Shown here: piece after piece, positions 1 to 64,000 of the stretch | Layout: every line of letters begins with the position of its first letter | How positions within the stretch are numbered: the first letter of the stretch is position 1 | Assembly (NCBI GenBank): GCA_966211955.1 | Contig: CBIHOF010000002.1 | Coordinates: 91,581 to 155,580 of the forward strand | Reading direction: 5' to 3' | Source: an uncultured Comamonadaceae bacterium | Lineage (GTDB): Bacteria; Pseudomonadota; Gammaproteobacteria; Burkholderiales; Burkholderiaceae_C | DNA length: 64,000 nucleotides | Notes under the pieces: model-generated | Told to the model about the DNA's origin: nothing | The model's input: the letters and a program-made list of their open reading frames with translations, nothing else | Database searches by the model: none | Made by a program: the position numbers and the translations under genes

Positions 1-960
1 CAGCGACGACCGGTGTGCTTCGAGGCACTCGGCTTTGAGGAACTCCATGCGAATGTCCACGCCATAGCCCGCGCGTACTTCCTCGTTGGCGATGCCGCCG
101 CCGAGCCGGCAGGCCGCTTCGCACAGCAGGAGCTGTCCGGCTTCGGTGCGAAACACCTCGACATGGAATAGCCCGTTGCGAGGCATCGGAAGCGCGTTCT
201 CAAGAATGCTGCAGGTGAAGTCCACCATGCGCAGCCGCCATGGGTCACTGTCCCCGAGCATCTTGAGGCCGAGGAAGTTGCCGTGCAGAAATTCGAAGCA
301 GGTGGTGACGTTCTCGACGATGGAGATGACCACGCACTTGCCGTCGAGATACAGGCCATTGGCGGTCAGCATCCGGCCCGGGATGCAGGCTTCTGACAAC
401 GGGCTGTCGCCGCGGCCGACGGCGCCGGACGCGAGGTAGGTCTCGAGTTCCGACTCGTCGTGAAGGATCTGGACGCCGGCCGACCCGCGTCCGTCCAGCG
501 GCTTGACGACAAAAGGGTAGCCGACGGTGTCCACGAAATCGAGCACCTCCAGCGCGTTGCGCGTCAGGCGGAAGTCGGGGACAGCGACGCCCTTGCTGCG
601 CGCAAGCTTCTTCATCTCGTACTTGTCGCGGAAGAAGTTGGCGTCATGCGCCGAGAGCCCAGCGATCCCGAAGCGTTCGCGCAGCCGGGCCGCACGCAAG
701 ACATCGATCTCGGCGAGCGGCACGACATTCTGGAACGGGTGCACTGCATGGAGGTCGGCCGCGCGCTTTTCCACGAGGTCGTTGTCGTTAAAGCCATCGA
801 AGAACTCGATGGCACGAAACGCGCCGGCCAGGTGCTCGCTCAGCCGCGCCCTGTCGGCGGAATCGGTGAACAAGGTCGCGGTGCCTCCGGTGGCATCGGC
901 CCACTCCCTGGCGGAGTGCTGAAAGAGAATTTTCGGCGGGGCAAACAGCAGTACGTTCAT
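1..960 (-). CDS. ATP-grasp domain ligase (partial, C-terminus beyond left edge)
   Basis: Absent from the ORF track because it has no stop in the window. Manual translation from ATG 960 (RBS GGAAGGA) gives MNVLLFAPPK...FRDKYEMKKLARSKGVAVPDF...GYPFVVKPLDGRGSAGV...FHVEVF...LCEAACRLGGG, which are ATP-grasp motifs. Confidence 0.85.
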   Translation of the reverse strand, partial: MNVLLFAPPKILFQHSAREWADATGGTATLFTDSADRARLSEHLAGAFRAIEFFDGFNDNDLVEKRAADLHAVHPFQNVVPLAEIDVLRAARLRERFGIAGLSAHDANFFRDKYEMKKLARSKGVAVPDFRLTRNALEVLDFVDTVGYPFVVKPLDGRGSAGVQILHDESELETYLASGAVGRGDSPLSEACIPGRMLTANGLYLDGKCVVISIVENVTTCFEFLHGNFLGLKMLGDSDPWRLRMVDFTCSILENALPMPRNGLFHVEVFRTEAGQLLLCEAACRLGGGIANEEVRAGYGVDIRMEFLKAECLEAHRSSL

Positions 961-1018
961 GGTTCCTTCCCTGTTGGTTTCCACCTGCACGGTGGTGTGT
1001 GTTGGCGTGATGCCAAAC

Positions 1019-2584
1019 TCATGTCATCGCCTGGCCGCTTGCCTTGTCGGCAATGCCGTGAAGCGCAAGGGTGCTGGACGCGATGGCCCGCGCGATGCGG
1101 TGCGCATGCTTGACGTTCAGTTCAAGCACGCTCGTGAAAAAGTAGGTGCCGCTCGTCAAGGTGCCGATCGCGTAGAAGTGAGGATGCTTGCCGCCATTGC
1201 CGTCGATAACCGATGCATCGTCGAAGGAGACGTCGATCCCACCCAGCGGATGCTGCCGGATCACTTTGTCGGCCAGCATCTGCCGCAGCAGCCGCGACTC
1301 GATGCGCTCGAGGTCGTCGGTCGATCCGGTGGCGTTGACCACGAAGTCGGCCTTCATTGCGTCATGGGTGTCACGGGTGCTGATGGAAAACGATTTGGTT
1401 GTCTCGCATGCGCTGACGTTCGTGATGGAGCGGACGACCTCGAGTTGTCCGCCTTCGATGAGCGCCAGAAGTCTTCTTGCGCTTTGCTCCGGCATGCCGA
1501 CTCTCAAGGACATCCACTTGCTTTGCATCACTGTGCGGAAGAACTTTCGTTCGCGCTGCGGCAGCCGATGCCACAGGATCTCCACCGCGACGTTCATCGC
1601 GCTCAGGACCGACTGCCAGGCACGCTGCTCCTTGCCGCCGGCCGACGTAAGCTCATGGCGCAGGTAGCTGGATGCGTCCCGTGGGCGCCTGAACCACTGA
1701 TGAATCTTGCCTGGCGATCCTGTGAGCCGGCCCACCTCCGAGGCAATGAGGTCGCGGATCTTGCGTAAAGACGTCGGTGCGGGTCGTGCCCTCAGCTCGC
1801 GACCGACGCCTTCCCAGAACTGCCGCGGGCTGTCGTCCACCTGGGTGGATTTGACGCTTGGCAGCATGCCGCTGCGAGAGCAGATGTACAGGCGCCCTTG
1901 ATGGCCGGCGGCCGACAAGGCAATCGCCGCGTCGACTGCGCTCAGGCGCGAACCGAGGATGGCAACCGTGGCCTGCGCCGGGATGCAACGAGTGAGCCGG
2001 GAGGCTGGGTAAGGTGAAGGGAGGTAGCGATCCCGGCCGGAAAGTCCCGGGTAGTGGTCTACCGTGTGGTTGCCGATGGCGAGGACCGCGTGCTGGGCAG
2101 TCAACATCGAGCCCGAAGCGCAACACACCGAATATGCCCCAAGGCGTGGATGCAACGAGGTCACCTCGTCGCACAACAAGTCCACCTGGATCTTCTTGCG
2201 CTGTGCTGCCGCCTGAGCCGCTTTGAGCAGGGAGGCCACGTGACGGCCGAACAGTCGGCGCGGCACGTAGTCGTCTTGCAGGCCCGCATCGAAGCGAAGC
2301 TGCGGAAAGTCTCTTCGCAAGGTGTCCGCGTTGTCCAGGCACCATTCATGGAAACGGCGCTCTTCACCGTGAATCGCGGACATCGTGGACGCTACGCGAT
2401 TGAGCAGTTGATCCTGGTTGTCCTCGCTGTAGGCTTGGCCCGGACCGATGTCGGGCGACCTGTCGAACATGACGATTCGTACCGGCGTCGCCCCCGTCAA
2501 CTCGTGGACAAGGTGATGGAGCGTCGCGACGCCAACGGCACCGCCGCCGATGATGGCAACGGTCACGGGGGAGGCGGAACCCAT
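1019..2584 (-). CDS. FAD/NAD(P)-binding oxidoreductase (NAD_binding_9-type flavoprotein, possible N-hydroxylase)
   Basis: VAIIGGGAVG dinucleotide motif, GPGQAY..LLN..A..MS, YVPRRLFG, second motif ILGSRLSAVD, VVNATG. ATG 2584 overlaps the upstream stop (TGATG). Confidence 0.8.
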   Translation of the reverse strand: MGSASPVTVAIIGGGAVGVATLHHLVHELTGATPVRIVMFDRSPDIGPGQAYSEDNQDQLLNRVASTMSAIHGEERRFHEWCLDNADTLRRDFPQLRFDAGLQDDYVPRRLFGRHVASLLKAAQAAAQRKKIQVDLLCDEVTSLHPRLGAYSVCCASGSMLTAQHAVLAIGNHTVDHYPGLSGRDRYLPSPYPASRLTRCIPAQATVAILGSRLSAVDAAIALSAAGHQGRLYICSRSGMLPSVKSTQVDDSPRQFWEGVGRELRARPAPTSLRKIRDLIASEVGRLTGSPGKIHQWFRRPRDASSYLRHELTSAGGKEQRAWQSVLSAMNVAVEILWHRLPQRERKFFRTVMQSKWMSLRVGMPEQSARRLLALIEGGQLEVVRSITNVSACETTKSFSISTRDTHDAMKADFVVNATGSTDDLERIESRLLRQMLADKVIRQHPLGGIDVSFDDASVIDGNGGKHPHFYAIGTLTSGTYFFTSVLELNVKHAHRIARAIASSTLALHGIADKASGQAMT

Positions 2585-3615
2585 CAATGCCTGCGCAGAA
2601 GAAAGCGGGCCGAGGTCATTCCGACGTGCTGGCCGACGTGGTTCCTGACCTCGCGTCGCGCCCACTTGGCGAGGGACGTCTGCTCGGGCTGCGACACGAT
2701 GCCCAGCTGTCGAAGGACTTCGATGGCCGCCATGATCTGCACCCAGCGATTGCCGTCCGACACCTTGACCGCGATCCCGATGCCCGCGCTGCGGATGCCG
2801 ATGGCCTGGATGCTGCCTGCACCGATCTTGGAGATGATCTCGCCGGGGCGTGAATTCATGAGATCGACGTCGTTGCGATGCTGGCCGCTGCCGAGGTAGG
2901 GGTGCGCAAGGATCGAGTGGGACAACTCACCGAGCACCCCTTCGCCGCGTGCCAACTTGGCATATCCCAGGGCGAGGCTGCGCAGTGGAATTCCGAAACT
3001 CGGCGCGGAGCAGTTGTCCGAGCCGGCCGGCATGGAATCAAGAGGCACTTCGCAAGTACGCGACACCGCCCGAGCGATCGCCTGCTGAAGAGGGTGCGAT
3101 AGCGCCACGTAGTTGTCCATGTCGGCGCCGTGCAGCCGGCACCACCCGAGAAAGCCGGCGTGCTTGCCAGAACATGTGTTGTGAACCTGCGTCACAACGA
3201 GGTCCGCCGGCGCCGCCATCCTTTGCCAGCTGTAGAAGTTGGGGGTATGGCATCCGCATCGCAATGCTGACTCTTCGCAGCCTGCACGATCGAGCATTCG
3301 CTGCACGACGGCCACGTGGCAGGCCTCACCGTTGTGGCTTGCACACAGCAAGGCGACGGCTTCGCTGTCGAAACCCAGAGCCGCAGGGCCATCCGACTCC
3401 ATGAATGGAATTGCCTGGAAGACCTTCAGCGCTGAACGCGGGAACACCACGGTCGCGGGGTCTCCCACGCTGTGGAGCAAGCGCCCGGTGGCGTCGACCA
3501 CCGCAACGGCGCCATGGTGGACGCTGTCGACGAGGCCATCGGTCTCGCCAGGCATGTGTCGCGTGGACACCACCAGCGGCTCATAAGGCGAAGCAATCCG
3601 AGGTCGATCTTTCAC
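2584..3615 (-). CDS. L-asparaginase II family (Rhizobium etli AnsA-type) amidohydrolase
   Basis: Motifs RSALK, ASHNGE, CSGKH, DNCSAP and SKIGA match the class 3 asparaginase Ser-Lys tandems and the Cys/Lys/Cys zinc site. Confidence 0.85.
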   Translation of the reverse strand: MKDRPRIASPYEPLVVSTRHMPGETDGLVDSVHHGAVAVVDATGRLLHSVGDPATVVFPRSALKVFQAIPFMESDGPAALGFDSEAVALLCASHNGEACHVAVVQRMLDRAGCEESALRCGCHTPNFYSWQRMAAPADLVVTQVHNTCSGKHAGFLGWCRLHGADMDNYVALSHPLQQAIARAVSRTCEVPLDSMPAGSDNCSAPSFGIPLRSLALGYAKLARGEGVLGELSHSILAHPYLGSGQHRNDVDLMNSRPGEIISKIGAGSIQAIGIRSAGIGIAVKVSDGNRWVQIMAAIEVLRQLGIVSQPEQTSLAKWARREVRNHVGQHVGMTSARFLLRRH

Positions 3616-3662
3616 GGCCTGGTGTCCTTGTTGTTGTCATGCCTCGCCCGTGCGACCCTTTC

Positions 3663-3677
3663 GCAAAGGCTCGGCCA
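3663..3677 (-). promoter_or_regulatory. putative sigma54 -24/-12 promoter
   Basis: Minus strand TGGCCGAGCCTTTGC with correct GG-N10-GC spacing, about 50 bp upstream of the asparaginase-like start. Confidence 0.4.
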
Positions 3678-3967
3678 TCTCCCTGCGCCTTTCGTGCGGC
3701 GTCATTCGCGCGCCGACATCGAACAGCGTTGCTCATCTGTTGAGCGGGCGCAGTCTAGCCGTGGCGTGCGCTTCCGTGTCACCGCAACGATGTAATAAAG
3801 CGTGCTCGACGAATGTCAGCGAGATTTCACATGGACGATGTATGCGTGTGCGATCCATCGAGAGTGAATCGCGTGGGCGGTAAGGGATACCGGCCTCGCG
3901 CATCCAAATGTGTTGGGCCCCAGGCGGGCTGGCGCTCACAAAAACACACAGCACCAAAACCGATCCG

Positions 3968-3994
3968 GCAAAGTGGTCTAAGCCACTTTGCTCG
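3968..3994. promoter_or_regulatory. palindromic putative transcription-factor site (copy A)
   Basis: GCAAAGTGG-TCTAAG-CCACTTTGC is a perfect 9-bp inverted repeat; a near-identical sequence recurs at 25035-25073. Confidence 0.55.
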
Positions 3995-4299
3995 ATGGCA
4001 ATCGACGTGCCCGCACCCATGAAAAGTGCGATCGACGTCAACGCATCATTCGAAGAAGCGGCGTGCCTTGCAGCCCTGCTTCTGATTTGCAGAGGTGCTT
4101 GCAACCGAACGTCTTGCAACCGGTTTCTTCACCTCGGTGCCGACCGCACCTCGGGTGGGTTATCGCGCTCTCATTTCGGGCCAAGGGTCTTCAGTTGTTT
4201 CGACCCTTTGGCGTGCGTGATGAGTCCAAACGCAACGCAATGGCGCATGCGTGATTCGACTTGGCGCAAACGTCACGACTTGCCAACCATTCATTGGAT

Positions 4300-4314
4300 T
4301 GGCCCAAATGTTGC
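4300..4314 (+). promoter_or_regulatory. putative sigma54 -24/-12 promoter of left EPS operon
   Basis: TGGCCCAAATGTTGC with correct spacing, about 50 bp upstream of ATG 4364. Confidence 0.5.
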
Positions 4315-4363
4315 GTCGCAGCAAGCGACTGAACACATGCCGCAAAGGCAAGGGAGATGGTTC

Positions 4364-5041
4364 ATGAACGCTGCAAGTTTTGTAGCGGGCGCTCGCATGA
4401 ACGCGCCCGCATCCCGATCGACAGACCCTTCGCGCGACCTGCTGATGTTGCGCATCAACCAGGCGGTGGCGCTCGCGCTGCTGCTGCTGCTCAGCCCGGT
4501 GATGCTCGTCATCACCTTCCTCATCTGGCGCCGGGACGGAGCGCCGGTCCTCTTCGCGCACTACCGCGTGGGCCAAGGCGGCAAGCTCTTTCGCTGCATG
4601 AAGTTCCGCTCGATGCTGCGCAATTCCGAGCAGGTGCTGGCCGATCTGTTGGCCACTGATGAAAACGCGCGTGAGGAATGGGCGCGCGATCAGAAGCTCA
4701 CCAACGATCCGCGCATCACCGGCGTCGGCCACTTCCTGCGCAAGAGCAGCCTCGATGAGCTGCCTCAGCTGCTCAACGTGCTGCGTGGCGAGATGGCCCT
4801 TGTCGGCCCGCGGCCCGTCACCGTGGGCGAACTCACCCGCTACGGCAAGGTGCGTTGGCATTACCTGAGCGTGCGCCCTGGCATCACGGGCCTGTGGCAA
4901 GTGAGCGGGCGAAACAACACGACGTATGAAGAGCGCGTCGCGCTGGATCGCCGCTACGTCGAGCAGAAGTCACTCTGGATGGACGTGGGCATTCTTTTCA
5001 GGACCGTGAAGGTGGTGGTGGCGCGGGAAGGGGCACGCTGA
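4364..5041 (+). CDS. priming sugar transferase (undecaprenyl-phosphate hexose phosphotransferase, ExoY-like short form)
   Basis: KFRSM, DPRITGVGHFLRKSSLDELPQLLNVLRGEMALVGPRP, PGITGLWQVSGR. One N-terminal TM helix; RBS AGGGAGA before ATG 4364. Confidence 0.92.
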   Translation: MNAASFVAGARMNAPASRSTDPSRDLLMLRINQAVALALLLLLSPVMLVITFLIWRRDGAPVLFAHYRVGQGGKLFRCMKFRSMLRNSEQVLADLLATDENAREEWARDQKLTNDPRITGVGHFLRKSSLDELPQLLNVLRGEMALVGPRPVTVGELTRYGKVRWHYLSVRPGITGLWQVSGRNNTTYEERVALDRRYVEQKSLWMDVGILFRTVKVVVAREGAR

Positions 5042-6246
5042 TGTCCGCCGCAGTACCGTTGGGAAGCCAGCACATGCGCTGGACAGATTCCGATGCCGGC
5101 CGCGTGGTGCACGTGGTCGGCTGTGTCACTGATGAGGTGTTCTCTTTTCTCGGTCCGGCCACGAATGCGCTCGCGCGCTCGGGCCTGGAGCAATCGGTGG
5201 TGATGATCGACGACACGCGCTATCGCCACCATGTGGTGAGCCTGCACGAGTCGGCCGAGCTCATCCTCACGCCGCGCGAGCGCAACCCGGTGCGCCAATG
5301 GCAGGCGGTGCTCAACGCATTTCGCGCGACCGCCTCGGGCGAACAATTGCGTGCGGTGCACCTGCACGGCATCCTGCCTTGCCTGGTCGGTGCGATTGCG
5401 ATGCGAACCTCCGGTGTCAAGGCGCCGATCTTCTATTCGCCGCACGGCTCGCGCTCGATGGGCCGCTTCAAGCCCATGGGCCAGTTGCTCTTGTGGCTGC
5501 TGCAGCCCGTGCTGCGGCCCGGGCGCAGTGCGGCCATCGTGAACGTCACTCGCGAGAAGGACGCGTTCAACAAGTGGAAAACGGTGGAGCTGGTCGAGAG
5601 CCCGGCCAGCGAAGTCTTCCTGCAGATGCCGCGCCATGAGTCGCGGCATCCCCTGGTCGTCACCGGCGGGCGCGCGCAGAGCGTGCGCAGCGCCGAGCTG
5701 ATGGCGCAGCTCGCGGTGCTCCTGGGTGACGAGGCGCTGCGCATCAGCTTCAACTGGATCGGCCGCGTCGACGAGGTCTCGCGCATGCGGCTGAACGCCG
5801 CCAACGTGAGCGTGTTCGAGGTGGCCAATGCCGAGGAATGCGCGACGCGCCTGTCCTCCGGCTGGATCTACGTCGCGCCCGGAGGCACGCGAGGGTTCCC
5901 GGTATTTCTCGTCGAGGCCATGGCCGCGGGCCTGCCTTGCGTCGCCATCGACAGCCCGCAACACCGCGAGGTGATCCGGGACGGCGAGAACGGTTTCCTG
6001 TGCGAGAGCGAACGCGAGCTGATCGGCTGCATCGCCACGCTCATCGACAGCCCGACGTTGCGCCAGCGCATCGGCAACGCCGCGCGCGCCGAAGCCCGCG
6101 AGCGCTTCGGACAGCAGGTCTTCAGCGACAAGCTGCTGGCGGCGTATTCGCTGGCCGATGCGTCGGCCGAACTCGAAGCGCCCGATGCCCCCAACCCTCT
6201 CGGCAAGCCTGACCTGCCCCAGATTTCCGGAAACCCCGCCACATGA
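5041..6246 (+). CDS. glycosyltransferase family 4-like (GT-B)
   Basis: C-terminal [18 protein letters not shown]...[16 protein letters not shown] coupling to the upstream gene. Confidence 0.75.
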
Positions 6247-7571
6247 AAGTCACCGTCATCGGAAGCGGCTACGTCGGCCTCGTCACGGGCGCCTGCCTGT
6301 CGGACATGGGCAACGACGTGCTCTGCCTGGACCTCGACGAGCGCAAGATCGCGATGCTCAAGGACGGCAAGATTCCCATCTACGAACCGGGCCTTCAAGA
6401 GGTGGTGCGCCGCAACGTGGAGGCCGGCCGCCTTCACTTCACCACCGACGTGCCGGCCGCCGTGCAACACGGCACGCTGCAGTTCATCGGCGTGGGCACG
6501 CCGCCCGACGAAGACGGCTCGGCCGACCTGCAGTACGTGCTGGCCGCTGCCCGCAGCATCGGCCGCCACATGACCGACTACAAGGTCGTCATCGACAAGA
6601 GCACGGTGCCGGTGGGCACGGCCGCGAAGGTCAAGGCGGCGATCGCCGATGAGCTCGCCGCGCGGGGCGTGGCACTGGATTTCGCCGTCGTCTCCAACCC
6701 CGAGTTCCTGAAGGAAGGCGCGGCGGTGGAAGACTTCATGCGCCCCGACCGCGTGGTGGTGGGTGCCGACGACGAGCGTGCCGTGCTGCTCATGCGCGCG
6801 CTGTACGCGCCCTTCACCCGCAACCGCGACCGCCTGCTGGTGATGGACGTGCCGAGCGCGGAGTTCACGAAGTACGCGGCCAACGCAATGCTCGCCACGC
6901 GCATCAGCTTCATGAACGAGCTGGCCCTGCTGGCCGAACGCGTGGGCGCCGACATCGAGCTCGTGCGCCAGGGCATCGGCAGCGACCCGCGCATCGGCAC
7001 GCAGTTTCTCTACGCCGGTGCGGGCTACGGCGGCTCGTGCTTCCCGAAGGACGTGAAGGCCCTGGTGCGCGCGGCGAAAGACAGCGGAATCACCTTGCAG
7101 GTGCTGACCTCGGTGGAGGCCGCCAATGAGCGGCAGAAGCTCGTGCTCGTGGACAAGGTCGTCGAGCGCTTCGGCGAAGACCTCACCGGTCGGCAGTTCG
7201 CGCTGTGGGGGCTGGCCTTCAAGCCCAACACCGACGACATGCGCGAGGCACCCAGCCGCGTCATCATCGAAGAGCTGCTGCGCCGCGGCGCGAACGTGCT
7301 GGCCTACGACCCGGTCGCCATCCACGAGGCAAGACGTGTGCTCGGGGATCTGCCCGGCCTGCGCTTCGCCAGCGATCAGGCGGCCGCCTTGCAAGGCAGC
7401 GATGCGCTGCTGATCGTCACCGAGTGGCGGCAGTTCAAGAGCCCGGATTTCGAGCAGATCCGCGCGACGCTCAAGCAGCCGGTGGTCATCGACGGCCGCA
7501 ACCTCTATGACCCGGTGCACATGAAGCAGATGGGCATCGAGTACCGCGGCATCGGCCGCGCGGCGCAGTGA
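6243..7571 (+). CDS. ugd: UDP-glucose 6-dehydrogenase
   Basis: [58 protein letters not shown]. Confidence 0.96.
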
Positions 7572-7584
7572 GGAAGGCCGGCCC

Positions 7585-8640
7585 ATGAGACCCGAGCCGA
7601 TCCGGCTGCTGACGCTGGACGCGATGCGCGGCATCGCGGCCATCCTGGTCATGCTCTACCACCTGAACGCCGCAGGCGCCCATGTGTTCAAGAGCGGCTA
7701 CCTCGCGGTGGACTTCTTCTTCGTGCTGAGCGGCTTCGTGCTCGCACGCACCTACGACGCGCGGCTCGCCGCCGGCCTGCCGTTCCGCGAATTCGCGGCG
7801 CTGCGCGTGATCCGGCTGTACCCGTTGATCTTCTTCGGCCTGCTGATCGGCGTCGCGCGCTTCGGCGGGCAGATCGTCATCCACCACCCCGACCGCATGA
7901 CGGTGCCTGACCTGGTGGTGAGCGCGATCTTCGAGATGCTGCTGCTGCCGTCGCCGACCTCCAATTTCATCGCGCCCTTGAACGCGCCGGCATGGTCGCT
8001 GTCCTTCGAGATGGCGGCCAGCCTCGTCTACGCGGCGTGGCTCGTGAAGGCCAAGCCGCGTGCGCTGCTGGCGGTGTGCGGCCTCTGCGGCCTCGGCGTG
8101 GTGTGGGCTGCGGTGCTGCACGGCTCGACCGGCTTCGGCTTCAAGTGGGACGACCTGCACACCGGTGTCGCGCGCGTCGGCTTCTCGTTCACGCTGGGCA
8201 TGCTCATCGCGCGCTCGCACCACAAGCCGGTGGTGAAGAGCCTTTGGGCCTTCGCGCCGATGGCGGTGCTCGGCGCGCTGCTGTGCGTGGACGTGACGGG
8301 CGGTGCACGCCTGGCCTTCGACCTCGCGATGGTGCTGCTGGTGTCGCCGCTCCTCGTGTGGTGGGGCGCGGGCCTCAACCCGCCGGACGCCGGCGCCGTG
8401 GTCTCGCGCTGGCTGGGCGATGTGTCGTACCCGCTGTACGCGGTGCACTTCCCGCTGCTCTTCATGGTGGGCTTCTTCGGCAAGAAGGCCGGCCTGCCGA
8501 CGGAGGTGTGGATGGCGATCTTCGCGGTGGGCATCCTCGTCTTCGCGACGCTGCTCGACCACTTCTATGACCGGCCGGTGCGCCGTGCGATGACGGAGGG
8601 CTTGCGCCGCATCCGCGTGGCGCGGCCGTCGCTCGCCTGA
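7585..8640 (+). CDS. acyltransferase family 3 (membrane O-acyltransferase)
   Basis: LDAMRGIAAILVMLYH, AVDFFFVLSGFVL, WSLSFE, LGDVSYPLYAVH; multi-TM. Confidence 0.9.
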   Translation: MRPEPIRLLTLDAMRGIAAILVMLYHLNAAGAHVFKSGYLAVDFFFVLSGFVLARTYDARLAAGLPFREFAALRVIRLYPLIFFGLLIGVARFGGQIVIHHPDRMTVPDLVVSAIFEMLLLPSPTSNFIAPLNAPAWSLSFEMAASLVYAAWLVKAKPRALLAVCGLCGLGVVWAAVLHGSTGFGFKWDDLHTGVARVGFSFTLGMLIARSHHKPVVKSLWAFAPMAVLGALLCVDVTGGARLAFDLAMVLLVSPLLVWWGAGLNPPDAGAVVSRWLGDVSYPLYAVHFPLLFMVGFFGKKAGLPTEVWMAIFAVGILVFATLLDHFYDRPVRRAMTEGLRRIRVARPSLA

Positions 8641-8645
8641 GTTCG

Positions 8646-9761
8646 ATGGCAAGCCAACAATCGTTCTCGCGCAACGTCAACGGCTTTCGCGGCCTGTGCG
8701 TGCTGCTGGTGTTCCTGCACCACGTCGCGCACTCCGGCCTCGTGCCGGGCGCGGACCCCGAATCTCTTTGGCAGCTCACGCTGCAGGAGCTCTTCATGAG
8801 CTTCGGCTACGGCGTGGAGCTCTTCTTCATGATCAGCGGCTACGTGATCGTGCAGAGCCTGCGCCGCCATTCGAGCGTGCGCGCCTTCCTCTTCGACCGC
8901 GTGCTGCGCATCTTCCCGGTGTGGCTGCCGCTCGCGCTCGTGCTGAGCATTGGTTGCCTGCTCACCGGCAAGATCGGCTTCGTGGCCTCCGAGCCTTCGT
9001 GGTGGTTGCCGGTGACGCTGGCCAACCTCGCCTTGCTGCCGCCTCTCATGCCCTTGCCACTCGTGCATCCGGCTTCCTGGTCCTTGAGCTACGAGTGGCT
9101 TTTCTACATCGCCTGCGCGGGTGTTGCCGTGCTGTGGCGTTCGCCCTCGTCATCGCGCGTGGGCAAGGCGGCGTGGGTCACTGCCGCGGTGCTGCTGATG
9201 TGCGCCATCCCGCGCTCGCTGTTCTTCCTGCCGGGCGTGCTGGTGGCGCTCGCGCCGCAGGTGGTGGCGCCGCTGCAGCGCGCCACGTGGCTGGCGGGTG
9301 CGAGTCTGCTGGTGCTGCTCGCCAGCTGGTTTTCCACTGGCATCTTCGCGGCGCAATTCGGCACGCCGCTGTGGTCGGTGGTGGCCGAAGGGCACGGCCC
9401 GGCGGTGCTCGTCGCACTTCTGGCCGGCACGCACCTCTTTGCCTGCGTCGCCGCACCCGACAACGCCGGGTTGTCCATCCTGCGCACGCGGGCGGCGCAG
9501 CACCTGGGCCGCATCAGCTACAGCTTCTACCTGATGCACCCAGTGGCGATGTCGATCGTCAAGCCCATCGTCGCGCGCACCGTGCCCGAGGGTTGGCCGG
9601 CCACGCTCGTCTTCTTCGCCGCCTCCGCGCTCGTCGCATGGGCGCTCGCCTATGCCTCCTGGGCCTTGCTGGAGCAGCGTTTCGCACGCTGGCTCAAGGC
9701 CCGCCACGCGCCGCGCTCGACCGCCGCACCGGTGGTTCTCGTTCAAGGACACAGTGCATGA
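8646..9761 (+). CDS. acyltransferase family 3
   Basis: NGFRGLCVLLVFLHH, GVELFFMISGYVI, WSLSYEW, LGRISYSFYLMH. Confidence 0.9.
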   Translation: MASQQSFSRNVNGFRGLCVLLVFLHHVAHSGLVPGADPESLWQLTLQELFMSFGYGVELFFMISGYVIVQSLRRHSSVRAFLFDRVLRIFPVWLPLALVLSIGCLLTGKIGFVASEPSWWLPVTLANLALLPPLMPLPLVHPASWSLSYEWLFYIACAGVAVLWRSPSSSRVGKAAWVTAAVLLMCAIPRSLFFLPGVLVALAPQVVAPLQRATWLAGASLLVLLASWFSTGIFAAQFGTPLWSVVAEGHGPAVLVALLAGTHLFACVAAPDNAGLSILRTRAAQHLGRISYSFYLMHPVAMSIVKPIVARTVPEGWPATLVFFAASALVAWALAYASWALLEQRFARWLKARHAPRSTAAPVVLVQGHSA

Positions 9762-11008
9762 CGACGCTGACGCCGGCGCGCCACGACTCGCGCCACGACA
9801 CGAACGGGCCGCGGGTTGCGGTGTACCGCTCGCCCATCCTGCCCATCTCCGAAACCTTCATCCGCGACCAGGTGCGCGCCCTGCAGCGCTGGAATGCGAC
9901 GCTCTTCGGCGAGACGCTGCTCGACCCGCGCCCGACGCTGGACGGTGCCACGCTGCGCGTGTTGTGGAACGACACGCGCCTGGGCCGCGCGCTGCGCCGC
10001 ACTGACCGCATTGCCGAGCGGCTGATGGGCCATTCGCCGGCCAAGCTGCGGGCACTTCGCACGCTGCGTCCCGATCTCATTCACGTGCACTTCGCGACCG
10101 ATGCGGTGCAGATCTGGCCGACGGTGAAGCGCCTCGCGCTGCCGATGGTGGTGACGCTGCACGGCTACGACATCAACACGCATGCCGACTGGTGGCATGC
10201 GGGCCATGGCGGCCCGCGCATGAAGGACTATCCCGAGCGGCTGCGCGCCATGGCGGCTGATGAGTCGGTGCATTTCGTGGCGGTGTCGCAAGCCATCCGC
10301 CGCGCCGCGCTGGCGCAGGGCGTGCCCGACGACCGCATGTCGGTCAAGCACATCGGCATCCCGACGCAGGGCTTTCCGGTCGACGGGCCAGCACCTTCGC
10401 AGCGTCGGCCTGACGTGCTCTTCGTCGGGCGGCTGGTGGAGAAGAAGGGGGCGCGGCACCTCATCGATGCGGCTGCTGCGCTGCGCGAGCGCGTGCCCGG
10501 CCTGCGCCTGGTGTTCATTGGCGACGGCCCCTGCCGCGACGAACTCGCGGCGCAGGCCAAGCGCCTGGACGTCGATGCACGCTTCCTCGGCGCGCAGCCG
10601 CAAGCCGAAGTGCGCCGGCAGCTCGTGTCCGCGCGTGCCTTGTGCCTGCCCAGCGTGACGGCGGCCAACGGCGATGCAGAAGGCATGGGCATGGTGCTGC
10701 TGGAGGCGCAGTGCGCGGGCGTGCCGGTCGTGACCTCTGCCAAGGGCGGCAGCGAAGAGGCCATCATCGACGGCGTCACCGGCTTTGCGTTCGGCGAGGG
10801 CGACGTGACCCAGCTTGCGCAGTGGCTGGAACTGCTGCTGCGCGACGGACCGCGCGCGGATGCGATGTCGCGCGAGGCGGCGCAATTCGTGCGCCGTCAA
10901 TTCGACATCGCGCACTGCACACGGGCGCTCGAGGCGCAGTACGACCGCATTCTCTCTGTCATGGCCGTGACTGGATCCGCCGGCCAACCGTCGTGGAATC
11001 CGCGCTGA
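9758..11008 (+). CDS. glycosyltransferase family 4 (WcaL-like)
   Basis: ATGA overlap at 9758. ISETFIRDQ, VTLHGYD, FVGRLVEKKG, EGMGMVLLEA (EX7E). Confidence 0.9.
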   Translation: MTTLTPARHDSRHDTNGPRVAVYRSPILPISETFIRDQVRALQRWNATLFGETLLDPRPTLDGATLRVLWNDTRLGRALRRTDRIAERLMGHSPAKLRALRTLRPDLIHVHFATDAVQIWPTVKRLALPMVVTLHGYDINTHADWWHAGHGGPRMKDYPERLRAMAADESVHFVAVSQAIRRAALAQGVPDDRMSVKHIGIPTQGFPVDGPAPSQRRPDVLFVGRLVEKKGARHLIDAAAALRERVPGLRLVFIGDGPCRDELAAQAKRLDVDARFLGAQPQAEVRRQLVSARALCLPSVTAANGDAEGMGMVLLEAQCAGVPVVTSAKGGSEEAIIDGVTGFAFGEGDVTQLAQWLELLLRDGPRADAMSREAAQFVRRQFDIAHCTRALEAQYDRILSVMAVTGSAGQPSWNPR

Positions 11009-12039
11009 ATCCCGTGGCACGACGCGGCCGATGGCTGTGGCTCGATGCACTCAAGGGCATCGGGATCATCGCGGTGGTGATCGGCCATGTGATCGATCGC
11101 GATGCGGCTCGCATGGTGTTCCTGTGGCACATGCCGCTCTTCTTCTTTGTCGCTGGGCTGGTGTTGAAGCCGGATGCTGACTGGCGGCGTTTCGCACGTG
11201 AGAAGGCGGCGCGGCTCCTGGTGCCGTATGCAGTGTTCCTCGTGCTGCTGTCGGGCCCGGACGTGATGGCGGTGGTGTCGTCGCACAGCATGCGCGACGC
11301 GCTGGCCTTCGCCGCTTCACGGCTCGCGGGCGGCAAGACGCTGTATGGCTGGCTCGCGGCGTTCTGGTTCATCACCTGCCTCTATCTCACGCAGCTCGCG
11401 GTCAACGCCTGTGTCGTTCGCTGGCGGCCGCGGACGGTGTCAGCGCTGATGGTGGCGATGCTGGTGCTGGCCTATGCCAATCAGCTGTTCTTCCCCAAGG
11501 CGTGGTTGCCGTGGGGCGCAAACGTCGTGCTGTTCGCGGCGCCCATCGTGTACCTCGGCATGCGCTTGCGGTCGCATCTCGGTGGGCGGGCGTGGTGGTT
11601 CGCACTGCCGGTCGCGGCCGGCGGCCTCGCGCTCGTGTTCGTGCATCTCGTGGAGGCGCCGGACATGAAGTATTCGCGCTACGGAACGCCGGGGTTGGCG
11701 CTGGTGTTGGGCATGGCCGTGGTGATGGCCCTGGTGGTGCTGGCCAGGCGCTGGCTCGACTCAGGCGTCGTGGCCATCGTTCTTGCGAAGCTGGGCGAGT
11801 CGTCCCTGCTCATCATGGTCCTGCACATGGCGATCCAGCAGGCATTGGATGAGACGTTGGCCGTGCATGACGTTTCACTGCGCATCGCGATTGCGTTGGT
11901 GGTGCCGACATTGTTGTATGCGGTGCTGGCGCGGTATGGGTGGTCGCGGCGCCTGGTGCTTGGGCTACCAGCGGGCGGCCGGCAGCGCCCGCCGGCCCTT
12001 GCGTCGATTGGGGTGGGGACTTCGGCAGGCTCAGTCTGA
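10993..12039 (+). CDS. acyltransferase family 3
   Basis: LDALKGIGIIAVVIGH, WHMPLFFFVAG, RLLVPY, WFITCL; multi-TM. GTG start at 10993 or 11014 is uncertain. Confidence 0.85.
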   Translation: MESALNPVARRGRWLWLDALKGIGIIAVVIGHVIDRDAARMVFLWHMPLFFFVAGLVLKPDADWRRFAREKAARLLVPYAVFLVLLSGPDVMAVVSSHSMRDALAFAASRLAGGKTLYGWLAAFWFITCLYLTQLAVNACVVRWRPRTVSALMVAMLVLAYANQLFFPKAWLPWGANVVLFAAPIVYLGMRLRSHLGGRAWWFALPVAAGGLALVFVHLVEAPDMKYSRYGTPGLALVLGMAVVMALVVLARRWLDSGVVAIVLAKLGESSLLIMVLHMAIQQALDETLAVHDVSLRIAIALVVPTLLYAVLARYGWSRRLVLGLPAGGRQRPPALASIGVGTSAGSV

Positions 12040-12043
12040 ACGG
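12020..12043 (+). repeat. short REP-like dispersed repeat (copy 1)
   Basis: CTTCGGCAGGCTCAGTCTGAACGG matches 46670-46693 at 21 of 24 positions; both copies sit at gene 3' ends. Confidence 0.5.
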
Positions 12044-12091
12044 GGTCTGGGCGATCACACCTCGTCGCCGAAACCCGGCCTGCCATCACCG

Positions 12092-14188
12092 TCACTTCAA
12101 CCCGCTGAACGCCTGCCTCGCACCGAACCGCGACAGATGATGCTGATCGAACAGCATCGGCCGGCCCCCATCCGCGAACTGGCAACCCGACTGCTCGCAC
12201 AGCCGGTCTCGAAGGCTGTAGAGGCTGGCCCCTTCGTTGACCGCGGCGCGTGATCCGTACGCAGCCGCCGCCACCGCGCGCCGAACATCGTCATCCGTCG
12301 CCATCACGAAGCTCGACCGGTTTCCATCCGGCACGAGGTTGCCCAGTACCCGATCACCCACGAAGCGCCGCAGCGCCATCTTCTCGGTCACAAGGTGCTT
12401 GACCGGGTCGAAGCCGAAGAGCGGCGTGTCGTCAACGACGATCACGCGCTTGCCCTTCTTCGTCAGCTCTTCAACGGTGCGAGAGAGGCCTTGCGACAGC
12501 AGCGCCACGCCCTCCGGCCGCGTGAAGGGCCGCGGCGCCACCGTCGACTGATAGCCCTGCGATGGGCTCATCTCGTAGATCGACGCATACCAGAAGCCCG
12601 CGAGGATCACCACCTTCACGTCGGGCGAACCGATCACACGGTCCAGCGCCTGGCGGTTGAAGCGGGCGCATTCGTCGAAGTGACGCGGGTGCTTGTTCAT
12701 CACGCGCGACACATCGACCAGGGTCGGGCAGGACGACTTGGTGAGCTGCGTGAAGCCCATGCCGCTGCGGCGCGCGAAATCCTCGGCGCCCGCACGCAGC
12801 GCCGAGGCATGGCTGTCGCCCATCAGCGCGACGGCAGGCTGGCCGGCGGGCGCGAGGCAGTCGACGCTGGTCCTGGGCGCGACATCGCCATACGACAGGA
12901 GACAGTTGTCGGCGCGCGCGCTGTCGACCTCGCGTTCGATGGACGCGATGGCTTCGGGAACACGCGAGGGCATGCCGTTCGACACGCGGATGCCCGCGAG
13001 CATCAGCACGCCGACCGCGACGACGGCAAGGTAGCCCCAGATCCAGCGCTGCGTCGACACGCCTTGCCAGCCGCGGCGGAAAGGCGTCTCGATGTGCCGG
13101 TACGAGAAGACCGCGATGACGAAGGAGATGGTCGAGATCACCACGCCCTGCCGCCAGGTCAGCGGGAAGTCCGAGGCGACTCGCGCGAAACTCAGCAGCG
13201 GCCAGTGCCACAGGTACCACGAGTAGGAAATCAGTCCGACGAAGACCATCGGCCGGCTGCCGAGAATGAAGCGGTTGACAGGTCCGTCGTTGGCGATGAC
13301 GAGCAGCGAGCCCAGCACCGGCAGCAGCGCTGCGGTGCCGGGAAAGGCGAGGGTGTTGTCGAAGAGCAAGGCCGACGCGGCGATCATCGCGATGCCTGCG
13401 GCGGCGAGGACTTGCCTCGTGACGAGCACACCGGTGGACGGCGTCTTCGGCGCACCCGCGGCTTGCCGCTGCCTCGATTGCCAGATCGCGAGGAACACGC
13501 CCGCGCCCAGCTCCCACGCGCGCGGTGGCAGCGCATAGAAGGCGAGCGCCGGGTGCGTCTCGGTGGACCACACATTGAGCCCGAACGACGCCAGCGTGAG
13601 CAGTGCGACGACTGGCAGCAGCTTGCTCTTCCAGCGCAGCAGCAAGAGCAGCAGCGGCGGGTAGAACAGGTAGAACTGCTCCTCCACGCCCAGCGACCAG
13701 GTCATGAGCAGCGGGTTCAGGTCGGCGTTGCCGGCGAAGTAGTTGGTCGTCTTCAGGAAGACGATGTTGGGCACCGACAGCAGCGCGCCGATCGCGTAGT
13801 TGGAAAAGTCCTTCAGCTCCTGCGGCGAGAGGAAGGCCAGCGCGATCAGCGTGGTGGCGGCGATGACCACGACCAGCGCCGGCGCGATGCGTCGGATGCG
13901 CCGCGCGTAGAAGGTCGCGTAGCTGAAGCGGCCGGTGGTGGCTTCGTCGTAGAGGATGCCGCCGATCAGGAACCCCGAGATGACGAAGAACACGTCCACG
14001 CCGACGAATCCGCCCGGCAGGAAGGGGATGCCGCAGTGGAATCCGACGACGATGGCCACCGCGATGGCGCGCAGCCCGTCGATGTCTGCGCGGTGCGCCA
14101 CGCGCTGGGCCGGGTCCAGGGCACGCGTGCCGGCGGGGGCCGCGAGGCCCGCACCTGACGCACCGGCGAGAGGCTGGGTGGCTTCCAT
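12092..14188 (-). CDS. acyltransferase family 3 with C-terminal SGNH domain (OafA/YrhL-type)
   Basis: RADIDGLRAIAV, GVDVFFVISGFLI, TWSLGVEEQFY, GLISYSWYLWHWP, then GDSHA and D.HH SGNH motifs. RBS GGAG before ATG 14188. Confidence 0.92.
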   Translation of the reverse strand: MEATQPLAGASGAGLAAPAGTRALDPAQRVAHRADIDGLRAIAVAIVVGFHCGIPFLPGGFVGVDVFFVISGFLIGGILYDEATTGRFSYATFYARRIRRIAPALVVVIAATTLIALAFLSPQELKDFSNYAIGALLSVPNIVFLKTTNYFAGNADLNPLLMTWSLGVEEQFYLFYPPLLLLLLRWKSKLLPVVALLTLASFGLNVWSTETHPALAFYALPPRAWELGAGVFLAIWQSRQRQAAGAPKTPSTGVLVTRQVLAAAGIAMIAASALLFDNTLAFPGTAALLPVLGSLLVIANDGPVNRFILGSRPMVFVGLISYSWYLWHWPLLSFARVASDFPLTWRQGVVISTISFVIAVFSYRHIETPFRRGWQGVSTQRWIWGYLAVVAVGVLMLAGIRVSNGMPSRVPEAIASIEREVDSARADNCLLSYGDVAPRTSVDCLAPAGQPAVALMGDSHASALRAGAEDFARRSGMGFTQLTKSSCPTLVDVSRVMNKHPRHFDECARFNRQALDRVIGSPDVKVVILAGFWYASIYEMSPSQGYQSTVAPRPFTRPEGVALLSQGLSRTVEELTKKGKRVIVVDDTPLFGFDPVKHLVTEKMALRRFVGDRVLGNLVPDGNRSSFVMATDDDVRRAVAAAAYGSRAAVNEGASLYSLRDRLCEQSGCQFADGGRPMLFDQHHLSRFGARQAFSGLK

Positions 14189-14329
14189 CTCAGTTCTCCA
14201 AGACGCCGACGAGCGGCACCCGCGAGCCAAGAAGCCGGCCCATCAAGCAGCCGCCGCGGATCCGGCTTCGCCGGCCCGCTGATGGCGCTCCCTGGGGGGA
14301 GGCGCCGAAGGCGCTTCGGGGGGAACGTT

Positions 14330-15391
14330 TCATGCCCGCACGACCCGTGCCCGAACCAGCCAGCCCTTCAAGGCTTGCGGCCGCGTGCTGGGCGCGAATC
14401 GCCAGAGGATGAGCCGCGACGCGATGGCGCGCGGCGTGAGCAGCGCACCAAAGGCCCACAACGCCGTCGCGACGCGTGCCTTGACCGACAGGCCTTGCGG
14501 CGCGAAAGCGGCGCGGCACACATGCGCGAGCAGCTTCCAGCGCGAATCGCCCTCGATCGGATGCGTTTCGGGCGCGAGCACCAGCGAGCCGATGCGGTAG
14601 CCGAGGTAGGACAGGCTGCGGTCGATCGCAGCGTCCGGGATGCGAAAGCCTTCCTCGCGCGCGATGCCCTGCGCATACACGAGCCGCTGACGCGCGCGCG
14701 TCATCTGCCGCTCGAACTGGTGCACGTCGAGCTTGCTCAGCGCCCCCTGGTTCTTGCCGTGCACGCGGTAGCCCACCAGCGGCCGGGCGATGGTCACCAC
14801 CTCGCCCAGCAGTGGCGCGGCGGCCAGGCAGTACGAATCGTTGGCGGTGCCGCAGGTGTTGCGCAAGGGAAAGATGCGGTCGAGGAACCAGCGCGGGTAG
14901 GCGTTGGCCGAGCCCGGGGGGGTGGGGTAGGCGGTGGTCTTGCGCACCCACTCGCTCACCTGCGCGGGCGTGGGCACGACGTGGAACTGCGGGAAGTAGG
15001 CGCCCGTCGGCTCGCCGCGCGCGTCGATGACCTGCATCTGCACCTGCACCTTGCTCGTGAGCGGCGACATCACGGCCATCACCTCGCGCGCGAGCCCGGG
15101 GTGCAGCACGTCGTCGGAGTCGAGAAAGATCACCACGTCGCCGCGCGAGCGTGCGTAGCCCTTGTTGCAAGCCACGAGCTGGCCGGCGTTGTCCTGGGTG
15201 ATGACCTGGATGCGATCGCCGTAGGCTTCGATGATGCGGCGCGAGCCGTCGGTGGAGCCATCGTCGATGACGATGACTTCCACGCTTGGCCAGTCCAGCG
15301 CGAGCGCGCTGTCGATGGCTTGCGCGACATAAGCCTCGTAGTTGTAGTTGGGGATGATCACCGAGATCATCGTGGGCGTGGTCGTCGTCAT
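14330..15391 (-). CDS. glycosyltransferase family 2
   Basis: ISVIIPNYNY, DDGSTD, FLDSDD (DxD). ATGA overlap with the flippase stop. Confidence 0.9.
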   Translation of the reverse strand: MTTTTPTMISVIIPNYNYEAYVAQAIDSALALDWPSVEVIVIDDGSTDGSRRIIEAYGDRIQVITQDNAGQLVACNKGYARSRGDVVIFLDSDDVLHPGLAREVMAVMSPLTSKVQVQMQVIDARGEPTGAYFPQFHVVPTPAQVSEWVRKTTAYPTPPGSANAYPRWFLDRIFPLRNTCGTANDSYCLAAAPLLGEVVTIARPLVGYRVHGKNQGALSKLDVHQFERQMTRARQRLVYAQGIAREEGFRIPDAAIDRSLSYLGYRIGSLVLAPETHPIEGDSRWKLLAHVCRAAFAPQGLSVKARVATALWAFGALLTPRAIASRLILWRFAPSTRPQALKGWLVRARVVRA

Positions 15392-16923
15392 GGCGTGTCT
15401 TTCGCGTCGTTGGCGAGGGCGTCGCCCACGGCCGGCGGCGGCGTGCGCCGGCGTGCCAGCGCGGCGCGGCCGAAGGCGCCCAGCTCCCACAGCAGCCGGC
15501 GGTCGAAGAGGAAGAGGCAGCCCGCATACACGGCCGTGCCCAGCGGCGCGAGCACCGCCAGCCGCGCGATGGCCGGCCACGTGGCAGGCAGCGCGCCGCG
15601 CGCCGCCCACACCGCAAGCAGCATGGCGCCGGCGCACAGCATGGGCATGAGGGACACGCGCAGCTGCTCGGCCAGGCCGATGTTGCTTGCACGGCGGAAG
15701 AGCGCGGTCTGCACCGTGCCGCCCAGGCACTCGCGCGCCACCCAGATGCCGATGGCCCAGCCGATGCTCGGCACGCCGCTCGCGAGAATCGCCACCAGCA
15801 CGAAGACGAGTTCCACCGTCTGCGTGACCAGCAGGTCGCGCGGGCGGCCGAGCGCGGTGAGCATGGGCGTCATCAAGAGGCGCCGCGCCTGCACCAGCAC
15901 CTGAAGCGACAAGAGCGTGACGAAGGGCGCGATGGCCGTCCAGCGCGGGCCGAAGAGCAGGTCCACGACTTCGATGGACAGCGCGCCGATCAGCACGAAG
16001 CAGAAGTACAGCACCACGCACACGAAGGCCGACGCCGTGTGAAACGCGCGCTTGAAGCGGCTGTCGTCGGCGCGCAGCGCGGACAGGATGGGCAGCGCAA
16101 CTTGAGAGATGGCGCTGGCGGCGAGCGACCAGAAGGTGTCCACCGCGCGGAAGCTCAGGTTCAACAGGCCCGCTGCATGCGTGCCCAGCGCCATGCCGCT
16201 CAGGATGACGAAGATGCGCTTGATCGAGAAGTTGATGAACAGCACCGACACCGCGACCACGCCGAAGCCGATGAGCTCGCGAAACGCCTGCCATTGAAAG
16301 CGCAGGCGCGGCCGTTCTCGGCAGGTGATCCACAGCACGGCCGAGCCGAAGAGCACCACCAGCACCTGCTGCGCGACCAGGCCCCAGAAGCTGAAGCCAG
16401 CCACCACGAGCGCGATGCCCGCCACCGCGCCGAGCGTGCGGCCCACCAGCGAGCGCACGGCCAGCGTGCGGAAGTCGAGGTTGCGCCGCTGCCGCGCGAC
16501 GATGGTGGCGCTGACCGCGGTGAGCGGCAGGCACAGCGAGGTCCACGCCAGCGCCATCGCGGCCGAGGGGTTGCCGGTGCGTGCCGCGAAGGTGGGCGCG
16601 CCCAGCCAGCACGCGGCCATGAGCACCGCGCTCAGCGCGAGCGTGGCGGTGAAGGCGCTGTCGTAGTGCGCCTCGCCGACGTCCGGCCGCTGCACCAGCG
16701 CGTCATGGAACAGCATGCTCACGAGCACGGTGAGCAGCTCGATCACCGCGAGCACGATGGAGAAGAGGCCGAAGTCGGAGACCGACAGGAAGCGCGAATA
16801 GATGATGAGCGAGGAGAACGAGATCAGCGCGAGGCCACCGTTCTCGGCCACGCTCCACAGCGCCGAGCGCGCGGCGGTGGCGCGGTGGGTGCCGGCGGCG
16901 GGCAGTGGTGCGATGGCGGACAT
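15388..16923 (-). CDS. wzx: Wzx-type polysaccharide flippase (PST family, ExoT/GumJ-like)
   Basis: 511 aa with about 12-14 hydrophobic segments, SDFGLFSIV, DALVQRP, LDFRTLAVRSL; located among GT genes. Confidence 0.85.
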   Translation of the reverse strand: MSAIAPLPAAGTHRATAARSALWSVAENGGLALISFSSLIIYSRFLSVSDFGLFSIVLAVIELLTVLVSMLFHDALVQRPDVGEAHYDSAFTATLALSAVLMAACWLGAPTFAARTGNPSAAMALAWTSLCLPLTAVSATIVARQRRNLDFRTLAVRSLVGRTLGAVAGIALVVAGFSFWGLVAQQVLVVLFGSAVLWITCRERPRLRFQWQAFRELIGFGVVAVSVLFINFSIKRIFVILSGMALGTHAAGLLNLSFRAVDTFWSLAASAISQVALPILSALRADDSRFKRAFHTASAFVCVVLYFCFVLIGALSIEVVDLLFGPRWTAIAPFVTLLSLQVLVQARRLLMTPMLTALGRPRDLLVTQTVELVFVLVAILASGVPSIGWAIGIWVARECLGGTVQTALFRRASNIGLAEQLRVSLMPMLCAGAMLLAVWAARGALPATWPAIARLAVLAPLGTAVYAGCLFLFDRRLLWELGAFGRAALARRRTPPPAVGDALANDAKDTP

Positions 16924-16942
16924 GCAGCGTGACCTCGTGCCT

Positions 16943-18031
16943 TCAGAACAATCGCGCGGCAGTGCCGCTTCGCGGGCCGAACCAAGCGGCCCACTGGCGA
17001 CGCAGCGGCTGCACCAGCGTCGCGCGGCTGAAGCGCAACAAGATGAGCGGCCGCGCGATGAAGCGCGGGCTGCACAGCAGCGCGGTGAGCCAGGCGGCGT
17101 GCATCACCTTGAGCGGCGCGGGCAGCGGACGACGGCCCAGCAGGGCGATGCCCGCGCGCCAGAGACCCGTCGGGGTGTCGTCCGCGGCACCCTCGTAGCT
17201 GTCGCCCAGCTTCTTGAGCATCAGCCGGTAGTTGACCGATGGCAGGTCGAAGTCGATCAGCTTGCCCGGCGGCAGCGCCACGCCGCGCGCGGCGGCATGC
17301 TCCTTGAGCGCGCGCAACTCGTCCACGCGAATGGCGACTTGCTTGGCGAAGCGCTCGCCGATGGCGGCACTGGCCGCGCCGTGGTAGCTCTGGTTCGCAT
17401 CGTGCAGCCGGTACAGACCCAGCGAGCGCGGAACCACGCGCACCTCGCCATACAGCGGCGCGACGGTGTTCAAGAGGCCGTCGGGAGCCTTCTTCACCGT
17501 GAGCGGCATGACCTGCGCGAGGAACTCGCGTGAGTACGCATTGCCCGTGAGCACCGGCCACACATAGGTGCCGAAGTGGCGGAACTCCTCGGCGATCTCG
17601 CTCGGGCCGTAGGGCGCGACGTAGTTGCAAAAGCGCCGACCCAGCATCTCGCCGGCACCGTTGATCACCTCCAGCTCGAACTGCACCTTGGTGCAACCTG
17701 GGCGCCACTCTGCATGCACCGCTTCGAGGGCCTGGCGATGAAGCAGGTCGTCCGCATCGAGGAAGAGCACGATGTCGCCTTTCGACCGCGCATAGCCCGC
17801 ATTGAGTGCGGCGATCTGCCCGGCGTTGGCCTGGTTGACGAGCCGGATGCGCGTCCCGAAGCCCGCGAGCACCGCGGCGGAGTTGTCGGTGGAGCCATCG
17901 TTGACGACCACGATCTCGTCGGCCGGCACCGTCTGCGCGAGCACGCTCAGGATGGCGTCGCCCACATAGCGCTCGTAGTTGAAGCAGGTGATGACGATGC
18001 TCACCGTCGGACGTTTCGGGCTGGCGTTCAT
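16943..18031 (-). CDS. glycosyltransferase family 2
   Basis: VSIVITCFNY, NDGSTD, FLDADD. ATGA overlap at 18031/18028. Confidence 0.9.
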   Translation of the reverse strand: MNASPKRPTVSIVITCFNYERYVGDAILSVLAQTVPADEIVVVNDGSTDNSAAVLAGFGTRIRLVNQANAGQIAALNAGYARSKGDIVLFLDADDLLHRQALEAVHAEWRPGCTKVQFELEVINGAGEMLGRRFCNYVAPYGPSEIAEEFRHFGTYVWPVLTGNAYSREFLAQVMPLTVKKAPDGLLNTVAPLYGEVRVVPRSLGLYRLHDANQSYHGAASAAIGERFAKQVAIRVDELRALKEHAAARGVALPPGKLIDFDLPSVNYRLMLKKLGDSYEGAADDTPTGLWRAGIALLGRRPLPAPLKVMHAAWLTALLCSPRFIARPLILLRFSRATLVQPLRRQWAAWFGPRSGTAARLF

Positions 18032-19377
18032 TCGATGGGTTCCGTGCTGCTGAAGGCAGGTTCGATCCGTTGCGCTCGGTGCGCTGGTGCGGGTGGGGCA
18101 GCCGCCGTGGGCGGGGCCTTTGCGGGTGACGCCACTGGGCCAAGCCGCGGCCACATCGCGCAGATCACGAAGATCAGCAGCAGCGATTCCGGTGCGAGCA
18201 GGTTGCCGCCCAGGAGCAGCCACTGCAGCGTCAGCGCCACGCGCACGCGGATGGGCGCGCCCGAGCGGTGGATGGCCACGCCCACGAGCGTGCCGAAGGC
18301 GAGCATGCCGAGCAGGCCGTACTCGAAGACCAGCTTGCCGTAGGTCGTCTCGCAGACGTCGAACATCTTCTGCGTGGTGCCGGGGCCGTGGCCGAGCAGG
18401 CTGGTCCAGGCGCTGGAATCGATCTGCTCCACCACGAGCTTGCCCGGCGCGATGAAGCGGCAATACGCGCTGCTGCGGTCGGAGCCGAACTCGCCGACGC
18501 GATCCAGCGTGTAGTTGAGGTTCAGCACGTCGCCCAGCAGCAACACCGCGATGCCTGCCACCACCACGGCAGCCGCCACCCGCCACAGCGTGCGCTGGCC
18601 GAGGGGGAAGAGCATGGCGATGGCCAGCACCAGGAGCCCGGAGCCCGAGTACGACAGCAGCACCGCGAGGCCCAGCACCGCCATCACCCACTTGCGGCGA
18701 TCGAGCGCGGATTCGAGCAGCAGCGCCAGCGCCATGTAGAACGAGAAGCCCGAGGCCTCGCGCAGGAAGAAGCCGTTGGACTTGATGTGCTCGCCCACCG
18801 CGTTGGTGGTGTTGTAGGTGCCCGAGCCGCGCAGGGATTTGGGGATCATCGGCGTGAAGTCGAACAGCCACGGCGCATGGATGGCGTACTGCGCGAAGTA
18901 CTGCACGATGCCTGCGATGCCGCAGCCGAGCATGAAGGCGACCAGCAGCCGCATGCAACGCTGCCAGGCCTCGACGCTGCCGGCGCTGCGGTCCATCACG
19001 ATGATGAAGGGCGCATACAGCACCACCAGCAGCAGCCAGGAACTCATGGTGGCCAGCTGCCGGAAATCGAAGGACGCATTCGCCACCAGGCTCAGCCCGC
19101 TCACGGTGGCGATGCCCACGTACAAGAGGCCCATGCCGGGGTTCAGCCGGCCCGCACCGCCGAATGCGATGGCCGCCGCGATGGCGTACATCGCGATGAA
19201 GGTCGGGTGGATGGAGAAGCTGCTGCTCACCGCGAGGCCGAAGCGGTCGAGCACGGTGAGCGCCACCATCGCGAAGACGATGGCCGCGGTGAGCGGCCAA
19301 GTCCACGCGGGGGCCTTGCGTGCCGACGACCCGGGGGCCAGCGGCAAGGTGGCTTGCCAGGCGGCGGCCATGGTCAC
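18028..19377 (-). CDS. putative Wzy polysaccharide polymerase / O-antigen ligase-like membrane protein
   Basis: About 449 aa multi-TM protein with a large periplasmic loop (DRSSAYCRF...HGPG). GTGA overlap; the only polymerase candidate in the cluster. Confidence 0.65.
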   Translation of the reverse strand: MTMAAAWQATLPLAPGSSARKAPAWTWPLTAAIVFAMVALTVLDRFGLAVSSSFSIHPTFIAMYAIAAAIAFGGAGRLNPGMGLLYVGIATVSGLSLVANASFDFRQLATMSSWLLLVVLYAPFIIVMDRSAGSVEAWQRCMRLLVAFMLGCGIAGIVQYFAQYAIHAPWLFDFTPMIPKSLRGSGTYNTTNAVGEHIKSNGFFLREASGFSFYMALALLLESALDRRKWVMAVLGLAVLLSYSGSGLLVLAIAMLFPLGQRTLWRVAAAVVVAGIAVLLLGDVLNLNYTLDRVGEFGSDRSSAYCRFIAPGKLVVEQIDSSAWTSLLGHGPGTTQKMFDVCETTYGKLVFEYGLLGMLAFGTLVGVAIHRSGAPIRVRVALTLQWLLLGGNLLAPESLLLIFVICAMWPRLGPVASPAKAPPTAAAPPAPAHRAQRIEPAFSSTEPIE

Positions 19378-20285
19378 TGCTGCCACACCCGGATGTACTT
19401 GAGCCGCAGCTTGGCGGGGAAGGCGTCTTCCGCCGGCCGCCCCGGCCAGCTGCCGCCCACGGCGAGGTTCACGAGCACGTGCGCCGGCCCGCCGTCGCTG
19501 CCGTCGCGGTGCACCCATTTGAACTCGCGGTCCACTACCAGCACGTCGTCCACGAAGTGCCGAACGCGCGTGGGCGTCCACTCGGCCGAGTAGGTGTGGA
19601 AGTCGTCCTTGAAGTCGATGCCGGGCTTGTAGGTCTTGTTCGGGTTCAGCAGCGACGAGGCCACCGGCATGGGCGCCGATGCGCCGCTGTGCACGAAGTG
19701 GAAGGTGTTGCGCGTGGTGTCGCGGCCGTTGTTGACCACCTCGAGGATGTCGATCTCCGGCGGCCAGTGCCCGTCCTGCGGGTTGAGCCAGAAGGCCGGC
19801 CACATGCCGCGGCCTTCGGGCAGCTTGAGCCGGCATTCGAAGTAGCCATACTCGCCCGACCACTTCGAGCGGATCATGCCGCTTTCGATCTTGCCTCGGA
19901 TGGCACCGTTGGGGATGCGCGCCGTCAGCGCCAGCTCGCCGTTCTCGAAGACGTGGTTGTCGTTGTCGCGGTAACGCTCCCACTCGTCGTTGAGCGCGTC
20001 CTGCGTGCCGTTGTTGTAGATGTAGCGGGTGAAGAACTCCTCGCGCATCTGTTCGACATTGGTGATGCCGCGCTCGAAGTCCCAGTTCTTCACGAGCTTG
20101 TAGCCCTGGCCGCGGACGGGGGCGGGCTCGTCGATGCCGGCCACCGGCTTGGTCGGCCGATGCTTGCCCGTGGCCGATTCGGCGCAGCCGCCCATCGCGA
20201 GCAGGCCGGCGCCCGCGAGCAGGCGCTGCAGGATCAGTCGGCGGTCGTTGGACGACAGGATTTCGTCGCGCTCTTCATCAGGCAT
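19374..20285 (-). CDS. glycoside hydrolase family 16, probable Tat-exported lipoprotein
   Basis: GRGMWPAFWL, WPPEIDILE (EIDxxE catalytic motif), FHTYSAEW. N-terminal DRRLIL followed by AMGGC; RBS AAAGGAG. Confidence 0.85.
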   Translation of the reverse strand: MPDEERDEILSSNDRRLILQRLLAGAGLLAMGGCAESATGKHRPTKPVAGIDEPAPVRGQGYKLVKNWDFERGITNVEQMREEFFTRYIYNNGTQDALNDEWERYRDNDNHVFENGELALTARIPNGAIRGKIESGMIRSKWSGEYGYFECRLKLPEGRGMWPAFWLNPQDGHWPPEIDILEVVNNGRDTTRNTFHFVHSGASAPMPVASSLLNPNKTYKPGIDFKDDFHTYSAEWTPTRVRHFVDDVLVVDREFKWVHRDGSDGGPAHVLVNLAVGGSWPGRPAEDAFPAKLRLKYIRVWQQ

Positions 20286-21462
20286 CCGCTCTCCTTTCGC
20301 CGGGCACGTGCGCGCGGCCCTCGAATTCCTCGATCGCGCGCAGGTAGAGCGCGCGGGTGGACCGGCCGATGCCCGTCCACGAATCGGCCACCGCCACCGG
20401 CGTGCGGCGCGGACGTTCTTCGATCGAACGGCGCAGCTCACGCGCGAGCTCGGCGATGTCACCGCTTGCCACGAGTGCGCCGTCCACGCCTTCGGTCACG
20501 TCCTCCGCGAAGATGCCCACGCGGCTCGCGATCAGCCATTTGCCCAGGCCCTTGACGAGGAAGTACACACCGCTCGCGTCGATCTGCCGGTACGGGAAGA
20601 CGAAGCAATCGGCCTCGGCGAACACGGCGGCCATCTCTTCTTCGCTGAGGCGCCGCGGGCGCAGGTCGAACTGGTCCTGCAGGCCGAGCTCGGCCATGCG
20701 TGCAACGAGCGGGGCCATGTCCATGCGCGGTCGGCCGGCGACGATCACGCGCAGCTCGCGGCGTGCTTCGATGGGCAGGGACGCCACCGCCTCGATCAGC
20801 AGGTCCAGCCCCTTGTACGGCTTGATCTCGCCGAAGAGCAGCACCGTCCAGCGCGGGTCGCGGGTGGCGGGCTCGGGCGGCGCGGGCACCGACAGCTGCA
20901 GCGGCCCATGCGGAATCACGCTGATCTTCTGCGCCGGCACGCCGCGCTCGATCAGCGCCTGCCGGCCCGAGCGGGTGTGCACGATGAGGTGATGCGCGCA
21001 CTTCATCGGCGTGTCGTGGCCGAAGCGCTGCAGCCACGACATCTTCTGGCCGTTGAAGGGCACGGTGTCGTGAACCGTGAGCACCAGCGGCCGCATGCGC
21101 CGCATGATGGCCATCGCGATCACGTCCAGCGGCGGCACGACGATCCACTGCATGTGCACGACGTCCGGCTTGCGGCGGCGGATCTTCGCGAGCAGCCTCA
21201 CCAGCCCCGCGAAATGCGCGATGCCCTTGGCGATGGGCTTGAGCTTGTTGGGCAGCCACGTGGCGTCGTCAGTGCGGCGATAGAAGAACGGGTCGGTGCG
21301 CTCGATCGGCAGCTCCTGCCGATCGGCGCGGCGCGTGGGCCGGGTCATCCACAACGGCGCGATGCCGTTGGCGACCAGGCCTTGCGTGAGCGCCGCGTCG
21401 TAGGGCGCGGTGAAGAGCGACGGGTCGACGAGCATTGCGTCGAGGGTGCGTGCGTCGCTCAT
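20278..21462 (-). CDS. glycosyltransferase family 4
   Basis: VHMQW, LTVHD, FGEIKPYKGLDLL, FVFPYRQIDASGV. ATGA overlap. Confidence 0.85.
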   Translation of the reverse strand: MSDARTLDAMLVDPSLFTAPYDAALTQGLVANGIAPLWMTRPTRRADRQELPIERTDPFFYRRTDDATWLPNKLKPIAKGIAHFAGLVRLLAKIRRRKPDVVHMQWIVVPPLDVIAMAIMRRMRPLVLTVHDTVPFNGQKMSWLQRFGHDTPMKCAHHLIVHTRSGRQALIERGVPAQKISVIPHGPLQLSVPAPPEPATRDPRWTVLLFGEIKPYKGLDLLIEAVASLPIEARRELRVIVAGRPRMDMAPLVARMAELGLQDQFDLRPRRLSEEEMAAVFAEADCFVFPYRQIDASGVYFLVKGLGKWLIASRVGIFAEDVTEGVDGALVASGDIAELARELRRSIEERPRRTPVAVADSWTGIGRSTRALYLRAIEEFEGRAHVPGERRADA

Positions 21463-22511
21463 CGTGTCGTTCCCGATGCGGCGTCCAGCGCCGGGCCCGT
21501 GCCGTGTTGCCAGCGTCGCTCGCGCAGCAGCACGAGGCCGCAGAGAAAGCCCAGCGCCCACGACGCATGCATGGTGGCCGCGGCCGGGCCGGCCAACAGC
21601 CCGCAGGCAGAGCGCTGCTTGAACGCGATGCCCAAAGATGCCGCCGTCAGCACCGCGAGATACAGCGCCGGCCACGCGAGAAGCCACGGCAGCCAGGCCG
21701 CGAGCAGCACGCACAACACCGACAGCACGAAGTGAACCGGCAGCGCGAGCTGGCGCGCACGCATCGACCCCGGGTGGCGCCGCACCGTGCGCGAACGGCC
21801 GCGACCATAGGCGAAGTACTGCCGCGCCAGACCCTTGAAGCTGTCGCGCGGGTGGTAGCCGAGGCGGATGTCCGCATCGAGGTAGATGCGGCTGCCCAGC
21901 TGCCGCTGCCGGCAGTCGAGCTCCGCGTCCTCGTTGTGGGTGAAGCTTTCGTCATAGCCACCGGCGCGCCGGAAACTCGCCATGCGGAAGGCCGCGTGGT
22001 GGCCGTGGTCGATGAAGCCACTCGTGCGACCGCCCCTGTGCGCCGAGCCGCCCGAGCCCACTGGCGTGTCCGACACCCAGGCCACGGCGCGCTGCAGGCA
22101 GGTGTCGCCCGTCGAGTCCATCGGCACGACGACCGCATCGGCCTGCGTGCGGTCCAGCGTTTCGACGAGTTGCCGCACGAAGCCGCGCGGGTACACCGCA
22201 TGCGCGTCGCAGCGCACCAGCACCTGCGCGTCGTGGCCGGCGGTGCGCGCGGCAAGGTTCACCGCCGCGCTCTGGATGCGCCGGTCGTTGTGCAGCAGCG
22301 AGAGCGTGGGCCGCAGGTGGCTCATGCGCTGCACGATGGCCACCGTGCCGTCGCTGCTGCCGCCATCCACCACCACCACCGACACGCGGCCCTGCGCGGG
22401 CAGGTCCTCGTAGAGCGAGTTGATGACGCCCTCGATGCCGCGCGCCTCGTTGAGCGTGGGGATGACGACGAGGATGCCGCGCGCGTTGTTTGCTGCCGCG
22501 TCAATGGTCAT
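21459..22511 (-). CDS. exoA: ExoA-like GT2 glucosyltransferase
   Basis: IPTLNE, DGGSSDGT, IQSAAVNLA, DHGHHAAFR, GGYDESFTHNEDAELD closely resemble rhizobial ExoA. Confidence 0.8.
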   Translation of the reverse strand: MTIDAAANNARGILVVIPTLNEARGIEGVINSLYEDLPAQGRVSVVVVDGGSSDGTVAIVQRMSHLRPTLSLLHNDRRIQSAAVNLAARTAGHDAQVLVRCDAHAVYPRGFVRQLVETLDRTQADAVVVPMDSTGDTCLQRAVAWVSDTPVGSGGSAHRGGRTSGFIDHGHHAAFRMASFRRAGGYDESFTHNEDAELDCRQRQLGSRIYLDADIRLGYHPRDSFKGLARQYFAYGRGRSRTVRRHPGSMRARQLALPVHFVLSVLCVLLAAWLPWLLAWPALYLAVLTAASLGIAFKQRSACGLLAGPAAATMHASWALGFLCGLVLLRERRWQHGTGPALDAASGTTR

Positions 22512-23409
22512 TGATCAGCACCCCGGCCAGCTTCGCGTCGCTGCGCGTCACCTGCGCGACCAGCGTGTGCATCGCGTCCATGCGGCTGGTGTTGCGCCGG
22601 CCCATGATGAGCGCCGCGCCGCACTTGGCGGCCAGCACCCGGGCATCAGCGCCATGGCAGGCGGCGGGCGTGTCCACGATGATGTGGTCGAACTTGCCGA
22701 GCAGCTCGCGCATCAGCAGGCCGAAGGCCGAGCGCTGAACCAGCTCGAGCGGGTTGGGCGGCAGCGTGCCGACCGGCAGCACGTACAGGCTGGGCAGTGC
22801 GTTCGATTGATGGATCACGTCGGACTCGGCCCGGCCGGCGAGGATGTTGCTCAGGCCCGCGCGCCCCGCGACGTTGAAGATGTCGTGCTGGCGCGGCGTG
22901 CGCATGTCGGCGTCCACCAGCAGCGTGCGTGCGCCCAGCTGGCTGAAGGCGACTGCCAGGTTGGCAGCGAAGTAGGTCTTGCCGTCGCCCACGTTGGGGC
23001 TGAGCACCGCGAGCGCGCGGCGTGGTTGGTCTTGCGCGAGCACGCCCATCATCAGCTGGCTGCGGATGTCGCGAAAGATCTCGGCGTCGTCGCCGAAGGG
23101 GTCGCGTGCCATCACGAGCTCGTCGCTCAGCGCGATGGCGTCGTCTTCGGTGGCGCAGGGGTAGTGGAACTGCTGCGACAGCGCCCACAGCACGTCGCCG
23201 CTGGAGGCGAGCTTGAGCGAGATGGCGGCTTCGCCGAAACGGACCTGGTGCTCGCGCTGGAAGCGCAGGATCTGATCGACCTGGGAATCGTCGATGTCGC
23301 GCACCTCGCGCAGCAAGTCGCCGATGGAACGGTCGACCACGCGCTGCACGGGTTCTTCGATGGAACGGATGTTGACGCCGGCAATGCTGGCGTAGCTCGG
23401 GATCTTCAT
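22501..23409 (-). CDS. epsG: chain-length determinant tyrosine-kinase-like protein EpsG
   Basis: Walker A SPNVGDGKT, A' LLVDADMR, B IIVDTP; EpsG-type N-terminus; directly downstream of epsF. Confidence 0.88.
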   Translation of the reverse strand: MKIPSYASIAGVNIRSIEEPVQRVVDRSIGDLLREVRDIDDSQVDQILRFQREHQVRFGEAAISLKLASSGDVLWALSQQFHYPCATEDDAIALSDELVMARDPFGDDAEIFRDIRSQLMMGVLAQDQPRRALAVLSPNVGDGKTYFAANLAVAFSQLGARTLLVDADMRTPRQHDIFNVAGRAGLSNILAGRAESDVIHQSNALPSLYVLPVGTLPPNPLELVQRSAFGLLMRELLGKFDHIIVDTPAACHGADARVLAAKCGAALIMGRRNTSRMDAMHTLVAQVTRSDAKLAGVLINDH

Positions 23410-23413
23410 CGCA

Positions 23414-24844
23414 TCAGCCTTTCGCCGTCGGCGCGGGGAGCACGGTGGCCAGGTGCGACATCCAGCGAAGTCGCCACGGGCTCACGCGCCGGGTGCGGGT
23501 GCGCGAGGGCAGCACGCCCAGCAGCGGTTGCTGGAGCGATTGCAGGACATCGAGGTTGCTGCGCAGGCGCTGGTCGCGCGCCTCGCGCAGCATCGTGGCG
23601 GCGACGGCGAGCAGGAGGCCCACCAGCACCGCGACCGTCAGGTTCAACATCAGCCGCGGCGACGAAGGCGAGGCCGGCGCAGTTGCGTTCTTGAGCACCG
23701 ACACGTTGGTCTGCGTGGTCTGGCTCTCGACGCTGGTCTGGCTGGCACGCGTCTGCACCGCGTCGTACGACTTCTGGGCGTTCTCCACGTCGCGCTGCAG
23801 CACGGCCGCTTCGTCGTGCTGGCCCTTGAGCTTGAGCAGCTTGGAACGCTGCTCTTCCACGGCCGCGCGCATCTGCGCGAGGCGCGACTGGTTCACGTCG
23901 TTGGTGACGGTGAGGCTGCCGGCCACGCGCTTGGTCTCTTCGCCCAGCTGCTTCTTCAACTGCGCGATGTTCGAGCGCAGCTCGGCGACGTCCGGGTGGT
24001 TGTCGCCCAGGCGCGCCGTGAGCTCGGTGAGCCGCGCCTGCTGCTTGGACAGGTCGGTGTTGATGGCGACGAGCAGTGGATTGGTGACGACTTCAGGCAT
24101 GCGGTCGGCATGGTTGACGGACTGGCCCTGGCGGCTGCCGGAATCGCTTGCCATGCCCTGCATCAGCACGAGTTGCGTGGTGAGTTCCTGCAGGCGCTGG
24201 TTCTCGACGTCCAGGCGCTCTTCGCTGGCCACGATCACGCCGTTCTTCTGCTGGTATTGCGACAGCTTCTGCTGCGCATGCTCCAGCTCTTCGCGCAACT
24301 GCTTGCCGCGTGCATCGAAGAGCGATGTGTATTGCTTGGCGGGCTCGGTGCGCAGCTCGAGTGTGGTCTCGATGTATGACGCGACGAAGGCATTGGCCAC
24401 GGCGGCGGCAAAGGCCGGGTCCGGCGCGGTGTAGCCCACGACGATGACGTTCGAGTCACGGCCCGGCGCTGCGTCGAGCTTGCGCATCAGGGTGTCCGAC
24501 AGCCACGAGCGGAAGTCGCCTTGCCCGTTGGTCTTGTCCTTCCATTTCTGGAGGTAGTCCGGATCCTGGTCGAGCTTGAGCCGGCGAATGGCGCCCAGCG
24601 CCACGCGCTCGCTTTGCATCACGCCCATCTGCGTGGCCATGTAGCCCACGGTGGTAAGGCCGGGCAACACCACGCTCGTGATGGGGTCGGGGGACTTCAC
24701 GTCGAGCACGACAGACGCCGTGGCGGTGTATTGCGGTGTTCTCAGCAAGCTCACCGCGGCCACCAGGCCAACGATCGCGGACAACACGAGCAATGCAAAA
24801 CGCCAACGGGCGCGCAACAGGGTAAGGATCTGGGCAGCCGTCAT
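23414..24844 (-). CDS. epsF: chain-length determinant / polysaccharide co-polymerase EpsF
   Basis: Two TM helices flanking a long coiled coil; YTATASVVLD, HPDV, PSSPRLMLNL. Confidence 0.88.
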   Translation of the reverse strand: MTAAQILTLLRARWRFALLVLSAIVGLVAAVSLLRTPQYTATASVVLDVKSPDPITSVVLPGLTTVGYMATQMGVMQSERVALGAIRRLKLDQDPDYLQKWKDKTNGQGDFRSWLSDTLMRKLDAAPGRDSNVIVVGYTAPDPAFAAAVANAFVASYIETTLELRTEPAKQYTSLFDARGKQLREELEHAQQKLSQYQQKNGVIVASEERLDVENQRLQELTTQLVLMQGMASDSGSRQGQSVNHADRMPEVVTNPLLVAINTDLSKQQARLTELTARLGDNHPDVAELRSNIAQLKKQLGEETKRVAGSLTVTNDVNQSRLAQMRAAVEEQRSKLLKLKGQHDEAAVLQRDVENAQKSYDAVQTRASQTSVESQTTQTNVSVLKNATAPASPSSPRLMLNLTVAVLVGLLLAVAATMLREARDQRLRSNLDVLQSLQQPLLGVLPSRTRTRRVSPWRLRWMSHLATVLPAPTAKG

Positions 24845-25034
24845 GGGAAAGACTGCTTGCAAGTTCCGGGCTAACCCTGATTACGGGGGTTTTCGTGGCC
24901 GAAGCGGTGCGCCAGGGCACGCTCGGAGTGCATGTGTGTCTCAAAACGAAAGCCTGAGCAACCTCACGTAATGCCCACGGCACCAACGTGGAAGGGGTTG
25001 CAACGAACTCTGCAGTACGCACAGGGCATCTTGG

Positions 25035-25073
25035 AGCCACTTTGCTCGTGTGGTCTAGGCCACTTCAGCTCGA
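25035..25073. promoter_or_regulatory. palindromic putative transcription-factor site (copy B)
   Basis: AGCCACTTTGCTCG is a 14-bp identity with copy A, followed by GTGGTCTAGGCCACTT (copy A: GTGGTCTAAGCCACTT). Confidence 0.55.
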
Positions 25074-25119
25074 CAGTGGCCAGGGTCGCACGGTGGGGTG
25101 CAGTGGCACACTGCCACCC

Positions 25120-26238
25120 ATGAAATCATTTGGCAAGCGAGCCGCGGGCCAGCGGCTCGAACGCATGCAGCATTCGCCGCGCTGGGCCGGCGACGGCTTT
25201 CGCAACCAGCACCCCGTGCTGCCTGGCTTGCGCGACCCTGAGCAGAAGGTGTCCATCGGTGACTTCCTCTGCGGCGGCACGCGGCGCGTGCCCAAGGGGC
25301 CGCTGCCCTCGGTGAATCCTCTGGAGGCGTGGGCACGACCGGTCGACACTGGCCTGCGTGCCACCTGGCTCGGCCATTCGACGGTGTTGATCGAGATCGA
25401 CGGCCTGCGCGTGCTCACCGACCCGGTGTGGGGGCCGCGGGCATCGCCTTCGACGTTGGCCGGCCCGAAGCGCTTCCAGCCGGTGCCCATCGCCTTGAAC
25501 CAGCTGCCGGCCATCGATGCGGTGATCGTCTCGCACGATCACTACGACCATCTCGACTACCCCACCATCCGCGAAATGGCGCGCATGGACCTGCCCTTCA
25601 TCACCTCGCTGGGCGTGGGCGCGCACCTCGAAGCATTCGGCGTGCCGGCCGAGCGCATCACCGAGCTGGACTGGTGGGAGAGCTGGCGCTCGCCCAAGGC
25701 AGGGCTCGCCATCACTGCCGCGCCGTCGCAGCATTTCTCTGGCCGCGGCCTCAAGGACCGCAACGCCACGCTGTGGTCGTCGATGGTCATCGAGACGCCG
25801 CGGCACAAGGTCTTCTTCAGCGGCGACACCGGCCTCACCACCGAGTACGCGAACATCCGCGAGCGCTTCGGCCGCTTCGATCTCGTGATGCTCGAGGTGG
25901 GCGCGTTTCATCCGTCGTGGGGCGACATCCACCTCGGGCCGGAGAACGCGTTGAAGGCCCTGGAGTTGCTGGGCGGAGGTGCTTTCATGCCGGTGCACTG
26001 GGGCACCTTCAGCCTCGCGCTGCACGCCTGGGACCAGCCGGTGGAGACGCTGATGGAGCTCGGGCCGAAGCAAGGTGCGCAGCTCGTGTTGCCGCGGCTG
26101 GGTGAGGCGGTCGAGCCGTCGCGCGTCGATGGCGTGACGCCTTGGTGGCGCGGCGTCGATACGCTCGAAGGCCCGGGCCTGCCCGAGGAGGAGGCCAAGC
26201 GGCCGATGCCCAAGACCATGCCCTGGCCGGTGGACTGA
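25120..26238 (+). CDS. MBL-fold metallo-hydrolase (NAPE-PLD/RomA-like)
   Basis: TWLGHSTVLIE, LTDPVW, SHDHYDHLD, FFSGDTG, PVHWGTF. Confidence 0.88.
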   Translation: MKSFGKRAAGQRLERMQHSPRWAGDGFRNQHPVLPGLRDPEQKVSIGDFLCGGTRRVPKGPLPSVNPLEAWARPVDTGLRATWLGHSTVLIEIDGLRVLTDPVWGPRASPSTLAGPKRFQPVPIALNQLPAIDAVIVSHDHYDHLDYPTIREMARMDLPFITSLGVGAHLEAFGVPAERITELDWWESWRSPKAGLAITAAPSQHFSGRGLKDRNATLWSSMVIETPRHKVFFSGDTGLTTEYANIRERFGRFDLVMLEVGAFHPSWGDIHLGPENALKALELLGGGAFMPVHWGTFSLALHAWDQPVETLMELGPKQGAQLVLPRLGEAVEPSRVDGVTPWWRGVDTLEGPGLPEEEAKRPMPKTMPWPVD

Positions 26239-26244
26239 CGGCCC

Positions 26245-26763
26245 GTGCGCTCGCTGCTTCGACTTGCCTGGTGTCTCGCCGGCGCGGCGGCCGGCATCGG
26301 CCTCGCGCTGTGGCTCATTGCGCCGCCGGCATCGCCCTTCCTGCTTGCCTCGCTGGGCGGATCCACCGTGTTCCTCTTCGGCCTCACGCGAGCACCTGCC
26401 GCGCAACCACGGGCCCTCTTCGGCGGGCACCTGGGCGGCGCGCTGGTCGGCATCGCCTGCTACCAGTGCTTCGGCGATGCCCTGTGGGTCTATGCACTGG
26501 CGCAAGTGCTCACGCTGGCCTTCATGCTGCTCTCGAAGACCGTGCATCCACCGGCCGGCGCCAACCCGCTCATCATGATCGCGGGCCACGCCGGCTATTC
26601 GGCGCTCTTCACCACGGTGCTTGTCGGCGTGCTCGCGCTGGCGCTCGTCGCGGCACTGTGGAGCCGGCTCTTCCCCGGGCTCGTGCACTATCCCGTCTCG
26701 TGGATGGATCGATCGCCGCCCTCCCTGCTGTGGGGCGGCTTCTCCGATCCGCCCGGCGGCTGA
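26245..26763 (+). CDS. HPP family membrane protein
   Basis: [30 protein letters not shown]. Confidence 0.88.
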
Positions 26764-26809
26764 ACGCCGCATCGCCGTTTCCTGTCTTCAACCTCGTCAA
26801 GCCATCACC

Positions 26810-28018
26810 ATGAAATCGCCCACCCTCGGCACCCCACTGTCCCCCACCGCCACCCGCGTCATGCTGCTGGGCGCCGGCGAACTCGGCAAGGAGGTGCTCA
26901 TCGCCTTGCAGCGCCTGGGCGTCGAGACCATCGCGGTCGACCGCTACGAGAACGCGCCCGGCCAGCAGGTGGCCCACCATGCGCGAACCATCACGATGAG
27001 CGACCCGGCCGCATTGCGTGCACTCATCGAGGCCGAGCGGCCGATGGTCGTCGTGCCCGAGATTGAGGCCATCGCCACGCCGGTGCTCGAGGAGCTCGAA
27101 GCGCAAGGCGTGGTGCGCGTGATCCCCACGGCACGCGCCGCGCGCCTCACCATGGACCGCGAAGGCATCCGCCGCCTCGCGGCCGAGACGCTGGACCTGC
27201 CGACCAGCCCCTACCGCTTCTGCGATTCGCTGGCTGAGCTACAGGCGGCGATCGACGGCGGCATCGGCTACCCGTGCATCGTCAAGCCGGTGATGAGCAG
27301 CTCCGGCAAGGGCCAGAGCCGCATCGACGGCCCGGCCGACGTGGCGAAGGCCTGGGACTACGCGATGGCCGGTGGCCGCGTGAGCCACGGCCGCGTCATC
27401 GTCGAGGGCTTCATCGATTTCGACTACGAGATCACGCAGCTCACCGTGCGCGCGGTGGGCGCGAGCGGGCAGGTGGAGACGCAGTTCTGCGAACCCATCG
27501 GCCATGTGCAGGTGAGCGGCGACTATGTGGAAAGCTGGCAGCCGCACCCGATGGCCAGCGTCGCGCTGCAACGCTCGCGCGAGATCGCGAAGGCGGTGAC
27601 CGACAACCTCGGCGGGCAGGGCATCTTCGGCGTGGAGCTGTTCGTGAAGGGCGACGAGGTGTGGTTCAGCGAGGTCAGCCCGCGGCCGCACGACACCGGC
27701 CTTGTGACGCTCGCGACGCAATGGCAGAACGAGTTCGAGCTGCATGCGCGCGCCATCCTCGGACTGCCGGTGAACACCGCGCTCAAGAGCCCCGGTGCGA
27801 GCGCGGTGATCTACGGCGGCGTCGAAGGCCGCGGCGTGGTGTTCGACGGCGTGGCCGAGGCGCTGCGCGTGCCGCAAACGGACGTGCGGCTCTTCGGCAA
27901 GCCCGAAAGCTTCGTCAAGCGCCGCATGGGCGTGGCGCTGGCCTATGACGCGGAGGTGGAGACGGCGCGTGTTCGCGCGAAGGAAGCCGCGTCCAAGGTG
28001 AAGCCGCGCCTGGCCTGA
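26810..28018 (+). CDS. purT: formate-dependent phosphoribosylglycinamide formyltransferase
   Basis: [61 protein letters not shown]. Confidence 0.96.
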
Positions 28019-28032
28019 GGGGGCATTCGCCG

Positions 28033-28455
28033 ATGCCCGCCGAGCACGCCATGCGCACGCTGCCGGTTCGATTGCAGCCCGGCGATGACCTGCGCCGCGC
28101 GCTCGAAGCGGCGGTGCGCGGCGAGGACTGTGAGGCGGCGTTCGTGTTGGGCGGCATCGGCAGCCTGTCGCATGCCGAGCTGCGGTTGGCAGGCGCACGC
28201 GACAGCCTCAGCCTGCATGAGGACCTGGAAGTGCTCACGCTGTCGGGCAGCATTGCCGCGGGCGCATCCCACCTGCATGCGAGCGTGTCGCGATCGAACG
28301 GCGGCGTGCTGGGCGGGCACGTGGGCTACGGATCGATCGTGCGCACCACCGCCGAGGTGCTGCTCGGGCTGCTGCCCGGCTGGCGCTTCACCCGCGAGCG
28401 CGATGCCGCCACCGGCTACGACGAGCTGGTGGCGCGCCGCATCGACGCGGCCTGA
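28033..28455 (+). CDS. PPC/DUF296 domain protein
   Basis: RLQPGDDL, GIGSL, LEVLTLSG, HLHASVS, GGHV, TTAEV. Confidence 0.88.
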   Translation: MPAEHAMRTLPVRLQPGDDLRRALEAAVRGEDCEAAFVLGGIGSLSHAELRLAGARDSLSLHEDLEVLTLSGSIAAGASHLHASVSRSNGGVLGGHVGYGSIVRTTAEVLLGLLPGWRFTRERDAATGYDELVARRIDAA

Positions 28456-28481
28456 TCGCCCTCGGCGTTCAGCGCGTCGGC

Positions 28482-28832
28482 TCAGTCCGCATCGTCCGGC
28501 GACTGCCGGCGCGGCGCGGGCAGGAACCAGCTCATCGAACGCATCATCAGTTCGGCCTGCGCGAGCACGGTGCGCTGCATCTGCTGCGCCATGCGCTCGA
28601 CCACGCCGCCTTCCATCTCGCCTTCGAAGCGCTCGGTGCGCAGCCGGCCGTCGACGAAGCTCGTGCGGCGCGAATCCACGCGCGTGACGCCGCCTTGCGA
28701 GCGCCATTCGGTGACGCTGTAGCTGAAGTTGAAGAAGGGGTTGCGCCGCAACGGTGCGGGCACGAGGTCCGTCGCCGCGTCGGGCATGTTCACGACTTCG
28801 GTGCTCGTGGTCTCACGGGGGAGTCTGGTCAT
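28482..28832 (-). CDS. hypothetical protein
   Basis: Strong RBS CAGGAG before ATG 28832; 116 aa; fills the gap between convergent/divergent neighbours. Confidence 0.6.
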   Translation of the reverse strand: MTRLPRETTSTEVVNMPDAATDLVPAPLRRNPFFNFSYSVTEWRSQGGVTRVDSRRTSFVDGRLRTERFEGEMEGGVVERMAQQMQRTVLAQAELMMRSMSWFLPAPRRQSPDDAD

Positions 28833-28959
28833 GCGGGTCTCCTGCATGCAGGGTTGAGTCGATTCTAGGAAGCGGTGATGAACATCCACCGCAATGCCCC
28901 AGCGTCGCGGCGGGTCGCACGTCTGCGGTAGCCTTGCGGCTCCACGCAAGGAGCACGCC

Positions 28960-29826
28960 ATGCTCGACACCGTCATCGACGCACGCGCCGCCGACCTCGG
29001 CCACGGGTTGCTCGTGCGCCGCATCCTGCCGTTTGCCAAGCGGCGCATGGTCGGCCCGTTCATCTTCCTCGACCACGCCGGGCCGGTGAAGCTGCCGCCC
29101 GAGACCGCGCGCCAGGCCGACGTGCGGCCGCATCCGCACATTGGCCTCGCCACCGTGAGCTACCTGCTCGGCGGCGCGGTGACGCATCGCGACAGCCTCG
29201 GCATGGAGCAGATCATCCGGCCCGGCGACGTCAACTGGATGACAGCCGGCAAGGGCATCTCGCACTCCGAACGCTTCGAAGACCCGGCTGCGTTCGCGGG
29301 GCAAGGGCTGGAGCTGCTGCAATCGTGGGTGGCCCTGCCCGAGGAAGACGAAGAGACCGACCCCGCCTTCGACCACTACGCCATGGCCGTGCTGCCCGAG
29401 GCGCGCGAAGGCGGCGTGTGGATGCGCCTCATTGCGGGCGACGCCTTCGGGTTGCGCAGCCCCGTGCGCACGCATTCGCCGCTGTTCTACCTGCACGTCA
29501 CGCTCGACGCGGGCGCACGCATCGGCATGCCCAAGGGCCACACCGAGCGTGCTGCGTATGTGGTGGGCGGCAGCATCGAGGTCGATGGCCACACCTACCG
29601 CCCCGGCCAGATGCTCGTCGTCACGCCCGGCAGCGAGCAGACCCTGCAGGCGCTGGAGCCGACGACCGTGATGCTGCTCGGCGGCGAACCGCTCGGCGAA
29701 CGCCACATCTTCTGGAACTTCGTGTCCTCGCGCCGCGAGCGCATCGAGCAGGCGAAGGCGGATTGGAAGGCAGGGCGCATCAAGCTGCCGCCGAACGACG
29801 ACAAGGAATTCATTCCGTTGCCGTGA
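28960..29826 (+). CDS. pirin family protein
   Basis: VGPFIFLDH, HPHIGLATVSY, HRDSLG, WMTAGKGISHSE, LQSWVALP; RBS AAGGAG. Confidence 0.93.
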   Translation: MLDTVIDARAADLGHGLLVRRILPFAKRRMVGPFIFLDHAGPVKLPPETARQADVRPHPHIGLATVSYLLGGAVTHRDSLGMEQIIRPGDVNWMTAGKGISHSERFEDPAAFAGQGLELLQSWVALPEEDEETDPAFDHYAMAVLPEAREGGVWMRLIAGDAFGLRSPVRTHSPLFYLHVTLDAGARIGMPKGHTERAAYVVGGSIEVDGHTYRPGQMLVVTPGSEQTLQALEPTTVMLLGGEPLGERHIFWNFVSSRRERIEQAKADWKAGRIKLPPNDDKEFIPLP

Positions 29827-29926
29827 GAACGCAAGACTACAAAGACTTGGAGCTGACTTCTGTCGGGGGCTGATGGATATTGACGCCGAGTGGCGGCCTC
29901 TGCCGCTAGAATCTGCATGTTGTTGC

Positions 29927-29945
29927 GTACGGAAACTGTCCGTAC
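29927..29945. promoter_or_regulatory. putative TA operator palindrome
   Basis: GTACGGA-AACTG-TCCGTAC, about 20 bp upstream of the antitoxin start. Confidence 0.6.
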
Positions 29946-29966
29946 AGATCCACCGGACCCCGTCTC

Positions 29967-30287
29967 ATGCCCGCATCCAAGAACCGATCCAAGAAGGTTG
30001 CAGCGGTGGCCGCTTCGACGCAAAAGCGTCTTGACCTTCGTACCTCTGCGGAAGTCCGCGAGTTGATCGAAAGGGCTGCGGAGGTTTCCGGACGGTCGAT
30101 GACCGACCTGATCTTGGCCGGTGCCATGAAGGAGGCGCAATCGGTCATCGACAGTGCCAACGTCATCCGGTCCTCGCGCGAGGCGCAGGTCTGCTTCGCC
30201 AAGGCGCTGCTCGCGCCACCTCGCAAAAATGCGGCGTTGGCTCGTGCTTACAAGCACGAGAAGCGACTGTTGCGTTCTGACCTGTGA
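29967..30287 (+). CDS. DUF1778 ribbon-helix-helix antitoxin (TacA/AtaR-like)
   Basis: RLDLRTSAEVRELIERAA...SMTDLIL..A..EA..VI, ALLAPP; overlaps a GNAT gene. Confidence 0.88.
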   Translation: MPASKNRSKKVAAVAASTQKRLDLRTSAEVRELIERAAEVSGRSMTDLILAGAMKEAQSVIDSANVIRSSREAQVCFAKALLAPPRKNAALARAYKHEKRLLRSDL

Positions 30288-30778
30288 GCAGGCCGCCGTT
30301 CACACTTGTCCCGCTCGATCGAAAACTCAAGAGAGCCGCGTTCAATTGCGGTGTGCCGGCGCTGGACAGATATTTTCGCGAGCAGGTCGGACAGGACATG
30401 GACCGCCATGTGGCGTCATGTTTCGTCGCACTTGCAGGCGACGACGTGGCTGGCTTCTACACCCTTTGCGCTTGCGAAATGGCGGTTGACGAGTTGCCCG
30501 ACAACATGCGCAAGAAGTTGCCGCGCTATGACCGCATCCCGTGCGCGCTGCTGGGACGCTTGGCCGTGGCCACCGGCTACCAAGGGCAAAACCTGGGCGC
30601 CGCCTTGCTGGTCAATGCGATTCGACGTTGTGCCATGGCCGAAGTGGCCATTTTTGCATTGCTCGTAGATGCCAAGGATGAAGGTGGCGCCGCCTTCTAC
30701 GCTCATCATGGCTTCATCGCATGTCCTGGCGAAGCGTTGCGGCTCTTCCGCCCGATCCGCAAGTCCGACCGGGGCTGA
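30284..30778 (+). CDS. GNAT acetyltransferase toxin (TacT/AtaT-like)
   Basis: FNCGVPALDRYF, GFYTL, LLGRLAVATGYQGQNLGAALL, LVDAKDE..AAFYAHHGF. GTGA overlap. Confidence 0.88.
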   Translation: MSRPPFTLVPLDRKLKRAAFNCGVPALDRYFREQVGQDMDRHVASCFVALAGDDVAGFYTLCACEMAVDELPDNMRKKLPRYDRIPCALLGRLAVATGYQGQNLGAALLVNAIRRCAMAEVAIFALLVDAKDEGGAAFYAHHGFIACPGEALRLFRPIRKSDRG

Positions 30779-30787
30779 GACGACCCC

Positions 30788-30994
30788 ATGAACCAAAAGA
30801 TCGTCGGCTACCACCAGGACGAAGAACAGCACTGGGTCGCTGAGCTCGAATGCGGCCACAACCAGCACGTGCGACACGACCCGCCGTGGATCAACCGGCC
30901 GTGGGTGGTGACGCCCGAGGGCAGGGCGAAGGTGCTGGGGCAAACCTTGCCGTGCAAGAAGTGCGACGAGGGTGCGCCGACCGACTGGAAATGA
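30788..30994 (+). CDS. DUF3565 small CxxH/CxxC protein
   Basis: GYHQDEEQHWVAELECGHNQHVRHDPPW...LPCKKCD. Confidence 0.82.
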   Translation: MNQKIVGYHQDEEQHWVAELECGHNQHVRHDPPWINRPWVVTPEGRAKVLGQTLPCKKCDEGAPTDWK

Positions 30995-31035
30995 CAGCCG
31001 TTGGATCCAGCGGGACGGCGTGACGCAGCGACGCC

Positions 31036-32190
31036 TTAACGCGTGCCGACGACCTCGACTTCGACGCGACGGTCGGGCTGCAGGCAGGCGATGAGCTTCG
31101 GGCTGGGCTTGGTGCCCTTGCAATCCCCGGGCTGGGTGACCGCGGCGGACTCGCTCTTGCCGACTGCCGTGATCTTGGTGGCCTCGACCCCGCCCGCGCT
31201 GACCAGGTAGGCCTTGACCGCTTCGGCGCGATGCACCGACAACTTCTGGTTGTAGGCGGTCGAGCCCAGTCGGTCGGTGTGCCCCTCGACGGTGACCACG
31301 TCGAAGCTCGTTCCCTTGAGGTCCCGGGCGAACGCGTCGAGCGCCACCTTGCCCTCGGGCCTGATGACCCACTGGTCGAAACTGAACAGCGAGTCGGCCG
31401 AGAAGCTCACACGGCGACGCGCGGGGGCGGCCACGACGGGTGCGACCGGGGCCGGCGCCACGACCGGCGGTGGCGGTGGCGGCTGCGGAGCCGGCGCCAC
31501 GTAGGCGGGTGCGGCCGCCACGCGGGGTGCCGGGGCAGCCGCGCGGCCGAACGGGAAGACCAGGCTCAGCGAGAACACGTTGACGCCGCCGTGATTGCCC
31601 ACCGCATCGTTGATGCGATAGCGCTCGGCCTCGCCGCGCAGCAGCACCGAAGGGCTGAATGCGTACTGCAAGCCGGCCCCGTACTTGTAGTTGGTCTCGG
31701 TGCTGCTCGGGCTCGGGTTGAGCACGCTGACGGCGCCGGTCCCGCTGAAGGTGTCGCGCGCCCTCGCATGTTGTGCCCCGATTCGTGCAATGGCGGAAAA
31801 GCGCTCGGTCAGGGGCAAGGTGCCGACGAGGTCGAGGTTCAGGCCTTGCAGCTTGATCTGGCCGTTGAGTGTTCCGGCCGGCACGGTCGTCGACGTGAAG
31901 CCGAACTTGCCGAGGTTGAAATAGCCCGCCTCAAGGGCGAAGTTCCGGTTGAATTGGTAGCCACCGAACAGCTTGTAGGCCGTGTCGCTCTCGTCGCGCA
32001 CCATGGCCGTGGTGCTGAGGCCCGCACCAAGCAGGCTGGCGGTGATGCGAGGCTCGTCGATCTTCGCCCGCGACTGGCCGATCGACAGCCCGCCGTAGTA
32101 GTAGCTCCCGTCTTGCGCGAAGGACGAAGCGGCGAACAGGGCGCTGAATCCGGCAAGACTCAACAGGCGCAATGCGTTGACATTGTTCAT
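31036..32190 (-). CDS. OmpA family outer-membrane protein (beta-barrel + Pro linker + peptidoglycan-binding domain)
   Basis: Signal peptide, FGGYQFNRNFALEAGY barrel, Pro/Ala linker, VEGHTDRLGS..YNQKLS..RA, PDRRVEVEV. Confidence 0.92.
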   Translation of the reverse strand: MNNVNALRLLSLAGFSALFAASSFAQDGSYYYGGLSIGQSRAKIDEPRITASLLGAGLSTTAMVRDESDTAYKLFGGYQFNRNFALEAGYFNLGKFGFTSTTVPAGTLNGQIKLQGLNLDLVGTLPLTERFSAIARIGAQHARARDTFSGTGAVSVLNPSPSSTETNYKYGAGLQYAFSPSVLLRGEAERYRINDAVGNHGGVNVFSLSLVFPFGRAAAPAPRVAAAPAYVAPAPQPPPPPPVVAPAPVAPVVAAPARRRVSFSADSLFSFDQWVIRPEGKVALDAFARDLKGTSFDVVTVEGHTDRLGSTAYNQKLSVHRAEAVKAYLVSAGGVEATKITAVGKSESAAVTQPGDCKGTKPSPKLIACLQPDRRVEVEVVGTR

Positions 32191-32246
32191 CAGGTTCTTT
32201 CTGGCAGTCTGGTGACGTCGGTGGTGTGCACGTGGCGCGCGGGCGC

Positions 32247-34112
32247 TCACGGCGCGACGACGGTGGTGTTGACCATGGTCACCGAGGCGGTGAGGCCGAT
32301 GGCACGTCCGATCAAGGTGGTCTGCGCGGTCTGGCCAGCCGTCGAGATGGTCACCCCGGCCGGCGCGATGATGGTGCCCACCATCGTGCTGCCGTCCTCG
32401 ATGCGGGCCGCGCTGCCGACCTGCCAGAAGACGTTCCGGGCCTGGGCTCCGTTGATCAGCAACACACGGCGCGGCGTGGCGGTCAGGCCGACGGTCAATG
32501 CCGCGGCGCTCTGGAACACCCACACCGCATTGGCGTCGCCTTGTGCATCCAGGGTCAGGTCGCCGGTCGTGATGTCGAAGGTCCCGCCGGCGGAGGTGTA
32601 GACGGCCGGAGTCAGCACGAGGCCGCCCAGCTGGCCGGCGCCAGGGTCGCTTCCCGGCGGCATCGCAGCGAGGTCGTTGTAGGCCTGCAGCGCATCGGCA
32701 CGCGCCTGGGTCGCGATGGCCATGGTCGTCGCGGTCCCCGGTGCGGGCGGAGCGCAGTAGATGCTGCCGTTGACCGCGCCGATGTTCAGCGTCGTCTGCG
32801 TGTAGACATTGACCGCGTCGTGGAAGCCGGTGATCAGCGTGCAGGCCGCGGTGGTGCCGAGGTTGCCGTTGACGACGGTGTTGATCCCCTCGTTGGTGAC
32901 GCCCGCGGCGCCGCCAAATGCGCCGAACGATGCGGCGGAGCGCAGATTGACGCCGCCATTGCAGGCCAGCGTGCCGCTCGTGAAGCCCCAGGTCCGATCG
33001 GCTGCGAGTGCGTTGCCTGCCAGGTCTTTCACCCCGGCGCTGCCGGAGGCGATGGTCACGACGAACGCGGTGCTGGCTGAGAACCCGGCTGCGTTGGTGG
33101 GTGAGAAGCTCGCGGTCTGGCTCGCCGCGTCGTAGCTCACGGTGCCCGGGACAGCTGTGCCTGCGGCGGTCACGCGGAAGGTGGCCGCGGTGATGGTGGC
33201 TGCATCCATCGGCTCGCTGAAGGTGGCGCTGACGATCTTCGTCAGGCACACGCCCGCGGATGCGTCGAGCGGGCTGATCGCCGTCACGGTGGGTGCGGTG
33301 GTGTCACCCGCTGCGCCGGTGGTGAAGGCCCAGACATGTTGGCCCGCGTTCGGCAAGACTGCCATGTTGCCTGCCAGTGCGTTGCCGGCCAGGTCGGTCA
33401 CTGCCGTGGTGAGCGTCGCGGTGAACAAGGTGTTGTTCGCCAGTGGGGTGATGGACGGCGTGAAGGTCGCTGTCCGCGCTGCGGCCGAGTAGCTGACGCT
33501 GCCGCTCAGCGGTGTGCCGAGCGTGGTGTTCATCACGGTGAAGCTGGCGGCGGTGATCGTCGCCGGATTCATGTCCTCGCTGAAGGTCGCCGTGATGCTC
33601 GAGTTGTTGGGAACGCCAGCGGCGCCGGCGGCCGGCACGGTCAGCACGACGGTGGGGCGTGTCGTGTCGGCCAGTGCGGCGGTGGTGAAGGTCCACACGA
33701 AGTTGCTGGCGAGTGCGAAGCCGGCCGCGTTTTGTGCCGCGGTGGTCACGGTGGCCGTGCACAGTGTGTTGGCTGGGAGCGCCGAGCTCGGCGTCAACGT
33801 TGCCGTCTGGGTCGCGGCGTCGTAGGCGACCGCTGCGCTCACCGGCGTGCCTGCGGGGCAGGCCAGCGTGAAGCTCGACGGTGTAAGACTCGCCGGCGCC
33901 ATCGCTTGGCTGAAGGTGGCGGACACGGCACTGTTGGTGCCCACGCCCGTGGCGGCGGCTGCCGGCAACGTGGCGGTGACGGTCGGCGCGATGCCGACTC
34001 CCGGACTGCCAAGGATGGGATCGACACCCCCGCCGCAACCGGCGACGAATGCGAGTAGCAATGCGGGGATCCATCCGATCCGCGCCTTGAAGAGGCGATA
34101 GAGCTGCGTCAT
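32247..34112 (-). CDS. lipoprotein with three Ig-like (Big_5) domains and C-terminal DUF3494 ice-binding-like domain
   Basis: Lipobox FVAGC; three PTV..xP....GV......ATFS..M repeats; DUF3494 motifs AYNDLA, LTPAVY, LTLDAQGDANAVWVFQ, NVFWQVGSAA. Confidence 0.87.
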   Translation of the reverse strand: MTQLYRLFKARIGWIPALLLAFVAGCGGGVDPILGSPGVGIAPTVTATLPAAAATGVGTNSAVSATFSQAMAPASLTPSSFTLACPAGTPVSAAVAYDAATQTATLTPSSALPANTLCTATVTTAAQNAAGFALASNFVWTFTTAALADTTRPTVVLTVPAAGAAGVPNNSSITATFSEDMNPATITAASFTVMNTTLGTPLSGSVSYSAAARTATFTPSITPLANNTLFTATLTTAVTDLAGNALAGNMAVLPNAGQHVWAFTTGAAGDTTAPTVTAISPLDASAGVCLTKIVSATFSEPMDAATITAATFRVTAAGTAVPGTVSYDAASQTASFSPTNAAGFSASTAFVVTIASGSAGVKDLAGNALAADRTWGFTSGTLACNGGVNLRSAASFGAFGGAAGVTNEGINTVVNGNLGTTAACTLITGFHDAVNVYTQTTLNIGAVNGSIYCAPPAPGTATTMAIATQARADALQAYNDLAAMPPGSDPGAGQLGGLVLTPAVYTSAGGTFDITTGDLTLDAQGDANAVWVFQSAAALTVGLTATPRRVLLINGAQARNVFWQVGSAARIEDGSTMVGTIIAPAGVTISTAGQTAQTTLIGRAIGLTASVTMVNTTVVAP

Positions 34113-34401
34113 GTTGTGTCTTCCCTGATTGAGGGCCGCTCTTCGCGGCCTTGCGTGAGACGCGGTTGTAAAGCGGCCATGCCGCGTGCGTCTGTGCGTT
34201 GGCGCACACATCAAGAAGATGTGGTGGTCGAGGTACGGCAACGGGACCAAGGGCCTTGGACCCTGCGGTGCTGTCGCGTGGACTGCCAGCGAGTCATCGT
34301 GCGGTTGAGCAAACTCGTGGGCCGTGTCGGCCTGCGGCCTCATCAGTGGCGCCGACGCGGCGCGTGGAGCAACTCCCGTTGCGGCCCACCCGCAACCCGC
34401 C

Positions 34402-35277
34402 CTACACCTTCGCGCACATCATCCGAAATGCGCCACCGGTTCGCAGCCCATCCTTGCGACGTGCCAGGTATCGCGCGTTCAGCTCCCCGCCATCCCAGCT
34501 GCGGATGCCCCGGAAGCCGAGGGCATTCAGCTCGCCCTGGAAGCCCACCGGGTCGAACTGCGACTTCCAGGGCTCGCCTTCATCGGTGATGACGCGGCGG
34601 ATGTAGTCGTCGATCACGCGCTCGATGGGGTTCAGCATCGTTGGCGAGGCGCGATAGTCGAAGGTGACGCCACTGCCTGGTGGCATCGACGCGATGAAGC
34701 GCAAGGTGTTCATCACTGCTTCGCGCTCGAGGTACACCACCACGCCAAGCCATGAGAAACAGGCCGGGCGGTCGGGGCGGAAGCCGGCCGCGCACAGGCA
34801 TTCGCCGAGCGCGTCGCACTCGAAATCCACCGCAACGAACTTCATCGAATCGGGTGCGCGAATCGATGCCTCGGCCAGCAGCTTCCTCTTCCAGCGCTGG
34901 GTGGACGGATGGTCCACTTCGTAGACCATGAGTCCGCGCGGCGTGTGGATGTTGCGGTAGGCGAAGGTGTCCAGCCCCGCGCCGAGCACGACGTACTGCG
35001 TCACGCCGGATTCGACCGCGCGCGCGAGCTCGTCCTCGGCCATGCGGCTTCGCACGACGAGCGAGGCGCGCAGGCCGCGCCACAGCGGGTCGTTGTGCTG
35101 GTAGGGGTCTTCGCGCAACTGCGCTTCGGTGGCAGCGCCGAGGATGGGCAGCGCCAGCGGGTCGTCGAAGACGATGGGTTCGTCCAGGAGCTGGTGCGCT
35201 GCGCGCAAGACGGCCACGCGCCAGGCAGAGTGGCTGTGCTGGCCGGCATGGACGATGTTGGCGGTCGTCGCGGTCAT
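34402..35277 (-). CDS. class I SAM-dependent methyltransferase (LCM/TcmP-like)
   Basis: SAWRVAVLRA, VVRSR..ED, YVVLGAGLDTFAYR, YEVDHPSTQ, WLGVVVYL; RBS AGGAG. Confidence 0.87.
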   Translation of the reverse strand: MTATTANIVHAGQHSHSAWRVAVLRAAHQLLDEPIVFDDPLALPILGAATEAQLREDPYQHNDPLWRGLRASLVVRSRMAEDELARAVESGVTQYVVLGAGLDTFAYRNIHTPRGLMVYEVDHPSTQRWKRKLLAEASIRAPDSMKFVAVDFECDALGECLCAAGFRPDRPACFSWLGVVVYLEREAVMNTLRFIASMPPGSGVTFDYRASPTMLNPIERVIDDYIRRVITDEGEPWKSQFDPVGFQGELNALGFRGIRSWDGGELNARYLARRKDGLRTGGAFRMMCAKV

Positions 35278-35318
35278 CGCTCGCCTCTCCTGCTGATGCA
35301 CAAGCCTTCTGCCGAACC

Positions 35319-36353
35319 TCAGGCGGCGTGCGCTTGTGGTACGCGTGCCGCGCGCATCGATTCGAAGGCACGGTGCAGAAACTGCCGCGCTGCCTCCGAC
35401 AGCATGCCCGCATCACGCAGCAGCGGCTCGCCTTCGAAGGCCTGCATCATGCGCTGGCGCAGGCCGACGTCACCGCGCACCATGCGATCGCACAGCGCAT
35501 CCCAGCGGCCGGCCAGCGCATGGGCTTCGGTGCAATGTCCGTCACTGCCGCGCTCGATCAGCCGCGTCACGTCCTCGGCCAGTTCTCGCCACTGCGGCGC
35601 GAGCGTCTTGTCGATTCGCACGATGTCTTCTTCGCTCAGGTATTTGCGCATGGCCGCGAGCCGAAGCTCGATCGCCCGGCCGATGTAGTCCATCACGTCC
35701 AGGTCGATGCCATGCCGCCCGCGCGTGATGGACTCCTGCCGGTACATGCGGCCCCAACGCATCAGCCGGTCCATGTCGCCATCCATCCAGCGGATGGACA
35801 GGTCCATCCACTCTCGCGCGAGGCGCTGCACCGCCACCGCGTGCGGCGGTGTGTCCTGCGCCATTTGCTCGCGGATCTGCGCGACCAGTGGCGGCCATTC
35901 GCTGGCCAGGCGCTTGAGGTTGCCCAGGATGAGCCGCAGCTCTTCGGTATCGAAATACTTGCCGTAGGTGGACATCAGCGACAGCGTCCCCAGCCAGTCG
36001 TCGATGCCGGGCGCGCCGCCCGATGCCATCGCCGCCTGCACGAGCGTGAGCCGTGATCGCAGCTCGGTGGCCTGCGCAATCTCACGATCCAGCGATTGCA
36101 GCTGCCGCTCGATGATCGCCGGCAGCGATCCGCCATCGCGCGACAGCAGCTCGCCGATCTCCGCGAGCGTGAGCCCGAGCCGTCGCAGCGCCTGGATGCC
36201 GTGCAGCCGCGCCACGTCCGCGCCGTCGTACAGCCGGTAGCCGCCGTCTGAACGGCCGGAGGGCTTGAGCAGCCCGATCTCGTCGTAGTGGTGCAGCGTG
36301 CGGATGGTGAGGCCGCTGTGCCGCGCCAGTTCACCGACCTTCAGAAGTGACAT
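35319..36353 (-). CDS. MerR-family regulator with tandem TipAS-like ligand-binding domains (AlbA-like)
   Basis: VGELARHSGLTIRTLHHYDEIGLL HTH, coiled coil, then two repeats of Y(F/L)..E....(W)..L...(LA..W); 344 aa. Confidence 0.88.
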   Translation of the reverse strand: MSLLKVGELARHSGLTIRTLHHYDEIGLLKPSGRSDGGYRLYDGADVARLHGIQALRRLGLTLAEIGELLSRDGGSLPAIIERQLQSLDREIAQATELRSRLTLVQAAMASGGAPGIDDWLGTLSLMSTYGKYFDTEELRLILGNLKRLASEWPPLVAQIREQMAQDTPPHAVAVQRLAREWMDLSIRWMDGDMDRLMRWGRMYRQESITRGRHGIDLDVMDYIGRAIELRLAAMRKYLSEEDIVRIDKTLAPQWRELAEDVTRLIERGSDGHCTEAHALAGRWDALCDRMVRGDVGLRQRMMQAFEGEPLLRDAGMLSEAARQFLHRAFESMRAARVPQAHAA

Positions 36354-36384
36354 GGCTCCCTCGTCACATGATTCGTGGCGAGCG

Positions 36385-36415
36385 AGTATGAACCCTCACG
36401 CTACGAGAGGGTCAA
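36385..36415 (-). promoter_or_regulatory. MerR-type promoter (19-bp spacer with dyad)
   Basis: Minus strand TTGACC-19 nt-CATACT with dyad ACCCTC...GAGGGT, immediately upstream of the MerR gene. Confidence 0.8.
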
Positions 36416-36497
36416 GGTCGGGTGGGCTTCAGGGTCACTGGCAGCAGAACGACTTGGGTAAGCTCCGGGCCGACGCTCACTTCACCGGACACCTGCG

Positions 36498-36977
36498 ATG
36501 CGACTGCTGCCCTCCTTCACGCTCGCCCTTGCGAGCCTCGCAAGCCTCACCTTCGCGGCCCACGCCGAGTCCATCGGCGAGGTCGACACGGTCTTCAAGC
36601 TGATCGGCCCCGACCACAAGATCGTGGTCGATGCCTACGATGATCCGAAAGTGCAGGGCGTGACCTGCTATGTCTCGCGCGCCAAGACCGGCGGCATCAA
36701 GGGGGCCTTGGGCATCGCCGAGGACAAGGCCGAGGCGTCCATCGCCTGCCGGCAGGTCGGGCCGATCGCCTTCGCGAAGCCGCTGCCGGTGCAGGAGGAA
36801 GTGTTCAACGAACGCCTGAGCCTCGTCTTCAAGAAGCTGCGCATCGTGCGCATGGTCGACAAGCAGCGCAACGCGCTTGTCTACCTGACCTACTCCGACC
36901 GCGTGATCGAAGGGTCGCCGAAGAACTCCGTCACCGCGGTGCCGGTGGACCGCGGGACGGTGATCCCGGTGAAGTGA
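36498..36977 (+). CDS. creA: CreA family exported protein
   Basis: Signal peptide, [54 protein letters not shown]. Confidence 0.9.
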
Positions 36978-37565
36978 TCAGCCCTTGCGCTCTTGCGCGT
37001 CGTGCTTCTCGTGGCGGATGCGCTTGCCCTGGCGGTTCTCGGCGTGCTGGACGCCGGCCTGCTCTTTCGCGCCGATGCGGCCGTCACGCGCCGCGACGTA
37101 CTCGCGCTTGTCGACCTTGGCCTGGCCGCGCTCCAGCTTGCTCACCTCACGGTTGGTGAGCGAGCCATTCTTGATGCCCTGCTCGACGCGCTGCTGCTGG
37201 TTGATGTTGCGCTGGACATCCGCCTGCGCCCGCTGTGACGAAGCCGACAGCGGGTTGCCGTTGACGCCGTTGTTCTTAGCGGTGTCGATGTCACGGCTCG
37301 TCTTGTTCTGCGCGGCCTGCAGGCGGGCTCTCTCTGCGTCGCTCAGCTTGCCGTCCTTCAGCGCCTGGGCCTGCAGCTTGTCGACCTTCGCTTCATCGCG
37401 CTCGAGCAACGATGCTTCGCGGGTGGTGATGCTGCCGCTCTGAAGGCCCTGCTCGATGCGCTTGTCCTGGTTCACGTCGCGCTGCACGGTGGACGCGGCG
37501 GTCTGCGCAAAGGCGCCGAAGCTGGCGCCGATGAGCGCGACGGTGAGGATGAGCTTGTGGTTCAT
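36978..37565 (-). CDS. hypothetical exported protein with two ~75-aa internal repeats
   Basis: Signal peptide, RBS AGGAG; repeats VQRDVNQDKRIEQGLQSGSIT.RE and VQRNINQQQRVEQGIKNGSLT.RE. Confidence 0.8.
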   Translation of the reverse strand: MNHKLILTVALIGASFGAFAQTAASTVQRDVNQDKRIEQGLQSGSITTREASLLERDEAKVDKLQAQALKDGKLSDAERARLQAAQNKTSRDIDTAKNNGVNGNPLSASSQRAQADVQRNINQQQRVEQGIKNGSLTNREVSKLERGQAKVDKREYVAARDGRIGAKEQAGVQHAENRQGKRIRHEKHDAQERKG

Positions 37566-37717
37566 TGCAGTTCTCCTGATGCGGATTTGAGATTCGGTCT
37601 GGGCCCGCTGTGCACAACGATGGCTGCATGGCCACGTTGACCACGTTCAAATCGTCACTTGGTGAAGTTGTGTTGAGCGTCAGGATCTGCTCAGGTGGGA
37701 AAGAGGCACGCCTCGGA

Positions 37718-38272
37718 TCAATCGAACAGATCCGGCGTCTGTGCCTCGGTGATGCGTGCGCCCTCGATGCCCAGCATCCGCAGCTTGGTGGTCAAGCCGC
37801 CCCGCGCCGAGAAGCCGCCGAGCCTGGTGCCTGCAGCGACGACGCGGTGGCAGGGCACGATGGGTGCGAACGGGTTCGCGCCCAGTGCCTGGCCGACGGC
37901 GCGCGCAGCGCCGGGGTCGTCCATGCGCGAGGCCACCTCGCCGTAGGTCAGCGTATGCCCGCGCGGGATCGCCTGCGTGATCTCGTAGACGCGGCGATGG
38001 AAAGCGGGCACGCCGTCCATGTCGAGCGGGATGCACGAGAGATCCACGTCGGCGCCTTCGAGCAATGCCACCACCTGGTCCATCGCGGCTTGCACCTCGG
38101 GTGGCGGCGCGCCTTCCACCGCATCTGCATGGCGCCGCTGCATGCGAGCGCGCAAGGTGGCTTCGCTCACGTCGGGCAACTGCATCGCACAGATGCCACG
38201 TTCGCCCCATGCCACGGCGCAAGGTCCGATGGAGGTGGGGAACAGCGCGAATCCGGTGGCGGCCACGTTCAC
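37718..38272 (-). CDS. ogt: methylated-DNA--protein-cysteine methyltransferase
   Basis: IPRGHTLTYGEVA, ARAVGQALGANP, PCHRV active site. Confidence 0.92.
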   Translation of the reverse strand: MNVAATGFALFPTSIGPCAVAWGERGICAMQLPDVSEATLRARMQRRHADAVEGAPPPEVQAAMDQVVALLEGADVDLSCIPLDMDGVPAFHRRVYEITQAIPRGHTLTYGEVASRMDDPGAARAVGQALGANPFAPIVPCHRVVAAGTRLGGFSARGGLTTKLRMLGIEGARITEAQTPDLFD

Positions 38273-39720
38273 ATCCGCTCGAAGTCAATGAAGCCGCGCG
38301 CCACGTCCACGCTCGCCAGCCGCACGCGCAGCTTGTCGCCCACGTCCAGGCCGTCGAAGCCGCGCACCATGCGTCCTTCGGCCACCGGTTGGGTGACGCG
38401 CACCCACGTGCCCTTGTCGTTGCGGCCGGTGACGATGGCAGAGAACGCATCGCCGATGCGGTCGCCCAGCAGCATGGCCGCGGCCGACTTGCGAATCTGC
38501 CGTTCGACCTTGGCGGCCATGTCTTCCTGCTGCGTGCAGTGCTGTGCAATGGCTCCGAGCTCGGCCTCGGCATATGGTGCGGGCCGGCCGTCGAGCGCGG
38601 CCTTGATGAGCCGCTGCGTCACCAAGTCGGGAAAGCGCCGGTTGGGCGCGGTGGAGTGCGCGTAGTCGCTCACCGCCAGACCGAAGTGGCCCTCGCTGCC
38701 ACGCCCGGCGGCGGCCACCGCGTACTCGCCCGAGCCGAGCAGCTTCACGACGGTGAGCGACAAGTCTTCGAAGTCCTGCGGCCTGGCCTTTCGCTGCGAC
38801 GAGAGGAAGGCGTCGAGCGCGATCGAATCAGGCTCGCTCGGCAGCGCCTGCCCCTGCTCGGCCGCGAGCATCACGATGCGCTCCCAGCGCCGCGGCGCAT
38901 GCAGCACGCGGCGGATCGACGGGAAGCCCGCGCGCTCGAGAAAGCGCGCCGTCACGCCGTTGGCCGCGATCATGAAATCGGAGATGAGCTCCTTGGCGCG
39001 GTTCTTGTCGTCCACGCGCAGGTCGGTGAGCACGCCCTGCTCGAACACCGGCCGTGCCTGCGGCGTCGAGAGGTTGAGCGACCCCTTGCTCGCGCGCAGC
39101 GACTTGAGCGTCTGCGCGATGCGGTCCTGAAGGCGCAGCTGGCGTTCGATCGCCGCCGACGCGCGCACGCGCTCGGGCGCATCGGCCCGGCCATCAAGCC
39201 AGGCGGCCACGCTGTTGTAGGCAAGCTTGGCCTGGCTGCGCACCACCGCGCGGTAGACGCTCGAGTCAATCACGCTGCCGTCGTCGCCGATGCTCATGTC
39301 CACCACGATGGCCAGGCGGTCCTCGGCCTCGTTGAGCGAGGTGAGGTCGGTGGACAGCCTCTCGGGCAGCATCGGAAAGACCTTGGCCGCCGTGTACACC
39401 GAGGTGGTGTTGGCGGCGGCATGGGCATCAAGGGGCGTGCCCTGCGCCACCAGCGCATCCACGTCGGCAATGGCCACCAGCACGCGCACCGCGCCGCCGG
39501 GCGATTCGATGGCGACGGTGAGCTGGTCAAGGTCGCGCGAGTCGTCGTTGTCGATGGACGACCACGGCAAGTCGCGCTGGTCGCGGACGGTGCCGCCGGC
39601 TGCCGGCGTGGGCGCTGTCAAGCCGTGCAGCTGGTCGATCGCGGCCGGCGGAAAGTCGGGCTGCAGGCCGCGCTGCAGCATGGCGTCGCGGGCAAGGGCG
39701 GTGAGCTCGTCTTGGTGCAT
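38269..39720 (-). CDS. RNB-domain ribonuclease (RNase II/R family, short form)
   Basis: SIDNDDSRDLDQ, VAIADV, SVYT, FMIAAN, HFGL....YAHSTAPNRRFPDLV, C-terminal S1-like domain. Start approximate. Confidence 0.87.
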   Translation of the reverse strand: MHQDELTALARDAMLQRGLQPDFPPAAIDQLHGLTAPTPAAGGTVRDQRDLPWSSIDNDDSRDLDQLTVAIESPGGAVRVLVAIADVDALVAQGTPLDAHAAANTTSVYTAAKVFPMLPERLSTDLTSLNEAEDRLAIVVDMSIGDDGSVIDSSVYRAVVRSQAKLAYNSVAAWLDGRADAPERVRASAAIERQLRLQDRIAQTLKSLRASKGSLNLSTPQARPVFEQGVLTDLRVDDKNRAKELISDFMIAANGVTARFLERAGFPSIRRVLHAPRRWERIVMLAAEQGQALPSEPDSIALDAFLSSQRKARPQDFEDLSLTVVKLLGSGEYAVAAAGRGSEGHFGLAVSDYAHSTAPNRRFPDLVTQRLIKAALDGRPAPYAEAELGAIAQHCTQQEDMAAKVERQIRKSAAAMLLGDRIGDAFSAIVTGRNDKGTWVRVTQPVAEGRMVRGFDGLDVGDKLRVRLASVDVARGFIDFERM

Positions 39721-39887
39721 GCGCACTTGTACTTCAAAGCGGGCCGGCCTTGCGCAACGCGTCGGCAAGACCTCGGCAACTGTCGCGTCAAGCGGCACTG
39801 AAGCCGTGACACGATTCAGTGCCCAGCAACCACGTACGACCTGACGCAAGCGAGTGCCGACGGCATGCCGCTTGCCGGCTGACCCAG

Positions 39888-41405
39888 GTGAGTCCACCGA
39901 CTTCCGACCTCTGCGCACCCGCCGCGAACCGCCCCGCCTCGCCCACCCGCGCCGAGGTGCTTGCACTGTTCACGGCGGTGATGCTGCCCATGTTCCTCGC
40001 CGCGGTGGACCAGACGCTGCTGGCCACCGCCACGCCGCGCATCGCGGCCGAGATGGGCAACCTGAGCGACACGTCGTGGATCGCCGTGGCCTACCTGCTC
40101 GCGGCCACGGTGATGGCGCCGGTCTACGGCCGGCTCGGCGACCGCTTCGGGCGGCGGCCGGCGCTGCTCGGTGCCATCGTCGTCTTTGCGCTCGGCTCGC
40201 TGGCCTGCGGCATGGCCGGCGCGATGGGCACGCTCATCGTGTCGCGCGCGATGCAAGGCCTCGGGGGTGGCGGGTTGATGGTGTTGTCGCAGGCGCTCAT
40301 CGGCGAGCTGGTGCCGCCCATCGAGCGGCCGAAATACCAGGCCTATTTCGCGATCGTCTTTACCGCCGCGAGCGTGGGCGGGCCAGTGCTGGGTGGGCTG
40401 GTCGTGCACTACGCCGACTGGCGCTGGCTGTTCTGGGCCAACCTGCCGTTGTGCGTGCTGGCCGCCTGGCGCGTGTCGCGCCTGCCGCGCGCCGCCCCTT
40501 CGCCGATGCGCGACGCGCCCGTGGACCCGTGGGGGCTGCTTCTCTTCATCGTCACCGCGTGCTCGGCCTTGCTGTGGCTGAGCCTGGCCGGCCACCGCTT
40601 CCACTGGTTGTCGCCCATGAGCGCGGCGCTGGTGGCCGTGGCCGTCATCGCCGGCATCGCGCTCGTGCGGCAACAGCGCCGGCATCCGTCGCCGCTGCTG
40701 CCTCTGGATCTGCTGCGCCTGCCCGGCGCGCCGTGGATCTGCGCCATGGTGGTCATCTTTGCCGCGAGCATGTTCGCGCTCGTGTTCCTCTTGCCCATCC
40801 AGCTGCAGCTCGGCCATGGCGAGAGCGCATCGGGCGCGGGCTGGCAGATGCTGCCCCTGACCGGCGGGCTGGTGCTGGGTTCGACGATCAATGGCCGCAT
40901 CACCGCTCGCACGGCACTGCCCACGCGCACGCCGCCCTACGGCCTGGGCGCGGCGGCAATCGCGCTCGCGGTGCTGGCCGTCGCGCCCTCGAACCTGTGG
41001 ATCGTCGGTACCGCGGCGCTGGTCATCGGCCTGGGTTTCGGTACGGTGATGCCGGCAGCGCAGCTGTCGGTGCAGGTTCTGGCGGGGCGCTCACGGCTGG
41101 GCGCGGCTGCGGCCTTGCTGTCGCTCGTGCGCTCGTCGGGCGCGTCGCTCGGCACGGCGGCTTTCGGCGGGCTGGTGTTCACCCTGCTCAAGCTGCAGCC
41201 GGGGCAGGCGGAAGGGCCGATGCTCAAGATCGACGGGCTCGCACCCGAGCAGATCAGCCATGCCTTTCACATCGTCTTCGCCATGCTGGCGGTGTTCGTC
41301 GCCGTGGGAGCCTGGGTGGCCTCGCGCGTGCCGCGCGTGAAGCTCACGCATTGGGACGAGGAGACCGCCCCAGCCAAGGCTGGCCCTGCGCTGGATGAGG
41401 CTTGA
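39888..41405 (+). CDS. MFS transporter, DHA2 (EmrB/QacA-like) drug efflux
   Basis: LAAVDQTLLATA, GRLGDRFGRR, RAMQGLGGGG, GGPVLGG, WRWLFWANLP. Start uncertain. Confidence 0.9.
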   Translation: MSPPTSDLCAPAANRPASPTRAEVLALFTAVMLPMFLAAVDQTLLATATPRIAAEMGNLSDTSWIAVAYLLAATVMAPVYGRLGDRFGRRPALLGAIVVFALGSLACGMAGAMGTLIVSRAMQGLGGGGLMVLSQALIGELVPPIERPKYQAYFAIVFTAASVGGPVLGGLVVHYADWRWLFWANLPLCVLAAWRVSRLPRAAPSPMRDAPVDPWGLLLFIVTACSALLWLSLAGHRFHWLSPMSAALVAVAVIAGIALVRQQRRHPSPLLPLDLLRLPGAPWICAMVVIFAASMFALVFLLPIQLQLGHGESASGAGWQMLPLTGGLVLGSTINGRITARTALPTRTPPYGLGAAAIALAVLAVAPSNLWIVGTAALVIGLGFGTVMPAAQLSVQVLAGRSRLGAAAALLSLVRSSGASLGTAAFGGLVFTLLKLQPGQAEGPMLKIDGLAPEQISHAFHIVFAMLAVFVAVGAWVASRVPRVKLTHWDEETAPAKAGPALDEA

Positions 41406-41627
41406 TGGTGCGTGACGGTGCCGGACGAAGAAGTTCAGGTCGCGGTCAGAGTTCATAAAGAGAAGCAAACCAACAATCTGCACGCTATCGATGCGTCGAT
41501 GTGTTCCATCTCTGGGACTAACCCTTCCCTCAGTCAAGGGGTGAAGCCGACGATCGGTCCGAGTGCGTCATCCGCACGCCGCAGCGCGTCCAGATAATTC
41601 GCCCACCAACAATTCCGGAGGGATTCC

Positions 41628-42203
41628 ATGCATCGCAAACTTCTGGCCGCCGCCGCGCTGGCCCTGCTTTCCGGCGCCGCCAGCGCCGCCAACGTGGCGC
41701 TGGGCAGCACCGTCACCCTCACCGGCTCGAGCTTCGGCGACAGCGGCGGCTGGTGCTGCGGCTCCCTCGCGGCGGGCTCCACGGTCACCGATGGCACCTT
41801 CCTCGCCAATGGCGCGCAGTGGAACACCGACACGGTGTTCTGGACCGGCGGTGCACCCACCATCACGATGGAGCTGGCATCGGCCGCCGTCGTGTCGCAC
41901 ATCGACCTGCAAGCCGACAACAACGACGACTACGGCGTCAGCTACCGCGACATCGGCGGCACCTGGCACAGCCTCACCACCATCTCGCCGCACCGTTCGT
42001 GGGGCCTGGACATGGGCGATGCCACCTTCGGCGACATCACCGCCACCGCGTTCATGATCCAGGCCGTCGGCGGCGACGGCTTCTACTCGGTGTCGGAGTT
42101 CCAGGCCATCGGCACGCCCGTGCCCGAGCCCGAGACCTATGCACTCATGCTGATGGGCCTGGGTGTCGTGGGCTTCCTGGCCCGGCGCCGCAAAGCCGCC
42201 TGA
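41628..42203 (+). CDS. PEP-CTERM sorting-domain surface protein
   Basis: Signal peptide and C-terminal VPEPETYALMLMGLGVVGFLARRRKAA; RBS GGAGG. Confidence 0.93.
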   Translation: MHRKLLAAAALALLSGAASAANVALGSTVTLTGSSFGDSGGWCCGSLAAGSTVTDGTFLANGAQWNTDTVFWTGGAPTITMELASAAVVSHIDLQADNNDDYGVSYRDIGGTWHSLTTISPHRSWGLDMGDATFGDITATAFMIQAVGGDGFYSVSEFQAIGTPVPEPETYALMLMGLGVVGFLARRRKAA

Positions 42204-42223
42204 GCGTCACACGCTTGAGCAGG

Positions 42224-42254
42224 AACGGCCGCGCGATGCGGCCGTTTTCTTTTT
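42224..42254 (+). terminator. Rho-independent terminator
   Basis: AACGGCCGC-GCGAT-GCGGCCGTT followed by TTCTTTTT. Confidence 0.8.
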
Positions 42255-42287
42255 GGCCGCGCTGCTGCAGTCCTGCTGAATGGGTGA

Positions 42288-43322
42288 TCAGCGCGGCTGC
42301 GCCGTGAAGTGCCAACGGATCGTCTGCCGATATACATCGCCCGGCATCAGCCAGCACGAGGGCTGCGGCCATTCCGGATGGTTGGGGCTGTCCGGCAGGA
42401 ACTGCGGCTCAAGCGCGATGCCGGCGCAGGCTGGGTAGGTCGTGCCGTCGCGCGACGGGATGCCGCCGAGGTACTGGCCGGCGTACATCTGCACCGAGGG
42501 CAGCGTGGTGAAGAGCTCCATCGCGAGACTGCCGTCGGTGGCACGCAGCTGCGCCGCGGGCTGGCCCATGCGCGCGCAGCCGGCATCGAGCAAGAAGGCG
42601 TGGTCGTAGCCGGCGCCGGGCTTTTGCTGCTCGTCGCGCATCCAGTCGTGGGCGAGGGTCTTGGGCTCGCGGAAATCGAAGCCGGTGCCTTGCACGGGCG
42701 CGAGCTCGCCGAGCGGGATCAGATCCCCGTCCACCGGCAGGAACTTCGCCGCCGGGATGCGCAGCACCTGCTGTCGAGCATCGCCGTGGATGGCATCGAG
42801 ATTGAAGTAGGCGTGATTGGTGAGGCACACCGGCGTCGGCGCGCTGGTCCGGGCCTCGGCCTGCATCTCGATCACCAGACCGTCGAGCAGGCGGTAGGTG
42901 ACGCTCACGTCGAGCTGCCCCGGGAAGCCTTGGTCGCCGTCGGGCGAGACGAGCGTGAACACCGCCTCGCGTTCGTCTTCTGATGCGATGGTCCATCGCA
43001 GCTTGTCGAAGCCACCCGGTCCACCATGCAATTGGTGCTTCGAACCAGCGTTCGGCGTGAGCTGGGTCACCTCATCGCCGCGGCGAATGCGCGCCTGTCC
43101 GATGCGGTTGGCGTAGCGCCCGATGGTCGCGCCGAGGAAGGCGCCGACGGCCTGCGGCTCACGCGTCGACGCGCGGCCGAGCAGCACTTCACGCGACTCG
43201 CCGCCCGGCATCGGCACCTTGCAGCTGAGCCAGGTCGCGCCCAGATCCATCAAGCTGAGGGCCAGTCCACTCGGGTGACGCAGCGTCAGCACGGCGGGCG
43301 ATTCGGTGGTGTCGAGGGGCAT
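42288..43322 (-). CDS. galM: aldose 1-epimerase (galactose mutarotase)
   Basis: GATIGRYANRI, HQLHGG, DGDQGFPG, TNHAYFNL, YDHAF, GIALEPQFLPDSPNHP. Confidence 0.93.
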   Translation of the reverse strand: MPLDTTESPAVLTLRHPSGLALSLMDLGATWLSCKVPMPGGESREVLLGRASTREPQAVGAFLGATIGRYANRIGQARIRRGDEVTQLTPNAGSKHQLHGGPGGFDKLRWTIASEDEREAVFTLVSPDGDQGFPGQLDVSVTYRLLDGLVIEMQAEARTSAPTPVCLTNHAYFNLDAIHGDARQQVLRIPAAKFLPVDGDLIPLGELAPVQGTGFDFREPKTLAHDWMRDEQQKPGAGYDHAFLLDAGCARMGQPAAQLRATDGSLAMELFTTLPSVQMYAGQYLGGIPSRDGTTYPACAGIALEPQFLPDSPNHPEWPQPSCWLMPGDVYRQTIRWHFTAQPR

Positions 43323-43510
43323 GGGAATCAGGGGTGGGTCGTGCGGATGTCGAAGGCGAGGACTCGCCGCGACGCGCGACACGCAAGCCCTCGGGCACGA
43401 AGTAGAACACGCAGGTGCGGCCGCCCCAAGCCTGCCTGGAGCGGCCGCGTTCGCACCGCGGTCACCGCGCGCGCTTCGACGCGCCAGCTCGCCGGGTCAA
43501 TTTCGCCGCG

Positions 43511-43876
43511 TCAGTTGCGGCTCGGATCGTTCGGGGCCCGGTCCATTCCGTTCGGCACGCCGTCATGGTCGCGGTCATGCCGTGCCCAGGCGCCGCGCTG
43601 CAGGTGCCAGCGCCCGTTGTGTTCGACCCAGGTCGGCTGCGAGTAGGCATAGCCCGCGCGTTCGCGGACGTAGGTGCCCGGCACCCACACGTGGTGGCCA
43701 TGGCGCCAGTCCCAGTAGCCCGGCACCCATTGGTAGCCCACGCGCGGCGGCGGCGTCGGCTCGACGCGCACGGCGGGAGGCGCCTGCTGCACCCACACGG
43801 TGGTCGCGGCGCCTGCAGGAATCGCGGTGAGCGATGCGGCTGCGATGCAGGTGGCGATGAGTGTTGTCTTCAGCAT
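43511..43876 (-). CDS. YXWGXW-repeat exported protein
   Basis: Signal peptide, PPAVRVEPTPPPR, WVPGYWDW, WVPGTY, C-terminal DRDHDGVPN. Confidence 0.85.
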   Translation of the reverse strand: MLKTTLIATCIAAASLTAIPAGAATTVWVQQAPPAVRVEPTPPPRVGYQWVPGYWDWRHGHHVWVPGTYVRERAGYAYSQPTWVEHNGRWHLQRGAWARHDRDHDGVPNGMDRAPNDPSRN

Positions 43877-44115
43877 GTCGATACTCCTGTCCATCTAGGA
43901 AGCTTCGTTGTACCGCCGAGCTGTGGCCGCACGGGCGAGACAAGATCGGCTGCGGCCGTAGGAGAAGGCCGACTTCACGTTCGAGCAACACAGGCTGAGG
44001 GTGGGCGATGTGCCGGCGAGCGCCCACCGCTGCAGGCGCGGGGCCGTCCCGCCACCTGCGGCGGCTCGCGAACCTTGTCAGCCGCTGGATGCAGCCGCAG
44101 TCGCCGGCGGGGCGA

Positions 44116-44367
44116 TCAGTCGTTCGCGTCGTCGGCCGCGAGGAACTTCACCAGCCCCTTGTCGGTGAGCTGCACCCGCAGGTGCAGCCCCTCGTGCAGC
44201 GCGGAGATGCTCACCGCGCTGCGGTGGTCGATGAAGCACAGCATGCCGTCGCTGTCCACGCAGCGCGCGGCGCCGAGCTCCTCATCCACCGAGGTGATCA
44301 CCACGTCCGCGGTGCGCAATACCGGCTTGTGAACCAGCCGGCCGATGTCCAGTAGCGGCACGCTCAT
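44116..44367 (-). CDS. hypothetical protein
   Basis: 83-aa ORF beginning 3 bp after the upstream stop; composition looks like a real protein. Confidence 0.55.
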   Translation of the reverse strand: MSVPLLDIGRLVHKPVLRTADVVITSVDEELGAARCVDSDGMLCFIDHRSAVSISALHEGLHLRVQLTDKGLVKFLAADDAND

Positions 44368-44370
44368 GCG

Positions 44371-44610
44371 CTACTTCTTCTTGCCGCTGCTGTTGTTGCC
44401 GCCGCTCTTGCCGGTGTTGCTGGCGGTGTTGTTGCCGCTGTCGATGCTGCCGGACGAGGACTGCTTGCCGGAATCCTTGGCCGAAGCCGAGCCGCTGGAA
44501 CCCGAACCCGAGTCCGAGGACCCCGACGAGCCCTTGCCGGACTTGCTGCCTTCGGCCGCACGCTGGCCGCCACGGTCTGCCTTTGTCGCTTGCTGTCCTG
44601 ATTTCGCCAT
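44371..44610 (-). CDS. small Ser/Gly/Lys-rich low-complexity protein
   Basis: Strong RBS AGGAG; MAKSGQQ...SGKKK, 79 aa. Confidence 0.65.
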   Translation of the reverse strand: MAKSGQQATKADRGGQRAAEGSKSGKGSSGSSDSGSGSSGSASAKDSGKQSSSGSIDSGNNTASNTGKSGGNNSSGKKK

Positions 44611-44804
44611 CACAACTCCTTGGGTCGAGCGCATTGCTCCAGCCAAGTTCGGCAAGCCACATGCCCGGGCCTGCCTGCCGCGGCCCTTGCACGCGAGGCG
44701 CACCGAAGCGTCCGTCAGGTGACAGCGCTCGGCAGCCGAGCCGCAGCACAATCGGCCGATCCTTGCACCAACGCAACTCCTACGCCGCGCCACCGGAGGC
44801 CCCC

Positions 44805-46151
<1,347 letters not shown>

Positions 46152-46266
46152 TCGGTCGTTTCGTCGGGCGGATGAAGGTGTCCGAAAACGGCTGGCGGGG
46201 CTGATGCGCGCGGCGTAGCCTTGGGGCGTCACGCTCATGTCGAGCGAACACCTCCAGGAATTTGCC

Positions 46267-46704
46267 ATGGCATCCATCCGCCGCGAAGTCACCATCGATG
46301 CGTCTGCCGACACGGCGTGGGACGCGCTCGCCGACATCGGCGCCTTGCACACGCGGCTCGTGCCCGGCTTCGTCACGGACTGCCGGCTTGAAGGCGAGGG
46401 CGAGGCTCGCGTCGTCACCTTCGCCAACGGCGTCGTCGCGCGCGAGCTCATCGTCGACGTGAATCCGCAGGAGCGCCGCGTCGCGTGGTCAGCGGTGGGC
46501 GGCCGGCTCACGCATCACAACGCGTCGGCGCAGGTGCTGGGGCATGGCGAGATGCAGTGCCGCATCGTATGGATCGCCGACCTGCTTCCGCATGAGATGG
46601 CGCCGGCCATCGCCGGGATGATCGAGCAGGGGTTGGCGGCGATGAAACGGGCGCTGGGCGGGGCGGGTCCTTCGACAAGCTCAGTCCGAACGGAGATGGG
46701 GTGA
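46267..46704 (+). CDS. SRPBCC (polyketide cyclase/START-fold) protein
   Basis: SIRREVTIDASADTAWDAL, RVVTFANG, RRVAWS; RBS CAGGA. Confidence 0.85.
   Translation: MASIRREVTIDASADTAWDALADIGALHTRLVPGFVTDCRLEGEGEARVVTFANGVVARELIVDVNPQERRVAWSAVGGRLTHHNASAQVLGHGEMQCRIVWIADLLPHEMAPAIAGMIEQGLAAMKRALGGAGPSTSSVRTEMG
46670..46693 (+). repeat. short REP-like dispersed repeat (copy 2)
   Basis: CTTCGACAAGCTCAGTCCGAACGG; see 12020-12043. Confidence 0.5.
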
Positions 46705-46887
46705 TCGCGCGGAGGCGGCGAACGCCTGCGTCGAAGTCCTCGTCCCAGACCCCGGCGCCACTTATCACCCTGTCGTTGCCAAGGACAGCCTCTTGCGGCG
46801 AAGGTGCGCCGCTCGGCGCACTGAATGTTTCGTCCCTGTGCGGCACAAAGCTTGCGACGGTGCGCCACCGTTCATGAAAGGTGGCTG

Positions 46888-47940
46888 ATGAAGAAAGGCA
46901 ATCTCCCTCTCCTGGCGACCGCGCTCTGTGCGCTGGCGCTCGGCCTGTTCGCTGCCGGTGCCAATGCGTCGCCGAAGTGCCTCACCGAATGCACGCCGCG
47001 CATCGGCATCGTCTCGGCCTTCGGGCAGGAGGCGGACATCCTGGTCGCGCAGACCACCGACAAGCGCGAGCACGTCATCAACGGCAACCGCTTCACCACG
47101 GGCCGCCTGCGTGGCAACCGCGTGGTCATCGTGCTGAGCGGCGTGAGCATGATCAACTCGACCATGGTCACGCAGCTGATGCTCGACCACTTTCGCGTCG
47201 AGCGGCTGCTCATGAGCGGCATCGCCGGCGGCGTGAACCCGGCGCACCACGTGGGCGACGTCACGATCCCCGACCGATGGGCCATGCCGATGGAGGTGTA
47301 CTGGAGCCACGATGCCAGCGTGCCCGCGCCTTGCGGCAAGGCTGGTGACGTGAGCTGCCTCGGCCTGAACCTCGCGGCGCCCAACGGCCAGGCGCTACCG
47401 CCCTTCAACCTGCCCAACGCGCCCACCGGCCTCTTCATGCGCGAGAACTTCGTGATGACGTCGGCCCATGCGCCGGCGGGCGAATACCGCTTCGACTACG
47501 AGGTGGACCCGGCCATGCTCGCGGTGGCGCGCGGCATCCACCCCGAGCTGCAGCGCTGCGGGCCGAAGGCCACGCCGCAGCCCAACGGCGAGCCCGACCC
47601 CAAGCTGTGCGTGCACACGCAGCCGCAGCTGGTCATCGGTGGGCGCGGCGTGTCGGGCACGGCCTTCCTGGCCAACCCGGACTACCGCCGCTACCTCTTC
47701 GACACGCTGCAGGCTCAGACCTTCGAGATGGAGACCGCGGCGCTGGCCCATGTGGCCTATGCCAACCATGTGCCATACCTCGCCTTCCGGAGCCTGAGCG
47801 ATCTCGCGGGCGCGGAGGAATTCAATGCCGACGTCGGTGCGCTCTTCGCGAGTGGCCTGGCAGAGACCAATGCATCCGCGGTCACGCTGGCATTCCTCGA
47901 TGCGTGGGCGAAGCAGCCGCGCCAAGGTGGAGCGAAATGA
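46888..47940 (+). CDS. exported MTA/SAH nucleosidase-like protein (purine phosphorylase fold)
   Basis: Signal peptide, GIVSAFGQE, SGVSMINS, SGIAGG, GDVTIP, FEMETAA, FRSLSDLAG. Confidence 0.85.
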   Translation: MKKGNLPLLATALCALALGLFAAGANASPKCLTECTPRIGIVSAFGQEADILVAQTTDKREHVINGNRFTTGRLRGNRVVIVLSGVSMINSTMVTQLMLDHFRVERLLMSGIAGGVNPAHHVGDVTIPDRWAMPMEVYWSHDASVPAPCGKAGDVSCLGLNLAAPNGQALPPFNLPNAPTGLFMRENFVMTSAHAPAGEYRFDYEVDPAMLAVARGIHPELQRCGPKATPQPNGEPDPKLCVHTQPQLVIGGRGVSGTAFLANPDYRRYLFDTLQAQTFEMETAALAHVAYANHVPYLAFRSLSDLAGAEEFNADVGALFASGLAETNASAVTLAFLDAWAKQPRQGGAK

Positions 47941-49007
47941 TGAATGTGTCCTCCTTCAAGCACTCGCTCGGCGCGCGATTGCTGACGACCCTGGTCGTGC
48001 TGTGCACGTGGTTGGCCGGGAATGCATCGGCGCAAACCGCACAGGCCGCGCCTCGCCCGCTCAAGGTCCTCGTCATCACCATGTTCGAACCCGAGGCCAC
48101 GCCGTGGATCGAGCCGCTGCACCTCACCGAGAAGATCGCGGTGCCCGGCCTCTTGCCCGACAGCCCCGACCTGCGCTGCAACAGCGACGACGTGTGCCTG
48201 CTCACCGCGGGCATGGGCCACGCCAACGCCGCCGCATCGACGCTCGCCGTCACGTTGGACCCGCGCTTCGACCTCACGCACACCTGGTTCCTCATCGCCG
48301 GCATCGCGGGCATCGACCCGGCACAAGGCACCATCGGCTCGGCCGCGTGGGCACGCTACCTCGTGGACGTGGGCATCGCGCATGAGATCGATGCGCGCGA
48401 GATGCCGCGTGACTGGAAGACGGGCTACTTCGGCATCATGACCCGCGGGCCCGGCGAGAAGCCGAAGTTCGACTATCACACCGAGGCCTTCCAGCTCGAC
48501 GAGGCGCTGCTGCAGAAGGCGATTGCGTTGAGCCGCAACGCGGTGCTCGAGGACAACGACAAGGCGCGCGCCTATCGCGCGCGCTACAAGCGTGCGCCGG
48601 CCAACCAGCCACCGGCTGTCATCCAGTGCGACACGCTGGGCGGCGACACCTGGTGGCACGGCCACCTGCTCGGCCAGCATGCGCGCGACTGGACCCGTTT
48701 GCTCACCGGCGGCCGCGGCACCTACTGCACCACGCAGCAGGAAGACAATGCGACCTACAACGCGCTCGCGCGTGCGGCCAGCGCCGGGCGCATCGACATC
48801 AAGCGCCTGGCCGTGCTTCGCACCGGATCGAACTTCGACCGCCCAGCGCCGGGGCAGACCGCACATGCATCGCTCATCGCGTCGACAACGGGTGCATCGG
48901 GCGGCTTCATGCCGGCGACGCACAACCTGTACAAGGTCGGCGGCTTGCTGGTGGAAGACATCGTGCGGAACTGGCCGCAGTGGCGCGAGGGCGTGCCGGC
49001 GCCTTGA
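47937..49007 (+). CDS. NUP (purine nucleoside permease) family exported protein
   Basis: ATGA overlap; signal peptide; KVLVITMF, AGIAGIDP, YCTTQQEDNAT, RTGSNFDRP. Confidence 0.82.
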   Translation: MMNVSSFKHSLGARLLTTLVVLCTWLAGNASAQTAQAAPRPLKVLVITMFEPEATPWIEPLHLTEKIAVPGLLPDSPDLRCNSDDVCLLTAGMGHANAAASTLAVTLDPRFDLTHTWFLIAGIAGIDPAQGTIGSAAWARYLVDVGIAHEIDAREMPRDWKTGYFGIMTRGPGEKPKFDYHTEAFQLDEALLQKAIALSRNAVLEDNDKARAYRARYKRAPANQPPAVIQCDTLGGDTWWHGHLLGQHARDWTRLLTGGRGTYCTTQQEDNATYNALARAASAGRIDIKRLAVLRTGSNFDRPAPGQTAHASLIASTTGASGGFMPATHNLYKVGGLLVEDIVRNWPQWREGVPAP

Positions 49008-49046
49008 GATTGGCGGGGCTTCACCGCTTGACGATCCACGTTCAAC

Positions 49047-49107
49047 CACCGAGGACACAGAGAACACACAGGCATTCTTCTCCTCCGTGTTCTCTGTGTC
49101 CTCTGTG
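49047..49107. repeat. long intergenic inverted repeat (stem-loop)
   Basis: CACCGAGGACACAGAGAACAC ... GTGTTCTCTGTGTCCTCTGTG, 21-bp arms with one mismatch and a 19-nt loop. Confidence 0.75.
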
Positions 49108-49177
49108 ATTCAAAGAGTCTGTGTATTGGCATGCCAGTTGCAAACGGTGCCCAGCATCGAAGCTCCTGGATGCACCC

Positions 49178-51394
49178 ATGTCCCCACATCACCTGGCGCG
49201 CGGGCGCTTGCCCGCGATGCTCGCGACGGCCTTCGCCTTCGCATCGCACGCGGCCTTCGCACAAGACGCCAAGCCCAGCGTGCTTGCGCCGGTCACCGTC
49301 ACCGCGGAGCGTCGCGCGGAGAACATCAAGGACGTACCGATCGCCGTCAGCACGCTCGGCGGCGAAGCGCTGGACGTTCTCAACTCCGGGGGCGAGGATG
49401 TCCGCTTCCTTTCCGGCCGCGTACCCAGCCTGAACATCGAGTCGTCCTTCGGCCGTGCATTTCCGCGTTTCTACATCCGTGGCTACGGGAACACCGACTT
49501 CCGCCTCAATGCCTCGCAACCCGTCTCGCTGATCGTCGACGACGTGGTGCAGGAGAACCCGATCCTCAAGGGCTTTCCGATCTTCGACACCGAGAAGGTC
49601 GAAGTGCTCGCCGGCCCGCAAGGCACGCTCTTCGGGCGCAACACGCCCGCCGGCGTGGTGAAGTTCGATTCGGTGGCGCCGGGCCGCAAGGCCGGTGGCT
49701 ACTTCAACGGCAGCGTGGGCAGCTTCAACAGCGTCAACCTCGAAGGTGCGTACACGATGCCCTTGAGCGAGCAGTGGTCGTCGCGCGTGTCCGTGCAGTC
49801 GCAACACCGCGGCGACTGGGTGAAGAACACCTTCGCCGCCGGCCCCACGCAAGACCTGGAAGGCTACGGCGACAACGCGCTTCGTGCGCAGTTCCTCTAC
49901 CAGCCCAGCCGCGATTTTCAAGCGCTCGTCAACGTGCATGCACGTGATCTCGACGGCAGCGCGCGGCTGTTCCGCGCGAACATCATCAAGCCCGGCACGA
50001 ACGGGTTCGTCGATGGCTTCGACCCGAAGACCATCTCCATCGACGGCAAGAACGAGCAGCACGTGAACACGGGCGGCACGAGCCTGCGCCTGAAGTGGGC
50101 GCTGGACGGCGTGACGCTGCACGCCATCACCGGCTATGAAAGCGTGCACTCCTTCAGCCGCGGCGACATCGACGGCGGCTACGGTGCCGTCTTTGCGCCG
50201 CCATCGGGGCCGGGTGTCATCCCCTTCCCGTCCGAGACGGCCGATGCGATGCGTGGCCACGGCCAGTTGACGCAGGAGTTCCGCGCCGAGTCCACCGCGC
50301 CCGGCCCGCTCAAGTGGCAAGGCGGCGTCTACGCCTTCAGCGAGCGCTATCACATCGACAGCAGCAGCTACGACTCGCTGGGCGGCGGTGCGAAGACAGG
50401 GCTCACCACCACGCAGCAGAAGAACAATGCCTGGGCGGTGTTCGGTTCGCTCAACTACGACGTGAGTCCGCAGCTCAAGGTGCGCGGCGGCCTGCGCTAT
50501 ACGCACGACAAGAAGGAGCTCGCGACCGACCCGGACGCATCGCTCGTCACGACCAACGGCCTGGCCACCAGCACCAGTGATTCCAAGGTCAGCTGGGACC
50601 TGAGCGGCACCTACGCCGTGACGCCGGACGCCAACCTGTATGCCCGCATCGCGACGGGCTTCCGCGGATCGAGCATCCAGCCCGCCTCAGCCTTTGGCGC
50701 GATGTCATCGGCCGGGCCCGAGACCACCACGTCCTACGAGATCGGCGCCAAGGCCGACGTGTTCGATCGCCGTGCCCGCGTGTCCTTCAGCCTCTTCCAC
50801 TACGACGTGCGCGACCAGCAGCTCACGGCGGTGGGCGGCACGAGCAACGCGACGCGCTTGCTCAACGCGAAGAAGTCCATGGGCCAGGGCCTGGAAGGCA
50901 CCGTCGAGGCTTACCTCGCCGAGAACCTGCTCGTGACGGTGAACGGCAGCTACAACCTCACGAAGATCAAGGACCCGGGCCTCGCGGTGGGCGTGTGCGC
51001 GGCTTGCACGGTGCTCGACCCGATGAACGCCGCGGGCCAGGCCATCATCGACGGCAACCCGCTGCCCAACGCGCCGCGCTGGATCGGCAACGTGACGCTG
51101 CGCTATGGCGTTCCCGCGGCCAGCGGCGGCGAGTACTTCGTCTTCACCGACTGGTCGTACCGCAGCCGCGTCAACTTCTTCCTCTACGAATCGACCGAGT
51201 TCACCGGCCGCGCGCTGCTCACCGGCGGCCTGCGCGCGGGCTATTCGTGGGCCAACGGCAAGTACGAGGCGGCGCTCTTCGGGCGCAACATCACCAACCA
51301 GATCCGCATCACCGGCGGCATCGACTTCAACAACCTCACGGGCTTCATCAACGAGCCGCGCATGTGGGGCGCGCAGTTCAAGGCGATGTTCTGA
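49178..51394 (+). CDS. TonB-dependent receptor
   Basis: Signal peptide, VTVTAERRAEN..DVPIAVS, plug motif VEVLAGPQGTLFGRNTPAGVV, C-terminal WGAQFKAMF. Confidence 0.93.
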   Translation: MSPHHLARGRLPAMLATAFAFASHAAFAQDAKPSVLAPVTVTAERRAENIKDVPIAVSTLGGEALDVLNSGGEDVRFLSGRVPSLNIESSFGRAFPRFYIRGYGNTDFRLNASQPVSLIVDDVVQENPILKGFPIFDTEKVEVLAGPQGTLFGRNTPAGVVKFDSVAPGRKAGGYFNGSVGSFNSVNLEGAYTMPLSEQWSSRVSVQSQHRGDWVKNTFAAGPTQDLEGYGDNALRAQFLYQPSRDFQALVNVHARDLDGSARLFRANIIKPGTNGFVDGFDPKTISIDGKNEQHVNTGGTSLRLKWALDGVTLHAITGYESVHSFSRGDIDGGYGAVFAPPSGPGVIPFPSETADAMRGHGQLTQEFRAESTAPGPLKWQGGVYAFSERYHIDSSSYDSLGGGAKTGLTTTQQKNNAWAVFGSLNYDVSPQLKVRGGLRYTHDKKELATDPDASLVTTNGLATSTSDSKVSWDLSGTYAVTPDANLYARIATGFRGSSIQPASAFGAMSSAGPETTTSYEIGAKADVFDRRARVSFSLFHYDVRDQQLTAVGGTSNATRLLNAKKSMGQGLEGTVEAYLAENLLVTVNGSYNLTKIKDPGLAVGVCAACTVLDPMNAAGQAIIDGNPLPNAPRWIGNVTLRYGVPAASGGEYFVFTDWSYRSRVNFFLYESTEFTGRALLTGGLRAGYSWANGKYEAALFGRNITNQIRITGGIDFNNLTGFINEPRMWGAQFKAMF

Positions 51395-51519
51395 GGGACT
51401 GAGGGTCGGCCGCGCCGGGGTGGCGCAGCCGCGCGTGGCGTGATGCAGCCTGATGCGATGTGAGGGCAGGGAGGGCGGGCTATGCTTGCCCCCCTCACTC
51501 ACTCACCCAGGGACGCGCG

Positions 51520-51894
51520 ATGCCTTCTGCCGACACCCTCGAGCGCTTCATTGCCATGGTCGAGAGCAACGACCATGCGCGCGCCTGCGAGGAGTTCTAC
51601 ACCGCCGGGTCCTCCATGCAGGAGAACCAGTCGCCGCCGCGCATCGGCCGCGATGCGCACGTTGCCAACGAACGCAAGGTGCTCGGTCGCGCGAAGTCGG
51701 TGACGTCGCGATGCGTGCGGCCGGTGCTGGTCAACGGCGACCATGCGGTGATCCGCTGGATCTTCCGCTTTGAATGGCTGGACGGCAGCATCACCCACAT
51801 GGAAGAGCTGGCCTGGCAGCGCTGGGAGGGCGAGCGCATCGCCGAGGAGACCTTCTTCTACGACCCTGCGCAGCGCGTTCCGCGCATGCCTTGA
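51520..51894 (+). CDS. NTF2/SnoaL-like protein
   Basis: 124 aa; EEFY..SSMQEN, GRDA, VIRWIFRF, EELAWQRW, ETFFYDP. Confidence 0.8.
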   Translation: MPSADTLERFIAMVESNDHARACEEFYTAGSSMQENQSPPRIGRDAHVANERKVLGRAKSVTSRCVRPVLVNGDHAVIRWIFRFEWLDGSITHMEELAWQRWEGERIAEETFFYDPAQRVPRMP

Positions 51895-51918
51895 CGCCCA
51901 AGGTCCCGCTGTCGCTGC

Positions 51919-53346
51919 ATGTCCCTGCTTCCGCGCATCTCCTTCCGCCAGCTGCTGATCGTCGCCTTCCTCGGGGTGGCAGCGCTGCTGGCAGCGGCGT
52001 CGTTGAACGGCCTCATCACCATCGAGCGGCTCTTGTCGCGAAGCCGCGAGGGCGCCGATCGCGCGATCGCGGCCACCGCGGCGGTGCAGCGGCTGACCGA
52101 GCGCAGCACCGCGATGGAACGTGCCGCGCGGCAATACCTCGTGCTCGACGACCCATCGTTGCGCGACGCCTTCGGCCAGGCCACGCGCGATGGCGTGGCG
52201 GCGCTCGACGAGCTTCAGCGCAACGGCCTCCCGCTCGAGCGGGCGCGGGCCTGGCAGGACGTGGCGGACCGCGTCGCCCACCAGCTGGACATGCCCCGCA
52301 ACGTGGCCCGCCTCGCGACCCGCTCGCTGGGCGACGCGTTTCGCGACTTGGCCGCCATCAACGCGCAAGTCGCCGAACAGGTGCAGACCGCGGCGCGCGC
52401 CCGCAACGAGACGCTGCGGCGCGACCTGGAAGAAGGGCGCCTCGCGCTCGCGCGCCAGGTGCTCGGTGCCATCGGCATCGCCTTGCTGATGGCGCTCGTC
52501 TTCAGCGTGTGGCTGTCGCGCCCGCTGCGCCGCGTGGTGCTCGCCATCGACGGCCTGGGCGCGAACCGGCTCGACCAGCCCATCGACATCGCGGGGCCCG
52601 CCGACGTGCGCCAACTGGGACGCAGCCTCGATGACCTGCGCGCGCGCCTGGCCAAGCTCGATTCGGACAAGGCCCGCTTCTTGCGGCATGTCTCGCATGA
52701 GCTCAAGACACCGCTGGCCGCACTGCGCGAGGGCGTGTCGCTGCTCGAGGACGGCGTCGCCGGCGAGCTCAACGCCAACCAGCGCGAGGTCGCCCGCATC
52801 CTGCGGCAGAACACGCAGCTGCTGCAAAGCCAGATCCAGGACCTGCTTGACTTCAACGCGGCGGTGTTCGAGGCGCAGAACCTCGCACGCAAGCGGGTGG
52901 AGCTGCGCGCGCTGCTGCAACGCGTGGTCGACGACCAGCGGCTGCAGGTGCAGGCCCGGCAGCTCGATGTGCGCATCGACGGCGGCCCGGCCTGGACCGA
53001 GGCCGATCCCGACAAGCTCGCGACGGCCATTGGTAACCTCTTGTCCAACGCCATCCGGTTCAGCCCGGTGGGCGGTACGATCAAGTGCAGCGTTTCGGAG
53101 CACGGCCGCGAGCACTGGATCGAGATCGCCGATTCAGGGCCCGGGGTGGCGGATGCCGATCGCAACCGTGTCTTCGAGCCGTTCTACCGAGGGGAGCGAC
53201 AGCCGAAGAACGCCGCGCGCGGCAGCGGCATCGGGCTGTCCATCGTCCATGAATACATCGCCGCCCATGGCGGTCGCATCTCGCTGCTGGGCGACGGGCC
53301 CGGCGCTACCTTTCGAATTGAATTGCCTCATTCCGATGTCCATTGA
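51919..53346 (+). CDS. glrK: sensor histidine kinase GlrK/QseE
   Basis: Two TM helices, HAMP, HVSHELKTPLAALREG, NLLSNAIRFSP, DSGPG, GSGIGLSIV. Confidence 0.85.
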   Translation: MSLLPRISFRQLLIVAFLGVAALLAAASLNGLITIERLLSRSREGADRAIAATAAVQRLTERSTAMERAARQYLVLDDPSLRDAFGQATRDGVAALDELQRNGLPLERARAWQDVADRVAHQLDMPRNVARLATRSLGDAFRDLAAINAQVAEQVQTAARARNETLRRDLEEGRLALARQVLGAIGIALLMALVFSVWLSRPLRRVVLAIDGLGANRLDQPIDIAGPADVRQLGRSLDDLRARLAKLDSDKARFLRHVSHELKTPLAALREGVSLLEDGVAGELNANQREVARILRQNTQLLQSQIQDLLDFNAAVFEAQNLARKRVELRALLQRVVDDQRLQVQARQLDVRIDGGPAWTEADPDKLATAIGNLLSNAIRFSPVGGTIKCSVSEHGREHWIEIADSGPGVADADRNRVFEPFYRGERQPKNAARGSGIGLSIVHEYIAAHGGRISLLGDGPGATFRIELPHSDVH

Positions 53347-53971
53347 ATCGTTCGCGCGACGCTGCAGTGCCTGGCTGGCGGTGTGCCTGCTGTCTGCCTG
53401 CGTGCCGTTCGCCCCGCGCAAGGAACCCGCGCCCGTGCCCGTGGAGGCGGCCGCCTCTGCGCCGGAGCCTGCGGCCTCGGCACCGCCCGTGCCCGCGGCC
53501 ACCGCGGCCACCGCGGCCGACATGGCCGCCCGCGACATGCTGGTCTTCAACGACCGCGCACGGCAGATGCCCGCGGCAGACCTGGCACGCGAGATCGGTG
53601 CCCGCAACCCCGACCCGAGCAACCCTCGCGCAATGCTCGAGCTCGCCATTCTCCTGGGCTACACCAAGACCAACGGCGACGTCGGGCGCGCGCTCGCGCT
53701 CGTGGATGCCCTCGTGCGTCAGGCCTCGCCGGAGGCCGCGCCCTACCAGCCGCTCGCGCGGTTGCTGCAGATGCGCTACCTCGACCAGCGACGGCTGGAG
53801 GAGCAGCTCGAAAAGCAGAACGCGCAGGCCCGCGACAGCCAGCGTCGCATCGACCAGCTCAACGAGAAGCTCGAGGCGCTCAAGGCCATCGAGCGCAGCC
53901 TGTCGACGAGGCCCGCGGCGAGCGGTGGTGCGCCAGCGTCGGCGCCGCCGCCGAAGGCCGGCGCGCAATGA
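53336..53971 (+). CDS. qseG: QseG/YfhG-like outer-membrane lipoprotein
   Basis: Lipobox LLSAC; C-terminal coiled coil KLEALKAIERSLSTR; lies between kinase and regulator. Confidence 0.75.
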   Translation: MSIESFARRCSAWLAVCLLSACVPFAPRKEPAPVPVEAAASAPEPAASAPPVPAATAATAADMAARDMLVFNDRARQMPAADLAREIGARNPDPSNPRAMLELAILLGYTKTNGDVGRALALVDALVRQASPEAAPYQPLARLLQMRYLDQRRLEEQLEKQNAQARDSQRRIDQLNEKLEALKAIERSLSTRPAASGGAPASAPPPKAGAQ

Positions 53972-53984
53972 CGGGCAACTCGCG

Positions 53985-55358
53985 GTGAAGGAGCACATCC
54001 TCGTCGTCGACGACGACCCGGACCTGCTGCAGCTGCTGTCCATGCGGCTGTCGGCGGCCGGCTACCGGGTGACGGCGGTGGCATCCCCCGAGGCGGCGCT
54101 CGCGCAGGTCGACGTCGAGCGTCCGCAGGTGGTGCTGAGCGATGTGCAACTGCCCGGGCGTGACGGCATCGCGCTCTTCGATGAAATCCGCGTGCGGCAT
54201 CCGTCGCTGCCGGTCATCCTGCTGACCGCGCACGGCAGCATTCCCGACGCGGTCGAGGCGACATCGCGCGGCGTCTTCAGCTACCTCACCAAGCCCTTCG
54301 ACGGCAAGGCGGTGCTCGACAAGATCGCGCAGGCGATTGCCCTGTCCACGCCCGCGAGTGACGGTGACGTGACGGGCCAGGAGTGGCGCTCGGAGATCGT
54401 GAGCCGGTCGAGCCGCATGAGCGAGCTGCTCAACGAAGCGCGTCTGGTCGCGCGCTCGGATGCGAGCGTGCTGCTGCGTGGCGAGAGCGGCAGTGGCAAG
54501 GAGCTGCTCGCCAAGGCGATCCATCGCGCGAGTGCACGCGCATCGCGCGCGTTCGTGGCAGTGAACTGCGGCGCGATTCCTGAAGCGCTGCTCGAATCGG
54601 AACTCTTCGGCCACGTGAAGGGCGCGTTCACCGGCGCCCTGGCCAACCGGCGTGGCCTGTTCCAGGCGGCCGACGGGGGCACGCTCTTCCTCGACGAGAT
54701 CGGCGACATGCCGCCCGCCTTGCAGGTGAAGCTGCTGCGTGTGCTGCAAGAGCGCTCGGTGCGGCCGGTGGGCGCGAGCGAATCGATTCCGATCGACGTG
54801 CGCGTCATCTCCGCCACGCACCGCGACCTCGACAGCGCGATGGCCGACGGGCAATTTCGCGAAGACCTCTACTACCGGCTCAACGTGGTCACGCTCACGC
54901 TGCCCACGCTCGGCGAACGGCGCGAGGACATTGCGCTGTTGGCCAACCATTTCCTCGCGAAGTTCGCGGCCAAGTACGCCAAGCGCCTCAACGGCTTCGC
55001 GCCCGACGCGCTCAAGGCGTTGACCATGGCCTCGTGGCCCGGCAACGTGCGCCAGCTCAACAACGTGGCCGAGCAGGTGTGCGCACTGGCCACCACGCCC
55101 ATCGTGCCGCTGAGCCTGGTGCAACGTGCGCTGCGCGTGCCGGGTGTCGAGGTGCTGACGCTCGCGCAGGCCCGGCAGCGCTTCGAGCGCGATTACCTCG
55201 TCGGGCTGCTCAAGCTCTCCGATGGCAACGTCGCCGATGCGGCTCGATTGGCCGATCGCAACCGGACGGAGTTCTATCGGTTGCTGCAGAAGCATGGCCT
55301 GACGCCGGGGCAGTTTCGGTCAGATTTCACGGTTTCCGAGCCGCCTGTCGCCGACTAG
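53985..55358 (+). CDS. glrR: sigma54-dependent response regulator GlrR/QseF
   Basis: HILVVDDDP receiver, GESGSGKE, ELFGHVKGAFTGA, WPGNVRQL, RNRTEFYRLL HTH typical of GlrR. Confidence 0.9.
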   Translation: MKEHILVVDDDPDLLQLLSMRLSAAGYRVTAVASPEAALAQVDVERPQVVLSDVQLPGRDGIALFDEIRVRHPSLPVILLTAHGSIPDAVEATSRGVFSYLTKPFDGKAVLDKIAQAIALSTPASDGDVTGQEWRSEIVSRSSRMSELLNEARLVARSDASVLLRGESGSGKELLAKAIHRASARASRAFVAVNCGAIPEALLESELFGHVKGAFTGALANRRGLFQAADGGTLFLDEIGDMPPALQVKLLRVLQERSVRPVGASESIPIDVRVISATHRDLDSAMADGQFREDLYYRLNVVTLTLPTLGERREDIALLANHFLAKFAAKYAKRLNGFAPDALKALTMASWPGNVRQLNNVAEQVCALATTPIVPLSLVQRALRVPGVEVLTLAQARQRFERDYLVGLLKLSDGNVADAARLADRNRTEFYRLLQKHGLTPGQFRSDFTVSEPPVAD

Positions 55359-55363
55359 CGACA
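55346..55363. promoter_or_regulatory. GlrR-type upstream activator site 1
   Basis: TGTC-GCCGACTAGC-GACA is an exact TGTC-N10-GACA match and overlaps the glrR stop codon. Confidence 0.7.
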
Positions 55364-55379
55364 ACAGAAAGTCCTTGCT

Positions 55380-55392
55380 TATCAAGGACTTG
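55380..55392 (+). promoter_or_regulatory. putative IHF binding site
   Basis: TATCAAGGACTTG is an exact match to WATCAANNNNTTR. Confidence 0.55.
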
Positions 55393-55411
55393 CGTATGAC
55401 GCACTGCAGCA

Positions 55412-55429
55412 TGTCGCCATTCGGCGACG
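55412..55429. promoter_or_regulatory. GlrR-type upstream activator site 2
   Basis: TGTC-GCCATTCGGC-GACG; shares TGTCGCC-N4-RGCGAC with site 1. Confidence 0.65.
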
Positions 55430-55525
55430 CTTTGACGCACTTCCCCTCGTGAAAACCCTCGCCCGCAGCGCGACAGGAGCTGCTCGGCCGTTCCAAGTCC
55501 TTGTCACGGCAGGACTTTTTCTCAC

Positions 55526-55541
55526 TGGCACGGACCTCGCA
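55526..55541 (+). promoter_or_regulatory. sigma54 -24/-12 promoter upstream of opgG
   Basis: TGGCACGGACCTCGCA is a near-consensus match to TGGCACG-N4-TTGCW. Confidence 0.75.
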
Positions 55542-55606
55542 ATGGAGAGGGCTGGCGGCCTGCCGGTCGCCTCGCCATCCATTGCATTCAGAGGGGTTCC
55601 GTCATC

Positions 55607-57154
55607 TTGTCTGCGCCGTCGTCGACGCTTGCCTTTGCTCGCGCCCCACTGCCACGCTGCTTGCGCCGTGCGCTGGCCTTGCTTGCCCTCGCGGCACCGC
55701 TGCTGGCGCAAGCATTCGGCTTCGATGACGTCGCCGCGCGGGCCAGGGCCGAATCGCAAGCGCCCTACCGTGCGCCCGCCGTCACCGCGCCGGCGGAACT
55801 GAAGGCGCTCAGCTACGACCAGTACCGCGACATCCGCTTCAAGCCCGAGCGCGCGCTCGGGCGCCAGGACGGCCTGCCCTTCGAGCTGATGTTCTTCCAC
55901 ATCGGCAAGTTCCAGACGCTGCCCGTGAGCATCAACGAGATCGGGCCGACTGGCGTGCGCCACATCGGCTTCGACCCGCGCGACTACGACTACGGCAAGA
56001 ACAAGCTCGACACCGGCCGCTGGCCTGATCTTGGCCACGCCGGCTTCCGCGTGCACTACGCGCTCAACGCGCCCGGCTACAAGGACGAGCTCGCCGTGTT
56101 CCTCGGGGCGAGCTACTTCCGTGCGCTCGGCGCGGGTCAGCGCTACGGCTTGTCGGCACGTGGCCTTGCGATCGATACCGTGGGCGGCAAGGGCGAAGAG
56201 TTCCCTCGGTTCAAGGAGTTCTGGATCGAGCGGCCCGCGGCCAATGCGACTGCGCTCACGATCTATGCGCTGCTCGACTCGCCGCGTGCGGCTGGCGCCT
56301 ATCGCTTCGTGCTGCATCCGGGCACTCAGACTGCAGTCGATGTCACCGCGCGGCTGTACCTGCGCGAAGGTGTCGCCACGCTCGGCATCGCGCCGCTCAC
56401 GAGCATGTTCCAGCATGGCGAGAACAGCCCGCGAAGCGATGAATTCCGCCCCGAGGTGCATGACTCCGACGGGCTGATGATCCAGGGCGGCGATGGCGAA
56501 TGGCTGTGGCGCCCGCTCGTGAACCCCGGTCGCGCACAGGTGTCGTCGTTCACCGTGCACGACGTCAAGGGCTTCGGCCTGATGCAGCGCGACCGGTCTT
56601 TCGCGAACTACGAAGACCTGGAAGCGCGCTACGAGCGCCGGCCGAGCGCCTGGGTGGTGCCGCAAGGCGACTGGGGCGCCGGTCGCGTCGAGATGCTGCA
56701 GTTGCCCACGCCCGACGAGACCAACGACAACATCGTTGCCTACTGGACGCCCGAGCGCCTGCCTGCACCGGGCCAGCCGCTCGAGTTGTCGTGGCGCGTG
56801 CTCTGGCAGGGCGATGCACAGGCACACCCACCCAACGGCTGGACGGTGCAGTCGCGGCTCGGCCGCGGCTTCAAGCAGCTCGGCCCCGACGAGTTCCAGT
56901 ACGTCGTCGACTTCGCCGGCCCCGCGCTCGATGCGCTCGGCGCCGATGCACGCGTCGAGGCCGTTGCCACGGCCGTCGCCAACGCGCGGCTCATCGAACA
57001 GAACGCCTACCCCAACGAAGCCCGCGGTGGCTACCGCATGACGCTGCACGTCAAGCGCATCGACCGCAGCAAGCCGGTGGAGTTGCGCGCCTTTCTTCAA
57101 CACGGCTCTCACGCATTGACGGAAACATGGACCACGCTGATTCCATCCGATTGA
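55607..57154 (+). CDS. opgG: glucan biosynthesis protein G
   Basis: LSYDQYRDIRF, GLSARGLAIDT, EEFPRF, RPEVHDSDGL, GFGLMQRDR, DETNDNIVAYW. TTG start uncertain. Confidence 0.95.
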   Translation: MSAPSSTLAFARAPLPRCLRRALALLALAAPLLAQAFGFDDVAARARAESQAPYRAPAVTAPAELKALSYDQYRDIRFKPERALGRQDGLPFELMFFHIGKFQTLPVSINEIGPTGVRHIGFDPRDYDYGKNKLDTGRWPDLGHAGFRVHYALNAPGYKDELAVFLGASYFRALGAGQRYGLSARGLAIDTVGGKGEEFPRFKEFWIERPAANATALTIYALLDSPRAAGAYRFVLHPGTQTAVDVTARLYLREGVATLGIAPLTSMFQHGENSPRSDEFRPEVHDSDGLMIQGGDGEWLWRPLVNPGRAQVSSFTVHDVKGFGLMQRDRSFANYEDLEARYERRPSAWVVPQGDWGAGRVEMLQLPTPDETNDNIVAYWTPERLPAPGQPLELSWRVLWQGDAQAHPPNGWTVQSRLGRGFKQLGPDEFQYVVDFAGPALDALGADARVEAVATAVANARLIEQNAYPNEARGGYRMTLHVKRIDRSKPVELRAFLQHGSHALTETWTTLIPSD

Positions 57155-59364
57155 GCCGGCCTGCCGGCAACCGCAGACGCACTCGTGCCGGGCTTGCCGC
57201 CTCGCATGCGCCATCGACGCCGCGCGCGAGCGCGCCGCCCATCCACCGCGGCTCGATGGTGCCGGTGCCGTGGGTCGGGTTCTTGGGCAGCCTGGCGGCG
57301 GCATTGACCGGGCGCAGTGCGGCGACGCCGGACGTGTCCGTGCAGCCTCCTCAGGCCTGGGAAGCGGCCGCCTCTGCGCGCCGCCGCGTGTTGCTCGCGC
57401 TCACGCTGCTGAGCGCATCGGGCGCGGCCGCATTGCTCTGGCATGCACAGCCGATCGGCGATGCGCCAGTGCTGCGCATCGCGCAGATCGCCCTCTATGC
57501 CTTGCTGTTCGGTTGGGTGTCGGCCGGCTTCATCACCGCGATGATGGGTTTCGTCGTGCAACTGCGTGGCGACAGGCACAGCCTGCGCGCGGCCGACGTG
57601 CGCCACCAGGCCATCTGCGCTTCGGCGCGCACGGCGGTCATCATGCCGATCTGCAACGAGCAGGTGTCGGCGGTGTTCGCCAACCTGAGCGCGACGCTCG
57701 AATCGCTTGCCTCGACGGGCGCATCGCGGCTCTTCGATCTCTTCATCCTTTCCGACTCCAGCGACCCCGCCGTGCGTGCCGAGGAGCTCGCCGCCTGGGC
57801 GCAGCTGCGCGCCACGCTTGGCGACGGGGCGCGCATCCACTACCGCTGGCGCCAGCGCCGCACCCGGCGCAAGGCCGGCAACGTGGCCGACTTCTGCCGG
57901 CGCTGGGGCCGCGACTATCGCTACATGGTGGTGCTCGATGCCGACAGCGTGATGAGCGGCGATGCCCTCGTGACGCTCGTGCGCCTGATGGAAGCCAACC
58001 CCACCGCCGGCATCGTGCAGACCGCGCCCGCGGCCTGCGGGCTGTCGACGCTGCATGCGCGAGCCCAGCAGTTCGCCGGCCGCGTCACGGGGCGGCTCTT
58101 CACTGCCGGCATGCAGTACTGGCAGCTCGGGGAATCGCACTACTGGGGCCACAACGCCATCATCCGCGTCGAGCCCTTCATGAAGCATTGCGCACTCGCA
58201 CCGCTGCCCGGCAAGGGCGGCCTGAGCGGCGACATCATGTCGCACGATTTCGTCGAGGCGGCACTCATGCGCCGTGCCGGCTACCGCGTGTGGCTCGTGT
58301 CCGACCTCGAAGGCAGCTACGAGCAGCAGCCGCCCAATTTGCTCGAAGAGCTTCGGCGCGACCGCCGCTGGTGCCAGGGCAACCTGCAGAACGCGAGACT
58401 CATCGCCGAGCCGGGCCTGCATGGCGTGCATCGCGCGATGCTTGCGACCGGCGCGATGGCGTACCTGTCGGCGCCGTTGTGGCTGGCCTTCGTGATGCTC
58501 GGTGCGGCGACATGGTTCTCGACGGGCCGCGTTGCGATGGGCCTCGACGGCGCAATGCCGGTGGAGATGGTGGCGCTGTGGTCATGCACCTTCGCGATGC
58601 TCGTGCTGCCGCGCCTGCTGGGCGTCGTTGCGCTGCTGCTGAACGGCCAAGCCAGGACGTATGGCGGCGGCTGGGCCCTGCTGAAGGGTGCCGTGCTCGA
58701 AGGCGTGTTGTCGGCATTGCAGGCGCCGGTGCGCATGGTGGCGCACAGCATCTTCGTGGTGGTGGCGCTCACCGGCATCAAGCTCGATTGGAAATCGCCC
58801 CCGCGCGAAGCGCAGGCCGTGACGTGGAAGGACGCGTCGGTTCCTTTCGCGCCCGTGTTCGTCGCCGTGGCCGCAGCGCTTGCCGCGACGCTCGCCATCG
58901 ACGCGTCGCTCGCGATGTGGCTGTTGCCGGTCGCATTGCCGCTGCTGCTCGCCATCCCGCTCGCCGTGGCCACCAGCAAGCCGGCGCTTGGCGAATTCAT
59001 TCGCGATGATGCGAAGCTCCTGACGATTCCCGAAGAGACGCAGCCGCCTGCCGTGCTGCGCGCCGCCTGGAGCCTCGCGAGCCAGCCATCGCGGCCCACG
59101 CGATTGCCGGAAGTGCTCAGCAACCCCGCGCTGTTCGAGGTGGTGCACCAATCCATGGGCTCGCGCCAGACCGCCCATGGCGATCGTGGCCTCGCCCGGC
59201 TCGGCCTGCTCGATCGCGTGATGGTGGAGCAGGACCTGCACGCCATGACGCCGCGCGAGTGCATGTGGATGCTGAGCGAGCCGCAGCAGATCAGCCGCTT
59301 GCGCGACCGCCTCGCGTCGAACACGGCGGTGAACGCATCAAGCTTCGCGCGAAGCCTGCACTAA
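57127..59364 (+). CDS. opgH: glucans biosynthesis glucosyltransferase H
   Basis: MPICNE, RKAGNVADF, LDADS, HYWGHNAIIR, SHDFVEAALMRRAG, RDRRWCQGN. Confidence 0.95.
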   Translation: MDHADSIRLSRPAGNRRRTRAGLAASHAPSTPRASAPPIHRGSMVPVPWVGFLGSLAAALTGRSAATPDVSVQPPQAWEAAASARRRVLLALTLLSASGAAALLWHAQPIGDAPVLRIAQIALYALLFGWVSAGFITAMMGFVVQLRGDRHSLRAADVRHQAICASARTAVIMPICNEQVSAVFANLSATLESLASTGASRLFDLFILSDSSDPAVRAEELAAWAQLRATLGDGARIHYRWRQRRTRRKAGNVADFCRRWGRDYRYMVVLDADSVMSGDALVTLVRLMEANPTAGIVQTAPAACGLSTLHARAQQFAGRVTGRLFTAGMQYWQLGESHYWGHNAIIRVEPFMKHCALAPLPGKGGLSGDIMSHDFVEAALMRRAGYRVWLVSDLEGSYEQQPPNLLEELRRDRRWCQGNLQNARLIAEPGLHGVHRAMLATGAMAYLSAPLWLAFVMLGAATWFSTGRVAMGLDGAMPVEMVALWSCTFAMLVLPRLLGVVALLLNGQARTYGGGWALLKGAVLEGVLSALQAPVRMVAHSIFVVVALTGIKLDWKSPPREAQAVTWKDASVPFAPVFVAVAAALAATLAIDASLAMWLLPVALPLLLAIPLAVATSKPALGEFIRDDAKLLTIPEETQPPAVLRAAWSLASQPSRPTRLPEVLSNPALFEVVHQSMGSRQTAHGDRGLARLGLLDRVMVEQDLHAMTPRECMWMLSEPQQISRLRDRLASNTAVNASSFARSLH

Positions 59365-59366
59365 GG

Positions 59367-60230
59367 CTAGCGATCGGCAACCGCGACATGCGGTGACTCG
59401 GACGTGAAGTGGCAGGTGCAATCACCCTGCGCCAGCCATCCGACGCGGTGAAGCCCGTTGCGGACGCACACCCATGTCCATCGGGCCAGAACCTGCACAG
59501 TGGGACCGTGAAAACCGCCAAACAGCAGGCTGGGTGACAGGTTGCGGACCTCATGCCACCAGCCGGCGGGGATGTGAAGCACATCGCCCGGGCCGACGTC
59601 GACGCTGAAGAAACCGCTGGCGGTAGTGCCCTGCGTGGACGCGAGCGTGTCGAGTTCCGTATCGGCGAGGACGGCCCAAGCATCGTATTTGGCGGCGACC
59701 CGGCCCAGGCGTTGGACGGTTCCGGGCCGGGCGAAGCGCCAGCGCTTGTGCCCGATGACCTGCACGGCGATGTTGTCGAGGTAGTCGAAGTGCAGACCCG
59801 TGCGTGAGCCGGCGGGACCGATCCAGCTTCGCAAGGACTGCAGGTGCCGACGTGGAATCAGTGGCGCGTAGTGCAGGTCCTGTCGCAGCTGCGGCGCCGC
59901 CGCAAGCAGGTCGAACTCCTTGAGATATGGCGTGTCATCAGGTCGCTGGGCGGCATCGCCCAGCGATTGCAGGTAGCGCCGAAGCGTGGAGCTTATGAGG
60001 CGTGTGGCACCTTGTTCGCGGTTGCCTGACACGAGTTGCAGCGGCTGGTCGGCCACCTTTGCGGCGAGTTGCGCGAAGCTCCACTGGCGCACTGCTGGCC
60101 ACTGCGCTGCGAGAGCCCGGAAGACGACGGGTGTGGAGAGCTGACTCAGCGCGTTGGCGCTCGCAAAGGTCTTCTCGGGAAGCGACGGGAAGGCGACGTC
60201 GGTCACGGTTGTCGCGGCGTTGGATTGCAT
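59367..60230 (-). CDS. JmjC/cupin-8 2OG-Fe(II) oxygenase
   Basis: PVVFR, WPAV..WS, WIGPAGSRTGLHFD (HxD), GHKRW, VGPGDVLHIPAGWWHEV. Start at 60230 or 60311. Confidence 0.85.
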   Translation of the reverse strand: MQSNAATTVTDVAFPSLPEKTFASANALSQLSTPVVFRALAAQWPAVRQWSFAQLAAKVADQPLQLVSGNREQGATRLISSTLRRYLQSLGDAAQRPDDTPYLKEFDLLAAAPQLRQDLHYAPLIPRRHLQSLRSWIGPAGSRTGLHFDYLDNIAVQVIGHKRWRFARPGTVQRLGRVAAKYDAWAVLADTELDTLASTQGTTASGFFSVDVGPGDVLHIPAGWWHEVRNLSPSLLFGGFHGPTVQVLARWTWVCVRNGLHRVGWLAQGDCTCHFTSESPHVAVADR

Positions 60231-60394
60231 CAGGTCGACGGTGCCGGGCGCACGGTGCAAGACAGGAAAGGGTGCGCAGCTTGATGCCGAACCATGACGA
60301 GCCTGTGTCAACCAGGTCCATGGAGGCGGGGAGTCATGGCGCTGTCACCTGAGCTGATTCAAATGCGCGTTGTTCAATCCGCCCCGCAGGTTCC

Positions 60395-61126
60395 GTGCAT
60401 CATTCCCTGATCGACAACGCGCCCTCGACACGCGCGAGAAGCTCGACACTCGCCGCCCGATTGCTGACCACTCGCGATCTTCCTCAGCTCGAGGCGCTCG
60501 AACACGACAAATGGACTGACGAGCAGGCGGCGTCGCGGGCACAGATGGCCGAGCGCCTGGAGACGCATCCCGAGCTTTGCGTCGGTGCGTTTTGCGTGCG
60601 CAGCGGGCAGCTCATGGCGTCTCTCTTCATGAAGCCCACGTCGCCCGATTTCTGGAAGCATGCGAAGACCTGGGAAGACTGCGTCGAGGCGGCCACGCCG
60701 CTGCGAACGTCGTCGCTGTTCGGCATCAGCCTGAGCAGCCGCTCGCCCGCCGGCGTCTCGGCGATCCTGGAATTCTTCTGGCCCCGTGCCCTGATCGACG
60801 GTTGGCGAGACATCTACCTCGGCTCGCCCGTGCCGGGTTGGATGTCGTGGCGTGCTGGCAACCCGCGGCGTGGGATCACCCACTACGTGCGCCAACGCCG
60901 AGCCCCGGGCGTGCCGCTCGACCCGCAACTGCGCTATTACTTTTCGCGCGGCTTCCGGGAAATGATCTGTGTGAAGCGAAATTACTTTCCGCATCACCGC
61001 TCGCAGGATCATGGCGTGATCCTGCGAGGCGTCGTGCCCTTGTCCTCGCTCGCGCCGGTATGGCGTGCGTTGCCACCGGCGCTCACCTGCGGCATCACGC
61101 GACGGCTGGCGTCGGCGTGGCTGTGA
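60395..61126 (+). CDS. GNAT-like protein (YkwB-type N-acyltransferase fold)
   Basis: DLPQLEALE..W, HPELCVGAF, LGSPVPG, DPQLRYY..GF, NYFP..S.DHGVIL. Family call from recalled motif pattern only. Confidence 0.6.
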   Translation: MHHSLIDNAPSTRARSSTLAARLLTTRDLPQLEALEHDKWTDEQAASRAQMAERLETHPELCVGAFCVRSGQLMASLFMKPTSPDFWKHAKTWEDCVEAATPLRTSSLFGISLSSRSPAGVSAILEFFWPRALIDGWRDIYLGSPVPGWMSWRAGNPRRGITHYVRQRRAPGVPLDPQLRYYFSRGFREMICVKRNYFPHHRSQDHGVILRGVVPLSSLAPVWRALPPALTCGITRRLASAWL

Positions 61127-61860
61127 CGCCGTCGATGCCATCCGTTGGCGTTCCGCCCTGGAACGGGAACCTCGTGCGCAGTCGCCTGTTCGATGGCATC
61201 TCGCTCTTGCTTCCGGCGGCGGAGTCGTTCCTGATCGCCACGCTCGAAGAATGGCTGGCGCAGTTCGATCACCAGCTGGATGCGCATGCGCGCGAGGAGG
61301 TCCGGCGCTTCCTGCGCGAGGAGCGGGCTCACCAGAACGTGCATCGCCGATACAACGACGCGCTGGTGGCCCGCATGCCGTCGGCGCGCGAAGTTGCCGA
61401 GCGCGCCAGCCGCGCCGCCGACGATCTCGCAACGCTCGAGCTTCCGACCCGCCTCGCGATGGCGGCCGCGTTCGAACACCTCACGGCCGTTCTGTCCGCC
61501 GAGATACTGCAGCGCGCCTTCCTGCTTTCAGCGCCGGCCTCGACCGAAGGCCGGATGTGGCGCTGGCATGCACGCGAGGAGCTCGGCCACAGCGACGTCG
61601 CGATCGACGCCGTGATGCACATGGGCATCGGGCGCGGCCGACGAAGCCTGGCCTACATGCTGGCCAGCGCCTATCTGCTCTTCGACGTCTTGCGCCTGTG
61701 GATCGCGCTGTGCCGGTGCGACGTCGCCGCGGGTGCGAAGCGTTGGCGGCTCGCGGCGCAGGCGGCGGGCTTCGCGCTCGGTGCGGTGCCGACCGTGCTG
61801 CGTCTGGCGCTTGGCTGGGTGGGCTATCTGATGCCTGGGCGGCGCTCGTTCACGCGCTAG
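61123..61860 (+). CDS. 'metal-dependent hydrolase' family ferritin-like (probable diiron) protein
   Basis: GTGA overlap; SLLLPAAESF, EERAHQNVH, FEHLTA, WHAREELGH give an E..ExxH..E..ExxH pattern. Confidence 0.75.
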   Translation: MTPSMPSVGVPPWNGNLVRSRLFDGISLLLPAAESFLIATLEEWLAQFDHQLDAHAREEVRRFLREERAHQNVHRRYNDALVARMPSAREVAERASRAADDLATLELPTRLAMAAAFEHLTAVLSAEILQRAFLLSAPASTEGRMWRWHAREELGHSDVAIDAVMHMGIGRGRRSLAYMLASAYLLFDVLRLWIALCRCDVAAGAKRWRLAAQAAGFALGAVPTVLRLALGWVGYLMPGRRSFTR

Positions 61861-61927
61861 GGCCTCGGTTCGATGAGCCGGATGGATCTCTCAAGACCTC
61901 GTTGGCGGTAAGCTCGGGCGCGGCTGC

Positions 61928-61958
61928 TTGACCTTCCCATCATGGGAAGCTTCATCAT
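61928..61958 (+). promoter_or_regulatory. CueR-type promoter
   Basis: TTGACC-19 nt-CATCAT containing dyad CTTCCCAT-ATGGGAAG, upstream of the Cu ATPase. Confidence 0.85.
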
Positions 61959-61965
61959 GGCAGCC

Positions 61966-64000
61966 ATGAACCACAGTGCCATGACTGCCGAGATGAAGGC
62001 CGCTGTCGAGCGCAGCAACCGAGCCCACGAGCTGCAATTGCCCGTGACGGGCATGACTTGCGCGTCCTGCGTGCGACGGGTCGAGAAAGCACTGGGCGCA
62101 GTGCCCGGCGTGCGCAACGCGAGCGTCAATCTTGCGACGGAGCAAGCGAGCGTCTCGAGCGACGCGGCGCTCGACGCGTCGGCGCTCGCAGCGGCGGTGC
62201 GCAAGGCCGGCTACGGTGTCACGACGCGCGACTTGCAGTTGCAGATCGAGGGCATGACCTGCGCCTCGTGCGCGACGCGTGTGGAGCGAGCGCTGCTCAA
62301 GGTGCCGGGTGTCATGTCGGCGTCGGTCAATCCGGCCACCGAACGCGCTTCGGTGGAGATGCTTGCGACGGTGTCGGTGGCTGCGCTCGAGGGCGCCGTC
62401 AAGAAGGCCGGGTACACGGCGCACGGCATCGATGCGAAGACACCGGACGCCGCCGCGGCCGCGCTGCCCGACTGGTGGCCTGTGGCACTCGGTGCGGTGC
62501 TTACGCTGCCGCTTGTCATGCCGATGCTGCTCGCACCCTTTGGCGTGCACCGGATGCTCGACGGCATGGCGCAGCTCGTGCTCGCCACGGTGGTCCAGTT
62601 CGTCCTCGGCGCGCGGTTCTATCGCGCCGGGTTCAAGGCGGTGATGGCTCGCACCGGCAACATGGATCTGCTCGTCGCACTGGGCACGTCCGCCGCCTAC
62701 GGGCTCTCCATCTACATGCTGCTGCGCGAGGCCGGCGGCGGCATGCCGCACCTGTACTTCGAGGCCTCGGCGGCAGTCATCACGCTCGTGCTGCTGGGCA
62801 AGTGGCTGGAAGGCCGCGCCAAGCGCCAGACCACCGACGCGATCCGCGCGCTCAATGCATTGCGCCCTTCGACGGCGCGCGTGCGGCGCGACGGCGTCGA
62901 GCGTGACGTCGCGGTCGAGCAGGTGGCCGTCGGCGACGAAGTGGTGGTGCGCCCCGGCGAGCGCATCGCCGTCGATGGCGAGCTGATCGAAGGACGCACG
63001 CACGTGGACGAGTCCCTCATCACCGGTGAGAGCTTGCCGGTGGCCAAGGCGGCAGGCGACAAGGTGACGGGCGGCTCGATCAATGGCGAGGGCGCGGTCA
63101 CCGTGCGCACGGTGGCCATCGGGGCCGAGACGACGCTTGCTCGCATCATCCGCATGGTCGAGTCGGCGCAGGCGGGCAAGGCGCCCATCCAACGCATCGT
63201 CGATCGCGTGAGCGCGGTGTTCGTGCCGGTGGTGCTGGGTGTTGCGCTCATCACGCTGGTCGCCTGGGTGCTGCTGACCGGCGATTGGGAACGAGGGCTC
63301 ATCAATGCGGTGGCGGTGCTGGTCATCGCCTGCCCTTGCGCGCTCGGGCTTGCGACGCCGACGGCCATCATGGCAGGCACAGGGGTGGCGGCGCGGCACG
63401 GCATCCTCATCAAGGACGCGCAGGCGCTTGAACTCGCGCATGCGGTGACGGCCGTGGCCTTCGACAAGACCGGCACGCTGACTGAAGGCCGGCCTTCGTT
63501 GGCCCAACTGCTGCCGGCGGCGGGGCACACGCACGACGATGTGCTGCGCTGGGCGGCCGCGCTGCAGCGTACGAGCGAGCATCCGCTGGGCCGGGCCGTG
63601 ATGAGCGAGGTGGCTTCGCAAGGGCTTGCGGTGCCGACGGCGCAAGACGTTCGCGCCGTCGCAGGCCGCGGCTTGCAAGGCCAGGTCGATGGTGACCAAC
63701 TGCTGCTCGGCAGTGGACGCTGGCGGCGCGAGCTCGAGGTTTCCGCCGGCGCGTTGGAAGCGGATGCACGGCGCCTCGAATCGGAAGGCCGCACCGTGTC
63801 GTGGCTGATGCGGCGCCGCGGCGAGGGCGCTGCTGTTGACCTGCTCGGCCTGTTGGCCTTCGGCGACGTGGTCAAGCCCGCCGCCCGCGATGCCGTGGCG
63901 CGCCTTCACGCACTGGGGGTGGACACCGTCATGCTCACCGGCGACAACCGCGGCAGCGCCGATGCGGTGGCCCGCCAGGTCGGCATCAGCGAGGTGCATG
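61966..64000 (+). CDS. copA: Cu(I)-translocating P1B-type ATPase (partial, runs off right edge)
   Basis: Absent from the ORF track because it has no stop in the window. Two GMTCASC HMA domains, [42 protein letters not shown]. Confidence 0.93.

Follow-up and report, generated by a model that had tools for sequence, protein, structure and literature searches.

We found that the gene for the sigma-54-dependent regulator GlrR adjoins a predicted sigma-54 promoter region that leads into opgGH, the sole periplasmic-glucan synthesis operon of this genome, within a 64-kb window (the whole stretch of DNA analysed here). Because this arrangement recurs in about three dozen genera, the GlrK-QseG-GlrR system very probably switches on glucan synthesis here, rather than the small RNA route of E. 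coli. A preliminary description had proposed that glrR is wired to opgGH via a sigma-54 promoter; layout, synteny and homology agree with this proposal, and we consider it likely that the chain from GlrK-QseG-GlrR through the sigma-54 promoter to opgGH operates as suggested; binding and activation by GlrR, the need for sigma-54 and IHF and the transcription start are predictions from the sequence. The sensor system itself is known and opgGH would be a new output; no description of a GlrR-opgGH link was found in the literature searched.

According to the proposed mechanism, glrK, the qseG-like gene and glrR would encode an envelope-facing three-component sensor, made up of a kinase in the inner membrane, a lipoprotein as accessory component and a response regulator that binds sigma-54 enhancers. 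First, phosphorylated GlrR would bind both TGTCGC-N6-GCGACA boxes (55346 and 55412). Second, IHF would bend the DNA at sites on each side of box 2. Third, GlrR would remodel the sigma-54 RNA polymerase positioned at TGGCAC-N5-TCGCA (55526-55541), and fourth, transcription would start near 55552 and reach opgG-opgH after some 55 nt of leader. The GlrK/QseG sensor would thus make glucan synthesis inducible, and we suggest the periplasmic osmotic or envelope state as its stimulus.

Sensor genes and the glucan operon

Features of the glrK-opgH locus, with positions in the window
Feature	Position	Strand	Details
glrK/qseE-like sensor histidine kinase	51919..53346	+	475 aa; HAMP, HisKA, HATPase_c (Pfam)
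qseG-like lipoprotein gene	53336..53971	+	211 aa; ATG start; lipobox LLSAC
glrR/qseF-like sigma-54-dependent response regulator	53985..55358	+	457 aa; REC, AAA+ with GAFTGA, HTH (Pfam)
GlrR box 1, distal enhancer (candidate)	55346..55363	.	TGTCGCCGACTAGCGACA, exact TGTC-N10-GACA
Distal IHF-like site	55380..55392	+	TATCAAGGACTTG, exact match to WATCAANNNNTTR
GlrR box 2, proximal enhancer (candidate)	55412..55429	.	TGTCGCCATTCGGCGACG, one mismatch
Degenerate proximal IHF-like site	55494..55506	-	CAAGTCCTTGTCA; followed by T-run 55516-55520
Predicted sigma-54 promoter	55526..55541	+	TGGCACGGACCTCGCA; -24 GG 55527-28, -12 GC 55539-40
Predicted opgG leader, about 55 nt	55552..55606	+	Shine-Dalgarno AGAGGGG 55590-55596
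opgG (mdoG), periplasmic glucan biosynthesis protein	55607..57154	+	515 aa, signal peptide; Pfam MdoG 627 bits
opgH (mdoH), glucan glucosyltransferase	57127..59364	+	NCBIfam MdoH NF003960, 1012.8 bits; cut-off 829

Judged by sequence and structural-model comparison, the products of glrK, the qseG-like gene and glrR come closest in this genome to GlrK, QseG and GlrR of E. coli. The glrK product has the same length as E. coli GlrK (475 aa each), shares 32% identity with it over residues 59-472, is its best match in the genome (179 bits; runner-up 103) and matches PDB entry 9m08_C over the full length (E 1.6e-58). GlrR, which is translated from a GTG start codon (53985) to a TAG stop codon (55356-55358), has 57% full-length identity to E. 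coli GlrR, of which it is the best match in the genome (479 bits vs 278). Its Asp53 is the aligned counterpart of the phospho-acceptor Asp56 of E. coli GlrR, and the HTH core RNRTEFY, in the recognition helix, is identical in both proteins. The top NCBIfam model for this protein was GlrR with 604 bits, vs 409 for NtrC, a score that lies below the equivalog cut-off of 763.

The middle protein of the module shows weak sequence similarity to E. coli QseG, confined to a C-terminal motif (BLASTP E 1e-4; hhalign probability 24%), and its long C-terminal helix ends in LEALKAIERSLSTRP. The best two PDB matches of its AlphaFold model (pLDDT 82) are both QseG of E. coli O157:H7 (7x6g_A and 7x6f_A; probability 1.00, TM 0.62, E 0.012). 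A QseG-like fold is predicted from this model, the homology resting on the fold match and the short sequence motif.

Every reading frame from glrK to opgH is backed by GC3 (0.88 for the qseG-like gene). The 24-bp gap that had been noted before glrK is genuine, as the upstream ORF (51460-51894) has a GC3 of 0.84. That no room is left for a GlmY-like sRNA, as the preliminary description had stated, was likewise borne out: GlmY was not found in the genome, and the opgG leader, for which Rfam returned no match, showed neither a terminator nor significant structure (z = 0.18).

Translation of opgG starts at a TTG codon (55607) and that of opgH at an ATG codon (57127), with 28 nt shared between the opgG 3' end and the opgH 5' end. 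The TTG start is kept in the related loci L082-L084 and L085, and a Shine-Dalgarno-like GAGGG in L082-L084 (all one genus). opgG is the only MdoG-family gene of the genome.

Predicted control region between glrR and opgG

Reading of the sequence placed all motifs where they had been described (55346, 55412, 55380 and 55526). Box 1, which overlaps the glrR stop codon TAG, is the single exact TGTC-N10-GACA in the window, and box 2 follows 66 bp past it. The distance to TGGCAC downstream is 180 bp for box 1 and 114 bp for box 2, in agreement with the enhancer distance of about 100-180 bp from the -24 box that had been claimed. The distal IHF-like site is the right arm of a palindrome, AAGTCCTTG-cttat-CAAGGACTT (55369-55391), and represents the one exact IHF consensus in the window, vs 0.13 expected by chance. 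The proximal IHF-like site reads TTGTC in the window and TTGAT in relatives. With one mismatch to TGGCAC-N5-TTGCW, the predicted sigma-54 promoter carries TCGC, not TTGC, as its -12 element, and this TCGC is common to same-genus relatives. The positions of the -24 and -12 elements yield the predicted start near 55552. The genome contains two rpoN genes.

Short motifs of this kind are singly common, as TGTC-N10-GACA with at most one mismatch gave 20 matches vs 23 expected. A pair of the TGTCG-N8-CGACR type at most 150 bp apart is present at this locus alone in the 5.88-Mb genome, and among 28 strict sigma-54-like sites genome-wide, only that of opgG has such boxes upstream. The motif combination is not due to chance, since it is unique in the genome and kept in 35 of 40 related loci.

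Conservation of the predicted promoter and alternative readings

We surveyed 200 sampled genera of the family, 40 of which have a GlrR of this clade, with 71% identity or more. In 36 of these 40 genera, opgH (19) or opgG-opgH (17) lies directly downstream of glrR on the same strand, and all five same-genus genomes with GlrR have opg directly downstream of glrR. The co-occurrence of glrR and opg has an odds ratio of 134 (p 7e-24), a statistic that ignores phylogeny. Twenty genera have opgH without GlrR, and GlrR control is therefore not obligatory for OPG genes. The footprint across Burkholderiales anticipated in the preliminary description thus holds for the glrR-opg link in about 36 genera, but only for one GlrR clade of this family.

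The full layout of two boxes, IHF-like sites and -24/-12 element is present in the 35 loci mentioned above, from about 35 genera, with these elements conserved and the flanking sequence variable. Its consensus comprises two TGTCGC-N6-GCGACA boxes with IHF-like sites on either side of the proximal box. Box 1 is kept as TGTCGCnGAnnnGCGACA in the 35 loci, the consensus of box 2 is TGTCGCnnnnnGGCGACA, 28 of the 35 have the boxes 67 bp apart, and the sigma-54 element is kept as TGGCACnGGGnTTGCn in all 35, at 91-114 bp past box 2. An IHF-like site lies between both boxes in 22 of 36 loci (in the window's orientation in L002, L099, L103 and L116), and 33 of 35 have YAAnnnnTTGATW in the stretch from box 2 to the -24 element. 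The IHF site highlighted previously is indeed exact at 55380, but only some of the loci retain this distal site; the widest-conserved one is the proximal site (box 2 to -24), which is degenerate in the window.

In genome G214, 51 kb separate glrR from opgGH, and opgG still has TGGCACAGGCGTTGCG along with both boxes and the IHF site; in G171, where an additional gene has come between glrR and the promoter, the boxes remain beside opgG. The cis-elements hence co-migrate with opgG on separation from glrR. Upstream of opg in 15 GlrR-less genomes (opgG 13, opgH 2), we found neither a box pair nor a strict sigma-54 site at the expected distance, and both were likewise absent upstream of 19 unlinked opgG genes.

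Alternatively, opgGH might be transcribed mainly by read-through from glrK-qseG-glrR or from an unrecognised sigma-70 promoter, with the sigma-54 promoter acting as a conditional boost or being nearly silent. All five genes are co-oriented, and no clear terminator follows glrR (the hairpin at 55369-55391 lacks a T-tail on the + strand), so that read-through from the glrK operon could feed opgGH too. Strict activator dependence would make OPG fully conditional, as this opgGH is the only one in the genome, and E. coli glmY has both sigma-54 and sigma-70 promoters (PMC3045617). However, no sigma-70 consensus promoter was found in 55000-55800, by a consensus scan that recognises high-GC bacterial sigma-70 promoters poorly, and 35 loci retain the whole sigma-54 architecture, among them those of G214 and G171, which have no glrR directly upstream for read-through. 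Such conservation indicates that the promoter is used, and we regard a supply of opgGH mainly by these other routes as unlikely.

Another enhancer-binding protein might activate a real sigma-54 promoter of opgGH, with the adjacency of glrR as mere synteny, which we consider highly improbable. TGT-N10-ACA is a NifA-type site as well, the short motif is common by itself, and a tblastn search with E. coli GlrR gave matches on 30 contigs (one counted per contig), so that the genome contains many sigma-54 activator-like genes. Nevertheless, the extended TGTCGC...GCGACA equals that of E. coli glmY ABS2, the HTH core of GlrR is identical, opg genes are preceded by the boxes only in genomes with this GlrR clade (0/15 upstreams in GlrR-less genomes), and the same boxes stand beside GlrR orthologues of other families with different cargo genes. 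It is barely conceivable that opgGH is downstream by coincidence and that the elements either yield only a short RNA of their own or belong to glrR, as its 3' end or for autoregulation or termination: box 1 does overlap the glrR stop codon and enterobacterial GlrR-dependent promoters do produce sRNAs, but boxes and promoter stay with opgG at 51 kb or past an inserted gene, about 55 nt without terminator or Rfam match separate the predicted start from the opgG codon, and GlmY is missing from the genome as searched.

Relation to known GlrR outputs

Reichenbach and colleagues reportedly connected the enterobacterial GlrK-QseG-GlrR system with the glmY/glmZ promoters in 2009. In Enterobacteriaceae, GlrK(QseE)-QseG-GlrR(QseF) acts on glmY and glmZ, whose promoters are of the sigma-54/IHF type (Goepel 2011, PMC3045617; Goepel 2018, PMC6075780). 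Mutation and EMSA demonstrated that boxes of this type bind GlrR and that the proximal box has an IHF site on each side, the distal site being essential (PMC3045617). The E. coli system shares the gene order kinase-lipoprotein-regulator with our locus, and glmY/glmZ share TGTC-N10-GACA boxes about 63-67 bp apart with a -24/-12 element about 110 bp further on. At E. coli glmY, ABS2 and ABS3 are separated by 63 bp and ABS3 and TGGCAC by 108 bp, compared to 66 and 114 bp here; its IHF site between ABS2 and ABS3 (PMC3045617) corresponds in position to the distal IHF-like site, and our box 2 resembles ABS2, TGTCGCTTTCTGGCGACA. In contrast to E. coli, the predicted output is the protein-coding opgGH instead of the sRNA GlmY, the promoter follows glrR and does not precede glrK, two boxes are present instead of three, and an overlapping sigma-70 promoter as in glmY was not detected.

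Klein et al. are said to have identified the GlrR-dependent promoter of E. coli rpoE as P2 in 2016. A QseF/GlrR-dependent sigma-54 promoter of this gene is named in PMC6075780. The likeness to our proposal is that GlrR directly activates the gene of an envelope-homeostasis protein via a sigma-54 promoter; rpoE, however, is a sigma factor gene with several other promoters, whereas opgGH here has a single recognisable one.

Enterobacterial OPG acts upstream of RcsCDB and EnvZ-OmpR as a modulator (PMC4726272, PMC6218677). As in our locus, opgGH (mdoGH) of E. coli and Dickeya is an overlapping two-gene operon for the same OpgG and OpgH, and OPG is tied to envelope sensing. To our knowledge, no dedicated regulator has been established for enterobacterial opgGH transcription; here, unlike in enterobacteria, a dedicated sensor appears to stand upstream of opgGH via sigma-54.

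Other Burkholderiales GlrK/GlrR modules (L005, L006, L087, L089 and L095) also have GlrR-type boxes and a -24/-12 element downstream of glrR, and their GlrR proteins reach only 56-67% identity with the one described here. The cargo of these promoters in other families consists not of OPG enzymes but of small exported or membrane proteins, encoded by glycine-zipper (SlyB-like), EF-hand, BON and DUF4197 genes.

Gene content and identity of the three-component system

The segment 51919-59364 comprises five genes, all on the + strand, whose chosen reading frames are backed by a GC3 of 0.84-0.88 throughout (see table). Over its full length, the sigma-54-dependent response regulator shares 57% identity with E. 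coli GlrR, and it possesses the complete domain set of a GlrR orthologue, with a REC domain, a sigma-54 AAA+ domain carrying GAFTGA and a C-terminal HTH. Its Asp53 aligns with the phospho-acceptor Asp56 of E. coli GlrR, Walker A and GAFTGA are kept, and the two proteins have the same HTH core, RNRTEFY. GlrR was the top NCBIfam model for this protein (604 bits, below the equivalog cut-off of 763), followed by NtrC with 409 bits. When E. coli GlrR and GlrK were searched against the window's own genome, the regulator and the kinase described here were the clear top matches, the latter with 179 bits as against 103 bits for the runner-up. Like E. coli GlrK, the kinase has 475 aa; it is 32% identical to GlrK across residues 59-472, and its residues 2-471 align with PDB 9m08_C (E 1.6e-58). 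The kinase is therefore homologous to GlrK/QseE from end to end, including its sensor domain.

At the sequence level, the middle protein, whose gene the preliminary description had named without coordinates, resembles QseG weakly and only in a C-terminal motif (BLASTP E 1e-4; hhalign probability 24%), and a phmmer search of it against PDB gave no match. A structural model of the protein (pLDDT 82) retrieved the E. coli O157:H7 QseG crystal structures 7x6g_A and 7x6f_A as the top two of 350,542 chains, with a fold-match probability of 1.00, a TM score of 0.62 and an E value of 0.012. Judged by its modelled fold and by its context, a lipoprotein gene between kinase and regulator genes, rather than by sequence alone, the protein may be regarded as a QseG counterpart.

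The two genes that follow encode an OpgG of the MdoG family and an OpgH glucosyltransferase (MdoH), and thus an opgGH operon for the synthesis of periplasmic glucans (OPG); no second MdoG-family gene was found in the genome. Two rpoN genes lie outside the window in the same genome (G000 C2:15371-15835 and C3:245451-245924), both scoring above the Pfam Sigma54_DBD cut-off.

Genes and predicted control elements of the glrK-opgH locus (window positions)
Feature	Position	Strand	Remarks
Sensor kinase gene	51919-53346	+	HAMP, HisKA, HATPase_c (Pfam)
Lipoprotein gene, 211 aa	53336-53971	+	ATG start, lipobox LLSAC; between kinase and regulator genes
Sigma-54-dependent response regulator gene	53985-55358	+	GTG start; REC, Sigma54_activat (GAFTGA), AAA lid, C-terminal HTH (Pfam)
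Spacer, glrR to opgG			248 bp; holds two GlrR boxes, IHF consensus and -24/-12 element
GlrR box 1, TGTCGCCGACTAGCGACA	55346		Exact TGTC-N10-GACA; overlaps glrR stop codon; 180 bp before TGGCAC
Distal IHF site, TATCAAGGACTTG	55380		Exact consensus
GlrR box 2, TGTCGCCATTCGGCGACG	55412		One mismatch; 114 bp before TGGCAC
Proximal IHF-like site, CAAGTCCTTGTCA	55494		Degenerate: TTGTC where relatives carry TTGAT
Sigma-54 promoter element, TGGCACGGACCTCGCA	55526-55541		-24 GG / -12 GC; -12 region TCGC, not TTGC
AGAGGGG			In predicted opgG leader, 10 nt before TTG start
opgG	55607-57154	+	TTG start; Pfam MdoG, 627 bits
opgH	57127-59364	+	ATG start; NCBIfam MdoH NF003960, 1012.8 bits (cut-off 829); 28-nt overlap with opgG

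A predicted glmY-like control region between glrR and opgG

The preliminary description had proposed that GlrK-QseG-GlrR is wired to opgGH through a sigma-54 promoter, and both boxes, the exact IHF consensus and the promoter element that it had placed in the spacer were recovered at their positions. Two TGTC-N10-GACA-type sites lie more than 100 bp upstream of a -24 GG / -12 GC element, and IHF sites flank the promoter-proximal activator site on either side, the proximal one being degenerate in the window. The TCGC found at -12 in place of TTGC is common to relatives of the same genus. If the GC at 55539-40 is taken as -13/-12, transcription is predicted to start near 55552, which gives opgG a leader of about 55 nt.

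This layout closely matches the E. coli glmY promoter (NC_000913.3), in which the activator binding site ABS2 (TGTCGCTTTCTGGCGACA) is followed by ABS3 63 bp later, an IHF site comes after ABS2, and TGGCAC stands 108 bp after ABS3. With spacings of 63 + 108 bp in glmY and 66 + 114 bp in the window, the geometry is almost the same. In enterobacteria these boxes bind GlrR, two IHF sites lie either side of the proximal box, the distal one being essential, and activation is stimulated by phosphorylation of Asp56 (Goepel et al., PMC3045617).

A clear terminator after glrR is absent, and read-through from the glrK operon could therefore provide a basal supply of opgGH. A consensus scan of 55000-55800, which is weak for high-GC bacteria, detected no sigma-70 promoter.

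A small RNA as the output of the predicted sigma-54 promoter can be rejected. No Rfam family matched 51000-56500 at E values up to 1, the GlmY model had no match in the window's own genome and did match the E. coli control, and the predicted opgG leader contains no terminator and has no significant fold (z = 0.18). A promoter that yields only a short separate RNA, which the preliminary description had set against a wiring to opgGH, thus found no support in either the Rfam search or the leader. The product of glmY and glmZ is a small RNA, whereas transcription from the promoter in the window would enter opgG after about 55 nt; since no small RNA was found either, we consider the region a glmY-like promoter and not a glmY or glmZ gene.

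Chance can likewise be rejected as the origin of the arrangement: the single motifs are common, but the box pair with its promoter is unique in the genome and conserved among relatives. All motif scans used simple patterns. TGTC-N10-GACA with at most one mismatch gave 20 matches (23 expected) and the sigma-54 pattern five (2.7 expected), and only the IHF consensus, with one match for 0.13 expected, was unusual as a single motif. Nevertheless, a TGTCG-N8-CGACR-type pair within 150 bp occurs nowhere else in the 5.88-Mb assembly, and of its 28 strict sigma-54-like sites the window's is the only one with boxes upstream. Looser scans for a GlrR regulon beyond opgGH in the same genome returned only isolated, weak single-site matches.

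Some smaller features accompany the region. The 9-mer AAGTCCTTG is present in three copies in the spacer (55369-55391 and 55494-55502), two of which make up a perfect palindrome of 9 bp that surrounds the exact IHF consensus, while the third coincides with the degenerate proximal IHF-like site. The palindrome could represent two IHF half-sites in opposite orientation, or a weak hairpin downstream of glrR. At its extreme 5' end the predicted opgG leader carries a GC-rich hairpin of 7 bp (GGCGGCC-tgcc-GGTCGCC, 55554-55571), without obvious conservation among relatives; the overall fold is not significant. Further upstream, TGGCATGCCAGTTGCA at 49127-49142 (+) differs from the sigma-54 consensus by one mismatch and lies at the start of a TonB-dependent receptor ORF (49121-51394); its surroundings showed no GlrR boxes, and this site is probably due to chance.

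Conservation of the promoter and its link to opg genes

Footprinting, which the preliminary description had suggested as a check, picks out the boxes, the IHF-like sites and the -24/-12 element as conserved blocks between unalignable flanks. Relatives were collected by a related-locus search (Variovorax, a Rhizobacter MAG, Pseudorhodoferax, Pseudacidovorax) and by genome searches. In an alignment of ten spacers, islands of identity correspond to the two boxes, to the -24/-12 element and, about 30 bp ahead of its -24 part, to an IHF-like YAAnnnnTTGATW; the consensus sequences of the architecture are TGTCGCnGAnnnGCGACA, TGTCGCnnnnnGGCGACA and TGGCACnGGGnTTGCn. Of 40 loci, from roughly 38 genera, 35 have all parts of the architecture, and the simple-pattern scans found mostly partial versions in the other five. 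The boxes are 66-69 bp apart (67 bp in 28 loci), and box 2 precedes TGGCAC by 91-114 bp, most often by 110-113 bp. A proximal IHF-like site was detected in 33 of the 35 loci, the window being one of the two exceptions, and a second, distal IHF-like site lies between the boxes in 22 of 36 loci; the window's orientation of this distal site recurs in L002, L099, L103 and L116.

GlrR and OPG synthesis are also linked by gene content and gene order. When 200 genera of the family were sampled with one genome each, a GlrR orthologue occurred in 45 and OpgH in 58, an association with an odds ratio of 134 (p 7e-24), a statistic that ignores phylogeny. Forty genera belong to a high-identity GlrR clade (at least 71%), and 36 of these have opg genes directly downstream of glrR on the same strand, beginning with opgH in 19 and with opgG-opgH in 17. 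Within the window's genus, opg genes directly follow in all five genomes with GlrR; of those without GlrR, four possess opgH and seven do not.

The control region can be assigned to the opg genes on the basis of two rearranged genomes and a set of controls. In genome G214, glrR is 51 kb away from opgGH with nothing after it (L108), and opgG (L142) has kept both boxes, 68 bp apart, together with CAAGTCGTTGATA and TGGCACAGGCGTTGCG. Genome G171 (L143) contains an extra gene after glrR, and here the boxes and promoter adjoin opgG, not glrR. In 15 genomes with opgGH and without GlrR, the sequence upstream of the opg operon (13 opgG, 2 opgH) holds neither a box pair nor a strict sigma-54 site at the expected distance.

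The G214 locus also carries a palindrome between its two boxes, AAAGTCCTGgcgcgaCAAGGACTT, which is similar to that in the window. The gene inserted in L143, at about 1650-2950 in glrR orientation between glrR and the opg promoter, has roughly 240-265 codons and is, at a guess from a motif recognized by eye, Fic-like.

In the 19 opgH-first genera (L001, L003, L004, L098, L101-L103, L106 and others), the GlrR/sigma-54 promoter reads into opgH alone. Variovorax sp. OV700, Pseudacidovorax intermedius and Pseudorhodoferax sp. Leaf265 have this opgH-first form. The unlinked opgG genes of such genomes yielded no GlrR/sigma-54 promoter, which indicates that the controlled unit is whichever operon holds opgH. 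As predicted from these sequences, only the glucosyltransferase step would be under GlrR/sigma-54 control in opgH-first genomes.

Proposed circuit and GlrR outputs in other lineages

We propose that GlrK, together with QseG, would sense an envelope or periplasmic condition and phosphorylate GlrR. IHF-induced bending would then carry phosphorylated GlrR, bound at both boxes, to the promoter, where it would open the sigma-54 closed complex, and transcription into opgGH would render OPG synthesis the inducible output. What we infer in this scheme is binding by GlrR, the need for sigma-54 and IHF, the start site and the stimulus.

The physiological stimulus and direct regulon of QseE/QseF (GlrK/GlrR) are poorly defined, the known direct targets of enterobacterial GlrR being glmY, glmZ and rpoE. 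OPG synthesis is osmoregulated, and to our knowledge no dedicated transcriptional regulator of opgGH has been established. A full-text literature search produced no paper linking GlrR/QseF or sigma-54/RpoN to opgGH, opgH or periplasmic glucans, in agreement with the earlier statement that such a circuit was not known to be described, and a comparative survey of sigma-54 lists QseF-like activators and does not mention glucan targets (Francke et al. 2011, PMC3162934). The parts are all of known kinds; new are the output, opgGH, and its strict conservation. The wiring to a single target (opgGH or opgH), kept in some three dozen genera, offers a simple and testable system; with a single promoter, a single operon and a product that can be measured, it is well suited to identifying the GlrK/QseG stimulus and the way in which the content of periplasmic glucan is set. 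The glmY-type promoter module appears to be older and more widely used than its small RNA.

More tentatively, and with considerable doubt as to the whole, GlrK/QseG may monitor the state of the periplasm and may originally have driven periplasm-conditioning genes via sigma-54, with a closed opgGH loop here and GlmY as a later rewiring. The sensed state may be osmolarity, crowding or the OPG level, and the response may consist of OPG synthesis in the window's family and of BON/OsmY-like, glycine-zipper/SlyB-like and EF-hand proteins in other Burkholderiales. GlrK-QseG-GlrR and opgGH would then form a homeostatic loop that sets the periplasmic glucan content. Should this be the case, OPG synthesis would in one lineage have its long-sought transcriptional regulator, and there would be a clue to what stimulates QseE/GlrK, a matter still in dispute.

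The GlrR orthologues of other Burkholderiales families are 56-67% identical to that of the window, and the linked genes encode glycine-zipper 2TM, EF-hand, BON or DUF4197 proteins instead of OPG enzymes. As all these cargos are envelope or periplasmic proteins, they fit a sensor of periplasmic state and suggest that the enterobacterial small-RNA output is one of several rewirings. The loci in question stem from other Burkholderiales and one Gammaproteobacteria-labelled MAG. Downstream of the glrR orthologue, L089 and L095 carry genes for glycine-zipper 2TM proteins, L087 one for a BON protein, L005 one for a DUF4197 protein, and L006 genes for two secreted EF-hand proteins, one with a BON domain. 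In the pattern scan, GlrR-type boxes with a -24/-12 promoter were found in L087, L089 and L095, whereas L006 showed the -24/-12 element without boxes and L005 showed neither of them. Several such loci contain two or more envelope-protein genes in a row.
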